Assembly: GCF_000142905.1 (NCBI RefSeq)
Contig: NW_013657635.1
Coordinates: forward strand, 1-64,000
Direction of reading: 5' to 3'
Length of the DNA: 64,000 nt
Source: Thecamonas trahens ATCC 50062
Lineage: Eukaryota; Protista; Apusomonadida
Under the pieces are notes generated by a model that was given only the letters and a program-made list of their open reading frames with translations, searched no databases and was not told the DNA's origin. Made by a program: the position numbers and the translations under genes. Of the stretch, positions 1-64,000 are shown one piece after another (position 1 is the first letter of the stretch; every line of letters starts with the position of its first letter).

Positions 1-235
1 CCTAACCTACCTACCTACCTACCTACCTACCTACCTACCTACCTACCTACCTACCTACCTACCTACCTACCTACCTACCTACCTACCTACCTACCTACCT
101 ACCTACCTACCTACCTACCTACCTACCTACCTACCTACCTACCTACCTACCTACCTACCTACCTACCTACCTACCTACCTAACCCTAACCCTAACCCTAA
201 CCCTAACCCTAACCCTAACCCTAACCCTAACCCTA
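1..235. repeat. Telomeric repeat tract (chromosome left end): CCTAA, then (CCTA)x44, then (ACCCTA)x9
   Basis: Read directly. 6-181 is perfect CCTA; 182-235 is canonical CCCTAA/TTAGGG with the C-strand on +, as expected for a left chromosome end. Confidence 0.9.
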
Positions 236-277
236 GCTGATGCCTCGTCAACCCTAACTGATGCCTCATCAACCCTA
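236..277. repeat. Two 21-bp telomere-adjacent repeats
   Basis: gctgatgcctcgtcaacccta / actgatgcctcatcaacccta, each ending in a telomere hexamer. Confidence 0.8.
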
Positions 278-3200
278 GCCCCACTCCATTCCTCCCCACC
301 AACCACCACTCACTCCACTTGCCACTCACAGCCCCCTTGCCACCCCTACTTATCCCACCCATGACCTACATCTACATTCCCACCCACCCCACCATACTTA
401 TTCTCCACCGCACCATGCGCATGGCTGTGCATGGGCCTGAATTGAGTCTTTGATGCGGATTTACAATTTGCATCCCCCCATTGACACTTGCCCGTGTCAC
501 TCGTTCGTCCGAGTGGCATGTGCGGGTTGTTGGGTGACATGAATGTCATTCAATATTTTCATGATTCGCCAGTCGTCACTTGTTCGATTGTTTGACATTT
601 AATTGATTGTTGTTGATCATTGTCAATTGATCATTCGATTTTTTCCGTTTCTTTTCTTGTTGGCCGACCATGTTCTTTGTTCTTTGCCGTTTATGTCTCT
701 CATGCTTTGTAGTTGCTTTCGCCTGCCCTCATGTTCTGCTGTGGTTGCTCTTGCCTTTATGCTTGACCGTAATCGACATGCATTCTCATCGATCATTGCC
801 TTTGCTCTTGTTGTTGCTTTGTATCATTATTCGTCATGCTTCATTTGTTCTTGACTCCCCTGTTTTCATCGACCTTGACTTCCACATCCACCATCGGGCC
901 TGCTCACTACACTATCGATTCTCAACTTTGTTGTCGTTTGTCATGGTCAATAGTTGTGCATGCAATGTATTTCATGTTGACGCTGTTGCGTTGTGGTCAT
1001 GGTTGATCTGCAGATCTGATCGATCAACCGCGCCTGCCTTATCGACCTGAACGTCACCCGAGTCCATCCCATTGCCTGCTAGCTTTGTCCAGTCTCTGTT
1101 GAATTACTCATACGTTTGCTGTGTAAGCCATGTATGATTTTTGGTTGTTGTTGTGGACGTCATTGCCTCGTTTGATGCTGGTTCCGGCTTTTCTTCAATT
1201 AATTCAACGTTCAACTCAATTAACGTCCGCCGCCTTCCCTCTGCCGGCCAAGTACCCGCCGCCCCTATCGCCCACACCCCACACACACCCACCAGCCGTA
1301 TCATACTCACCGTCATCAATGCTCAAGCCCAATCGCCATACCCACTATCACTTCGCCCGTCCAGTCACCCACGTCACGACCCCCCTCATCCCCCCCTACC
1401 ATACTCATTACGCCCCATCACCACAAACGACCACCCCCACCCCCTACCCGACCACCATGTCTTCCATTCCAGCCACAATTACCACGCCCATGCCATGGCC
1501 ATGCCCACCACCATCCCATCGCGCACCCGCTTCCTCTTCCTCCTCCTCTTCCTCTCCCCGCTCCAACTCACCCTCATCCTCTACCCGGACCCCATCACTG
1601 CCACCGCCCAACCATCACATGCCTTACTGCCCATTCACCAACCAACGGCAATCTCAAGCCACCCAGCCTCGACCCCGCCCCCTCAGCTGACCCGCCTCGC
1701 TGACCACCAGCCGCCAGCCGTCGCCCGCTTGCCCGATGAGCCGACCTTCATCACCACCTAGCTCCCACCCACCACCAGCTACGCAACCCGCGACCACACC
1801 CAAGGTCATCACTCACCGTGCACTATTATCAGTACCAATATCGCTATCAGCGATACCCATCGACCTCGGCTCATTTCCGCGTAGACTTGTTTTGCCTAGG
1901 CGGTTGAGCACGCCCTCGACCGCACGACCCCGCACATGCCCCCCACCAACCTCATTACAAGATATGCCCAATATGATTTCACTACTACTCTACTACATAC
2001 ACACACTACCCCCATGCACAGTCTCCAATCCACAGCTGTAGTATTCCAGAATCCGAGCTCTGCCACCTGACGCTGTTGGCCCGGTGTCCCTTCGAAGGTG
2101 CTCAGCCCCCCGACCCAGGCCCATCTCCGACCCCACCCCCCATCATCTCCACCCACAACCACCACACTCACACCACACATACCCACCACCTCTACAACCT
2201 CACCCACCCATTCCCTGCCCGCCGATATTCACAAAAGCCGACACTATCCCGTCAACAGCATCGCTGCCGGCCGCCTGCTGCTCACCACCGATCGCCACCC
2301 GAGCCGACCCGTCCACCGCCGGCACAACCCCGATCAGGCTAGACAGAGCACGAGTTTTGATGATCTACCCGTGAATAGTGAGACAAGTGACAATGGCTAT
2401 CAGTCCCTTACCCTACCTCCTCCTCCCCTCCTTCTCCTCGCCTTGCCCATCCTGCCCCAGCCCATCTGTCAACCAACCCAGCTGCTGGCCGGAGGACCGA
2501 CAGGACAGACGAGGCCAGTGGGTTGGTCAGGGCGAGGGAGAGGGAGAAAGGGGAGGAAGAGTGGTATAAGGTGAGGTTGTTAACAAGACTACACTGGTCT
2601 GCCACCCGATCTTGTGTCCTGATGCCCGTGTCGTCGTCGCCTGTCACTGCTCACTGGCCAGCAACTCGCCGCTCGCTCGCCCGCCCGCTCAACCACTCAC
2701 AGCCAAGCCAGATCAAGCCCGATCAAGCTCAGCACGACCTGCAGCTGGCTATACAGGGGGAGTAGCTGGTGGGGTCACAGGGATTGGAGGTGAGGGAGTG
2801 TAGATGGCTGGAGTGGGATGAGTGTGGTGGCTTTGGCTGCTGCTGGCGCTGCTGCTGTGGCCGAGCCCGAGGCGAGCAGTGAGCGATCGAGTCACGGCCA
2901 GCCACTCGTTGCTCAGCCACTCGCCGGCATGGGCGCCGTGCTGCTGCTGTGGCGAGAAGAGGAAGCCCAACCCCGAGGCGGCGATGACCAGGTTGGTGAT
3001 TATGCTGATCCTGATGCTCATGGGGTGATGGGGGATGGCGATGGCTGGTGATGGGAGTGATGGTTGAGGTGGCAGCGTTCATGGTTGCGATCGCGGACGA
3101 CGAGCTGAGGCGGTGACCGTTGCGGTGGTCTAGGCTGCGACTGCTGGGGAGAGAGAGGGAGGATGAGAGGGATGTGACGAGGGAGAGGGATGGATGATCC

Positions 3201-3538
3201 ATACATCGCGAGCAAGCCAGATACTGCGGATCACCATCGGCGCCGGATCGCTGCCGGGCGGGGCCCAGTGGGCGACAGCCCAAACGTGCGAGCGCACAAC
3301 CCAAGTTCGAGGCCGAGGTCGAGGATGAGGGCGCAAGATCGGGATCAGAAGGGCAAGCGCAAGCAGAAGTGCAAGAGGAAGGGACACAAATACTGTTGGC
3401 CTGATGCGGGGGACTGTTATCATCGTCGTCGCCACCACCTCCGCCGCCAGTCGCCAGCCCAGCCCACCCACTCCCCTTCACCGACATCGACACCAACTGA
3501 CACCACCGCACCCATGACCACTGCCTAGCCTGATCCTG

Positions 3539-3571
<33 letters not shown>

Positions 3572-3731
3572 CCCCACCTCGCCTCACATCCATAACTCCA
3601 TCAGCTACGGCCGACTTGCTCTGCCTCGTCTCGTGCTCCTCCTGCCTGCTGCGCCTCTCAACAAACTGCGCCAAATCTGTGTGACGGCACTTCTCTCCAA
3701 CTGCCGCCTCTCGCCTCCCCCACCGGCGGCC

Positions 3732-5449
3732 ATGGCCGAGACCCCCGCCTCGCCCCACCCACCACCAGGCAGTGGCATCCACTTTGGCCGATACACCACC
3801 GTCAAGGAGCTTGGTCGCGGTGCCTTCTCCATTGTATACCTCGCCAAAGCCGTGCCTGCCAAGAACAGCAGCAGCTGCAGCAGCAGCAGCAGCAGCGGCA
3901 ATGACGAGTGCGACAATGGCCAACCGCCATGTTCTCCCGCCCAACCGCTGGCCGTTGTCAAGGCCTTACAAGTCGGCAAGTACACCAGGAAGATGGTCCT
4001 TCACACCATGACAGAGGTCACCGTCCTCTCAGGCGTCTCTCATCCGTGTCTTGTTGGCTATGTCGAGTCGTTTGCCGCGGACGCCAGCACCGTTGTCATT
4101 GTCATGGAGCATGTCGCCGGTGGCGACTTGACCCATGCTGTCGATGCTCTTGCTCCGTCGCCGCAATCTTCCCCACCTCATCCTCCGCTCTCGCCCATTG
4201 CTGTGGTGGATGTTCTCGTGCAAACCGCTCTTGCACTGGCCTACATTCACTCGCGTGGCATTGTCCATCGCGACGTCAAGGCCGACAACGTCTTCCTCAC
4301 CCCCGACGGCGGCATCAAGCTCGGCGACTTTGGGCTAGCCTTTGTGGCCTCGGACTCCGGCGACGACTCCCTCTCGCCATCAGCCTCAGACTCCGAGTCA
4401 ACGCCCGGGCTCCGTGTTGTCCCCTCAGGCATGCTCGGCACGCCTCTTAATCTGGCTCCCGAGATCACGCAGGGCCTCGAGTATGGCGCCCCTGCCGATG
4501 TCTGGGCGCTTGGCTGCCTCCTCCACCAGCTCACCACTGGTCGTCCAGCATTTGTCGCCGACAACTTTCACCTTTTGCGCCGGGCGATCAACAAAGGCCC
4601 GACGCCGCGGCTGCCCAAGCCCCTTGCTCCGCTCCAGCCTGTTCTCGACGGCTGCCTCGCCAAGGATCCTACTGATCGGCTCTCGGCCGGCGAGCTCCTG
4701 ATGCTGCCACTGATGGCGCACAGAGCCGCCGGTATGTTCCTCCTCTCCTTCTTTCCTACTCGAACGTCGACGCCGCTGCCGCTGCCGCCGCTGCCGCTGC
4801 CGGCCCTATGCCCATCACTCCTACTCCCGACGACGCCGCCCGCCTCCTCCGCTTGCACTCAGTCTACTCCGATTGGACCGAAGACTCACTGCCTCAGCTG
4901 GATGTGGTGACGTTGTCTATCCCGCTCAGCTCTGACGGCTGCACCACTCCTGAGCTCCTCTCGCCGCACCGCGCCGGCATGCCGCCGCTGTGCGGCTCGC
5001 GATCAAGCGATAGCCTCTGCTCGCCTGAACGCGCCTTTCGCCCGCTTGCCAAGCGCTACCGCGATCTGCGCCGCAAGGAGACTGGCAGCGATATCTTTTC
5101 CAGCGATGACTCGGCACGCAACTTCCGGCTGCGCTCCAACTCGATTGCGCAGGTCGACGTTCTTGTCCGCATGCGGAACAGTTCCGTCTCGGTCTCTGAC
5201 TCTCCGCTCACCATCTCTACCATTCTTGCTGACAACGACGGCCAGGTCTCAGACGTCTCGGACATATCATTGCAAAGCGACTCGGACAACACATCGTCGG
5301 CGTCCTCCTCCTCCTCGTCGTCGTCGTCATCGTCCCCCTCGTCTCCCCGGGAACGTCCGCCTCCGGCCTCGCGGCCGCCTATGCCAACCGCTGACGCCGA
5401 CTCGGACTCGGACTCATCCTCGCTCGACGAGTTTACCTTTGGCGGATGA
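3732..5449 (+). CDS. NEK (NIMA-related)-like Ser/Thr protein kinase with Ser-rich tail
   Basis: LGRGAFSIV, AVVK, HRDVKADN, DFG, GTPLNLAPE, DVWALG. The tail lies in ORF 4808-5449. It is joined either by one missing C at about 4756 or by an in-frame GT-AG intron 4732-4862. Confidence 0.85.
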
Positions 5450-5491
5450 CGCCCTGTACAAACCATACAAGCCCACTGCGCCCCCCATGCC

Positions 5492-8400
5492 TCATCCCCA
5501 GTGACCGTGAGGCAGCAGCGCCTGCAGCATCTCGAACACTGCCGGCCCAAACCCTCCGGCGGCAAGGTCCAGTGCCCGCGCCTGCGCCTCCTTGATTTCG
5601 GTCAGCACAGCGTATGTGTCCTCCGCAAAGTCGGCCGCAATCGAGTCCTCGTTCGTGTCGCGGTTGTAGACAACAAGCACTGAGACCATGTCAAAGATGT
5701 CGTTGTGCGTTGCCAGCGTCGCCAGCACTGGATACGACGTCACCAGCTGGCCCACAAGCGCTGCAGCCTCGGCCATGATCGCCGCCGACCGCGTTGGGCA
5801 GAGGAACGGCGACGAGTCCCGGATGTGCTCCAGAATCGTCCGCGCGTACGGCTCAAACTCGCCCGGCACCGGCCCGCCCTCCGGCACTGCAAAGTGTACA
5901 ATAGACCGCGCCGAGAAGAAGAACGCCTCCAGATTAGCAAAGTACGTGTACGAGTCGGCCACCGTCGTCCAGAACGGCGACTCGTAGTCCGCCAGCGGGC
6001 CCGAGAGCACCGCCCGCTTGGCCGCTGCCACCTTCTCCGCATGCGCCGCTGCCTCTGCTGCATGCTCCGCGCAGCACGAGCTCTCAAGCGACCGGTCCAC
6101 CGGCGTGTCCGGCGCAGGCGCAGACTTGAGCACCCGGAGCACAAAGTTGAAAATCGTCTCCAACCGCCCGTTCTCCGTCATGTGGTCCGCCACAATAAAC
6201 ACCATGTCCGCCAGGCAGAGCGCAGCGATCGCCACCGACAGCGGCGAGTTGCACCCGCACATGTTCTCCGACTGTTCCGCAGTGAGGAGCGCACAAGCAC
6301 CGGCGTGCGTGTGCTCCTCGCCGTGGGAAAGAAAGTGTTCGGCAGAGCTGATAATCCGCGAGACAACCTCGTCAAACTGCGGTGCGAGATGGTCCGCCGT
6401 GTGGTGAGCAAGCGAGCCGAGCAACTGCACGCACCGCTGCCAGACAGGATAGCACAGCTCCGGGAGGCCCGGGCCCGACAACGCGTCGACCACCCGTTCG
6501 CACACCGGCGCCAGCTCGCGCTCGAGGTCCGGCATCGACGACAGGATCGAGATGGCAAACGAGAACACGAGCGAGGCCTCGGCCTTGGCAATGTGCACCG
6601 AGTCGTTGATGTCGTCCTCCTCAAGAACGTCGGCCACATAGTCGACGAGGTCGCAGACCACATCGATGCTCCGTTGCGACTGCAACAGCAGCGGCACAAT
6701 CGGCCCCAGCGCATGGAGCACAAAGGCTCGCACGTCAGCAAGCGGTGGCTCGTGCGCCGCAGAGCAGAACCGACACTTTCCGTTGCCGTCCGTGTTCGAC
6801 ATAAACTCGATCCGCCCCACCACGTGTGCAAATCGTGACCTGTGCGAAACCGGCGACGTCTCATCGGACATCCGCACCGCGGGAAGGTTGCCGCGGAAGA
6901 GCAGCGAAATGAGGTGCGCCGCCACACCTTCGATCTGTTCCACAACCGCCGGATCCACCACAAGCCGGTCTTCGACCGGGTCAAAGTACGGGTTCATCAG
7001 GTTCGAGTTCGACGACTCGAGCACCTCGTACCAGAGCGAAAACAGTGCCGATGCTGCTGCTGCTGCGTCAAACACGCGCATGTACGCCGCTTGTCGGATC
7101 GCCTCGTAGCCCTCGGGAACTGCAGGTGCTGCGCTGCCAAACGTACTGCTCATTGCTTGCACCGTTTCGCCCGAGACGCTCGCCACAAGTGCCAGCGCCC
7201 GCTCCAGCCGCTGCTCGGCAACGGTCGGCTCGAGCGCAGCGTCAAGCGCCGTCTCAAACGTCCGCGAGCTCGCTGATGACCCAGTGCCAGGCGTCAGCAG
7301 CGATTTAGGTGTCGCCACTCCGCCCGGTCTCGGTGTCGATGAGCTAGATGCCCCAGCTCTCGCCGCGCTCGCCTCATCCAACGCAGCTGAAAGCACCGAC
7401 AGGTCGTCGATCGCCCGCGTCAGCGTCGCTGCCAGCTTGGTCTGCGTCACCTCCAGCAGCGGGAGTGGCGACGCAAACGAAATGGCCATGTTGATGAGAA
7501 TGCCGCAGCAGTTGGACGAGACCAGCGCCTCGGTGTCATCCACTCGCGCAATGACCGCTTCCACCAGCTGCTCCTGAAGCTCCGGAAAGTCCGAGAGCGG
7601 CGTCTCGATCGACGAGGTCGAGAACGACGTCAGCAGCGGGACTGCGTTGGATATAAAGATGTTGGTCAGCGCCCATGCCGCCGTGTCGCGCACAACCGCT
7701 ACTTCGTCCGACGCCAGCGCCTCGATCGCCATCCGCACCACCTTTGGGTACATCGGATGCCCACGCGGGAGCGGCTCCGGCTTCTGCCCGGTGCCCATGG
7801 CGTCAGTAATGGCGCCGAAAACCAGGAGTCCGACCTCGCGCGCCCGCCACTCGCTCGACGCAATGTTTCGGCCGCAAAGCCATAGATCGCGTCGATAACC
7901 GACGGCATAGTCGAGTGGAACGTGACTAGAATCTGCGAGAGCGACCGAATCGTCGGATCTGTCAGCTCGGTCGACGCAGCCTGGGCCTTCTTCACCTCGG
8001 CCACCACATATCCGCTCGCCTCCAGCGGGCGCGACATCAGCGAGTTGAACAGCAGCGGAAGCAGCGTGTTGCGGATAAAGATGCCGTACTTGGCCGCGTC
8101 CTCCACCCGCCCGCCCATCATCAGCGCGGCCAGCTTGCGCGGGTCCAGCGACGACGGGAGCCCGCTGGCGGACTCTCCGGCCTCGGAGCTCTCACCGCCG
8201 TCACGGAACTCGACCAGGGACGCCTCGTTGGCCGCCAGCAGCGCCAACGACGAGAACACATCCAGCGCAGCCAGCGCAACCTTGACCTCGTCGGACTTGA
8301 TGCCCGCCATGGTTAGCTCCAGCAGCTCCGTCGCGTGCGTCTTGTATGCGTTACTGTAGATTCGCGGAAGAACCTTGCCAAAGGCACGGAAGCCCTCAAC

Positions 8401-8907
8401 GTGCGCTGCTGCGCACGGCACCGTCAGAGACGCGCCAATCAGCCCCACCATCTCCGAGTTGGCGGTGTCAAACCGGGTGGCGAGCTCGCGCAGGGTGTCG
8501 CCATCGACATCGGCGTCAACATCCACCCGTGCCCGTCCTGGCCCGGTCGCGGCTTCCTTGGCGGCTTGCAGCTCGTGGAAAGAGTCGTGGTACATCACCA
8601 GATGCGCCTTCCACGCCGTCCGCCACGGCTTGGGCTCCACCACAAAGCGCCGCCAGTTGCGGCAGGTCCCGGCCGCCGCCAGCAACGAGCGCAAGTCGAG
8701 ATGAAGAAAGATAGCCAGAACGAGCTCATCCGGCAGCGTCACGGCCTCCCCTTTGTCCGTCACAGCAAACAGCCTCGGCTCTTCCAGAGAGGCCACATCA
8801 ATGACCGCCATGCCCTTCTTGCTGCTCTTCCGGCTCGTCTTGGCCACTTCGTCGCTCGCTCCTCCGGCAACTCCGCCGCTCTCGCTCAAGCCGCCGCTTC
8901 CTGACAT
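5492..8907 (-). CDS. F-box + importin-beta-like HEAT repeat protein (one frame break at about 7867)
   Basis: F-box LPDELVLAIFLHLDLRSLLAAAGTCRNWR. Importin-beta1-like segments TMAGIKSDEVKVALAALDVFS, ENIASSEWRAREVGLLVFGAI (restored by adding one A) and DEVAVVRDTAAWALTNI. Confidence 0.8.
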
Positions 8908-9148
8908 TCGCCTTGTGCGGGGTATGGGTAGAGGTGGTTGGGTATGGGGTTGAGGGTGAAGTATGCCTACGTAACGTAAAGCACCTCCCTTGCCTCGCCC
9001 AACACCCCCCCCTCCCCTCCTCCCTGGCTCCCGTCGCCGGCCCACCCGTCCGAGGTCGCCCTCGGCAGGATGTCCGTGAACGACCAAAGTTCGTTCGTTC
9101 GCGGCTCACCGCCGCCACTCGCCGCCCGCCCCGCTCGCTCTGCTGCTG

Positions 9149-9182
<34 letters not shown>

Positions 9183-9320
9183 GCCGGCAATTGACCACTT
9201 GCCACTCGCAACTCGGTAGCACGATTCAGGGTGGTGGTAATGCGTAATCCGTCTCCTCCCGTCCTCCATGATCATTGTCATCGGGGGGCGGCCGACGGTC
9301 AGCCGTCACTTTCTCTTTGC

Positions 9321-11405
9321 TCAGTACATGGTCTGCTTGGCCGCGGCTTGGGCTTTGGTCACCAGCTGGGCGATCTTGCTCTCGACATCGGTGGAGAGCT
9401 TGTGCTTGGTGGCAAACTGCATCGCGACTCGCCGCGGGTTCGCTGACGGGTAAACGGTGAGCGGGATGCTGAGACCGCATCCGACGTCGAGCTGGAGGAC
9501 GCAGCACGGGCTCTCGTCGGGTGTCGCCCTGTCGTGCATGACCCCGCGCACATCCATTCGCCGGGTTGGCTGACCGCTGCCGCGCGTCTGCCGCCGGGTG
9601 GTGTCCAGCACTGCGCCGGCCTCTGCAATGTGAGACGCGAGTGCTGACGCATGCTGCGCCGGTAGCTGATGCCGGGTGGCAAAGAGCTCCGCAGCCCGGT
9701 CCGGATGCGCAAGCGTCTCGTGCGTAAGCCGGAGCGAGCTGGTCCCGCCGGACGGGAGCGGAACACGGAGCTCAGAGGCGACCGGTGCAGCAGCCAGGGC
9801 CGCTTTGCGAGCGCGGAGATGAGCCGCCACCTTCTCGACAATGAGCGTCGTGAGCGGCGTGACAAACGACCGCGGCAGCGCGTGCTGACGGATAAAGGCC
9901 TCAGCGGCCTCGCCCGCGTCGTCGTGCTCGTAGATCGGGAGGTCGCCCACCCGGCCGCTGCCGAGCTCCACCGCAATAATGAGCTGCGGCTCGCGCACCT
10001 CTGACTCGCCTTGGCTCCCGCTGGCGCGCCCTGACGATCGCAGTGTCGTGGCGGCATCGATTGACTTGACAAACTGCTTCGAGCCGCGGTCGAGCTCGTA
10101 CCGCGCAACCCGCATTGTGCTATTAACACCCATGCTCGCCCTCGCGCTCGTCGGCGGCGGCGACGCCTGGTGGTGAACAGGCTGCACGCTCGGCGACGAC
10201 AGGTCGCCAAGTGTGAGCGGCAGCGACGACGGCGCCGTGCCCGAGACCACCGACGGCGGAAGTGGCGTCCGAGGCTGTGGTGTTGCTGGGCCTGATGCTG
10301 CCGCCGCCGCAAACGTCATAGGCATGCTCGGTGGGTTGAGCGCCGAGAGCGCTGGAAGTGACGTCGACGGCGCGTGCGAAGGGTGGCTCACCGCTGGCTG
10401 CCGGGTCGGGCTGCGGACCGGCGGAGCGTGCGTCACAACCGGGGCGACTGGCTCGGCCTGCGCCGCCATCTCCGCCCGCACTGTGCTGACAGCAGTATCG
10501 ATCTCGTCCAGGCCATAGCGAATGACTTGGGGTGCATGGACCGAAGCCGAGGCTGCGAGCGCCGGATCTAGCCGGAGCGGCGGCAGCGTGTCCGGGTGCA
10601 GCGCCATCTGCGGGTCTTCTGTCGGCCGTGCCGCGCTGCGTGCTGCCGGTGCCAGGACCCGGCGGTCGATCGTGTACTTGCGGGCAGTCGAGCCGATGCT
10701 TGCGGCATCGACCTTGGACGATATCGACGACGCACATCGCGGCTCGGGCCGCTTGATCATTGTCAGCGGGGTGGTGGTCACCGGTGTGATAAGCGTCGCC
10801 GTCTCTGATGGCAGCGGGCCCACATACGTCGGCAGAACCTTGGAAAGCATGTACTCGTTCGCCAGCAGCGCCATAGACTCGAGCAGTAGCGCCACGTTGT
10901 CGGTCCGCGGCACGCTCGTCGCTGCAGCCACCGTCTCGGCATCGGGGACCTCGATCTCGAAATAGTACATCGAGTTGGCATCGGCAACAGCACATGCCTC
11001 GTCGACCGCCACCTCACGCAGACCAGCCACCTGGCCCAGGCGAGCGATGGGGCGAGAGAGGCCAACAAGGAAGACCATCTGCGGGACAAGGTCGACAATG
11101 AGCCGCGACTTCCACATGCTCAGAGCGAAGAGGAACGAAGAACGCGATTCGATGTCATACGCCAGCACAACCACATGTTCCAACGGCAAATGCTCCGGCA
11201 GTACCAGCTCATCATGTGGGTTATCGCTCTTGTTCCTCCCCTGCCACATCACCATCTCCGTCTCGTCCACATGAGCCACAAACGGTCCAAACTCACTCGC
11301 TACCGGTGCGGAGAGGCCAGGCTCGGCGTCCGCCAGAGCGCGACACACTCTCATTCTCAGTCCATGGCTCTCACCGTACACCGCAACAGTCATTGTCCGC
11401 GCCAT
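9321..11405 (-). CDS. Degenerate Rab-like GTPase domain + Pro/Ser-rich linker + three PFU-like repeats
   Basis: 694-aa ORF. Rab-fold remnants VAVYGES, VVVLAYDIESRSSF, MVFLVG, REVAVDEACAVA..YFEI. Three C-terminal repeats of about 50 aa ending AxxFxxxHxL. Confidence 0.65.
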   Translation of the reverse strand: MARTMTVAVYGESHGLRMRVCRALADAEPGLSAPVASEFGPFVAHVDETEMVMWQGRNKSDNPHDELVLPEHLPLEHVVVLAYDIESRSSFLFALSMWKSRLIVDLVPQMVFLVGLSRPIARLGQVAGLREVAVDEACAVADANSMYYFEIEVPDAETVAAATSVPRTDNVALLLESMALLANEYMLSKVLPTYVGPLPSETATLITPVTTTPLTMIKRPEPRCASSISSKVDAASIGSTARKYTIDRRVLAPAARSAARPTEDPQMALHPDTLPPLRLDPALAASASVHAPQVIRYGLDEIDTAVSTVRAEMAAQAEPVAPVVTHAPPVRSPTRQPAVSHPSHAPSTSLPALSALNPPSMPMTFAAAAASGPATPQPRTPLPPSVVSGTAPSSLPLTLGDLSSPSVQPVHHQASPPPTSARASMGVNSTMRVARYELDRGSKQFVKSIDAATTLRSSGRASGSQGESEVREPQLIIAVELGSGRVGDLPIYEHDDAGEAAEAFIRQHALPRSFVTPLTTLIVEKVAAHLRARKAALAAAPVASELRVPLPSGGTSSLRLTHETLAHPDRAAELFATRHQLPAQHASALASHIAEAGAVLDTTRRQTRGSGQPTRRMDVRGVMHDRATPDESPCCVLQLDVGCGLSIPLTVYPSANPRRVAMQFATKHKLSTDVESKIAQLVTKAQAAAKQTMY

Positions 11406-11929
11406 GGCCGCGTCTGCTTGTCACAGATACAATGATGTCGCGTGAGGTGCTCGCTGGCTGCCAATGTCGTACTCCTCGCTGCAGTTGACCGCCACTTTGG
11501 CGCGCCGCTTTTGGTGCCGCATCGCTCGGGACCAGATGGTGCCGTGGATCGAGCCGTGGCTCTTGCCATGGCTCCGATGGAGACTACCCCATGATGGTGG
11601 AGGGGAGGGGAGGGGAGGGGGTGGAGAGGTGTCGTGAGGAGGGAAAAGTTGGTTGCGTAGGACATGGGATGAGATTTGTAATGTTTGCATTAATTTGTTA
11701 CGATCACAGATCGGTGCGTTTTCAGTGCTTTGGAAGGAAAGGCATGACGCGAGAGCGTGTACAACCGAGCAAGACACGCGTCAATCGGAGACAGACCATT
11801 TTCTATGCCTGCTATAGCCTGCCACACCACTTTCGCGTTCCGATGACCAGTTGGTGGTAAACTCCGGCCCGTTTGGGGGAGGGCGATGCGATAAGACTCG
11901 ACTCTAGGAGCCTGGCTCGAGCACCACCC

Positions 11930-12553
11930 ATGGCGGCTGCAGCAAGACCCCCTAGCTCTGGAACAACACTCACGGTTGCGCTTCTCGGCGATGTGGGCTC
12001 GGGCAAGACGTCAATGTTCAAGATGCTCACAACCGGAGCGCTTGATGGTGAACCCGAGCCCAAGTCTACGTTGGCCGCGATTGCAGTGCCCGGCGTTGGC
12101 AGGCTCGAGATCAGAGATACCGACGGCAGTGAGAAGGAATTCCGCCTGCCTCCTAGGCACCTACATGGAGTCAACGCCGTGGCTATCGTTTTCGATACCT
12201 CCAAGCCTGACGCGCTCGATGGGGTGGATGCCACATGGAGCGCGTTTCTCGAGTCAAACTCCGCCACTGATCTTGACGGCGTCTCGACCTTTCTCCTCGC
12301 CCATGTCCGCCACGGCATAGAGCTTGGTAGTAGCGAGCGCAAGGTGGCACAGATCATTGCTGCGCGGCTCGGTGCACGGCTGATCTCTGTCGACGCCGCA
12401 GACAAGCCTGGCCTGGTCGCAGCGTTCAACATGATCGCCGTCACTGCCGCCGCCCGCCGAACACGCGAACGCATCGGGGCCAAGAACCCCACTTCCAAGC
12501 TTAGCACTACACGCAAAGACTGTCGGCGGACCGGATGTTGCTGCCTCACGTGA
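11930..12553 (+). CDS. Divergent Rab-like small GTPase, copy 1
   Basis: P-loop GDVGSGKT, altered G3 RDTDG, no NKxD, C-terminal CCCLT prenylation motif. Confidence 0.8.
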   Translation: MAAAARPPSSGTTLTVALLGDVGSGKTSMFKMLTTGALDGEPEPKSTLAAIAVPGVGRLEIRDTDGSEKEFRLPPRHLHGVNAVAIVFDTSKPDALDGVDATWSAFLESNSATDLDGVSTFLLAHVRHGIELGSSERKVAQIIAARLGARLISVDAADKPGLVAAFNMIAVTAAARRTRERIGAKNPTSKLSTTRKDCRRTGCCCLT

Positions 12554-12830
12554 CCTTTGCGCCGAGTAGCTGTAGCCGCCGACCAAAAGCCGTAAAGGCT
12601 CAGTTCCATGGCCACTGCAATACCGCACACATCCTCTCTCGCCCATCGGATCGCAGCCTCCATGTCCTACATCGCATATGCAGACGGGATTACTCGTATT
12701 TGATGCGTTTCCGGTGCCGGCAACGACGGGTCGTCACACGCCGCTGCCGGCGGGATAGCAATATCGAAGCTTAGCTCCATGGCCGCTCCTGCTGGCTTCT
12801 TCGTGCGCCATCACCATCACCTCTCTTACC

Positions 12831-13448
12831 ATGGCCGCCAGCAACACACACCTACAGCTGCCATTACTCAAGATCGTGCTTGTAGGCGACGCGGGGACCG
12901 GCAAGTCGTCCATCATCCGACAGGTGACGGAAAAGCGGCTGAGTGAGGTTCCGACACGTCTGGGCGTCGCTTTCGCCAACTTTACCATCGACAATCTTGC
13001 ACGGCTGCAATTGTGGGACACCGCTGGGGCCGAGCGGTTCCCGAACGGCTTGTCGCGCCTTTTCTACCGTGCCGCAGATGCCGTCGTCATCGTCTTTGAT
13101 GCCGCCAACGCCGACTCGCTCAAATCGATCGAGACGGTCTGGCGGCAGTCGCTGGAGGAACACAGCATGACCGATCTCGACGGCGTCTCGATCTTCATTC
13201 TTGCTCATACACGCTACGGTGTAGAGCTCTCCGATGACATGGCGACGACGGCACGGACGCTCGCTGAGGAGATGAACGCACGGCTGTTCACCTGCGACGC
13301 CGCCGACTTTGACGGCCTCGAAAAGATCTTCACCAAGATCGGCATCGCTGTTACCGCCCGATCCACACGTGAGCGCATCGGCGTCAAACGCCCTACCATC
13401 AGCATCGCCAAGAACGACTGTCGCCAGACTGGATGCTGCTGTGCGTGA
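12831..13448 (+). CDS. Divergent Rab-like small GTPase, copy 2
   Basis: KIVLVGDAGTGKS, WDTAGAERF, FYRAADAVVIVFD, no NKxD, C-terminal CCCA. Paralog of copy 1 (shared TDLDGVS.F.LAH and TRERIG..DCR.TGCCC). Confidence 0.9.
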   Translation: MAASNTHLQLPLLKIVLVGDAGTGKSSIIRQVTEKRLSEVPTRLGVAFANFTIDNLARLQLWDTAGAERFPNGLSRLFYRAADAVVIVFDAANADSLKSIETVWRQSLEEHSMTDLDGVSIFILAHTRYGVELSDDMATTARTLAEEMNARLFTCDAADFDGLEKIFTKIGIAVTARSTRERIGVKRPTISIAKNDCRQTGCCCA

Positions 13449-13570
13449 CGCGTCCGATACGCCGTGCCGCCCGCACCATCTCGACGCAACCGCACCATTT
13501 GCTCGCTTTCGCACAGCCCGCCAGCCCGCACCACCCACTCCACCCCACGCAGCCCTCGCCAGAAGTGGGC

Positions 13571-14266
13571 ATGGCCTTTGCAGCCCTGCCCGACCTTCCT
13601 CCTGAGCTGCTACAACAAATTGCATTCGACTCTGGTGTGCTCGACCCCCCTGACGTGCTCGCGTTGGTGCTGACCTCCAAAGCGATAGCAGCCAAGATCG
13701 CTGGCACTGCCTTTGATGTCGATCTGTGGTGGTCACTCGCCGGTCCTCTCTTTGCTGTCCATCGACGGGCATGGCGGGCGGCACGGCTATCAATTTCGCC
13801 ACGGCGAAAGAGGCGATGGCCTGATCATGTGGTCCAGGGCGCTCTGGTCGCCGCGCTGGCGCATCCTCGGAGCGTAGTCGACTCATGGGATGAGGACGAG
13901 TCGGATGCTTGGCAGGACGCCGTCTTGGCGCTTTCAGCCTCGCCTATCACCGTCGATGGCGTCGTGCCGGGCTCGGTGACGGCATTGCTCCGCTGGTACG
14001 GTATTCGGGTCATTCCGTGGTCGGTCACCGATCTGGCCGTCATCTGCGACCACGTGAACGTTGTCGCCGCCTTGGCGACCTCGGCCGACACAGCCAGCAT
14101 CGCACGCTTGCTCCGCCGAGCCATGCGGTTTTCAGGAGCCGATGAGCAAATGGTGGAGCTCCTGCTTGGCCTTGCTGGTGCACACAATGTCGATCGCGGG
14201 GTGCTGGCGGCCGACGCCCGCGTGTGGGGCCGCAACGAGCTCGCCGCCCGCCTCGAGCAACAGTAG
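13571..14266 (+). CDS. F-box-like protein with possible degenerate ankyrin-like helices
   Basis: N-terminal LPDLPPELLQQIAF..DVLALVLTSK; C-terminal DHVNVVAAL / EQMVELLL helical repeats. Confidence 0.55.
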   Translation: MAFAALPDLPPELLQQIAFDSGVLDPPDVLALVLTSKAIAAKIAGTAFDVDLWWSLAGPLFAVHRRAWRAARLSISPRRKRRWPDHVVQGALVAALAHPRSVVDSWDEDESDAWQDAVLALSASPITVDGVVPGSVTALLRWYGIRVIPWSVTDLAVICDHVNVVAALATSADTASIARLLRRAMRFSGADEQMVELLLGLAGAHNVDRGVLAADARVWGRNELAARLEQQ

Positions 14267-14272
14267 CCGCGC

Positions 14273-15082
14273 TCAGCGCTTGGCGCTCGCCCAGCGTAGC
14301 ACATCCTCTTCCCCACGCACCTCAAGCAGCTCGAGCTCGTGGGTCGGCAGTGGAACGAGCGCCCGGCGCATTGTCTGTGCCATCGACCATATCCAGAGTG
14401 CGCGCGGCATGACCGGCGTTACGTCCTGGTCCGGCTCGAGCCCGCGACACACCATGCGGCCAAGCATGTTGTTGACAAGCGGAAACGGCGAGATCTTGAC
14501 AACCTCATCTCGGCGCCAGCACCCAGGCACTGGCTGAAAGGCAATCAGGCCGCCATCAAACGCCGCCCGCCCACGAAAAGTAGTGGTCAGCGCCGGCGCC
14601 GAGAAGCCCGGCAGGTAGCAAGAGGCCGCAAGAGCATCGATGACGTCTTGCCTCGACTCAAACTCGCTCACCATCTCCACGTGCGGCTGCATTCGGCTCC
14701 GGCGGCCTTGCTCGTCGACTTGCTCCATAAATGCAACAGCGATGCTTGCCCGGGCGGTCATCATCTCCGCCACCTCGTCGCCGTCTGGTACCAGCAATTC
14801 GAGCTCGGTACGGACAACCTCATCCAGAGCCCAGACTGCGCGCGTTGGCCGTGCTGCCAGCTGAGCATTAACCTTGCTAATAGTCTCGCGCAGCAACTCG
14901 ACCGGAATGTCACACGCGCCCGCCATCGCCGCCAGAGCTCCGCCCGATGCGCCGGCGAATCGCCAGCCGCGCTCGGCGTTCATCGCCTCGGCGCCGACAG
15001 ACCTCAGCGCCGACAGCGCACCCAGAAAGTACGGCAATAGGAATCCCGAGCCCGAGAATGACGCGCCGCGTACTTGCCACAT
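14273..15082 (-). CDS. Patatin-like phospholipase/lipase (PNPLA family)
   Basis: SFSGSGFL glycine-rich loop, GASGG nucleophile elbow, ASCYLP, DGG motif. Confidence 0.9.
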   Translation of the reverse strand: MWQVRGASFSGSGFLLPYFLGALSALRSVGAEAMNAERGWRFAGASGGALAAMAGACDIPVELLRETISKVNAQLAARPTRAVWALDEVVRTELELLVPDGDEVAEMMTARASIAVAFMEQVDEQGRRSRMQPHVEMVSEFESRQDVIDALAASCYLPGFSAPALTTTFRGRAAFDGGLIAFQPVPGCWRRDEVVKISPFPLVNNMLGRMVCRGLEPDQDVTPVMPRALWIWSMAQTMRRALVPLPTHELELLEVRGEEDVLRWASAKR

Positions 15083-15674
15083 CTCTCTGCTGCCGTGCTA
15101 TGTGTGAGAGAGTGGTGCTCGAGCTCGAACTCAGGCTCGGGCTCTTCACGAGAGACCGTTCTCCGGATCTGAGTCGAGTTTGCCCTTGGCAATCCCGCAA
15201 CAGGCTCAACCGTCGACCATCCGCCACCGCTTCTGTCCGTACCACGACCAGCACCGCGATCCCGACACCCGATCCCGTCCGTCGCACCCATCGGGCTCAG
15301 CCGCCATACCACGCCGGATCCTGCTCCCGCTCTCGCTCTCGCTCTCGCTCGCGCTCCCGCACCCGCACCCGCACCCGCACCCGCTTCCGATGCCCCTCCG
15401 GATCCCACAACAACCTCGCCTCACATCTAATCCCCGTGATCGCACCCACCAACAACATCGCCATTGTTATCCATGGCATTGTCATGATGACAATTGGCGG
15501 CAGAGGCAACGACGCGTTCGGCGGCTTAACGATGACAGTCCGACTTCCGTCAGCCAAGTTGGGCAAGGAGAAACAGCTCACTTTACCCAAGCCCCACCTC
15601 CCGAAAGCCAAGCCCAAGGTTCAAGGTCATCCCCCCCCCCCCCCCCCTACCCTCCCCTTCATACCCCATACACT

Positions 15675-15860
15675 ATGCTCCGTACTGGTCTTCTTGCACG
15701 TAGTGTGCCGTCTGTCCTCAACCGGATGTTGAGTAGCTCTGCTCGGTTGGCGAGTGCCCCCACTCCCCCACCGCTCTCCAGGTCACCGAGGACGAGAGCA
15801 TGCTGAAGGAGGCAGGTACGTACCGCATCGAGTGAGTGATGTCTCATGCAATGGTGATGG

Positions 15861-15891
<31 letters not shown>

Positions 15892-17192
15892 GGTGGTGGT
15901 GGTGGTGGTGATCATGGACAATCGTCATGATGGTGAGGATCATGGTAACCATCATGGTGACAACCATCGTGGTAGCCATCATGGTGACAACCATCATGAT
16001 GATCACGGTGACAGCCGTCATGATCACCCCCGCAGCCATCACCAACACACAGCCATCACCAACACACATACACTCACCTCACTCCCACACAGTCGCCCGT
16101 TTCGCTGCAGAGGAGGTCGCGCCCAAGGTGGCGGCCATGGAGGCCAACGAGGCGCTCGAGCCGGCGATCATCGACGGCATGTTTGAAATGGGCCTCATGG
16201 GCGTCGAGGTGCCCGAGGAGCACGGCGGCGCCGGCATGTCGTTCACCGCAGCCTGCCTCGCCATCGAGGAGCTGGCCAAGGTCGACGCCGGTGTCTCGGT
16301 CACTTGCGATGTGCAGAACACACTGGTGTGCAACACGTTCCTCAACTTTGCCTCGGACGAGATGAAGGCCGAGTACCTGCCGCGCCTGACGTCGGACACG
16401 CTCGCGGCGTTCTGCCTCTCCGAGGCGAGCTGTGGATCGGATGCGTTTGCACTCAAGACGACGGCCATTGCCGACGGCGACGACTACGTGCTCAACGGCG
16501 AGAAGATGTGGATCACCAACGCGAAGGAGGCCGGTCTCTTTGTTGTCTACGCCAACGTCAACCCGACCGCCGGCTACAAGGGCATCACCGCCTTTGTCGT
16601 CGAGCGCGACGCGCCAGGCCTCTCGGTCGGCAACACCATTCCCAAGCTCGGCCTCCGCTCCTCGTCGACCTGCCCGGTCGTCCTCGAAGATGTGCGTGTC
16701 TCCAAGTCCGCCATTCTCGGCGAGGAGGGTCTTGGCTACAAGTACTCGATCGAGACCCTCAACGAGGGCCGCATTGGCATCGCCGCCCAGATGGTCGGCA
16801 TTGCCCAGGGTGCCTTCGATGCCGCCATGGAGTACGTCTTTGAGCGCAAGGCGTTTGGCAAGCCCGTCGGCGAGTTTGATTCGATGCGCGCCGAGTACGC
16901 TTCCATCTCGTGCCAGATCGCCGCCGCACGCCTCCTCACCTACGAGGCCGCCCGCCGCAAGGAGCATGGCCTGCCGTTTGTCAAGCACGCCGCGCAGGCA
17001 AAGTACGTGGCCGCGCAAGCTGCAGAGGCCACCACCTCCAAGGCCATCGAGTGGGCCGGCGGCGTCGGTTTTGCCCGCGAGTACCCGATGGAGAAGCGCT
17101 GGCGCGACTCCAAGATCGGTGCCATTTATGAGGGCACCAACCTTATCCAGCTGCAGACCATCGCAAAGCTCGTCGCCTCCGAGTACAAGTAG
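15675..17192 (+). CDS. ACADSB: Mitochondrial short/branched-chain acyl-CoA dehydrogenase; exons 15675-15815 and 16093-17192; one frame break at about 15767
   Basis: Arg/Ser-rich transit peptide MLRTGLLARS; TEDESMLKEAV|ARFA; FCLSEASCGSDAF, NGEKMWITN, KLGLRSSSTC, LNEGRIGIAAQ, RDSKIGAIYEGT. Intron GTACGT(15816)..CAG(16092). Confidence 0.92.
15853..16040. repeat. Intronic (GAT)n/(GGT)n microsatellite plus imperfect catcatggtgacaac repeats
   Basis: Read directly inside the ACADSB intron. Confidence 0.8.
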
Positions 17193-17226
17193 ATGTAAAG
17201 TCCTCTGCGCAAGCCGCTGCTTCAGT

Positions 17227-19847
17227 TTACTTCTGCGACCGTGCTGCAGAGAGCTCGAGCTCAAGGTCGTTGACCCGCGCCTCAAACTCGATCGCACGGT
17301 CCTCCACCTCGTCGAGCTCGTCCTCCAGCTTGGTCAGTGCCTCTTCGTAGTCGGCAATCTTCTGCTTGGCCTCGTCAAGCTCAGCTTGCTTCTGCGCAAG
17401 CTCAGCTGCCATCTTGCCCGTGTCCGAGCTCGCCGCCGCCGCCAGCTGCGCCTCCAGTTCCGCCACCCGCGTCTGGAGCTGCTTGATCTCCACCGCCCGC
17501 CGCCCGACGCCGATGCCGTCGCAGCTGCCGTCGCCGCTGCCGTCGCCGCTGCCGCAGCGCCAGCCTCAGCCCCGTCATCATCGTCGTCGTCATCATCATC
17601 ATCGTCGTCGTCATCATCATCGTCGTCGTCATCATCGTCATCATCGTCGTCATCGTCGTCATCGTCGGCGTCGGCGTCGGCAATGACCGCCCGCAGCTCG
17701 GCAACGGTCTCTTCCGACGCACACAGCTCCTCCTCGAGCCGCGCGATGACCTCGTCATAGCCCTCGAGCTTGGCCTCGGCGATGGCGCGGGCCTCGACAG
17801 CAGCAGCCAGCTCGGCCGCGCGTGCCTCCGAGTCCTCCTTCTCCTGCTCGGCGAGCCGACTCTCGAGCTGCTCGCCCTTGGCCACCGCCGCAGCCAGCTG
17901 CGACTTGGCCTCGGACAGCGCAGCCTCGAGCTCGGCGATACGCGCCGCCGCCGACTGGGCCTCGGCCTCGGCAGCTGCAAGCTTGTCGCGGGCGGCCTGC
18001 GCCTCGGCGGTCGCAGCCTCGAGCTTGGACGCCGTGGCGTCGGCTTCAGTCCGCAGCTCCTCGATGGTCGCGTTGAGTGCCTGGTTCGCCGCCAGCGCGT
18101 CGGCCAGCTGGCTTTCGCCCTCGCCCGCCGCCGCAGCCGTCGCAGCCTCGGCCGACTCGGCGCGCGCCACCGCAGATGCGAGCTGCCGCTCCAGTGAGGA
18201 CTTTTCGTTCTCCACCACCGCCAGCTTGCCGCGGAGCTCGGTCGTCTGCGCCGCCGACTCGGTCGCCGCCGCAGACCCGGCCTGGGTCGCCGCCGCCAGC
18301 TGACCCTGAAGGTCCGCGTTGGATGCCGCCAGGTCCGCGTTGGTCGACTTGAGCGATGCCACCTCCTGCTTCAGCAGATCGAGCTCGGACATCATCACCT
18401 TGGCGCTCTCGTCGTGCTTCTCGGCCTGCTCCACAAGCGCCTCGGCCTTGCGCTGCGCTGCATCACGCTCGGCCTCGAGCTGCGAGTTGACCCGCGTCAG
18501 CGTCGCCAGCTCGGCCGCAGACGACTCGGCTGCCATGATGGCCGCTGCGGGGTTGACCGCAGCAACCTTCTTGACCGGCGCTGGTGCTGCGGCTGTCGCC
18601 GCTGCCGCATCCGGTGCAGAGGCTGCTGCCGCCGGACCAGCTGCCACAGCCTCCACCACGGTCGCCGGAGTGGTTGCTGTGACTGCTGCCGCCGGCTCCG
18701 TCGCCGCTGACGCCGACGCCGCAGCCGACTTCGCCGCAGACACAGGCGCCGTCGCCACAGCGTCGTCGGCCGCGGCAAGCGCCTTGAGCGACAAGATCGC
18801 CAGCTCGTGGTCCGAGCGCGCCAACTTGGCACCGTCGCCCATGCCGCCGAGCAGGATTAGCGTCTTGGTCTTGGGCACAAAGTCGAGCGTGGCGTAGGCA
18901 CGGGCCGACGGGGCGTTGACCGCTCCGCGGAGCTCGGTCCACGACAGAGTGCGGAGGTCGAACCGCCACAGGTCACCAAACGTAGTCTCACCGTTGCTTC
19001 CGCCAAACATGTACACCTCCGAGCCAACGGTAGCACTGGCGGCGCCGAAGCGTGCTGTCGGCCAGGCGCCGCCCTCCGGCTTGGCGAGCTGAATCCACCG
19101 GGCTGCTGCGTAGTCAAGAAGCCACATGTCGTCGGTGGCGCCGTCGGCGGTCGCTCCGCCAAACACCACCATGTAGTCACCAAAGGCGTCGCCCTCGCCG
19201 CGGCGCTTCCGCTTGGCCGGCTTGACCGCTGGTGCCGAACCAGTCACGGCCTTGACCACGCTTGTCGTCACCTCGGCCGGGAGAGCAAACGCGACATGCG
19301 AGTGGCGCGGCGCAGGCGCCACATCACCAGCCATCTCGCACTCGACCCAGACCCGGCCAGCAGAGGCCAGATGCCGCTGCGACTCGGGGATGGCAAATGC
19401 CCAGAGAGCGTTCGAGCACGTTCCGTCGGCCATGAGGCCTCCGTACAGGACCATGTCTGACGAGAGGGTGGTGAACGAGGCGTTGGCGGTAGCAGGTGGC
19501 GGATCGGACGTGATCCGTGGCGCAGAGAAGGCGCCGGCATCGTGCCGGAGAACGGCGAGCGAGGCAGAGATCTCGCCGCTGTGGGTCATACCACCAAACA
19601 CATACGTCTTGTTGCCCATGACAGCCACTGCAGCAGAATGAAACGGATCGGGACGGCGACCAACACCAGCAACTTTCTTCCACTTGCGGAGCGCGCCCGT
19701 AGTCAGCTGATGCATGGTGGCGGCGACAGCACCTTTGTCAGAAATTCCTCCCAAAACGTAAATGGAGCCGTCTTTGCCCGACACCAGCGTCGACTGGTGG
19801 GAGAGCGGGAAGGGCGAGCCTGCAATACGGAGTGTCTTCCATGACAT
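17227..19847 (-). CDS. Kelch beta-propeller + long Ala/Glu coiled coil with poly-Asp insert (frame break at about 17497)
   Basis: Kelch motifs IYVLGG, TYVFGG, MVLYGG, MVVFGG, VYMFGG, LILLGG. The heptad-rich C-terminal half continues in ORF 17227-17493. Confidence 0.85.
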
Positions 19848-19991
19848 AGTCGCCTTCTTTTACACCAAGATAAACAGTGAGAGTCAAGTGTGTCTCCTCC
19901 TCCTCGACGTACCACCTCCTGTCCAACCCGCACGCCGAAGCGTGACAGGTGCGAGTTCCGAAGAAAGCCGTCAAAACGTGCTTCAGCCTTT

Positions 19992-20640
19992 TACGCCACG
20001 AAATGGACAGGTTTGTCCATCGCGCAAGCCGCGCTCCGCGACGCTCCCCAGACGTCACACCGTCCATCAAATGCGGAAAAAGAGCAGTAGGATGTGCTAA
20101 TGGCTGCCGCAACAGAAAACAGTCGCCGATGCAGAGATGGATGCCGCACGCGGCGCAAAGGTCCGCAGCCGCAATCGCTTGCCATGAAGCTTCCGGCAGG
20201 CGAGGCAGTCGCATCGCAAAGCGGCTTGCTGGGGAAAGTGGCGATGACAAGCAGTCGCTGCAAAGGGACGCTTCCGCTTGCGCGACGGCGCGGAGCTGAC
20301 GGTGTCGGCGCTGGCGGCGAGGGCTCCGGTGACACGGTCGTCTCGGCAAGCAACGACGACGTCGTTGAGTCTGGAAGACGAGGGCAGGCTGCCAGGAAAC
20401 GACACTCGATCGAGTCCTTCCACGAGAACAGCGAGATCATCGCCCACGTTGCACACAAGAGCGTCGCCGGGACGAGCGTCGGGCGGCAGGCCCCACGTGT
20501 GAGCCACGCATCGGGCGCGCCTCCCACCTCAAGCCGCAGGCCGAGCAGGCGTCGCGCAGCGTCGGCTGGTGACCTGGATGTCAACCATCATAGAGTTGTT
20601 CACTTTGAGACGCGCGACAACGCGTCCGAACAACCGTACC
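19992..20640 (+). repeat. Dispersed repeat, long copy (A)
   Basis: 20002-20025 and about 20423-20640 align with the reverse complement of about 51932-52172. Confidence 0.8.
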
Positions 20641-20736
20641 TCTTTAAATCAGTGAGGAGGGAAGCGCTATCCACGATGGTGTGTGTGTGTGTTAGCAGAT
20701 GTGGCGGTGTTGGTGTTGATGGTTCGGGTGCGGTGG

Positions 20737-21606
20737 TTATCCACGACGGTGTGCGTGTGGATGGCGGGGAAACGATGGCGTTACCATCGGCGTGACGGGC
20801 GTAGCAAATGCTAAAGGCGAGGCTGCCGGTAGAGGCACCGCTCGTACGGGGGTGGCTGACAGCAGGGCCGCAACATTGCGCGAGTGCTCTGCGCGGATCG
20901 AGGCCTCCAAAGCCTCGGTCTGCGCTGCCGCCCCGCGCACCATCGCCGACTCGAGCGAGCCGATGAGCGCGTGCAAGTCCTCGCCACGTGACAAAGCGCG
21001 GTGCTTGCGCTTGCGCTTGCGCTTCTGACGGTGCTTGCCGCGACGCCGCGACGACGACGACGGTGCCGATGATGGCGCCGACGACGGTGCCTCCTGCTTG
21101 GATCGAGCTCTTTGGCGCTTGCTCTCCTTGGCCAGTGCCAGCTTGGAGAGCAAGTGCTCGACGTGCTCCCGCAGCCGGAGCGCCATCTCTGGACTGAGCC
21201 CTCGCGCCGACTGCAGCATCTTCACCCATCGCCTGTACTCGCGCTCGATCTTGTTCAGCGCCCGTCGATCATGACTGTGGCGGCGGGAGCGACCACCATG
21301 ACTCCGCCCGCTCTTCCTCCGGTGCCTACGTCTGCCTCTTCTCTCTCCGTGACAGCCACGACGACCACGACGATGCCTCTTGCCGCTGTCACCCTCTTTT
21401 CCCTTGGCTGCACCTCGTCCACCATCAGCACAGCCATCCGCATCACCACTCTCGTCATCATCATCATCACCATCGTTGGAATCCAGCAGCCCAGCAGCTA
21501 CCGACTCCATATCAACATCATGGCCACACGACCAATCACCATCTGCAGCCAGATTGTCCCACATATGTAACGAGCCTTTCCAACCATCATTCTCATCCAA
21601 ACCACC

Positions 21607-21664
<58 letters not shown>

Positions 21665-21813
21665 GTATCGTGGTCCGTCTCGAACATGGCCAAGTCATAG
21701 CCACTCTCGGAGCTCTCGAGCATTTGAGTCAACGTATGGACGCTGGTATCCATACAAGGCAAAGACCGCTCATCATCACTCGCCACCTGGACCGTGCTCC
21801 CAGTCTCACTCAT
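20737..21813 (-). CDS. Low-complexity acidic/basic protein of unknown function, possibly nuclear
   Basis: 358-aa ORF with poly-Asp, Arg/His-rich block and KRKRKRK. A possible terminal intron 20784-20667 (GTAACG..GCTAAC..TAG) would end the CDS at about 20649. Confidence 0.6.
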
Positions 21814-22031
21814 GGCCCTTTTCTCGAAGCCCCCCTTGCTATTCTTCTCGCGCTCGACGTGCGTAGAGCCGAGTGGCGAGCGGTTCGGTGACAGTTGCCG
21901 CGACTGCTACGAGTCGCTAACACTCGCGGCCGGCTGAGCGATGCTGATCCTCGGCTTGAGCCTAACGTCTTCATTTCAGCATGTGTTCCCTTGCCGGCCT
22001 CCTCCTGCTGACTGGCTGGCTAGCTGGCTGG

Positions 22032-23501
22032 CTATGAGGAGTACTCAGAGCCCGAGTCCGAGTCTGAGCCCGACGAGCTGCTGCTGCTGCTGCTGCAGCT
22101 GCTGCTGCTCCTGTCGCTCCCGGTGGTGGTGCTGCCGGCAGAGCGGTCAAAGTCGTCCGAGTCGATGCCAACCTCTGTGGCCCAAAAGTCGTCGCCCTCA
22201 TCTGAGCCGATCCAGCTGCAGACAATGTCGCGTGTGGCGGCGATCTTGGCCTGGACAACCGAGTCGCGCTTGGCACGAGCGCGGACGGCGGGGACGTCGG
22301 ACATGAGGGCGCCGAAGAAAACAGCCTTGTCCTCAAAGACCGAAGTAGTCCCGTAGCCCATGAGGAAGCCACGAGGCGCTTTGTCGAGGTCGAACATGTC
22401 GCCACGAAACCGGGCTTGGCCGTAGCGGAACTTGCTCGGATTGAGCTGCTCCCACTCGGGATCGTCCCAGCCGGCGGCGTCGTCGACGGCGTCGACGAGG
22501 TGAAAGAGCTCGTGATGGATGGCGTGCTCAAGGTCGTCCTTGTTTGAGCCAGCATTGAAGAACATGGTCTTGATGGCTGGAACCGCCACGCCGTGGAAGC
22601 CCTGCGAGCCGGCGACTGCCAGCTTGTCCACAATCACGCAGTGCTTCATGACCTCTTCGTCACTCGAGCCAAAGAAAAAGTCGCTAGGGTACCGGGTGTA
22701 CTCGGTGTACAGATACCGACACAGCTGCTCCTGCTTGTCCGGACGCGCCGGGAGGCCCGAGAAGAAGCCGGTCCGCAGCAACTGCGCGGGCATGCCAAAG
22801 TGAACCTGGAAGCCAAGCTCATCCGCGAGGATGAGAAACTTGCGCACAAAGGTGGTATGGCCGATGTCCGGCGCCACAAACGCCGCTGGCGACGGTCCGC
22901 CCGACTCACTCGCCTCCCCCTCCCCATTGCCATCGCCATTCTTGACGCCCTTCCGCGGCGGATGATGCGGCTCGCACTTGCCCTTCTTCAGCTCCTTACA
23001 TGCCTTTTCTAGCAATCTCTCCGGGAAGATCTTCTCGAACGACTTGCCCGACTTGCCCGACTTGCCCGACTTGCCCGACTTGCCCGACTTGCCCAACTTG
23101 CCCTTGCTTGCCGACTTGCCCGACTTGCCCAACTTGCCCTTGCTTGCCGACTTGCCCGACTTGCCCGACTTGCCCTTGCTTGCCGACTTGCCCGACTTGC
23201 CCGACTTGCCCGACTTGAACGCCTTCCCCTTGCTCATCGATTTGATCGCCTTCCCCTTCCCCTTCCCCTTTCCCCTGCCCTTCCCCTTGCCCACAGCCTT
23301 CCGCCGCTCCGACTCCTTCACAGCCATTTCCGCCACCTTGGCATTCCACAGGCTATCCGCCTCGGCCGCCACCGAGCTCGAGCCAGAGTCGCCAGACGGC
23401 GTCGCCGAGTCTGAGCTCACACTACCGCCACCGTCATTGCTGCTGCTGCTGCTGCTGCTGCTGTTGCTGCTGTTGCTGCAAGTACTGCTCGACATGGCCA
23501 T
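22032..23501 (-). CDS. Putative zincin metallopeptidase with N-terminal (GKS)n/(KG)n repeats
   Basis: HHELFH (HExxH) followed by GFLMGYGTTSVFEDKA. Start placed at the first ATG downstream of the neighbouring gene. Confidence 0.7.
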   Translation of the reverse strand: MAMSSSTCSNSSNSSSSSSSSNDGGGSVSSDSATPSGDSGSSSVAAEADSLWNAKVAEMAVKESERRKAVGKGKGRGKGKGKGKAIKSMSKGKAFKSGKSGKSGKSASKGKSGKSGKSASKGKLGKSGKSASKGKLGKSGKSGKSGKSGKSGKSFEKIFPERLLEKACKELKKGKCEPHHPPRKGVKNGDGNGEGEASESGGPSPAAFVAPDIGHTTFVRKFLILADELGFQVHFGMPAQLLRTGFFSGLPARPDKQEQLCRYLYTEYTRYPSDFFFGSSDEEVMKHCVIVDKLAVAGSQGFHGVAVPAIKTMFFNAGSNKDDLEHAIHHELFHLVDAVDDAAGWDDPEWEQLNPSKFRYGQARFRGDMFDLDKAPRGFLMGYGTTSVFEDKAVFFGALMSDVPAVRARAKRDSVVQAKIAATRDIVCSWIGSDEGDDFWATEVGIDSDDFDRSAGSTTTGSDRSSSSCSSSSSSSSGSDSDSGSEYSS

Positions 23502-23676
23502 GTGCACAACAGCTCCTTCCTCGCCTTGTCGAGTGCGGTAGCTAGAGCTGAACGTGCACCGCCAGGTGCTCGGAATCGCCGCGTGGGTTCGACAGGCCTG
23601 CCGAGCCCCGGCGGCGTCAGGCTCGGCGATGCAACGGGATGGGAGGATGTGCCATTGGCGGAGATGTTCACGGTGT

Positions 23677-26214
23677 TCACTTAGGCGGCGGGAAGAGCTC
23701 GGCCGGCTTGATGACTTCTGGGGCAAGATCGGCAAAGTTGGCGAGGAGACGCGAGGCGGCCTCGATCTCCCACGGCGAGGGGACCGTAGACTCGCGGACC
23801 CACGGCATCGAGGCCATGTACGAGACAAAGGCCGAGTTCTCAGCCAGCTTGCGGGCGAGCTCGTCCGACGAGAGCGCGGCCGAGTGGACAAACTTGTTGC
23901 CGTCGGCGGCGGCGTCGCCGCTCCGCAGCGCGTCGACAAACGACGTGTCAAAGCCGAGGTTACCAAGGGCGGCGAGGTCGTCGAGGGCGGCGTCGAGGGT
24001 CCTGGCCTTCTTGGCCGGCGGCGGAGCGAGGTCGTCGCCGCCAGCCTCAGGCGCGCGCGCCCGCTTGTTGGTCACCATGTCGGTGACAGCTGCCTCGAGC
24101 CGTGCCAGACCGCCCGGCGCGACCGGACCCGGCGCGATGACGCTGACCGAGTCGGAGGCGCCGAGTGAGGCGTGGGTCGAGTCGTACGTCGGGCCGAGCG
24201 AGGTGGCCTCGGCGTGGAACATGACCGGCGTGTCGTAGATGGCGACCGGCGGGGTCGAGACGGTCCGCGACGTGACGTAGTGGGTGGCCGGGCGCGGATG
24301 AAGCGAGTTCGGCTCGACAATCGGGAGGCGGGCGCGGCCGTCGGCGGCGGCCTTGGCCGCGGCCGCCCGCGCCGCCTGTGCCGCCGGGTTGCTCGGGTGA
24401 GTGACAGCGAGGAGGGCGTTGATGACGCGGCGCTCGTGGTTACGGCGGGTCCGGGCAGCATGGTTTGACGACCGTGACGGCGGCGCGGGGGCAACCGAGC
24501 CCGAGCTTGCAGACGCCCGGTTGCGCTTGCGGTACGGGCCGCGCGGCTTGCGCTGGTGGCGGTTGAAGTACTTGATGCGGCCACCCAGGTTGTTACGGGT
24601 GTCGATGACCGAGAGGCGGGCGCCAAAGTCGACGACGTCGACGGTGCCAAGCCAGCGGTACGAGGTGTTGGACGCGACCTTGGAGCCAATGGCATCGACA
24701 AAGCCGGCTTCGTCGAGCTCTGCCGTGGGGCAGATGAGCTCGCCAGCCTTGCTCACGCCAGTAATCTTGCCGGGCTCGAGGAACATGCGGTGGACGGCGG
24801 TGGCCTTGCGGATCTTCTCGTCGAGGCCGTCGGGCTTGGACGGCTGCTCGCCGTACGAAAGCGGGCCCTTGGGGATGTGCAGGATCGAGCCAGAGCGCGC
24901 GACCGACGCGGCCGCAGCCTTGGCCGCCGCAGCCTTGGCCTTGGCCTCGGCCTCCTTGTCGTCGGCCGGCGCCTTGGCCTTGACCTTGGCCTCGTGGGTG
25001 GGGCAGAAGAACACGCCGCCGTCCTCAAAGAACGCGGCGTCCTTGCCGGAGCACGGCAGATGGTACGAGCGTTGGCAGGTGGTGGTGGTGCAGCCGAGAG
25101 TGGCGCCCTTGCCGGACGGGCAGTCGCTGAGGGCACACTTGATGAACCTGCCGCGCGAGACAGCCTTGATGAGGTTGAACCAAGTATCCGACGGCTCGTC
25201 GTAGAGCGTCTCAGGCGCACCGAACCGCGCGCAGTTGAGGTGGACGTACAGGTACTTGGCCTTGCCCGGCGCCACAAACGGCGGGTTGAGGAACGGGCCA
25301 GTCACGTCAGTCTCGACCGTCAGCCGGCACAGTGCGCACTTGATGGGCTTGTTCGTGTCAAGCTCGCCAGTGTATCGCGCGTCGCCGCCATGCGCCGGCG
25401 CCAGCGCTGTGCCGCCGCCTCCGCCGCTTGCCGTGTTCCGGCCGCCGGCGCCGCCCGCCGGATCGCCGCCGTTGGCCTCGGCCTCGAGAATGGCGCGGAC
25501 GTCGTCGAGCTCGGCTTTGGTGAACTCGCCGTAGCGCGACTCGACCTCCCGGCGCCACATGACGAGCTCGTTCGAGAGGACGTCGATGTGGGGAATGGCA
25601 AGACGCATCTGTGCAAGGAGCAATGGCTTGGCCAGGCGAGCCTCCAGACGCAATGCAGCCTTGTGGTAGTAGCTCCCCTCCTCGTTGTACTTGATGCAGT
25701 TGGCCACAATGAGACGAAAGTCGAGCTCAAAGTGATGCAGCGAGGCGTACGAGCCCTTGACCAGCTTCTTCCGCATGGTAGAAAAGTCCATTGGCTTTGA
25801 AATAATCTCATCATAACGAGGAGCAAGAGCAGGATCGACCGGATGCCAGAACACACCATCACCATCGACCTTCATCATGGTCACCAGCAGCTCGCCGAGT
25901 ACCTTTGCCAACTTTGCCTTGCGGAGCTTCTTCCTCGCCTTTTTCTCGCTCACACTCCGACTGGCTGCATTACTTCCACCACTCTTTCCCCCACCAGAGC
26001 CTCCACTTCCACCCGAACCAGCAGCACCTGATGTGGATGACCTTGCATCACCATCATTCACATCCGAACGTGTCCCAGGTCCCACACCGGCCACAAAGCT
26101 CCTCCGTCCACGACGAAGCTCCACAGAGTCAAGCGAAGAAGCAGGTGAGTATGACTCATCACGGTGCATACGCTTGCGGGTACGGGATCCCTTAGAACCC
26201 GACGTCCGGCTCAT
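23677..26214 (-). CDS. BRD7/BRD9-like bromodomain protein with extended PHD finger; 5' exon may lie in the gap
   Basis: Bromodomain FWHPVDP..APRYDEIISKPMDFSTM..NCIKYN. ePHD CALC..HLNC..CALSDC..GATLGC..C..YHLPC..FCPTH. SLGPTYDSTHASL resembles the BRD7/9 DUF3512 motif. Acceptor-like CTAAT..CCCGTAG upstream of the ATG. Confidence 0.85.
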   Translation of the reverse strand: MSRTSGSKGSRTRKRMHRDESYSPASSLDSVELRRGRRSFVAGVGPGTRSDVNDGDARSSTSGAAGSGGSGGSGGGKSGGSNAASRSVSEKKARKKLRKAKLAKVLGELLVTMMKVDGDGVFWHPVDPALAPRYDEIISKPMDFSTMRKKLVKGSYASLHHFELDFRLIVANCIKYNEEGSYYHKAALRLEARLAKPLLLAQMRLAIPHIDVLSNELVMWRREVESRYGEFTKAELDDVRAILEAEANGGDPAGGAGGRNTASGGGGGTALAPAHGGDARYTGELDTNKPIKCALCRLTVETDVTGPFLNPPFVAPGKAKYLYVHLNCARFGAPETLYDEPSDTWFNLIKAVSRGRFIKCALSDCPSGKGATLGCTTTTCQRSYHLPCSGKDAAFFEDGGVFFCPTHEAKVKAKAPADDKEAEAKAKAAAAKAAAASVARSGSILHIPKGPLSYGEQPSKPDGLDEKIRKATAVHRMFLEPGKITGVSKAGELICPTAELDEAGFVDAIGSKVASNTSYRWLGTVDVVDFGARLSVIDTRNNLGGRIKYFNRHQRKPRGPYRKRNRASASSGSVAPAPPSRSSNHAARTRRNHERRVINALLAVTHPSNPAAQAARAAAAKAAADGRARLPIVEPNSLHPRPATHYVTSRTVSTPPVAIYDTPVMFHAEATSLGPTYDSTHASLGASDSVSVIAPGPVAPGGLARLEAAVTDMVTNKRARAPEAGGDDLAPPPAKKARTLDAALDDLAALGNLGFDTSFVDALRSGDAAADGNKFVHSAALSSDELARKLAENSAFVSYMASMPWVRESTVPSPWEIEAASRLLANFADLAPEVIKPAELFPPPK

Positions 26215-26447
26215 CCTCACAGAATTGCCTGTCTACGGGAGAGAGGAGTGGTTGTGGGTAGCTTGGAAGAGGGGGGGGGATTAGGTGGAAGCCAGGTGAA
26301 TATGGCGGAGATTATCGAGAGATATATGGAGGTGGTGGTGAGGGGGGGGAGGGGAATGGGAGAGGGAGGGGGTTAGTGTGTGGTGGGGGGGGGGGGGGGA
26401 TGGAGGTGGGCGAGTGGGGGTGGATGGGGCCTTGGCCTGCCCGTCCG

Positions 26448-26711
26448 NNNNNNNNNNNNNNNNNNNNNNNNNNNNNNNNNNNNNNNNNNNNNNNNNNNNN
26501 NNNNNNNNNNNNNNNNNNNNNNNNNNNNNNNNNNNNNNNNNNNNNNNNNNNNNNNNNNNNNNNNNNNNNNNNNNNNNNNNNNNNNNNNNNNNNNNNNNNN
26601 NNNNNNNNNNNNNNNNNNNNNNNNNNNNNNNNNNNNNNNNNNNNNNNNNNNNNNNNNNNNNNNNNNNNNNNNNNNNNNNNNNNNNNNNNNNNNNNNNNNN
26701 NNNNNNNNNNN
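26448..26711. other. Assembly gap
   Basis: Run of N. Confidence 1.
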
Positions 26712-26866
26712 GACTGTGTGGGCGATGGGGGTGATGGGCCTTGCCTGCCCCGCTCCCTCCCAGGGCTCCCAGCCTCCAATCATCCGTTGCTCGCCATCGA
26801 ATACCATTCGTCTCCTCCCCCTGTCCTCCTCCCCCCCTCCCCCCGCCCACCACCACCACCACCACC

Positions 26867-27365
26867 ATGGCCACCGGACCGACAACGGCCAAGCTGCCAC
26901 TTCTGGAAGCCGCCATTGAACGACGGAACATAGCCACACAGGAGAAGATGCATGAGGAGCGTATGGGTATGTGACGACTGCCTTGACACGCTGTCGGCTG
27001 TGAGCCGTCGGCTGCTGCGGCTGGCTTGGGCTTGGGTGGCTGTGGGAGGCGGTTGATGCTTGGGTGACGGGAGGTATACTCATGAGGGTGCTGATCATGG
27101 GGGGTTTTGTGTGGTTCTTTGGTGATGTTTATTTTTTATATGCCTTGTGGTGGTGTTCGGGGCGTAGAGAAACTGCACACCCTGCCTGACGTCAATCTGC
27201 AGGTGCAGGAGATGCGTGAGCACCTGGCTCAGTTGGAGGAACAGGCAGAGGTCCGTGCTCGAGAGGCAAAGCTGGCAAAACGGCGGAAGAAGGGAAAGAA
27301 GGGCGGAAGAAGGGAGGAAGGGCGGGAGATCAAAGAAGAGCTCAAAGGCTCGCCGCGGCAAGTGA
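26867..27365 (+). CDS. Small two-exon coiled-coil protein with Lys-rich tail; exons 26867-26966 and 27168-27365
   Basis: caccATGG start. Phase-1 intron GTATGT(26967)..TAG(27167) joins EERM-E-KLHTLP in frame. The tail KKGGKKGGKGGRSKKSSKARRGK needs two single-base restorations; otherwise the stop is at 27496. Confidence 0.6.
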
Positions 27366-27431
27366 TCGCCCACACACCGTCGTCACGTCATCCCCATCCC
27401 CACTACGAGTCTTCTTCCTTTATCTTTGCCT

Positions 27432-30412
27432 CTACCAACTGGCAACCTCGCCCTCGGCCTCGATCAGCATGTCGCCGAGCTCGCGTGACGACTTGACAAG
27501 GCCGCGGACCTCGAGCTTGAGCGACCGCCATGCATCGGGCGTCGCCGACGCGTTGCCGTCAATCGGCCGAGAGTGCGCCACAAGGCTGGAGAGCACGTCG
27601 CGCGTCTCGGAAAAGTCGATGTTGTGCTTCCGGAAGAGCGTTGCCAGCGGCTTAAAGTCCATCAACAGACACGTCAGTGACGGCACCAGCGAGAACCCGT
27701 CGTGATTGAGCACGCAATCGCAGAACATCCGCAGCGACGTCGAGAACTGCTGCAGCGCAGACTTGCAAGCCGACGAGCCACCGTCGTCAGCCACGCATCC
27801 TCTACCGCCATTCGCGGTGCTGGTCTCAACACTGCCGCCGCCGCCGCCGCCGATATTGCCGATGTTGCCGCCTTGGGCGTTGCCTTCCATGTCTGGACGC
27901 GTCCGACGCACCCGCGAGTCTGACACTGACCGCGTCCGCTGCTTGACATGCGACGGCAGACCAAGCGAGCCACCTCTGCCCGCCCCACTCCCGCCACCGC
28001 TGCTTCCGGAGCTCTCACTCGCGGCGCGAACCTTTGCATCAGCGCCGGCATCGGCTTCGACCTCGACCTCAGCTGCATCCCCAGCATCGGCCTCAGCCAC
28101 GTCCCGAGCATCGACCTCAGCCACGTCCTCGGCGACGTCCTCAGTCACGTCCCCGACCACGTCCTCAACCCCATCATCGGCCACGTCCTCAACCCCATCC
28201 TCGGCCACGTCCTCAACCTCGTCCTCCTCGTCCTCATCATCCTCATCGTCGTCGCTCAGGTCAAACGCCGGCTCAGACTCGGGATCCAGGAACGCTGCCG
28301 ATGAAAGTGACCGCGAGTGCTGGTGTGCAACAGGCGACGCCGGACTTGGCGAGCCCTTGGTCGCTGCTGCCGCGGTGATGGCGTGCGAGATCGGGGGTGC
28401 CATCGCCGCGCTCGACAGGTCGATTGAGTCCTGAATGAACCGCCGGATCAGCACAATCCACCGATGAAGCTCCTTCTCGTCGCCGGCCTGAATGAGATAC
28501 GTCCGGTCCGGCACCGTGATTTCAAACAAGAACGTTTTCGATGCGTCCGCGTACGACGCCTTGTTCACCGTCATCGAAGGCGAGATATGGATGAGCCCGG
28601 CCGCGTCCGAAACAGACTCCTTACCTCGCGGCGGCGCCTTCTTAAAGTACAGGATCGACCGCCCCTGCATGACAAAGAACCGCCGCTTCCATGACCGCAC
28701 ACGCGCGCCCTTCTTGCGGAGCCACCCACGGACCACAAGCCGCGACCCATACATGGTCTCCTCCACGCTCTCCACCTTGGTCTCCAGCACAGAAAACCTG
28801 TCGATGATCGTAGAGACCTTGGACGACGCCCGCGAGCCTCGGACTCGGACCTCATCGCCAGCGTCGCCTTCCACGCCCCCCTCGCCGCCAGCCCCGCTCC
28901 CGGTGCTATGTTGCGCAGCTCTCGCAGACCGCTGCATCCCGGCAGACGATTCAGAGACCGACCGCCGGACCTCGCCACGCGCCACAAGCGCTAGCCGTCC
29001 CGTGCCCTGCGCCGGCGCCGAGCCTACAGGCTCAGCCACGCCATCGCTGCCCTCCGCCGCCACCGACGGAGCTGCAGCCGGTGTCTCGTCGCCGCCACTC
29101 GCACCACCGACACGTCGCGGCTTGACAGTCACCTGCTTCCCGGCCGCCGCCATTGCGCGCCGCTGCCGCCGCCGCTGCCGCCGCAGCGCCTTCTCCTGCG
29201 CCAACGGCATGTTGAACATCGCCCGGAATAGATCGCCAAAGTACGGGTGGAACTTGACCGTCGGTGGCTGGACCGACGCCAGCTCCCACATTGGCGCCAT
29301 CCATACCTCGAGGTCATCGAGCGGCACCAGCGCCGCCACCACCGCGCTCAGCCCGCTCGCGCTCGCGCCGACGCCAAGCGGGTCGTGGTTGAGCGCAGCA
29401 ACCACGTCGTCGAGCGTCCGCCGCATCGACTGCAGCCGCATTTCTTCGGCAGAGTGGATGAGCTCCAGTGCCCGTGGCAAAACCATCTGCGTTTGCGAGC
29501 CCTGCACCATGTTAAACTCCGAGACCGTCCGCAGATACGCAGCCTCGGCTTGTGCCTTTTTCGCCTGCGACTTGCGCGCCCGCTCCGCCAGCTTGGCCCG
29601 CGCCTCGGTATTCTCCGCAGACGCCAGCGTGATCTCGTCGGTCTCGGCCGCCTCGGCCCGTGCGATGTACTCGACCCGCGCGGACTGCATCGCAGCCGTC
29701 GCCTCTGCCAGCGCCTTCATCGAGTCCTTCGTCAGTGCTTTCAGCTCCTTCACCACCTTGGTCACCGCTTTGCTCACATCCTTGGACTTGGTCAGTGCGT
29801 ATTTGACCTTGGCCGTTGTTCGCTCGGCATCGCGCGCGCGCAGCGCAAGGTGCTCCATCAGGCTCGCCTCTACCTCGCGCGCCGTCACAGCCGTCACAGC
29901 CGCTCTTGCTGCAGCATCATTCTTCGCCCCAGCTCTAGCCTCGGCCTCAGCCCCGGGCGGCAGCTGCGGCAGCTTTCGCCCACTACCCGCCTCAGCCGAC
30001 CCACTAGCAGACGCACTGGCCGCGCCCTTGGCCGACGCCGCAGGCATCGCCATCAGCGTCACACTCCGCGACGAGCCCTTGCGTTGGCGGGGAGGGCGTG
30101 CAGCGCCGGGTAGTCCGAGACCGCCATGCTGGCACGGATTGAGTTCCGTGAGACGAGATTGGTCTTGCGGAGCGAGGTCACAGCCTTGGGCAGCTCGATG
30201 GCCTCCAGATCCGTAGCGGCCGCGAGTTTGTTGGGCGCCTCAACGAGCTCGGCGACTTTGGCCAACGACTTTGCATGCGATGCAAAGGTGGTGACCAGGC
30301 GATGAAGCAGCTCATTCGCCGCCTTGCAGCCTTCAATGGCCAGGCCAGCACGTACTTCAATTCGCCTGTAGCCATCATTGAGAGCCTCCACAAGAGCCAA
30401 CGATCCCGACAT
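27432..30412 (-). CDS. F-BAR-like + PH domain protein with acidic repeats (frame break at about 30115)
   Basis: FCH-like start DGYRRIEVR..HAKSLAKV; helical BAR-like region LPRALELIHSAEEMRL; PH domain GWLRKKGARVRSWKRRFFVM..RTYLIQA..WI. Confidence 0.8.
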
Positions 30413-30910
30413 GATGGAATTGAAGAGGCACAACTTTTTGCCACTTGATGAGAGCCTTTTGCCGGCACGTCACGCGCAGCCACAGCCACCAGCCACAAAC
30501 GCCGCCTTGCCCTACAGCACTGACAAGGAACACTACCGTGCCACAAAGTCAACACAAGTATGGAACACTATGTAGTCTACCACTCTACAATGTGTATTGT
30601 CTGTGGTAGCTATATACCCCTCGCTTTAGCCTCTTGTTGGACTAGCAATCCAAGCTCCTCAAGCCCCAATCCCGTGTCAGGTGTTCCGCCTTGAATCCGC
30701 CCGTTGCCAGGCCGAACGATACACGACACGTGATGATCGATACAAGGTAACACAAAAATTATTGCTCGTCCCGCTCTCGGCACTGCACACCGCGAGCAAC
30801 GACTCGTCCATCTCTATTCGGTACAGACGGAGGAGGAGGAGGGGGGGGGAGGATTGGGGGGGGGGGGGGGGGAGACGGATTTGTTTTTCTCCGCTGGCGC
30901 GCTTTATATC

Positions 30911-31179
30911 TTTGCCGACATCGTCACCGGCCGGCAAGAAACCTTGCGCTCGCGCGCTTGACCTCTTTGCCGACATCGTCACCGGCCGGCAAGAAACCTT
31001 GCGCTCGCGCGCTTGACCTCTTTGCCGACATCGTCACCGGCCGGCAAGAAACCTTGCGCTCGCGCGCTTGACCTCTTTGCCGACATCGTCACCGGCCGGC
31101 AAGAAACCTTGCGCTCGCGCGCTTGACCTCTTTGCCGACATCGTCACCGGCCAGCAAGAAACCTTGCGCTCGCGCGCTT
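30911..31179. repeat. Tandem array of about 4.9 x 55-bp units
   Basis: Unit tttgccgacatcgtcaccggccggcaagaaaccttgcgctcgcgcgcttgacctc starting at 30911, 30966, 31021, 31076 and 31131. Confidence 0.95.
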
Positions 31180-31196
31180 CTCTCTTGCTGAAATCT

Positions 31197-34100
31197 TCAC
31201 CGGCGGGAGGCCTTCTCGCGCTCGCGTCGCTCGCGCTTGGAGAAGAACGAAATGGTGACGGCGACGACATCACGGGCGGCATGGTCGAGACAGTCGAGGA
31301 TGTACGAGGTTGTGGCGTCGACCTCGAGCTTGATGAGCGACTTGTGCTGGGGTGAAGGTAGATGCGGAGCGTGTCCGAAAACTGCGACTTGAACACAGCC
31401 TTGTTTCGCTTGCCGACCTTGTAGAGGCCGAGCCGCTTGCCCTTGATCTTGAGCGCCGCGTCCTCGGTCGGGTCGGCCGGCGAGTCGCCAATGATCTTGA
31501 CGTCAAAGGCGGCCTTGTCTTGGAACAGCATGTCGCGGACGAGGTTGACCACTCTCCGCGAGATCTGGATCGGCCCGGTCTCGGCCGCCACCGGCTCGCC
31601 CACCACCCCGTCCGCACGGACCGGGGTGTACTCGACCCGGATTTTGCAGTGGTTGTCGTCCGACGTCGCCTGGTAAGACTTGCCGTCGGCCTCGGGCGTG
31701 ACCGGAACGTAGTGGACGCCGTCCGACGATTTGGACCACACGATCGACGAGCCGCCCTCGGTCCCACCCCAGTACCGCCCGTTGAGCGTAAAGAGTGTGT
31801 CATGGTACTCGGAGCCCTCAATGGTGAGATCCTCGTACCGCGGGGCCCCGGGCGCCACGCCGCACGCCTCAAACGCCACCGCTCCCGAACCATTTTCGGC
31901 CGCCACAGGCGTGAGCACACACCGCACGTCGCGCCCGACGTCGACCGCCGTCAGCGAGTAGTGGTAGTGGAGCGCAAACGGAATGCGCCGCCACACCCCA
32001 TCGCCGGCTCGCCGCTCCCACTGGAACCGGAACCGCCGCTGCAACCGCCGGTGGTGGCTGCTCTTGATCTTGAGCCGCTCGCCCTCCACCGCCTCGCCGG
32101 TAATGTGCAGCTGCTCCTGCGGCAGCTCGTCGGGTGCACACTCAAACTCGTCACCGAGCAGCTCGGATATCTCCTGCTGCGCCGCGAGTTCCTCGGCGTC
32201 GGCCTCCAATATGAGCGCCGTGTAGTTGGGCGGTGGGCCCGGTGGGACGTACGGCGCGCCCTGCGCTTGCGCCATCCGCACGTGCTCGTACTGCATCCGC
32301 CGGTAGTTGGCCATGGCCGCCATGGCCCGCGACAGCGCCCGCTTGTGGGCGTTCTTCTCCAGCCGCGCAATCCGCACGTGGTTATGGTGCAGATGCTGCG
32401 CCCGGTTGACCTCGCCGTCGCCACCATCGCCGTCGCCGCCGGCAGGCGCCGGCTCCTCCTCACCAGTGGCCGAGCCGGCCCCAGACTCGGACTCGTCGTC
32501 GTCGTCAATGTCCGACCCGTCGTCCGAGTGCACTCCGTCGGCGGTAACGTCGAGGTCGACATCGATCTTGGCCGGCCCGTCCGCACCCTCAAACGTCGCC
32601 CCGCGCGCCGCTGCAGACGCCGCCGCCGCCCGGATCTCGCGCAGCCGCGACATCATCGGCGCAAGGTCTGCCTTCATCGTCGCCAGCTCGTCGAGGTACC
32701 CTGCCACGGCAGAGTGCATTGCGCCGACGTCCAGGCCCGACGAGAGCACAACGCTCGACGCCGACGCCGACGCAGGCCGCGCGTCGTCAGCATCCTCGCC
32801 GCCAGCCTCGGTCGCCGAGCTCGCCTCGACCGACGACACCGAGCCGGCCGACGACGCCGTCGAGTCGCGCCGCGCCTGCTCCTTGAGCGCCGCCGTCACC
32901 GGGTGTGCTGCCGCTCCTCCACCGTCCTTGATCTCGAGCTTGCCGGCCTCGGCTGCCGCGCGCTGCGCCTCAGAGAGGTACGCGACCGCCCCGCCTACAA
33001 GTGGATTGCTCTCCACGTGAAGCTTGGTAAGCGCCTTGGCCGCCGCCACCCCCGGAGGCAGCGCCGTCAGTGCGTTGCCGCTCACCAGCAGCTGCGAGAA
33101 CACGCCCGAGTTGGCGCCAAGCTCGGCAGGGAGCTTCGTCAGCGCGTTGTGGCTCGCGTCGAGCCGCTGCAGCTTGCGCAGCTTGGCCACCGCCAGCGGG
33201 ATCGTGGTCAGCGCGTTGGACGCCACCTTGAGGTCTGCTAGGTTGACAAGCGCCTCAAAAAGCGCATCGGGCAGGGCCGTCAGCGCGTTGCCAGACACAT
33301 CAAGAATCCGCAGCGTCGCCGCCGCACCCCCCAGCCCGACCTCAAGTGAGGTCAGCGCATTGCTCGGCGCATACAGCATCTTGAGGGCAGGCAGCGAGCC
33401 GAGCGAGCCGGGAAGCGTCGTCAGCCGGTTGCTGCTGAGGTTGACCTTGGTCAAGCCCCCGAGGCTCGACAGGTCTTGCGGCAAGCTGCCGACGCAGTTG
33501 TCCGCAAGGTCGACAGACGCAAACGCCGCCCCGGTAGCCGGATCCTCTAGCAAGACCGAGGGAAACGAGGTGAGCGGTGCCTTGGTCACAAACGGCTTAA
33601 ATGAGAGCTCCTTGGCGCCCTTGGCCTTGACTTTGCCCACATACGCAGTCACCGCCTTGGCCGAGCCTGGCACTGTCTTGCCCGGCAGCGGCTTGAGAGC
33701 AGCGCTCTTGGCGCCGGTGCTCTTGGGCGTGCTCGATGCCGAGCTCGCCGACGCCGCTTCGGCCTGCGCCCTCTTGGCCCTCTCGGCCTCGAGCTTCTTC
33801 TTCTTCAGAAGCAGTAGCTTCTTCTTCTTCAGAATCTTGAGCTTGCGCTCTCGCTCCGCTGCCTCTGCCGCCGCTGCGTCTTCCTTGGTTGTCAGCGTCG
33901 ACCCCGAGTTGGAGACAGTCGCCTCTTCCTCAGTCGCCTGATCGCCACCACTGGCCGCCGCCGCTCCAGCCGCAGGTGCCGCCTTCACCACCAACATCGA
34001 CGTCGGCTTGGAGAACACACCATTCTTGCCCGGCTTGACACACTGGAAGTACTCCTTGCCCTTGACCGTGCCAGTGATCCGTCCCTCTACCCCCCCGCAC

Positions 34101-34760
34101 ACACACACACACACACACATCGAGCGCGCCCATGGTGAGTCAATTGCGGCAAGAAAAGATGCGGCGCTTGCCGACGCTCGCAAGGGAGGGGGGGGGGGGG
34201 GGGGATGATCGACATGCCAAGATCACACACAAGAGATAGAGAGGAATATCACCACCGAGGGAAAAGACCGTCATGGGGCACAGGTGCCGACGGAGAAGGG
34301 CTCCAAGTCGTGGAGATCAGCAAGCGGCCGACCCACAGAACGGCCCGCCACCAGCAGCTACCGACGACCAAGCGTATTTTGAAGAACCACTGCAGCACGG
34401 ACAATCATGATTCAGACCATACCAATGACATGACCATGTAGAGGAGTTCATGCGTAACATGTTGATATGTGTATGGAGGTCAATATCGGGTGGTATGGCA
34501 ATTGGTAGCAGTATAACGTAGAGGGTGTGCGGGAGGAGGGGAAGGCTTGATCAGGCGCCAGTGGGGTGCGACGCTCGTAGGGAGGGGGGGGGGGGGGCAT
34601 AGTCATAGAACGTACGCTCTTCATTGTCAACCTCGACACCAACCCATGTACCAGCTTGAAAGTCAAGCGGACCAACATAGCGAACAGTTCCAAGGCCAAT
34701 CTTTAGCTTGACTCGTGCTCCCACAGCCACAGGCTGGCCTTTGATGTCTACAGCTGCCAT
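31197..34760 (-). CDS. CAP-Gly + LRR + two AIR9-type (A9) Ig repeats + PH-like domain; exons 34760-34616 and 34086-31197; frame break at about 31350
   Basis: Intron GTACGT(34615)..TAG(34087) splices GTVRYVG..WVGVEVDNEE-Q-GRITGTVKGKEYFQC. LxxLxLxxN repeats. A9 motifs YSLTAVDVGRDVRCVLTPV and YWGGTEGGS..W..YQATSDD..IRVEYTPVRADG. Confidence 0.85.
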
Positions 34761-34957
34761 TACCAAAAGTGCAGACGGCAGAGAGAGAGCGGTGGCAATG
34801 GCGGCTGGCGGCTGACGGCTGGCGGCTGGCGGCTGGCGGCTGGTGGTGGCTGGCGGCTGGCGGTTCGCGCGCCTGCTCGTGGCACTGGTCGGCCACGACG
34901 ACGCGGGCTTGCATAGCCTTTGACTTTGAGGGCGAGCTACCCAACTCAGACTGCGAC

Positions 34958-37900
34958 ATGGAAGGTGGGCGAGTTCGGGGGGACAACGACTGCAACCATG
35001 AAGGGTCTGAGGGGGTAATAGAGCCTGGCAGTTCTGGCGGTGACGGGCGAGGAGGGCATGGCGAGTTTGGAGCTGATGTGGGTGATGATGCGAGTGGCCG
35101 CGGTGGTACTCGTGATGCTGATGGTGACTCGTTGGGCGAACTGGCTCGACCTGGAAAACCGCATGTGGCTGGGAATGCTGGCAATGGTGGTCGGCGACTG
35201 ATCGGCGGTGGTCGTGGTCGTGGTCGTGGTGGTCGCGGTGGTCACCGTTCTGGAGGTGGTCGTGGGGGCAACTCCTTGCTCCGCGTCAAGGCTACGGACA
35301 CAAGAGTCGTCTCGATGAACACCATGCAGGGCACGCTGTGGTCATGGCTGGCAGACGCGCGCAAGTCGTCGGCAGGCGCAAAGTCGACGCCGGATTTGAT
35401 GCTCGATGGATCGGCGCCTGAATTGGGTCACCCGATCAGGGAGATCAATGAGAGCCGGGCCGGCCAAGTTGGTAGTGGTGGAGGGAGTTCCGGCTCGCTG
35501 AGAGCCGGTTCCCCTGTGGGCCGGGGCCCTCGCCACTCGCGACATAGCTCACGGCGGCGATCGATGTCACGAACTCAGTCGCGGTCGGCACGTGTTGCTG
35601 CGGCGGTCGATGCCGTCCTTGGCCCGCTCCCGCCACGCCTCGTCGACCCTCATGTCCAGTGGGAGGTGCCGAGCCGGGACGAGCGACTCGCGGCTGCGCG
35701 CGAGCGCTCCAAGTGGGTCTCGCTCCACCGGACCGACTCGTGGTCGGACATTCTGCCGTCCGACGATGAGTCTGTGCTCTCAGACGACTCATGGTCCGAC
35801 GACGGGCTCCGATCCGGACTCTCGGATGACGGCTCGATGTCGACGTTTGGCACGCCGCGGAGCTCACGGCGGCGCGGACGCCGGCGGCGGAGCAGCTCGG
35901 CGAGCTCTGGCGGGTACGGCACAGCCCGCTGTCGGGAACGGAAAGGATTGCGCGCCGGTGGCGGCGGCGGTGGCCAGGTCTCGTCGCTCGAGTTCTCGTC
36001 CGAGGCCGACGACGGTGGCGGACCGCGAGTGGACATGTCGTTCGGCGGCTCGGGTGAGCTGGTGCGGACCCGAAGCGGGACCGGACCGCAGGGCGGACTC
36101 GACCGGATGTACGAGATGCTTGAGACGGCGCGCGAGTCCAAGCAGGCGACGCTCCACGTGCCGATCATTGGGCTCACCCGCGTCCCGGAGCGCATTGCAC
36201 GACTGACCGAGCTCGAGGAGCTGCGAATCAACTCAAACATGATGACGACGCTGCCGGCGTCGATTGGTCGGCTCGCGCGGCTGCGTGTGCTCGAGCTGCG
36301 GCAGAACCACCTGACGTCGCTCCCTCGCGAGATTGGCGACCTCAAGGCACTTGTCTCGCTTGACGTGTCGTGGAACAAGCTCGAAGTCCTCCCGGGTACC
36401 ATTGGCAAGTGCTCGCGTCTCAAAGTGCTTGTTGTTTCACACAACAAGCTGGTGCAGCTCCCGCAGGAGATCGGATTCCTTCTCGGGCTCGAGGTGCTTG
36501 CCGCCGACGACAACGAGCTCACCTCGCTCCCGCCGTCGTTTGGCTACCTCCAGCACCTGCGGACGTTTTCGGTCTCTGAGAACTCGCTGCGGTCACTCAT
36601 TCCGCAAATCGGCCTGCTAACGCAGTGTGAGTCGTACGACATTTCCCGGAACCCGACGGTGGCCTCGCTCTCAATGCCTCTGTGGTTTCTCGGCGAGCCG
36701 ATCCCGCAGAAAACGGCGTGGCTGCTCGACGGCGTCTTTGTGACCTTTGCTTTTGTGCTCTTTTTGACCGGCGGCCTCGGCGGGCGCGAGAGGGCGAGGA
36801 GCGGGCTCGCAGTTGCGCAGCTGGCGCTCACAGGCGTTCCGATCACACTCCTGTTTATCTCGGTCATTGTGGCCTCGCTCCGGGTAGCCATGCCGAGCTT
36901 CACGCCTGCGCCACGGTTGCGGGCGAGCATGACCAACGCGCTCGCGCTCTTTACGCTTGTGTGGGAGTTTATGCAGCTTGTGGCCATGTCGATTCCGGGC
37001 GTGCGGTGGCCAGGCGTGGTGGGGACGACGGTCAAGGTGTTTCTCCTGGACATTGGCGCGCTCTTTGCGCCACTGTTCTGGTGCTCAGTGGTGCTTGGGT
37101 GTGCGCTCCGGGCTGCGCTCGAGTTTCCGCGGCTCCAGTCGTTTATGCACTCTGTGGGGCTCAACATCACGCTCAATCTTTCGTCGTACCTCGCGTTTGC
37201 GTCTGCGCTCTTCTACCTCCCGATCCTGCACAATGCGCTTGGGGCGCTGGCTTGCTCGTACCTGGAGGCCGAGAGCAAGGCGCGCGATGCGCTTGTCCTC
37301 CACCGCAACCCGGATGTAGAGTGCTGGAGCGGGGCGCACTTTGTGTTTGCGCTCGGCGCCATCGGCGTCCTCCTCATCTACTACCCAATGGCTGTGCTCT
37401 CGAACCCGATTTGGCAAGAGCGCAACATGCGGCTCGACGTCCGGTTCCATCCCGACTACTTGCTTGTGGTCTCGCAGGCCAAGATGTTCTTCTCGGTGGT
37501 GACTAACTTTACCCGCGAGTCGACGACGCGGCTCTCGATTCTGCTTGTCTCGTTCCTTGCCATGACGCTCTACACGCTCTACTCGCGCCCGTCATCGTCT
37601 GTTCTCGACATCTGGCGTGGTCTCTCGTTTCTGGGCGCGTCGGGCATGGCCGGCCTCGGCCTGTGGGTCACGCACGACGACTCGGTCTCTATGTCGGTGG
37701 TGGTTGGCATTCTCGCAGCGTGGTGGGTCGTTCTCGGCGCGCTCGGCACCAGCGCTACCCTCTGGGTCTGGCACGTCCACACGCGGAGCATGAAAGCGCA
37801 GCTCTCGATGACGGGCTCGTTCTTTGGCCCGCCTACCTCGCCGGGCCTCTCGCCGGGTGGAGGCGGCGGACTCGGGCTATCGCTTGGTCCCCTGAGTCCG

Positions 37901-38134
37901 CTTGGCGACGTGGAGAACACGTCGCCATGCCTGGCGGCGGACTCGGACTCGTCGGGCTCGTCGAGCTCGTCGTCGCTCCGCGGCGGCAAGACCAGCGCCG
38001 AGCAGTCGTCGCCGACTGTGTGCCGGGTGGCGCGGCCGTCGGCGGCGCTCGATGACACGAGCTCGGGGAGCGACGGTGTGCTGGGCATGACGATGGTGTG
38101 CCGCTCGTCCCGGTCGGGCTCCAAGTCTGTGTAA
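34958..38134 (+). CDS. LRR-containing multipass membrane protein; start uncertain (34958 or 35315)
   Basis: About seven 23-aa LxxLPxxIGxLxxL repeats, then about 9-10 hydrophobic helices with a C..CW..H loop (LACSY..ECWSGAH). Confidence 0.8.
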
Positions 38135-38182
38135 AAGAAGGCCAGCGGGATCCCGCAAGTGTGTTTGATGAAACGGCGTCGA

Positions 38183-38279
38183 CTAGGCGGCGGACTTGAT
38201 GGCGGCGATCTTCTCGGTGAGCTCGGGCACGATCTGGAAAAGGTCGCCCTCGAGGCCGTAGTCGGCGACGGAGAAGATG

Positions 38280-38312
<33 letters not shown>

Positions 38313-39205
38313 ACCTTGGAGTCCTTCATGCCGGCAAGGTGCTGGATGGCGCCCGAAATGCCGACGGCGATGTAGAGGTCGGGGGCGACGATGAGACCGG
38401 TCTGGCCAATCTGCAGGGCGTTGTTGACCATGCCCTCGTCGACAGCGGCGCGCGAGGCGCCCATGGCGCCGCCGAGGAGGTCGGCGAGCTTCTCAAGCAT
38501 GGCAAAGTTCTCGCCCGACTTGAGGCCGCGGCCACCCGAGACAACAACCGGCGCCGAGGCAAGGTCGGGGCGGTCCGACTGCGAGAGCTCGGCCGAGACA
38601 AACTTGACCTTGTCGGCGAGCGGGAAGTCCGGAGCGTCCATGGCGACAATGTCGGCGGAGCCGCCGTCGGCGGGCGCGGCGTCAAAGTTGGTGGCGCGGA
38701 CGGTCATGAGCTTGACCGGGTCCGAGGACTTGACGGTGGCGAGGGCGTTACCGGCGTAGATGGGGCGGACAAAGGTGTCCTCAGAGACAACCTCAACAAC
38801 CTCAGAGATAGGCTGAGCGTTGAGCAGGGCGCCGATGCGCGGGATGACGTTCTTGCCCGAGACGGTGGCGGCGGCAGCAACGGTGCCAAAGCCGTGAGCC
38901 TCGACGGCAGCGGCGGCGGCAGCGGCAAGGTTCTCAGCAATGGGGTGCTCGACCTCGGGAGCGTCGACGACAAGGACCTGTGAGACGCCATCAATGGCAG
39001 CAGCAGCATCAGCAACGGCAGAGCAGTTGGAGCCGGCGACAAGGACGGCAACAGGGTCCGAGCCAGCCACAGCAGCGGCAGCCGACACGGCGTGCCGCGT
39101 AGCCTTGGCCAGCGAAGAGTTGTCATGCTCAGCAATGACAAGAGCAGAGGCAGACCGCGCAAGACGCGGGGTAGCGCGAACAAGGTTCTGGGTCACGTTC
39201 AGCAT
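38183..39205 (-). CDS. ETFA: Electron transfer flavoprotein alpha subunit, mitochondrial
   Basis: [60 protein letters not shown]; transit-like N-terminus. Confidence 0.97.
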
Positions 39206-39353
39206 GGTGGTAGAGCGGTGTTGTGTCGCGTGGGTGGTGGGAGGGGGAGGAAGAGGAGGGTGGGGGGAGGCGGGGGGAAGGGGGAGGGGAGGTGGCGGTG
39301 AGCAGAGCGAATGGGAGTGGAAGAGGTGGATTTTTCTGCTGTGGCTCGAAGAC

Positions 39354-39361
39354 TATATATA
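39354..39361. promoter_or_regulatory. Candidate TATA box in the ETFA/GBE1 divergent intergenic region
   Basis: TATATATA in a GC-rich context, about 150 bp upstream of the ETFA ATG. Confidence 0.4.
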
Positions 39362-39405
39362 GCTCGTCCGATTGCGGCCGGGTAGGCGCAATCATTTGTG
39401 GTGGT

Positions 39406-39866
39406 GGTGGGAAGACTGCGCAGACGCAACCATTCACCCTGTCCGATACCGATGATGGCGGCGGGAAGACTGCGCAGACGCAATCAAATCGACCTGCTTG
39501 GTACCTGGGCAGGTGCAACCACTTGTACTGATGGTGGGAAGACTGCGCAGACGCAACCATTCACCCTGTCCGATACCGATGATGGCGGCGGGAAGACTGC
39601 GCAGACGCAATCAAATCGACCTGCTTGGTACCTGGGCAGGTGCAACCACTTGTACTGATGGTGGCGACTGCGCAGCCGCAGCAACCATTCACCCTGTCCG
39701 ATGCCGATGATGGCGGCGGGAAGACTGCGCAGACGCAATCAAATCGACCTGCTTGGTACCTGGGCAGGTGCAACCACTTGTACTGATGGTGGCGACTGCG
39801 CAGCCGCAGCAACCATTCACCCTGTCCGATGCCGATGATGGCGGCGGGAAGACTGCGCAGACGCAA
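39406..39866. repeat. Tandem array of about 3.6 x 127/128-bp units, each holding two copies of a core motif of about 21 bp
   Basis: The cattcaccctgtccgat anchor recurs at 39431, 39558, 39686 and 39814. Core GGGAAGACTGCGCAGACGCAA or a variant occurs 8 times. Confidence 0.95.
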
Positions 39867-39996
39867 ACATGCCGCCACAACCAGCATAGCGCAGGCGCAA
39901 CCTCACCCTCGTCGACGCACGGCCACCGGGCCACAGCGCTCTTAACACGCCCCAGGCACGCACCCTGGCCCCAGCGCACGCCACGCACCTCGCCAC

Positions 39997-42118
39997 ATGT
40001 CGTCGTCTACCTCTCCCCCGACTCCTGCCGACGAGATAGTAAGCTCTGGCGTTGTGACGGCCGACCCGTACCTGGCGCCGCACGCACCCGTCCTCGCTGC
40101 CCGCCACGCGGCGTATGCCAAGACCAAGGCGGCCATCGAGGCCACCAGCGGGAGCCTCACCGACTTTGCACTCGGCTTCAACACCTTTGGTCTCCGCCGG
40201 ACGGACGATGGTGGATGGCGATACACAGAATGGGCGCCCGCTGCTGCCGGTCTTGCCCTTGTCGGCCCGTTCAACTCGTGGGACGTCGACGCCCATCGCG
40301 CAGAGGTCGACGAGTACGGCGTGTGGCGCGTCACCATTCCGCCACACACCCTCGCTCCGGGGGATGTGGTCAAGACTGCTGTTCAGATGGGCCCGACAGC
40401 GGTCCACGGTGCGCTTGGTGAGTGGCATCATCGCATCCCGGCGTGGATCGAGCGCGTCGAGCAGGATCCCGAGACCGGTGCGTTCCACGGCGTGGCGGTC
40501 GACAGTGCAAGCGAGGACTATCAGTGGCAGGCGCCGAGGCCGGTTGCTCCGCCAGGCCCCGGGGCCACGGAAGAGCCGCTCATCATCTATGAGGCCCACA
40601 TCGGGATCGCGTCGGAGGAGCTCGCGGTCGGGAGCTACGCCCACTTTACCGCCAACGTCCTTCCGCGCATTGCCGCGCTTGGGTACAACACTGTTCAGCT
40701 GATGGCAGTCATGGAGCACGTGTACTACGGCTCGTTTGGTTACCAAGTCACCTCGTTCTTTGCGGCGTCGTCGCGGTACGGGAGCCGGATCGAGCTCAAG
40801 TCACTCATCGACACTGCGCACTCGCTAGGCCTCCGCGTCCTCCTCGATGTCGTCCACTCGCACGCGTCTAAGAACGTGCTCGACGGACTCAACGGGTTTG
40901 ACGGAAGCGACGCCGGCTACTTTCACGCCCCGCCGCGCGGCGACCACCCGCTCTGGGACTCGCGGGTCTTTGACTACTCGCAGCTTGAGGTCCTCCGCTT
41001 CCTGCTCTCCAACCTGCGGTACTGGATCGATGAGTTCCACTTTGACGGCATGCGGTTTGACGGCGTCACCTCGATGCTTTACACCCACCACGGAGTGGGC
41101 ATGGGCTTCTCCGGCTCGTACGATGAGTATTTTGGCGCCGATGCATGCGTCGACACCGACGCTGTCGTCTACCTCAAGCTGGCCAATGAGCTTGTCCACT
41201 CGCTGGCTGCAGCCTCTGGCGGCTCGCTTGTCACGATCGCCGAGGACGTGTCGGGAATGCCGACGCTCTGCCGCCCGGTCGACGAGGGCGGTGTCGGCTT
41301 TGACGCCCGCCTCGCCATGGCGCTTCCGGACATGTGGATCAAGCTCCTCAAAGAGGTGCCCGACGAGGAGTGGAACATGGGCCACCTCGTCCACACCCTC
41401 ACCAATCGGCGGTTCAACGAGGCAACCATTGCGTACGCCGAGTCGCACGACCAGGCGCTGGTCGGCGACAAGACCATTGCCTTCTGGCTCATGGACGCCG
41501 ACATGTACACCCATATGTCGGTCCTCACCTCGCCCACGCCGCGCATTGACCGCGGCATCGCGCTCCACAAGCTCATCCGCGCCCTCACGTACATGCTTGG
41601 CGGCGACGGCTGGCTCGCCTTTTGTGGCGCAGAGTTTGGCCATCCCGAGTGGCTCGACTTTCCGCGCGAGGGCAACAGCTACTCCCACAAGCACGCCCGT
41701 CGCCAGTGGTCGCTTGTCGACGACCCGCTCCTCCGCTACGCCCACCTCAACGCCTTTGACGCCTCCCTTCACGCCCTCCACGCCGAGCTGCGCTGGCTCG
41801 CCCGTCGCGCCCGGCATACGTCTCGGCCAAGCACGAGGCCGACAAGATCATCGCCTTTGACGTCTCGCATGCCGTCGTCGTCTTCAACTTCCATCCCTCG
41901 TCGTCTTTCGAGTCGTACCGCGTCGGCACCCCTGGCCCGGCACCTACACCATCGCCCTCGACTCTGATGCGCCCGAGTACGGCGGACATGCACGCAACGC
42001 GCTCGATACCGTCTTCTTCTCCGAGCCGGTTCCCTGCGGCGGCCGCGACCACTCGATCCTCGTCTACTCGCCCTCACGCACCGTGGTCGTCTACAAGCTC
42101 CGGTCCGAGCCTGGCTAG
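39997..42118 (+). CDS. GBE1: 1,4-alpha-glucan (glycogen) branching enzyme; two frame breaks at about 41802 and 41930
   Basis: [58 protein letters not shown]. The C-terminal [24 protein letters not shown] is recovered in shifted frames. Confidence 0.95.
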
Positions 42119-42300
42119 ATGTCGCCGTCCAACCATGCCAGCCCACCACAACCATGACCATAACCACGTCTATGACCATAGTCGCAATGACAGCGATAGC
42201 CGCAACCAGGTTCATCATCACTCCTCACTGCTGCCCCCCCCCCCCCCCCCTGCCAACTCTCTCACACCTTGCTGCCTTGCCCACCTCTCGCCACTGCACC

Positions 42301-43605
42301 ATGCCAAAGACGAGCAAGAAGGCAAGTGGCAAGGCAAGCAGCAAGACGAGCAGCAACAGCAGCAACAAGTCGACACTCAAGCGCAAACGGCCGACAACGT
42401 CCGAGGCATCTGTGGCTGGCCTCTCGACGGACGACGTGCTGGGACCTGTGCGGGAGGAGAGGACGGTGGTGGTGAGGGCTGCCAAGCGGCCAAAGGTGAC
42501 GCTCGAGTCGCTTGACTTGCCTGGAGTTCGAGATGAAGTAGCTGAGATGGAAGACAACGAAGTAGTGAGTGCCATCGAGGCCATGGTACTGCGGATGGCC
42601 CATGAGATTTTGGCAGAGAAGGGCCTCACCTACGAGGTGCCCTCGCGATCGTCGTCGAACCAGCAGTTTGTGCCCGAACTCAACCGGATGGTGCTCAAGA
42701 GCAAGACCACCATCCGGGACTTTACTGGCATCAACTCGGTGCGAAAGACCGCCATCACTACCCGTGTCCTGCAGCTCATCCACGAGCTCTGCTCCAAGGG
42801 CATCCACGTGACCAAGCGTGACCTGTTCTACACAGACGTCAAGCTCTTTGAAAAGCAGACCGATACCGACGACATTTTGGACGACGTCGCCACCATGATC
42901 GGCTGCACACGGACCTCGCTCAACGTTGTCGCCTCTGAAAAGGGTGTCGTTGTCGGCCGCGTCTCCTTCCGTGACGCCGGCGACCTCATCGACTGCACCC
43001 GCATGGGCGTTGGCGGCAAGGCCATTCCGCCCTTCACCGACCGCATCACTGACATCGAGTCCGACGCCGAGTTTATCCTCGTCGTCGAGAAGGACGCCGC
43101 CTTTATGCGCCTCGCCGAAGACCGCTTCTACAACACCTACCCTTGCATCATCATCACCGCCAAAGGCCAGCCTGACGTCTCCACACGCCGCTTCCTCAAG
43201 CGCCTCAAGGAGGAACTCAACCTCCCTGTCCTCGGCCTCTTTGACTCGGATCCCTACGGCTGCCGCATCTTCTCCGTCTATACTACCGGCTCCAAGAACC
43301 TCTCCTACGACTCGGCTTCGCTCGCCACCCCGGACATCAAGTGGCTCGGCGTCCGCCCCTCTGATCTCGACCGCTACAACATTCCCGAGCAGTGCCGCCT
43401 CCCACTCTCCGACCGTGACATCACCGCTTGCCACCAGCTCCTCAAGGAGGAGTTCATCAAGTGCAACCCCGAGTGGGTCAAGGAGCTCAAGCTCATGCTC
43501 AAGACCAAGGTCAAGGCCGAGATCCAGGCCCTGGCCACCTTTGGCTTCACCTACCTCTCCGAGACCTACCTCCCACAGAAGCTTGCTGCTGGCGACTGGA
43601 TCTAG
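42301..43605 (+). CDS. TOP6A: DNA topoisomerase VI subunit A (SPO11-3 type)
   Basis: [15 protein letters not shown] (catalytic Tyr), [49 protein letters not shown]. These match the plant SPO11-3 signature rather than meiotic SPO11-1/2. Confidence 0.93.
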
Positions 43606-43794
43606 AAGCCTCTGTCCACCCCCTACCCCCTAAACACACACACACACGCACACACAGCCTGGGCCCCAACTTGTGCCCCAGCTCGACCGCCTCACTGCCA
43701 AGACCAGCTTATCTCCGTACGCGCACACCCTTTCCACATGATTGCATGCAGGCTTCGATCGCCCACCCACCCTCTCCATCCATCCCTCTTACTC

Positions 43795-43799
43795 TCTCC

Positions 43800-43842
<43 letters not shown>
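43795..43842. repeat. (CT)n microsatellite
   Basis: Read directly. Similar tracts at about 3540-3567, 9155-9181, 47401-47424 and (GA)n at about 60980-61004. Confidence 0.9.
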
Positions 43843-43845
<3 letters not shown>

Positions 43846-44076
43846 CGCCGTAGAACCACATCCACGCATCCCATCACACCATCCATCACACATCCATGCC
43901 CATCACAGCCGAGGAGAGCCTGAGGAGAGCCACCGAGAGAGCAAAAATACAAAATTTCAACATTTCCCGTTCTCCAAGAATTGGCGCCACCACCACACCC
44001 ACACGACCAAGACGAGCCACGAGCCAACGGCAGGACACCTAACCCCAACCCGCTCACGGACAGACAGACAGCCATC

Positions 44077-47000
44077 ATGTCTGAGGTTGCTGACAAGGAG
44101 AACACGCCGAACGTTATGCTTACGACCACTACTATGGCCACTACCACTGCCAAGCGCCGGTTTGGCTGGTCACCTTCCAAGGCTGCCACCAACACCACCA
44201 TGGCCAACAACGAGAATACGGTCATGACCAAGGCAAGTGGTGACGACACCGCCGACTTTGCTGTTCACACCGACAACGTTGTCGATGACATGGCGAGCGA
44301 GGAAAAGGACGAGACTGGGGATGCAGTCGTGGCCATGGACGAGGCCGACGACAACGCGGGTGTGGCCAAGACCGGTGAGACGCTCGCGCAGGTGGCATCG
44401 TCGCTCTTCCCGGCTTCGTTCGAGGCGCAAGTGGCAGAGGCCATGTACCCCAAGTTTACCAAGGAAATGCGGTACAACATGAAGAAGAAGCTCGATCGCC
44501 TCGGTGAGTACTACCGCGCTCTCAAGCGGAACATGCAGACCATGATCGACAAGAAGAACGCCTTTGTTTCAGAGGTCGCTGCGCGGGAGGCCGACATTGG
44601 CCGTCGCGCTGACGAGCTCGCTGCCATCGAGTCGACCCTTCGCGCCGAGGTTCAGACTGCCCAGGGCGAGCTCGCTCACGTCCGCGGCAAGCTTGATGCC
44701 GCAGAGTCCGCCCTCGCCACCGCCACCGCAGAGCTTGATACCGCCAACGCAAAGGTCGCCTCCGAGGCTGCCGCCGCTGCCGCCGCCCGCACTGAGCTCG
44801 CTGCTCTCAAGGATCTCCTCCGCGAGGCCGAGGTCCTTGTCAAGTCGCAGACGACCGAGCTCACCGAGCTCAAGCACGCCTCGGCGCTCGCCGAGCAGGA
44901 GGCCGCAGCCGCCGCAGCCGCAGCCGCCGCCGAGATGGACAGCGTCAAGCGCGCTGCTGCCGATGCTGCCGCTGCCTCGGCCGCATCTGCCGCCAAGGAC
45001 GCCGCAGCCGCAGCCGACAAGCTCGCCGCCGCTGAGGCCTCGCTCGCTGACCTCAAGGCCCAGGTCGCCAAGGCTGAGGCGTCGGCCGCCGACACCGCGG
45101 TCTCTCTCGAGGCGACCCGAAGCCATCTGGCGTCGGCCCAGGCGGACGCCGCCGCCGCCGCCGCCCGCGCCGCCCAGCTTGAGGGCGCAAACTCGGCGCT
45201 GCAGAGCCAGCTCGACGCCAACTCGGCCCAGCTCTCGGCCGCCCTCGCCTCTTTCAACGAGGCTCAGGCGTTCAACAAGGAGCGGACCGCCGCCCTCACT
45301 GCCGACAAGGATCGCCTCGAGGCCGAGTTGGTCTCGGCCAAGGCTACTGTCGCTACGCTCGAGGCCCGCGCCGCCGAACTCGAGACTCAGCTGGCAGCCG
45401 CCAATGCCGACGCCGCCGCCAACGCCACCGCCCTCGAGGCAGTTCGCGCCGAACTCACCCAGCTTGAGGCATCAACGACGGCGGCCCAGGCTGAGTTTGA
45501 GGCCAAGATCGTCGACCTCGAGGCCGCCGCCGCTGCCGCCGCTGCCGAGCTCGCCTCTCTAGGCGAGGCCAAGGCCATGCTCGAGACCTCGCTTGAAGAC
45601 GCCGAGCTCAACGCCGCCACCACCGCCGCCGAGCGCGACGAGGCCCGCGCCGCCGCCGCCGAGCTCAACGCTGCAGCCGCTACTGCAGCCGCCGAAAAGG
45701 CTCAGCTGGAGGCGAACCTCGCCGAGACCAAGGCCGAGCTCGAGACGACTGCGCTCGAGCTTGCCACCTTTAAGGCCAACTGCGGCGTGAGCTCTGAGGA
45801 GCAGCTGCAGAACCTGGTCCAGGTCACCAAGGAGCGCGACAGCCTGTTGGAGAAGGTCGCTGACCGCGACGCCGTCGCCGCCCAGCTCGCCGAGGCCCAA
45901 GAGCGCATCGCGCACCTCGCCGCCCTTGTCCACTCGGGCGAGGCCGTCCGGCGGACCCTCCACAATCGCATCCAGGAGCTGCGCGGCACCATCCGAGTCG
46001 TCGCCCGCGTTCGCCCGCTCCTCTCGGGCGACTCGGACGAGGCGCACGCGTCGGGCGTCAACTTTCGGTTCGGCCTCGACAAGCTCTCGCTTGAGCTCAA
46101 GGACTCTCAGCACCGGTTTGCCTTTGACCAGGTCTTTGGCGAGTCGGCGAGCCAGTCCGAGGTCTTTGACGAGGTCGCCAACTTTGTCCAGAGCGCCCTT
46201 GATGGCTACTCGGTCAATCTCTTTGCCTACGGCCAGACTGGCTCAGGCAAAACCCACACCATGCAGGGCGAGGTGACTGGCGACGGCCGCGGCATCATCC
46301 CGCGTGCCATCGCCCACATCATGACCGAAGTCGACCGTCTCGCCGACCAGGGCTGGGCCTACACCATGAAGGCCACCTTTGTCGAGATCTACAACGAGAC
46401 CATTCGTGACCTCCTCCGCGACCCGTCGACGCCCATGGACGCCCTGCCCAAGATCGGCATCCGCCACGGCGACGGCATCACCACCCTTATCGGCGCCAAC
46501 GACGCCATCGTCTCCTCCGCCGCCGACATCGTCGGCCTTATGGAGCGCGCCAACGAGAACCGCTCCGTTGCCGCGACCTCGATGAACGCGCACTCGTCGC
46601 GCTCGCACTCGGTCTTCTCGCTCCACCTCACAGGCGTGAACGCAGAGTCCGGCGAGGCTCTCCAGGGCGTACTCAACCTGTGCGACCTCGCCGGCTCGGA
46701 GCGCCTTGCAAAGTCCAAGGCCACTGGGGACCGCCTTAAGGAGACCCAGGCCATCAACAAGTCGCTCTCGGCCCTCTCCGACATCTTTGTCGCCCTCTCC
46801 TCCAACTCTTCCCATGTGCCCTACCGCAACTCCAAGCTCACCTACCTCCTGCAGAACGCCTTTGCTGGCCAAGGCAAGTCGCTTATGATCGTCAACCTCT
46901 CGCCCTCGATCGACTCGCGCGGCGAGTCGCTCTGCTCGCTCCGCTTCGCCTCCAAGGTCCACAACACCGATCTTGGCAAGGCCAAGAAGCACGTCGCCGC

Positions 47001-47100
47001 TGCCCCGGGAGCAAAACGCACCCGTCCCAGCACCGCCCTCGGCGTCCGCACCGCCAACGGCAGCTCGCCGCCCAAGCGCCGCAAGACTCTCCGCCGCTAG
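44077..47100 (+). CDS. Kinesin-14 (C-terminal motor, KIFC1/Kar3/Ncd-like)
   Basis: Long coiled coil, neck RRTLHNRIQELRGTIRV, FAYGQTGSGKT, NAHSSRSH, DLAGSER, HVPYRNSKLT; basic NLS-like end PPKRRK. Confidence 0.95.
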   Translation: MSEVADKENTPNVMLTTTTMATTTAKRRFGWSPSKAATNTTMANNENTVMTKASGDDTADFAVHTDNVVDDMASEEKDETGDAVVAMDEADDNAGVAKTGETLAQVASSLFPASFEAQVAEAMYPKFTKEMRYNMKKKLDRLGEYYRALKRNMQTMIDKKNAFVSEVAAREADIGRRADELAAIESTLRAEVQTAQGELAHVRGKLDAAESALATATAELDTANAKVASEAAAAAAARTELAALKDLLREAEVLVKSQTTELTELKHASALAEQEAAAAAAAAAAEMDSVKRAAADAAAASAASAAKDAAAAADKLAAAEASLADLKAQVAKAEASAADTAVSLEATRSHLASAQADAAAAAARAAQLEGANSALQSQLDANSAQLSAALASFNEAQAFNKERTAALTADKDRLEAELVSAKATVATLEARAAELETQLAAANADAAANATALEAVRAELTQLEASTTAAQAEFEAKIVDLEAAAAAAAAELASLGEAKAMLETSLEDAELNAATTAAERDEARAAAAELNAAAATAAAEKAQLEANLAETKAELETTALELATFKANCGVSSEEQLQNLVQVTKERDSLLEKVADRDAVAAQLAEAQERIAHLAALVHSGEAVRRTLHNRIQELRGTIRVVARVRPLLSGDSDEAHASGVNFRFGLDKLSLELKDSQHRFAFDQVFGESASQSEVFDEVANFVQSALDGYSVNLFAYGQTGSGKTHTMQGEVTGDGRGIIPRAIAHIMTEVDRLADQGWAYTMKATFVEIYNETIRDLLRDPSTPMDALPKIGIRHGDGITTLIGANDAIVSSAADIVGLMERANENRSVAATSMNAHSSRSHSVFSLHLTGVNAESGEALQGVLNLCDLAGSERLAKSKATGDRLKETQAINKSLSALSDIFVALSSNSSHVPYRNSKLTYLLQNAFAGQGKSLMIVNLSPSIDSRGESLCSLRFASKVHNTDLGKAKKHVAAAPGAKRTRPSTALGVRTANGSSPPKRRKTLRR

Positions 47101-47121
47101 CCGCCTCCCCCCCCCCCCCTG

Positions 47122-47320
47122 NNNNNNNNNNNNNNNNNNNNNNNNNNNNNNNNNNNNNNNNNNNNNNNNNNNNNNNNNNNNNNNNNNNNNNNNNNNNNNN
47201 NNNNNNNNNNNNNNNNNNNNNNNNNNNNNNNNNNNNNNNNNNNNNNNNNNNNNNNNNNNNNNNNNNNNNNNNNNNNNNNNNNNNNNNNNNNNNNNNNNNN
47301 NNNNNNNNNNNNNNNNNNNN
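47122..47320. other. Assembly gap
   Basis: Run of N. Confidence 1.
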
Positions 47321-47729
47321 TACCACCCCGATCTGCCATCGCATACACACTCTTACTTTCTCCACCACACCCCCTACCCCCCCTCCCCCTCCCCTCCCTC
47401 CTCTCTCTCTCTCTCTCTCTCTCTCGCCATCGTCACGTCGGCCACCAAACTCGTCGAGCCAAATGCGATGATCACAGCGGCGATCGCGCGCTGCACCAAC
47501 CACCTCACCCGCCCCCCTCCCCCCCCCCCCTCTCCCCCCCCTACCGACCGCAATAGCCATGCTCGGGGCGGCGCCACCTACGTTAGTTGCCAAGGCAACC
47601 GCCAAGGCACGCCAACAGAGACCTCCGCGGCACCCCACACATCGAGCATACGGTGGTGGTGGCGGTGGTGGTCGTGACGGTGGTCATGGTCGTGGTCATG
47701 GTCATGGTCATGGTGAACGTGCAACGACG

Positions 47730-50700
47730 ATGAGCCAAGTCGGACAGTCTGGTGCTGGTGGAGGTTCTGGGCGAGAAGAGGGCATGGTCCAAAGGCAATC
47801 AAGTTTTGGCGGAAGAAGAGGTGCTGGGCCTGCTAATAATGGCCGCAGTTGGGCGACTCCAAGCGATCATGGTCATGGTCAGCTTGCTGGTGGTCCTCTC
47901 CTCGATTCGGGTGCGGCAGCACCAGGCGGTTCCCGCAGGCTTCAACGCGGCGGTGGTGTCACAACCTCGTCTGCAACTTCGAGTGCACAGCTGAGCTCAG
48001 GCCCTGGCTCGCCGACCGGCTCGCGATCGCCAGACTACCTCCCTGTCCAACCACAGGCTTCGCTTCTCTCCATCGGCACAACTGCAACAACATCGTCAGA
48101 GCTCGAGGCTACATGGACGACGTCAGCCACCGGGCTGATGTCGGTTGGTGGCGAGACGACGTCGCATGGCGAGTCGTGGTACGGAGCCGAGCTGCCGGAA
48201 GGCGTGAGGATCATTGGGACTGGCGGTGACGGCAGCGTGGTTCCTCTCGATGGAGGCGCCCCGGGGCTCAGCGCCAAGTCGACGTCGTGCATGGCGGCGC
48301 TGAGGCAGTGGCTCATTGCCGAGCCGTACCCGGACGTTGTCTCCAAGTCGCGGCAGATCGACCTGCGCCATCGAGCGTGGATGCTACTCATGCTCTCACT
48401 CGTCTGCTGTATCTTCCAGGTCTCGCACATCACCTACGACGCCATTGCTAACCTCCGCCGGCTCCCGGCCTCACACCACATGGTCAACCTGCTCTTCTTT
48501 GGCCTCCTCCTCATCCCCATCTGGCTTGCCCGGACCGACCGGCTCGTTGCGGGCTCCATCTGGTTTGTCTTTGTCATCACCGCTCTCTTTGCCCATCGAG
48601 TCTTCACCGAGCGCCCGCACCTTGACTATCTCATCATCCCGCTCTTTGTGGCCCACATCATTTTCTCGCCGCGGCTGGCCCACCTCGCATATCCGCTCCT
48701 CGTCGTCACCACCGCCGTCACCGGCTACATGGCATACTCACACGTTGACCTGCACTGGCTTGACGTCGGCTCGACCGTCCTCCTCTCAGGCATCGTTGCC
48801 TGCTGTCTCGCCGGCGCCTCGACGCTCCTCCAGCGCAAGCTCGAGGTCATGCGAACGGCCGAGATGCGATACATGACCCTACTTAATGGCGGCTACGAGG
48901 GCGTCGTCCTCCTCGGCGGCTACACTATTCTCGACGGCAACCGCTCCATGCAGGAAATGTTCCACATGCGCATGTCTGCTCTCAAAGGCACCTCCGTCCT
49001 CGACCTCATTGTGGAGACCGACCGCATCAAGCTTGCGAAGCTCATCGAGTCGTGCCCACTGCAGCACGCACTGCTGCGGACCGATACTCAGCCCGACGGG
49101 CCGGCCGGTATGTTTGCCATCGAAGTCTCAGTCATCTTCCACCCGGCGACCTCGCACACTGTCTGCGCCTTTCGCACCATCGAGCACTTTGCTCGCCTCG
49201 AAGCCGTCCTCGTCGCCGCCAAGGAAAACGACATGCAGGCCCAGTACCAGCAGGCTCAGTCGTCCATCGCCTCGGCCGAGCACAAGTCACGCATGTACTC
49301 GTCGCTCGCCCATCAGGCCACGGTCCCGCTCCAGACGGTTGTCTCGGCCGTCAAGCTCCTCGACGAGCACTCGCTCGGCGAGGGCGCCCGCCAGTGCGCC
49401 CGCCTCGCCACCGATGCTGCCGACCACCTCAGCTCTATCATGTCCTCCTTCCAGTCCATTGACAACGTGTACTCGGACGACATGGACCTCGACTCGCGCA
49501 TCTTTGACCTCACCACCGTCCTCTCGCAGGTTCTCTCGCAGGTCCGCTCCGTCGTCGCCGCCAAGGCCGTCGACCTCGACGGCTACATCTCGCCAGACGT
49601 TCCACTCTTTGCCCGTGGCGACCCGGCTCGCCTCGAGCTCACCCTCACCACCGTCATCGAGGCCACTGTCCGCCTCTCCGAGACCTCGGGCTCGGTCATG
49701 GTCTCAGCCAAGGTGTCATCCGAGGACGAAGCCCGCCAGCTCGGCGCCACTGCGCTTGTCCCGCTCGAGAATGAGGCTTCGTTCCCGCCAGGCACTTTTG
49801 ACTCGGCCTCTTACTACCGCATCGACGTCACCGACTCGTCGCCCGGCATGGCGCTCAAGGACATGTCCATGCTCTTCCAGCCGTTCCAGCACGGCGCCTC
49901 GAACATTGCCATTGAGACTATCGGCCTCTACGTCGCCCGCCAGCTCCTACGCAAGATGGGCGGCCAAATTGTCCCGCACTCGGTCGAGGGTCATGGCTCC
50001 ACCTTTGTCATGATTGTCCCGCTCTTCCCAGTCTCCGGCTCGCTCGTCCCGGTCTCAGCTACTGTCCGCCCACCCAAGTGGATGAACCTCGCCGTTCCGA
50101 CGGGCATCGTTGTCCTCTTTGCCAACGACGACCTCCGCAGAACCATGGGGTCAATTATGGCCGACTTTGGCCTCAGCGTCTACTACCACGCCGTCCCCTG
50201 GCGTGCCGTTGATGTCTTTGCCAACGACGAGGTCCCGTTCCTCGTCGTCGAACGCTCCATGCTCGAGGAGATTGTTGCCGCTCTTGACGAAGTCGGTCCG
50301 CTCATGCCGTCGGTCGTATACGTTGTCTCGCCGCCGGTCGAGGAGCTGACTGACCCGCCTGACGTCCGCCACCCAGGCGTCTCCTTTGTCTTTGTCCCTC
50401 GCCCGCTGGATCTCGCCGAGATGCGTGCCGCCCTTGTCAAGTCGTACGCCTCCATCTTCACCCACCGCCGGACCGCAAGGTACCTCTCGCTCACAACGTC
50501 GACGCTCATGGCGCTTCCGGGCGACGTCGTCGGCACGCCGTCGGAACTCGGCGCCACGTCGTCGCAGCCCATCCAGATCCGCAAGCGTGTCCCAGCCTGT
50601 GTCATTGGCCTTGTTGGCCTCCCGGGGCATGTTGTCGAGAACCTCAAAGACAGGCTGTACGCCTTTCGAGTCGGCGCCGTTCACGTCTACCCCTCGTTCG

Positions 50701-51921
50701 CCGAGCTCCGCAGCGCCCGCAAGGCCGTCGCCCTCCACCACATTGTCTTCTACGACTCGTCGCTCGATCTGCCAATCGGCTACCAGGTCGCCTGGTTCCC
50801 AGTTGCCATCGGCCGCAAGCCAGTCCTCTCGGGTGTATTTACTTTTGCCTCCACCCCATCCGAGGCCGAGTGCTCGCGCCTCCTCTCGCGGTTCACCGTC
50901 ATGCACGCCTCGAAGCTCGCCGACCGCGTCCTCATTGTCGCGTCGTCGCCCAACATGCCGTATCTTGGCAGCCTCCGTGCCGCAGGCTACGACTGCACCA
51001 TTGTTTTTCATGCGAAGAGGCGCTGCGCGTGTGGGAGGCGTGGAGCGGCGGCTTTGGCGCCATCGTCGCAGAGCTGAACGTGCGCGGCGTCTCAGTGGTG
51101 AGTCTCGCCGAAACCATCCGGTCGTGGGAGGCCCAAGTCGGGTACGGCATCACGCCAATCATCGCCCTCTCGCCGCCGTGCCACACCTCGGGTGCTGCCC
51201 GTTTCAAGCTCGCTGGCGTCACCGACATGCTCAAGCTCCGCAAGGCTCACTCGACTCTCGTGCCGTGCCTGCAGGGCCGCATCCAGCGGTCAGAGACCCA
51301 CCTGCTCCACAAGTCCGCCGAGAAGCGCTACAAGTCCCTCAAGGACCAGTTCACCTCGTACCTCCTTCGTCAAGACTCCATCTCACGCATGCCGTCACCG
51401 GCAAGCAAGTTCTCGTCCTCCTTCCGCTCCTTTGATCTCATCCCGGCCACCCCGTCGGCGGGCTCTCTCCACTCGCGCAACTCGTCGGCCGGCTCGGGTG
51501 GGCTGAGCCTGCCGCGCCCGCCGAGCATTAGCCTGCTCGAGGACGATCCGCCGCTGGCCCGCACCGGCTCGAGCTCTTCGTCCGATCCGCGACCGGGCTT
51601 TGTCCACCACGCCAGACTTCGTCGTCGTCGTCCTCGGCCAGAGCGACTTCGTCATCGTCATCGTCGTCGCTCGCGGCTTCGTCCTCGCGGCTCTGTGCCT
51701 CGTCGTCGGTTGCCTCCCGCGATAACGACGGTGAGAGCGGCGGGTGGGAAGAGGTTCCTATCGTCGCCATTCCGTTGCCGACTACCAACGCGCCGCGCCG
51801 GCTCTCGCAGATGATGCTCTCCAGCTCAGATCCGCCGTCGCCTCACGACGCGGCTGCCCTGCTGGCGTCGTCGTCGTCCGGGGCGTCGTCGACGTTGTCT
51901 CATGAAGAGATCACAGTTTAA
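47730..51921 (+). CDS. Membrane-bound hybrid histidine-kinase-like protein (multi-TM, PAS, HisKA, HATPase, degenerate receivers); frame breaks at about 51006 and 51604
   Basis: About six TM helices. PAS EGVVLL..ILDGNRSMQEMF..LKGTSVLDLI; SSLAHQATVPL; GDPARL; DVTDSSPGM; LFQPF; GLYVARQLLRKMGG..SVEGHGSTF. Confidence 0.8.
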
Positions 51922-51931
51922 TAGCCCTTAG

Positions 51932-52172
51932 CGGTTCAGTCGTTCGGACGCGTTGTCGCGCCTCTCAAAGTGAAACTCGATGATGCTTGACTTCCAAGTC
52001 ACCGGCCGACGCTGCGCGACGCCTGCTTAGCCTGCGGCTTTGAGATAGGAGGCGCGCCCGATGCGTGGCTTGCACGTGGGTCCTGCCGCCCGCCGCTTGT
52101 TCTGGCGACGCCCTTGTGTGCAACGTGGGCGACGATCTGGCTGTTCTCGCGCGATGGACAAATCTGTCCATT
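51932..52172 (-). repeat. Dispersed repeat, internally deleted copy (B)
   Basis: Reverse complement aligns to 20002-20025 fused to about 20423-20640. Confidence 0.8.
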
Positions 52173-52205
52173 CCGTACCGTTAAACTAAAAGGGTGGCGT
52201 AGCTA

Positions 52206-54772
52206 CTACATGTCGTCGTAGGTGCGGGTCATCAGCGAGCGGAGGCTCGACTGTGCGCTGACAAGCGTGTTGAACCGCTCGATGTAGAGCTCGACGCGCT
52301 TAAACGTCCGCTTGAGGCGGCGCTCCTGACGGGCGGTCGGCGCGAGGCTGAGGGCGATGGCCGCCTTGGCCTCAACCGCGTCGCGCTGGGCAATGTGGGT
52401 CTCGAGCGCGGCAGCCTTTGAGCGCCAGGCAGAGAGCTGGGCGCGGAGATCGTGGACGCGCTGCACAAGCTGGGCGTCGACGTTGTTGTCAGCGAGCGCC
52501 GCAAGGCGCGCGTCGTAATGGGCCTTGAGCTGAGCCACAGAGTCCGAGGTGCTCGCCAGTGTCGCCGAGTGTGCCACGTGCGCCTTCTCCAGCGCCGCAA
52601 TCTCAGCATCGAGGACCGACCGGTCTGCGTCGACGCTCCGCTTCTCGGCATTGAGCTTGGAGACAAAGGTAACAAGCTGAGTCTTGAGCTCGCGTGAAAG
52701 TGCGTGGAGCTCAGTCTTGAGACTCCCCGGCGACGCCGAAGCCGCACCGGGAATGCCCAGCTGCGCCGCCGCCGCCGCGACGGCTGCGCGGTCGGCCGCA
52801 GAGGCCAGAGGCGCATCGGCTGCGTTGCGCGCAGCAGCCACTGCATCCGACAGCTTCTTTGTCTCAAGGATCTTGGCCGTCAGCTGGGCCTCGACATCAG
52901 CCAGCGTGGCGTGCATCTCCTTGTACTGCTGCACGTACCGGATCTTGAGCAGCTCGTCGACGTCGGCCCGAGCCTCGGCGGCCACGTGATCGACCGAGAG
53001 GTCTGCCATGGAAAGGGCGTCGGCGGGCAGCTCGGGCGCTGGAGACGGCGCGCGGGCGGCCACCGGGGCCGGGGCGACCACTGGGGCTGGGGCAGCCACC
53101 GAGGCCAGAGTCGGAGCCGGGTCGACTGTCAACAGATCGGCTTCGCCCAGGCTAGCAACTGTCGACGACGAGGCGTAAACGTTGTCAGAGAGTGGCGAGG
53201 GCGAGGGCGAAAAGTGCATGACCTTGTTGACTGGCGAGTCGTGGCCTCGGATCGACCCGGCGAGCGAGCCCTTAAGTGAAGCACGGAGCGACGAGTCAGG
53301 TGCGGCTGCTGACAAGCTTGGCGCAGCGGGCGACCGGATGGCTGGGGAGCGCGGCAGCGTCCGTGATGGCTGGAAGGCCTCGGCAGGCGGCGGCGACCGC
53401 GGCAGCGTTCGCGACGGCTTGAACACCTCCGTCGGATCCGGAGCTGCAACCGTGGCCGCGACCGCAGGCGGCGATGCCGGAAGAGTGCGAGTGGGCTTGA
53501 ACGGGTCGACGGAAGGATCGATGTCAAAGTCGACGAGAGCAGGGGCCGGAGCCGGAGCTGGGGCCGGGGCTGGGGCTGGTGCTGGGGCCGCGGCCGGGGC
53601 CGGGGCTGGTGACGACGGGAGGTTGCGCCTTGGCTTGAATGGATCGATGGAGAGATCAAGGTCAAAGTCGGTGGCCGCCGGGACTGGGGCCTGGGCCAGA
53701 GTCAATGCGGGTGCGGGTGCAGGTGCAGGTGCGAGCATAGAAACGTGTGCTGACGTTGAGGTTGAGCTCGGAGCCGGGGCAGGGGCAGGGGCAGGGGCAG
53801 GGGCAGGGGCAGGGGCAGGGGCGGGCGCGGGCGGAGAATCGAGGGCGTGGCCAGATGCGCGGAGCGAGGCCGCGAATGACTTGGAGAGCTCGATGGGCTC
53901 AGGCTCCCAGTCGAGGCTCGGCTGCTGAGTGGTATCGCGGAGCGGCTTGCGGGCCGAGCTGCGCTTGGCCGGAGTGCGGGCGAGGGCACGGTGCGGCTTG
54001 AAGCCCGAGTCGGGCCCGTCTTCGGCGTAGTTGTACTTGGCTGCGTTCTCCTTGCCGTACGGGGTGGAGGCGGACGAGTTGTCGCGGGCGAGCGAGTTGA
54101 CGCCGAGCGACTTGCGGCGGATGCGAGAAGCACCCGAAGCGAGCATCGACTTGCGGCGGGCGACCTTGGCCCTGGTAGCGCCTGTGGCCATGCCGGCCGA
54201 GGCACCCCCGAGCGAGCGGCGGCCATGACGCGAGTGAGAACGAGAGCGCGAGCGCGAGCGCGAGCGCGAGCGATCACGATCGCCGTCGCCGTCGCCTCCA
54301 AAGGAGATGCGACGCGAGGCGTTGAACGAGTCACGACGGGCGGTGGAGGCATTGAGCGACTCGCGGCGCGATGCGTCGAGTCGGGAGATGGAGAGACGGG
54401 CTTCCCTGGCGCGAGCCTTGTTTGCCTGCTTTGAGATGTAGCCACCACCACGATGAGACTCAACCTTGTCAAGGAGAGTGTTGACCATGTCGACGACCTT
54501 GTGCATGTCAAGCGGCTTTGTAGGGGCGGGGATGTGCTTTGAAAAATGGCCCAACTCCAAAAAGACAAATACCGGCGAATGTTCCGAGCATTATCCTTCG
54601 CCGCAGCACTCACGGCATCCCACGCCCACGAGTCCTCGTAGTGGGCCACGACTGTGCCGACCATCTTGAGCACTTCTTGCTTTGCCTCGGATGCCGTCAA
54701 TGACGTCACATCATCCCACAGCAATGGTCCATCATATCCAAGTGCTTGCACCTTGGGCAGCACGCTCTGCAT
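52206..54772 (-). CDS. Protein with helical N-terminus, basic RRxS region, KEN box, Pro/Ala linker with repeated motif and C-terminal coiled coil (frame break at about 54561; start uncertain)
   Basis: ORFs 53702-54781 (5' part) and 52206-54560 join as YLSF-LELGHF after adding one T. Confidence 0.7.
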
Positions 54773-54816
54773 CTCAAACACACTATCTATATCTCAAGCA
54801 ACTCCTTGTCGCGGAG

Positions 54817-54900
54817 GATGTATGTATGTATGGATGGATGGATGTATGTATGTATGTATGGATGGATGTATAGGGATGGGTATGTGTGGGTGGGATGGAT
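54817..54900. repeat. (ATGT/ATGG)n tetranucleotide microsatellite
   Basis: Read directly. Confidence 0.85.
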
Positions 54901-55164
54901 CGATGTAGTGGAGAGGTGTGCTGGGCTCTGCACTCCCGTCGTCGTTGGCTGCGCTGAGGCGTTGGCATGACTTGGCGCGCGAAGGAGGGCAAAAATTTGA
55001 AATTTTGGTGTCAGGCGGCGAACGGTCGGGCGGGCGGACATGGCTTTCATCCGTGGCGGCGGCGCGGGACTACGTCAGATGGGAAGGGGGGGGAGGAGGG
55101 GAGAGGGGGGGAGAGGGGGGTTGTGTGATTGTGGTTGACTAGAGACGGGGGGGGGGAGCACGCA

Positions 55165-56925
55165 TCAGGACAACAGACGCGAGACAGACTGCTGCTTCGT
55201 CTCGTTGATGGGGGGCAGCTCGGCGCCCATCGAGTACGACTTGTGGAAGGGCTGGTTGGGAGTGGGAGTGAGCTTGCCGCGGATGGGCGCGTCGGCGGAG
55301 GAGGCAGCGAGAGTGGCTCGGCCGGAGGCGATGTTGGAGGCCGATGCTGCGGTGCCGCGGCTGGACGACGGCATCTTGCGGGCGGCAGAGCGGAGCTGCT
55401 GCTCAGCAGATCGCTTGAGCTCGCGACGGGTGAGCGGGACGACGGCAGAGGCGGAGGCGGCGCGGCCGCCAAGGTCGGAGCGCGAGATAGCAAAGTCACG
55501 CCGCGACGAGTTGAACTCGTTGAGCGAGTCGTCCGAGTCAATCAGCTGCAGCGAGTCGTCCAACACGGTGCTGTCGATGCCACGCGGCGAGGTGGTCATG
55601 AGCGCTTCGTACTGGGCGTCGAACGAGTGGCGACTAGAGAGGCGCGAGGGAGAGCCAAGACGTGGCGATAAGGTGTTGCCCATGACCATGGAACCCATGA
55701 GCGAGTTGGAATACCCGCCCTGAGCCTGGATAACGGCCTGCTGCTGGGCGCGGGCAACGGCCGGGTGGTGGATGAGGTCGAGGAGGCGCTCCTCGACGAG
55801 TCCGAGGTAGGTCATGACGTTGGACTCGGCGATGCCCTGCTTGTACAGGTACTCGTCACCCTTGCCGATGGCGCCGGACTTTGCGCACAGCTCCGAGATG
55901 CCCTGCATGACCTGGTTGAACAGCTTCTTGAGCGCCATGTGGTCATGGAGGAGCTTCTCGCGGACAACCTCGGCCTGGTACAGCTTTGTCTCGAGCACCT
56001 TTGTCCGCTTGTGATCCGACTTGCCGAGGTAGTCTGCCGTTTGAATAGTGTTGAGCTGCTCGCGAAGAGCCTCGTTGGTCTGCTCGATCTCGGACTTGCG
56101 GGCGTGGAGCTCGTTGATGGCGTTGAGAAAGTGGTCCTGCGTCTCCTCAGCGGCGACAAACTTGGCGACAGCCTCGTCGAGGTCGTCGACGCACATGATG
56201 GTCTTGATGCGCTCGAGAGCACGATCAATGGTGTTCATGTGCGAGACGTCCTTCACGCCCTGCTTCCACTTGTGCAGCTCGAGCTGCTCCTTGACGGTCC
56301 CCTTGCCAACGCCGGACTGAGCGCCAGCCGCACGCGGCCCACCCGGCCCAGCGCCATCGACCTGCTCAGCGACGCGCATGTTGCGGTTGTAGATGTGCTC
56401 GCGCATCTTTTGATCCTTCTCGATGTACTCGCGGAGCATGGCGACCTCTGCCACCCACGACTGCTTCTCTGTGGCATACTGCTCCATCAACAGCCTGATG
56501 TCAGCATCACGAGCCTCGTTTGCAGCGAGAGCCGTCATAGCCTGTGCCTCGAGATGGCCGACCTTGTTCTTCAGGTTCTTCAAAGCCGTCTCTCTCTTCT
56601 CTGCCACTTCCTTAAGCGCCGAGTGATCCTTCTGCAGCACATCGAGTATGTTCTTGAGCGCATCACGTTCCTCTAACAGCTTATCAACTCTCCTTGTCAA
56701 TCGACCAACATTTCGTTCAGCTTCCATTGCCCGCTTGGAGGTAAAGACGCCCTTGTCCAGGCGATTCTTGGCCTCACTACGGACCTTGGCCAGCATGCCA
56801 CGGAACTCCTCCACCTTTTCCTCACTCTCTCGTCGACCAGCAACTGCCAAGTCGTACTTTCGTCGCATCTTGGACAGCGCATCCTCAAGACGGAGCACCT
56901 GAAGGTCGGCTGTCACTCGGGACAT
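55165..56925 (-). CDS. Outer dynein arm docking complex coiled-coil protein (ODAD1/CCDC114/CCDC63 or ODAD3 family)
   Basis: ALERIKTIMCVDDLDEAVAKFVAAEE..FLNAINEL and GIAESNVMTYLGLVEERL match the two conserved ODA-DC blocks. Confidence 0.75.
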   Translation of the reverse strand: MSRVTADLQVLRLEDALSKMRRKYDLAVAGRRESEEKVEEFRGMLAKVRSEAKNRLDKGVFTSKRAMEAERNVGRLTRRVDKLLEERDALKNILDVLQKDHSALKEVAEKRETALKNLKNKVGHLEAQAMTALAANEARDADIRLLMEQYATEKQSWVAEVAMLREYIEKDQKMREHIYNRNMRVAEQVDGAGPGGPRAAGAQSGVGKGTVKEQLELHKWKQGVKDVSHMNTIDRALERIKTIMCVDDLDEAVAKFVAAEETQDHFLNAINELHARKSEIEQTNEALREQLNTIQTADYLGKSDHKRTKVLETKLYQAEVVREKLLHDHMALKKLFNQVMQGISELCAKSGAIGKGDEYLYKQGIAESNVMTYLGLVEERLLDLIHHPAVARAQQQAVIQAQGGYSNSLMGSMVMGNTLSPRLGSPSRLSSRHSFDAQYEALMTTSPRGIDSTVLDDSLQLIDSDDSLNEFNSSRRDFAISRSDLGGRAASASAVVPLTRRELKRSAEQQLRSAARKMPSSSRGTAASASNIASGRATLAASSADAPIRGKLTPTPNQPFHKSYSMGAELPPINETKQQSVSRLLS

Positions 56926-57115
56926 GGTGTGTGTTTGGGGGGGGGGGGGGGGGGGGGAGGGGGAAGGGTAAAAGGTTGAAGCCCCCCCCCTTTTTATTGG
57001 CAACCCAACCTTTTGGGCAAACAAAAAAAAAAACGGGAATAAAAATGATAAGAACTAAAATTGGATGATAGAACACGTTCGAGGCCCCACCAGGGGAATT
57101 ACACGCCCAAAAAAT

Positions 57116-57240
57116 NNNNNNNNNNNNNNNNNNNNNNNNNNNNNNNNNNNNNNNNNNNNNNNNNNNNNNNNNNNNNNNNNNNNNNNNNNNNNNNNNNNNN
57201 NNNNNNNNNNNNNNNNNNNNNNNNNNNNNNNNNNNNNNNN
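57116..57240. other. Assembly gap
   Basis: Run of N. Confidence 1.
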
Positions 57241-57547
57241 GGAGCAAGAGTTGGGCTGATCGGTGGGGGTGGATCGGCGGAGGAGGATCTGTGGTGTGGT
57301 TGGAGTTGGGCGCGGTCGGGTGGTTGGTCGGGCTGTCGATTGGCGAGCGGACGGTTGTTGGCGGCAGGCGAGCGATGGGCGGCAAACGATGGCAAGCGGT
57401 TGATGTGAGTGGCGAGGAGCAAGAGTTGGGCTGATCGGTGGGGGTGGATCGGCGGAGGAGGATCTGTGGTGTGGTTGGAGTTGGGCGCGGTCGGGTGGTT
57501 GGTCGGGCTGTCGATTGGCGAGCGGACGGTTGTTGGCGGCAGGCGAG
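57241..57547. repeat. Direct duplication of about 130 bp (period about 175 bp) next to the gap
   Basis: ggagcaagagttgggctgatcggtgggg...gcggcaggcgag at 57241 and 57416. Confidence 0.8.
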
Positions 57548-57628
57548 GCGGGAGGTGGGCTGATCGGTGGGAGCTAGTTAGACAGTGGGCGGGTGGGTAG
57601 AGTGTACTTGGGGATCGCCAACAACTGG

Positions 57629-59375
57629 CTACATGGCCGATGCCGCACGGCGGGAGGACGATGATGATGAGGCCTTACGGATCTTCTTCACCTTGCGCTT
57701 CTTCGTCCGCTTGCCCTTGCTGCTGCTCTTCGGCGACAAGTTTGAGGCGCCGGCATCGCCATCGGCTTCGATGTCGTCGTCCGAGACAGAGTGTTCCATC
57801 GACGGCCGCCGCTGCCGCGGCGCGTACTTGGCCGTCCACGCGTGAAGCTTGTCCAGCTCGACATCGCCGACCGAGGGGCGGATGTGTGAGAGGCCCTGCT
57901 CAAAGGCGTCGAGGGTGATGGCTGGAACAACAAGCTCAGTCGGATCTTCCATCTCGAACAACGACATGGGGACGGCTCCGGTCTCGCTCGGGTCGCACGC
58001 GACGAGGCCGGTCGAGCCATCGTCCTTGGCTACCCGCTTAAAGTGGGTGGCGCGTACGGCGCGGCGGACCGGGACCATGAGCGTGTCGCGGACAAGATTG
58101 GCAATGTCCGACCCAGAAAAGCCCGCTGTCGCCATCACGACATCGCGCCACTGCTCCTCGGTCAGGGCCTCGGCCTCGTCGCCCATATGAATGCGGAGCA
58201 TAGCCCGTCGGACTTCCTCGTCCGGCAGCGGGATGTAGATGCGCTTGTCAAACCGCCGCAGAACAGCCGGATCGAGATCCATTGGCCGGTTGGTGGCCGC
58301 GAGGACAAGGACGCCCTCCGAGTCGCGAAGCTCCTGCATGCGGACAAGAACTCGTTCTTGACCCGCCGCGTCGCCGGCCGCTCGTCGTCCTTGCGCTTGC
58401 CGGCAAGCGAGTCAACCTCGTCGATAAACACAATGGCCGGCTTGGACTCGAGCGCCATCTTAAACAGCTCGCGGATGAGCTTCTCCGACTCGCCCTGCCA
58501 CTTGGAGATGATGTCGGCCGACGAGACCGACATGAACGTGGCATCAACCTCGGACGCCACAGCCTTGGCCAGGAACGATTTGCCTGTCCCAGGCGCGCCG
58601 TACAGCAGGATCCCCTTCCATGGCCGCCGCTTGGTATCGCCTGAGAACAGCTGCGGGAACTTTGCCGGCATGATAACCGCCTCCTCGATCGCCTGCTTGG
58701 CATCGGCAAGGCCGGCCACGTCGGACATCCGCACGTTGGGCTTCTCCACCATCACGATATCGCGCAGCTGCTGCCGCAGCCGCGACACGTACTCGTTGGC
58801 CGCCGACGCGCCAGCCACTGCCTCGCTTTGCTTCTTTGCCGACCGCGCCGCACCCGCAGCTGCCAAACTCTTTTTCAGCTCCTCTGCTCGGCCCATGAAC
58901 TCCGTCACCTTGCCGCGGACAGTAGCCTTGATGCTGGCGTTCTTTTCATCTGTCGATCCGACCGCCGCGTCCGGTCGCACCACCACAGCCCGCCCCCCAA
59001 CAATTCCCGCCCCCATCTCATCCCATCCAGCGCCAGCCCCATCCCGCCCACACCAAGATCACCACACCCCACACCTCGACGTTAGTCCCTTACATCCACA
59101 TCACACGACTCTGCTCTCCGCACGCCAACCAAACTGCAGCAATAATTCAATCATGCCCTACTTGCCCGACCATCAGTCGACGAGCCTGACAACGGGCCGA
59201 GCCAACTCCCGCCACTCACCACACAGCATCGACGACATACGCTTCAATCCTGTGAGCAAGGCAGTCAGTCCATGTACATAGGCATCCAGAGCACCTTTGC
59301 TATCCCCAGAACCATCCAACTCGACCCTCTTTGCAGGTGCTTGGCTCCGCGCTCGTAAAAGTCCGAGACAGGCAT
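57629..59375 (-). CDS. VPS4: VPS4-like AAA ATPase (MIT + AAA + Vps4_C); exons 59375-59241 and 58949-57629; frame breaks at about 59326 and 58346
   Basis: Intron GTATGT(59240)..GACTAAC..CAG(58950) gives [83 protein letters not shown]. Confidence 0.9.
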
Positions 59376-59667
59376 GCGTCGAGCGAGCGACAAGTGGTAC
59401 CGCGACTGCTGTGAGGCGACTGATGCGAGGCACGAACACGCGCGGCTCTCGATTTGGGTGTACGCAAGCTTACGATGAGTGCTCATGTACATGCGGATCA
59501 CCTTGCCAATCGGCACGATGTTCGCCACTCAAGATCAGCGCAGTAGAGGCGAAGAAATCTCGCTCTCGCAGGTAGCCGAGAGTAATAGCTCGCTCGCGCT
59601 CTCCGATCACAGGCTCAGCCTTTAGCCTCAGCGTCGGCCACGGCCTCCGCCCAAAGAAACACATACT

Positions 59668-60916
59668 TTACCATTCTTCCACACTCGCGAGCTCGGTGAC
59701 GCAAAGCGTGAGCATCGAGTTGTGGACAAAGCCGTAAAGGTACGCCGTTTCGCCATCACCGACCGATGAGACCAGCGAGAGCGCTGCATCGAGCCTCCTG
59801 GTATCGGTACAGTCTTGCGGGCGGACTGCAATGTGCAGAAAGCCCGAGGCGTCGACTACTATTATAAACGCCCCGTCGGCTGCCGCCGATGCGCCCTCAG
59901 CCGATACCTGACCGCCATCTTCACGTTGGTGATGCCCAAAGGCAGCGGCAAGGACGGGTCGAGCTTGATATTCAGCATATTTGACCCCGCGAGGAATGGC
60001 GCGCAGACCTTCTTGTGCGTCTCGGCATCGCTCTTCTGGCACTTGCGCGTGCAGTAGACTATGTCCTTGCACCGTGCACACCGCAAGTTCGATGGCTTCT
60101 TTCCACACACCGAGCACGACGCCAGAGGCTCATCGCCCGTCGGCCGCCCCAAGTCAACTGCACACACCGTGTCTGTCACGCTGCTGCCGCTGTCGATGCT
60201 GTCGGCTGCAGTTGTTGTCTTGACTTCGCTACTTGTCGAGGCCTCGGTCGCTGCCTCTGAAGGTAGGGCTGACCTCGCTGCGCTCACCTCGCCCGGCGCC
60301 ACAAACGACGGTGCCCACTCGCCGCTTACACCATCCATCATCTCTGCTCTCGTCTCCTCACTCACCAGCGCACCATTGGCTTGCAGCAGCCGCACCAACC
60401 CGAGGATGTTCTCTGCCGACGCGACCGTCGTCGACGGCCGCGAGAAAGACCGCAACACTGCGTCTTGGATCGCCTCGGCCTTGGCACCGTGCTCATCCTC
60501 ACTTGCTATGCTCAAGTACCGGACTAGAATCAGCGGAGCGTTGCCTTCCAGTCCGGGCCAAATCCGAACCGACACCAGCTCTACCGCCAAGCCGATCGAG
60601 TTGTCGGGCGTGTGGAAGAGGTGGAGGTAGAACGGGGCAGGTCTCATGGCCGATACCTTGGATGCCGCGTGCGGAAATCGCATCCGCCACGCTTCCATTC
60701 GCTCAAATCCTCCAGCTAACAAGATGTCAAGATACTTGAACTCAAACTTGAGCGTCTCCTTGCCCACCTCTGATGGCTTGCTGATCAATGTCCGCTCCGC
60801 GAGGGTAAACTCGTCCAAAAGGCTTGCGTCACTCTGCTCGCATCGACCTTCTTTCCGCTCGACGACCACCGCTCGAGCTCAATTCCGTCGACAACAGCTC
60901 TGTTGACCACAGCCAT
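59668..60916 (-). CDS. MYND zinc finger protein; frame breaks at about 60818 and 59920
   Basis: CSVC..CARC..YC...CQ..D..HKKVC. N- and C-terminal parts are recovered in adjacent frames. Confidence 0.75.
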
Positions 60917-61254
60917 TCTCACGACTTGCCACCTCCACAAGTGACCACACTCTAGCCTTCGGTCCTGGCGAGGTGGTGCGAGAGAGAGAGCGAGAGAGAG
61001 AGAGTGGTGCTCGACCAAGTGAGTGGCATGTCGCTGCCATTGATAAAGTGAATGTGATCCTGTATTGATTGTGCCGAACGCCGGTTGGTGGCCCGAGGCG
61101 GTCACGAACGAGTCGCGCCTCGAGCCAACCGACGGCTGACACGAGTGGCAGTGAGAGCACGACGGGGGAAGCAGAGCACAAGACGCCTGGAGCACACCTC
61201 GCTCACAACAGCTAATCGCGCGTGTGTGTGTGTGCGTGTGTGTAGAGCAAGGTT

Positions 61255-63660
61255 ATGACCTCCCCGTCACTCTACTTTGACTTGCATGACCCTCGGCCAC
61301 CATTCGCTACCGACTTTGAACCTGTGCCTCGACGACGACATGAACACGCTCATGAAGTAGGTGATGCAGCCCATACCCTACCTCATGCACCTCCGCCTAC
61401 CATTCAAAGTACTCTGAGTGGTGAAAATACTCGTATGGCTGATCATCTCATTCGTATGGCACCCATTCTTCGGTCGGATGCCTTCTCCCACAAACGTCTG
61501 ACAAACGAAGAAGCCGCTCGATGGCATCGTCCTGGGCAAGCTACTCCTCCAGCTCCAGGCCTTGTCCTCGATCCGCTCGTCTCACACTCGCCGGCCTCGT
61601 CTCTGTCAACCGCCTCGCATTCTACAGCTTCTGCTGCGTACTCGGTCGGGACAAAGGCTGTGACTCTGCCGCATGAACGCGAGCGCGCAGCGGCCCAGAT
61701 CGGCTCGCCTTCGGTTCTCAACGACAAGGTCAAGCCACACATGCGCGATACGGCATCTTTTGTCCGCAAGCGTAACGCAAGCTCGCCGTATCGTAAGCGT
61801 GCGCCCAAAGCTGTGCATCGCGTCCTCCATCCCCAGGACGTCCGTGTCCATGCAGACGCCGCTCGCGCCCGCACGGCAGACTCGCCCATGTCCGCCTACT
61901 CGGAGTCCGATCGCGCCGCCATCGTGGCCATTCAAGCTGCTCGTCAGGCAAAGGCATATGCGCTCCAAGTCGGCGTCATCTTTCGCGACGTAGAGACCGC
62001 CGCAGTCGCCGGCTCGGCCCTTGCCACCAACTTTCAGTCCGAGCTCAACTTTAAGGACGAGAAGGCCAAGGCCAAGGCCCACCGCGCCCGGTCCACCTCG
62101 CTGCGCTCTCTGGCGGGTCCGCTGGAGACAGCCTCTGTGGCCGATACTACTGCAGCTACTGGAGATGCCGCAGGTGCCGGCACGTCGCGAGTGGACGATG
62201 CCGCCCAGCCTCCGTCGGCCAAGCCGTCGCGTCCGTCGACCGACCGCCAGGTGCACCACGACGGGCCAGCGGTCGAGGCTAGCGAGCCCGGTTCGCCGGC
62301 CGTGCCCGAAGCTGACTATGCCTGTGAATCGGAGCTCTCGGCAGGCTCGGCGAGCTCGATCGCGCTGCGTGAGACTGTGGAGGAGCTCGGTGGCGATTCA
62401 GCGAGCTCCGATGTCGCGCCGCCAAGGCCGACAGTCACACCGCCGCCGCAGGTGCCCGCAGAGCCGCAAGCAGACACCGTCAGTACCAGCTCTGTGCCGC
62501 GGTTTGGCCGCCGCCGCCGCCACCGCCGCAGGCAGCGGTCGGCTGAACCAGCGCCGGCCGAGCCGGCGGTCTCTCCTCACGCAGCCGCGCCGCCGGCTCC
62601 CGCGGCAATCGAGCCCAGTCCGCCGCCCATTCTACGAGCACAGACCAAGGCCGACTACGCGCTCCGGCTGCTGCACCAAGCCTCGCAGTCCCATGATGGC
62701 GTCCACGTTCTCCTCTCCCTGGCGGTGGTGGCGGACAAGGTGTTCTTTGGCTTTGCACACGACGCGCGGGTTCGAACGCTGGCGCTCGCGCCGGGCCAGT
62801 GGGCGCCGATGCAGGAGAGGCCGGTTAAGGTTCGCAAGCTTGCCTCTCACGAGCGGACGGGAAACAACGCGGTGCCGACGATTGCGGCACTGGGCCAGCC
62901 GGAGCCGCTGGTGGTCACGGGCGCCTTTGACGGCTCGGTCCTCGCCTTTGGCCTCCGCTCGCGAACCAAGCGTCGGCTTGATGGCGCGACCGATGCCGTG
63001 CTGACGGTTGCGGTGGGCGCTGAGCTCATCGCCTCGGGTTCGGCCGACATGGGCGTCAACGTTTACACTGCGTCGTCAGGCGCGCCGCTCTGTCGGCTCA
63101 AGTCGCACACCTCGTACGTGCGGTCAGTAGCCATCGTCCACTCGCGGGTGATCTCGGTCTCGGACGAGTCGGGCGCTCAGCTGTGGGACGTGAGCACGCC
63201 GACGGCACCGTGGCTGGTGGCAGTCCTCCATGAGGACGGCTTTCCGCGCGCAGTCCAGGCCGTGGCGCTCGAGTCAGCCGAAATGGTCGCCCTTGTCTAC
63301 GCCAACGGCTCGGTCCGGATCTGGACGGTCGACACGCAGCTGGTAGTCCTCACGCTCCACCACACCGCACCGGTGGCCGACATGGCGTGGGACGCGGTCA
63401 CCGCGGCTGTCCTCACCACCGACGGCTCGCTGGTGCTGTGGGACGTTGCCGACGCCGTCGCCTCGCGGGCCTCCGAGTCGCCGTGGGCCACCAACAAGTA
63501 CTCGGGCGTGCTCGGGACGCTCACACTCCCGACTGGAACCGGCAAGCCGCAGGCTGTTGCTCTCGACGAGACCAGGTTTGTTGTCGCCACCGCCGAAGGC
63601 GCGCTGCTCATTGCGCCACGCCTCCGGGTCCCGCCATCAAGCCCGCCGCGCCCCGTCTAG
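61255..63660 (+). CDS. WD40-repeat protein with long low-complexity N-terminus
   Basis: VVTGAFDGSV, IASGSADMGVNVY, SHTSYVRSV..LWD, SVRIWT, DGSLVLWD. Confidence 0.8.
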   Translation: MTSPSLYFDLHDPRPPFATDFEPVPRRRHEHAHEVGDAAHTLPHAPPPTIQSTLSGENTRMADHLIRMAPILRSDAFSHKRLTNEEAARWHRPGQATPPAPGLVLDPLVSHSPASSLSTASHSTASAAYSVGTKAVTLPHERERAAAQIGSPSVLNDKVKPHMRDTASFVRKRNASSPYRKRAPKAVHRVLHPQDVRVHADAARARTADSPMSAYSESDRAAIVAIQAARQAKAYALQVGVIFRDVETAAVAGSALATNFQSELNFKDEKAKAKAHRARSTSLRSLAGPLETASVADTTAATGDAAGAGTSRVDDAAQPPSAKPSRPSTDRQVHHDGPAVEASEPGSPAVPEADYACESELSAGSASSIALRETVEELGGDSASSDVAPPRPTVTPPPQVPAEPQADTVSTSSVPRFGRRRRHRRRQRSAEPAPAEPAVSPHAAAPPAPAAIEPSPPPILRAQTKADYALRLLHQASQSHDGVHVLLSLAVVADKVFFGFAHDARVRTLALAPGQWAPMQERPVKVRKLASHERTGNNAVPTIAALGQPEPLVVTGAFDGSVLAFGLRSRTKRRLDGATDAVLTVAVGAELIASGSADMGVNVYTASSGAPLCRLKSHTSYVRSVAIVHSRVISVSDESGAQLWDVSTPTAPWLVAVLHEDGFPRAVQAVALESAEMVALVYANGSVRIWTVDTQLVVLTLHHTAPVADMAWDAVTAAVLTTDGSLVLWDVADAVASRASESPWATNKYSGVLGTLTLPTGTGKPQAVALDETRFVVATAEGALLIAPRLRVPPSSPPRPV

Positions 63661-64000
63661 TATCGCGAGGAGTAGACCCGGGTGGTGGTGCCCGGCGCGA
63701 GCGACGACCGCGAGAACTTGAGCAGAATCGACTCGAGCTTGGTCCCCTCGGGCGTGATCGGCTGGAGGTACGGCTCGAGCTGGGCACGAGTCCAGTGCTG
63801 CTGGGCGGTAAAGAGAGCATCGAACCGCGGCAGCGCCGCCTCGGGCAGGGTGTGCTCTTCAAACAGCCGGATCCGCGAGTTGCCTGCCGGCTTCAGCGCG
63901 TTTGTCATCGACACCGCCTCGCCGGGGCGGTCACCACCGCCGTGCCGTACAGCGTGGCGAGGTCGACCGCAGCATGAAAGTCGACCGGCACCGTGCTACG
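63657..64000 (-). CDS. DSCC1: Sister chromatid cohesion protein DCC1, C-terminal part (partial; frame break at about 63925)
   Basis: LPEAALPRFDALF..WT..QLEPYL..ILLKFSR..VYSSR matches the Dcc1 C-terminal winged helix. Confidence 0.8.

Follow-up and report, generated by a model that had tools for sequence, protein, structure and literature searches.

A candidate SCF receptor in Thecamonas trahens that joins an F-box to a HEAT-type solenoid of possible karyopherin descent

The F-box is the handle by which a protein is plugged into an SCF (Skp1-Cullin-F-box) ubiquitin ligase. In the window analysed here, a 64,000-nucleotide stretch of the Thecamonas trahens genome, a locus near the chromosome end, 5.5-8.9 kb from the telomere, appears to join such a handle to helical repeats reminiscent of importin-beta. 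This raises the question of whether the locus encodes a single protein in which a nuclear import receptor has been rebuilt as a component of the ubiquitin ligase machinery.

Gene model and the frame break

The minus strand from ATG 8907 to the stop at 5492 is probably one protein-coding gene of about 1,140 codons, in which an N-terminal F-box precedes a predicted helical-repeat domain of the HEAT/ARM type, about 1,050 residues long. The features of the locus are as follows.

8905..8907, minus strand: probable start codon ATG, the first ATG in ORF 7699..9087, at which coding-type GC3 begins
8617..8739, minus strand: F-box, residues 57-97, with Pfam PF12937 and PF00646 above their cut-offs
7867..8616, minus strand: first part of the helical-repeat domain, residues 98-347, in the ORF of the F-box and with host-like codon usage
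8242..8358, minus strand: importin-beta1 HEAT 6/7-like block, residues 184-222, including IKSDEVKVALAALDVFS, located by hhalign
7843..7868, minus strand: interval of the single frame break, with the homopolymers AAA (7866-7868) and GGG (7843-7845), placed by the GC3 switch and profile scores
7469..7867, minus strand: importin-beta1 HEAT 9-11-like block (NIASSEWRAREVGLLVFGAI ... VVRDTAAWAL ... SSNCCGIL), located by hhalign, Pfam and PDB phmmer
7235..7342, minus strand: Ser/Ala/Gly/Pro-rich low-complexity loop within the solenoid, seen in the translation
5495..7468, minus strand: remaining ~650 residues, predicted to form all-helical repeats, with host-like codon usage and no relatives detected
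5492..5494, minus strand: stop codon, closing ORF 5492..7798

Both frames display the codon usage of the host, with a GC content at codon positions 1/2/3 of 0.65/0.48/0.80, and the codon log-likelihood in the gene's frames is +0.26 and +0.31 per codon, whereas the remaining five frames give -0.3 to -1.3. The 410 nt between the ATG and the stop codon of the adjacent gene (9321) form a (GA)n-rich spacer that leaves no room for an upstream exon encoding IBN_N, the Ran-binding N-terminal part of karyopherins. All searches were run with the two ORF pieces separately.

The two frames are open together between 7699 and at least 7999, the frame switch in GC3 periodicity lies between about 7940 and 7850, and the score against the importin-beta1 profile increases from 68.4 to 76.9 when the downstream frame is extended up to 7867, compared with 55.2 when it is begun after 7843. 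The downstream frame already encodes a HEAT helix in keeping with the match, NIASSEWRAREVGLLVFGAITDA, before the second ORF reaches its first ATG (7798). The break most likely represents a homopolymer undercall of the assembly and not a feature of the gene. Such an error is probable because three cullin genes of the same assembly are broken likewise at homopolymers (A4, A4 and G3 runs, with Pfam columns contiguous across the breaks), and the interval here holds A3 and G3 runs. An intron was also considered as the cause; 54 GT-AG pairs of length 3k+2 (for example 7903-7854) are formally possible, but the candidate splice sites are of poor quality, coding signal persists as far as the break and, given the cullin controls, a homopolymer error is the simpler explanation. 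As essential genes are broken at short homopolymers, frameshifts elsewhere in this assembly should also be read as probable artefacts.

It could be argued that the break is real, since the locus is subtelomeric and subtelomeric regions are rich in decaying genes. The locus would then be a recent pseudogene, a lineage-specific gene in which a genuine one-base mutation prevents synthesis of the full-length protein. The lack of any orthologue or paralogue in our searches, and a first frame that stops about 55 codons past the break, are consistent with this proposal. It should be emphasized, however, that the 786-791 codons past the break are still open and retain the full codon bias of the host, so any inactivation would have to be very recent, and that short homopolymers like the runs in 7843-7868 are where essential cullin genes are interrupted in this assembly. 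We consider a pseudogene unlikely. It would be more surprising still if the locus comprised two genes, one (8907-7699) for an F-box protein of 402 residues and one, initiated at ATG 7798, for a HEAT protein of 768 residues, as in an automatic gene call. Both the protein collection and the ESM Atlas have an entry for the 768-residue product; no contig on record encoding it was found. Against two genes, the second frame codes for the matching helix before ATG 7798, the first ORF closes with ~50 residues of out-of-frame translation rich in Arg, Ser and Trp, 100 nt are shared by the two same-strand ORFs, and the order of the repeats is colinear on both sides of the break. The fusion itself is independent of the frame break, as the preliminary description had maintained, in that a single ORF runs without interruption through the F-box and residues 184-222.

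The F-box and its predicted partner

Judged by its sequence, the F-box is genuine, and the earlier designation of this motif as canonical is borne out. The F-box-like family PF12937 matched residues 57-97, counted from ATG 8907, with an E value of 1.5e-10 and 41.1 bits (cut-off 24.3), PF00646 matched the same residues with an E value of 2.7e-8 and 33.8 bits (cut-off 20.5), a genome-wide F-box scan returned identical coordinates, and the closest match in the PDB was the F-box of Skp2 (E 1.4e-4). A single Skp1 is present in the T. trahens genome, together with four or more cullin loci and no fewer than 81 F-box loci. Elsewhere on the contig, Pfam detected nothing in ORF 13433-14263, and the genome scan placed no F-box locus at 13-14 kb.

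The complex with Skp1 that the preliminary description proposed modelling was predicted from the organism's own Skp1 and residues 40-135. The score was 0.81, compared with 0.17 for the best of three controls. Among solved complexes 51 of 78 attain the mark that it passed, as against 2 of 108 mismatched pairs. At least 79% of contacts were common to the runs, with a partner pLDDT of at least 62, and the predicted interface consists of residues 47-86 and the C-terminal helices of Skp1. Because Skp1/F-box complexes have already been solved, such a pass reports likeness and not binding; the modelling makes the binding of Skp1 by the F-box region plausible.

We infer that the gene product is probably a lineage-specific F-box protein that acts as an SCF substrate receptor within a ubiquitin ligase. 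The N-terminal F-box would dock on the single Skp1 of the organism, and the HEAT-type alpha-solenoid would provide the substrate-binding surface. Similar to Skp2-type SCF receptors, the protein presents an N-terminal F-box of the form LPxE(L/I)...I(F/L)...L...C(K/R)xW followed by a long repeat domain; in contrast to these receptors, its repeats are of the HEAT type, not LRR, WD40 or Kelch, and the gene is without orthologues.

Ancestry of the HEAT repeats

The three peptides quoted in the preliminary description as matching importin-beta1 are present in the sequence. In the first part of the repeat domain, low-stringency hhalign placed residues 98-347 colinear with importin-beta1 about 164-376, with a score of 31.4 compared with 12.6 +/- 2.4 for shuffled sequences, and one GCN1 window scored 33.4. 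The HEAT 6/7-like block within it (residues 184-222) aligned with columns 261-299 of the importin-beta1 profile with an E value of 3e-3, against 0.36 for the transportin profile, and both phmmer and Smith-Waterman ranked importin-beta1 first for this block among 12 HEAT/ARM proteins of the organism. The first HEAT part alone yielded no match in a phmmer search of the PDB at E up to 10. Beyond the break, the HEAT 9-11-like block aligned with columns 386-494 of the importin-beta1 profile with a score of 76.9, E 3e-9 and a probability of 96%, compared with a score of 42.4 for the transportin profile. Pfam assigned HEAT_EZ, HEAT and Arm to this block, and phmmer against the PDB retrieved importin-alpha7 (5e-4) and residues 379-435 of importin-beta1 (0.075), importin-alpha and importin-beta1 being the only natural proteins matched; the whole second piece gave nothing significant in the same search, the top match being importin-alpha7 with an E value of 0.065.

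Several weak, independent and colinear signals thus point to importin-beta1 and render karyopherin descent plausible. For each piece independently, importin-beta1 is first of 12 such proteins from the organism (Smith-Waterman z 3.7 and 5.5 for the two pieces), and the sole family-specific match in Pfam, TPR_IMB1, falls at the colinear place with 10.6 bits against a cut-off of 29.1. The solenoid shares with importin-beta1 (KPNB1/Kap95) an all-helical HEAT architecture, weak similarity in colinear order to HEAT 6/7 and HEAT 9-11, and the motifs NI-x4-WRxRE...FG.I and V(K/R)DT.AW. It differs in carrying an F-box where the IBN_N/Ran-binding N-terminus would be, in being about 290 residues longer after HEAT 9, and in a C-terminal two thirds that is unrecognisable. 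From these comparisons of sequence we think it rather more probable than otherwise that the solenoid descends from a duplicated karyopherin of the importin-beta1 type. In such a copy the first ~four HEAT repeats, which carry the Ran-binding IBN_N, would have given way to an N-terminus with an F-box, and further divergence would leave just HEAT 6-11 faintly recognisable. The absence of the Ran-binding domain, claimed from the outset, is confirmed, as IBN_N (PF03810) was found in neither piece at E up to 1, and none of the genome's nine IBN_N loci is on this contig. A separate, intact importin-beta1, the existence of which the preliminary description had put forward as a check, is present elsewhere in the genome (E 1e-171 to human KPNB1), as is transportin-1.

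Descent from a karyopherin is nevertheless unproven, since generic HEAT/ARM controls score close by and about 650 C-terminal residues resemble nothing. The importin-beta1 matches, although colinear, extend over only about 40 and about 130 residues, and on the same importin-beta1 profile columns two unrelated HEAT/ARM controls from the organism itself, importin-alpha and GCN1, scored 59.5 and 56.0, respectively. It is conceivable, and a possibility that we take seriously while judging it the less probable, that the solenoid joined to the F-box is a generic HEAT/ARM one that evolves fast and is without karyopherin ancestry, the importin-like peptides reflecting a HEAT_EZ/ARM consensus (W-x-x-R-x-x-A ... 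A-L-G-x-I; V-R-x-x-A-A-W-A-L) found in many proteins of this kind. In addition to the scores of these controls, such an origin is favoured by the ranking of importin-alpha7, and not importin-beta, at the top of the PDB matches to the HEAT 9-11-like block, and by the fact that only HEAT_EZ, HEAT and Arm approach significance in Pfam. Likewise, the ESM Atlas feature neighbours of the second piece belong to generic HEAT families (PSME4, MMS19, HEATR1 and similar) and not to karyopherins; the same search with the first piece gave nothing useful. An exhaustive phmmer search of 1.84 billion (1.84e9) representative proteins recovered the gene itself only and no karyopherin. A generic solenoid does not, however, account readily for the first rank of importin-beta1 with both pieces, the colinearity of the matches or the family specificity of TPR_IMB1. 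Nor does it sit easily with the effect of adding the upstream NIASS, which raised the importin-beta1 score by 8.5 (to 76.9) and that of transportin by only 1.9, or with the ESM Atlas model of the second piece, for which the best structural neighbour is the Kap95 cluster (TM 0.51). The original assertion that the segments match importin-beta1 therefore stands with respect to the best family and the colinear order; it does not extend to family-level similarity to karyopherin-beta, as TPR_IMB1 is below its cut-off and no karyopherin appeared in the exhaustive search.

The last ~650 residues scored 20 (E 0.1) against the importin-beta1 C-terminal profile and matched nothing in Pfam. Single-sequence AlphaFold2 models of the two pieces had pLDDT values of 42.3 and 35.7 and are too poor to use; the low-complexity loop is without secondary structure at residues about 170-196 of the low-confidence AlphaFold model.

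Nuclear transport and known architectures

Fragments of importin-beta truncated at the N-terminus are Ran-insensitive and stick to nuclear pores. The absence of the Ran-binding N-terminus, with an F-box in its position, together with importin-beta1 as the nearest family, could therefore suggest a Ran-insensitive importin-beta derivative that binds the IBB of importin-alpha, NLS cargo or FG-nucleoporins, and either ubiquitinates these partners or carries SCF through the pore. We consider this very improbable. The equivalent of HEAT 12-19, the would-be carrier of such binding, is unrecognisable; of the 17 positions that are near-invariant in importin-beta1 over the aligned HEAT 9-11, the protein keeps 11 and has lost 6, while one further conserved Trp in this stretch is replaced by Gly; and TPR_IMB1 is far under its cut-off. 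Neither the originally proposed retention of IBB, cargo or FG-nucleoporin binding nor an action on importin-alpha, NLS cargo or nucleoporins is supported. It is equally doubtful that an importin-beta1 copy was rebuilt as an SCF receptor by exchanging the Ran switch for a Skp1 handle while part of its cargo/IBB- or FG-surface survived. If this were true, the cell could ubiquitinate components of nuclear import or deliver SCF to or through the nuclear pore.

As far as could be tested, the view that the architecture was previously undescribed holds. Searches of the literature for an F-box with a karyopherin, HEAT repeats or Thecamonas found no description of such a protein, and neither the exhaustive search nor a word-index protein search with the 786-residue piece, which returned the gene itself only, revealed a relative of any kind. 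Within its own genome the two pieces retrieved no paralogue, and only the F-box matched other genes. The weight of the case is modest, as it concerns one fast-evolving subtelomeric gene, without orthologues, in one protist. F-box proteins gain new substrates through the capture of new recognition domains. If derived from a karyopherin, the solenoid described here would add to the sources of such domains one that had not been recorded before, and would represent a rare re-use of a nuclear transport receptor outside transport.

The general combination of an F-box with an ARM/HEAT-superfamily solenoid is already known from ARABIDILLO-1/-2 of plants, in which an F-box is fused to canonical Armadillo repeats and LRRs and which are conserved across land plants (PMC4982054, PMC3989760). 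In contrast to this likeness of layout, the exhaustive search found no sequence relation between the ARABIDILLO proteins and the Thecamonas gene. ZSWIM8 is a cullin-RING receptor with a HEAT/ARM domain that uses another adaptor, through a BC-box and similar elements (PMC13083262). Docking in ZSWIM8-like receptors is not through F-box and Skp1, and their sequences are unrelated to the gene; as its product would, they recognise the substrates of a cullin-RING ligase through a helical-repeat solenoid.

A coding sequence divided over two frames

The F-box/HEAT gene reads on the minus strand from an ATG at 8907 to a stop at 5492, and is distributed over two long open frames, here termed pieces 1 and 2, that overlap by 100 nt.

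Features of the gene and its surroundings
1-235: telomere, about 44 CCTA copies, then (CCCTAA)9
3633-4907, plus strand: protein kinase (Pfam Pkinase, E 1.7e-40)
5492..7798, minus strand: ORF of piece 2, long open frame
7699..9087, minus strand: ORF of piece 1, long open frame
8617-8739, minus strand: F-box (Pfam; residues 57-97, numbered from ATG 8907)
9324-11405, minus strand: protein of 694 residues matching PFU (PLAA-family ubiquitin-binding; E 5.8e-7)
12831-13445, plus strand: Ras-family small GTPase (Pfam Ras, E 3.6e-21)

ATG 8907 is the first in the ORF of piece 1; between it and the neighbouring gene, whose stop is at 9321, lies a (GA)n-rich spacer of 410 nt. Just 5' of the start codon, this spacer includes a (GA)n microsatellite roughly 40 nt long (9150-9195, minus strand). 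Between 8840 and about 7940 the first frame has a GC3 of about 0.8-0.9; in the second, which takes over within 7940-7850, GC3 is about 0.8 over the stretch from about 7850 down to 5600. Scored with codon frequencies taken from four conserved T. trahens genes, pieces 1 and 2 gave +0.26 and +0.31 bits per codon, respectively, in these frames, against -0.3 to -1.3 in the remaining five. 5' of its first ATG (7798) the second frame is still open and spells out a well-formed HEAT helix, NIASSEWRAREVGLLVFGAITDA, whereas the tail of piece 1 beyond about 7860 is Arg/Ser/Trp-rich nonsense. Thus, the pieces form a single coding sequence with one frame change, inside 7843-7868.

This interval contains two homopolymers, AAA (7866-7868) and GGG (7843-7845). 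When naturally occurring starts of the second frame were scored against the importin-beta1 profile, starting at 7867 raised the score from 68.4 to 76.9 and starting after 7843 reduced it to 55.2, which favours the AAA run as the putative break site. Three cullin genes of this assembly (G000, the T. trahens genome) are each divided over two frames as well.

Split cullin loci
L031, contig C23, about 166202: break at AAAA
L032, contig C8, about 70250: break at AAAA
L033, contig C19, about 107700: break at GGG

In these cullins the Pfam columns are contiguous across the break, leaving no room for an intron. As essential genes are broken at homopolymers, the assembly seems to undercall even short runs, and other frameshifts reported in the T. 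trahens genome are therefore probably artefacts. For the F-box/HEAT gene, too, an assembly artefact is the likely cause of the break. A real, recent frameshift is rather unlikely, and an intron less likely still: formally, the frame would also be restored by any of 54 GT-AG pairs (length 3k+2), but their splice sites are poor. We conclude that this is a real, lineage-specific F-box/HEAT gene that is probably intact.

The F-box and its predicted partner

Residues 57-97 match the Pfam families F-box-like (E 1.5e-10, 41.1 bits; cut-off 24.3) and F-box (E 2.7e-8), have Skp2 F-boxes as their nearest solved structures and keep the canonical contact pattern. All three peptides quoted in the preliminary description are found in the sequence, and its contention that the fusion is independent of the frame break holds, the F-box and the IKSDEVKVALAALDVFS block sharing one uninterrupted ORF. 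The T. trahens genome encodes one Skp1 and several cullins. Because Skp1/F-box complexes have already been solved, the complex predicted for residues 40-135 and T. trahens Skp1 attests likeness rather than binding; in that sense the pairing passed, its score of 0.81 exceeding the 0.17 of the highest-scoring of three controls. Among solved complexes 51 of 78 attain that mark, and among mismatched pairs 2 of 108. The runs agreed on at least 79% of contacts, partner pLDDT was at least 62 and the predicted interface joins Skp1 residues 98-162 to F-box residues 47-86. The single Skp1 gene faces at least 81 F-box loci in the 28.7-Mb genome, a sizeable family for a small protist genome. The nearby ORF 13433-14263 is not among these loci, and Pfam returned no match to it at E up to 0.01.

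Ancestry of the HEAT repeats

All similarity searches used the two pieces as separate queries. Profiles of importin-beta1 (A1, a 56-sequence alignment) and transportin (58 sequences) were aligned with the pieces by hhalign. The start of piece 2 matched importin-beta1 columns 386-494 (HEAT 9-11; score 76.9, E 3e-9, probability 96%), whereas the transportin profile scored just 42.4. Upstream of and colinear with this match, residues 184-222 of piece 1 matched columns 261-299 (E 3e-3, versus 0.36 for transportin), and a low-stringency alignment of residues 100-352 was colinear throughout. Smith-Waterman comparison with shuffling against 12 T. trahens HEAT/ARM proteins placed importin-beta1 top for each piece independently (piece 1, z 3.7, runner-up 2.7; piece 2, z 5.5, transportin 4.8, the rest at most 2.2). 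By phmmer against the T. trahens HEAT/ARM proteins, importin-beta1 was top for piece 1 and second to transportin-1 for piece 2, the stretches being colinear. Residues 1-200 of piece 2, searched against all PDB sequences, had no matches other than importin-alpha, importin-beta1 at the homologous residues 379-435, and a designed repeat protein. TPR_IMB1, the sole family-specific Pfam match, lay in the colinear place (E 0.22). The ESM Atlas model of the 768-residue product had a Kap95 cluster as best structural neighbour (TM 0.51), and half of the structural neighbours listed were karyopherins; its language-model feature neighbours, by contrast, were generic HEAT families.

It should be emphasized, however, that over the same columns T. 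trahens importin-alpha (59.5) and GCN1 (56.0) come close on the importin-beta1 profile, and that one GCN1 window scored 33.4 against 31.4 for the first block, so that a large part of the signal is generic HEAT/ARM consensus. Over the last ~650 residues there was no match to the importin-beta1 C-terminal profile, on which transportin scores 59-124. Of the near-invariant importin-beta1 positions, 17 fall in the aligned stretch and 11 of these are kept; a conserved Trp adjoining Cys468 is replaced by Gly. As a karyopherin family member the protein fails on the defining N-terminal domain. Thus, the proposed match of the HEAT segments to importin-beta1 stands as a colinear, top-ranked similarity, but neither sets them far apart from importin-alpha and GCN1 nor extends to the C-terminal part. 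On balance, the comparisons lean towards descent of the repeat domain from an importin-beta1-type gene; karyopherin ancestry is plausible but unproven.

Relatives, possible role and chromosomal setting

The combination of an F-box with an importin-beta-like solenoid, put forward as undescribed, was indeed not found in the literature or protein databases. Both a word search of protein databases and phmmer, run exhaustively over 1.84 billion representatives, matched the gene only to itself, and within its own genome no paralogue of the repeat region was detected, the F-box (residues 55-99) alone matching other genes. Nine karyopherin loci with IBN_N occur in the genome; the expected separate, intact importin-beta is present (859-residue ORF, E 1e-171 to human KPNB1), as is transportin-1, and each is identical to a protein listed by NCBI under Thecamonas trahens ATCC 50062. 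Public environmental (ENA) assemblies contain a related apusomonad, represented by proteins P0003 and P0123, that might supply orthologues of lineage-specific genes; compared with T. trahens, its importin-beta1 is 62% and its transportin 68% identical, and no counterpart of the F-box/HEAT gene surfaced from it.

F-box proteins bearing many kinds of repeat domain are standard. Plant ARABIDILLO proteins combine an F-box with Armadillo repeats (PMC4982054, PMC3989760), and in other cullin-RING ligases HEAT-type solenoids are the receptors (PMC13083262). In the most likely working model the F-box/HEAT protein would be an SCF substrate receptor, its HEAT solenoid binding a substrate. The proposed actions on importin-alpha, NLS cargo or nucleoporins, or in passage through the pore, find no support, because the importin-beta parts they would need are not recognisable in the gene, and any connection with nuclear transport is speculative.

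As the window begins with a telomere, the gene lies 5.5-8.9 kb from a chromosome end; beyond the telomeric repeats, degenerate repeats with short inserts continue up to about 277. The upstream neighbour adjoining the F-box gene, which encodes the PFU protein, is itself ubiquitin-related.
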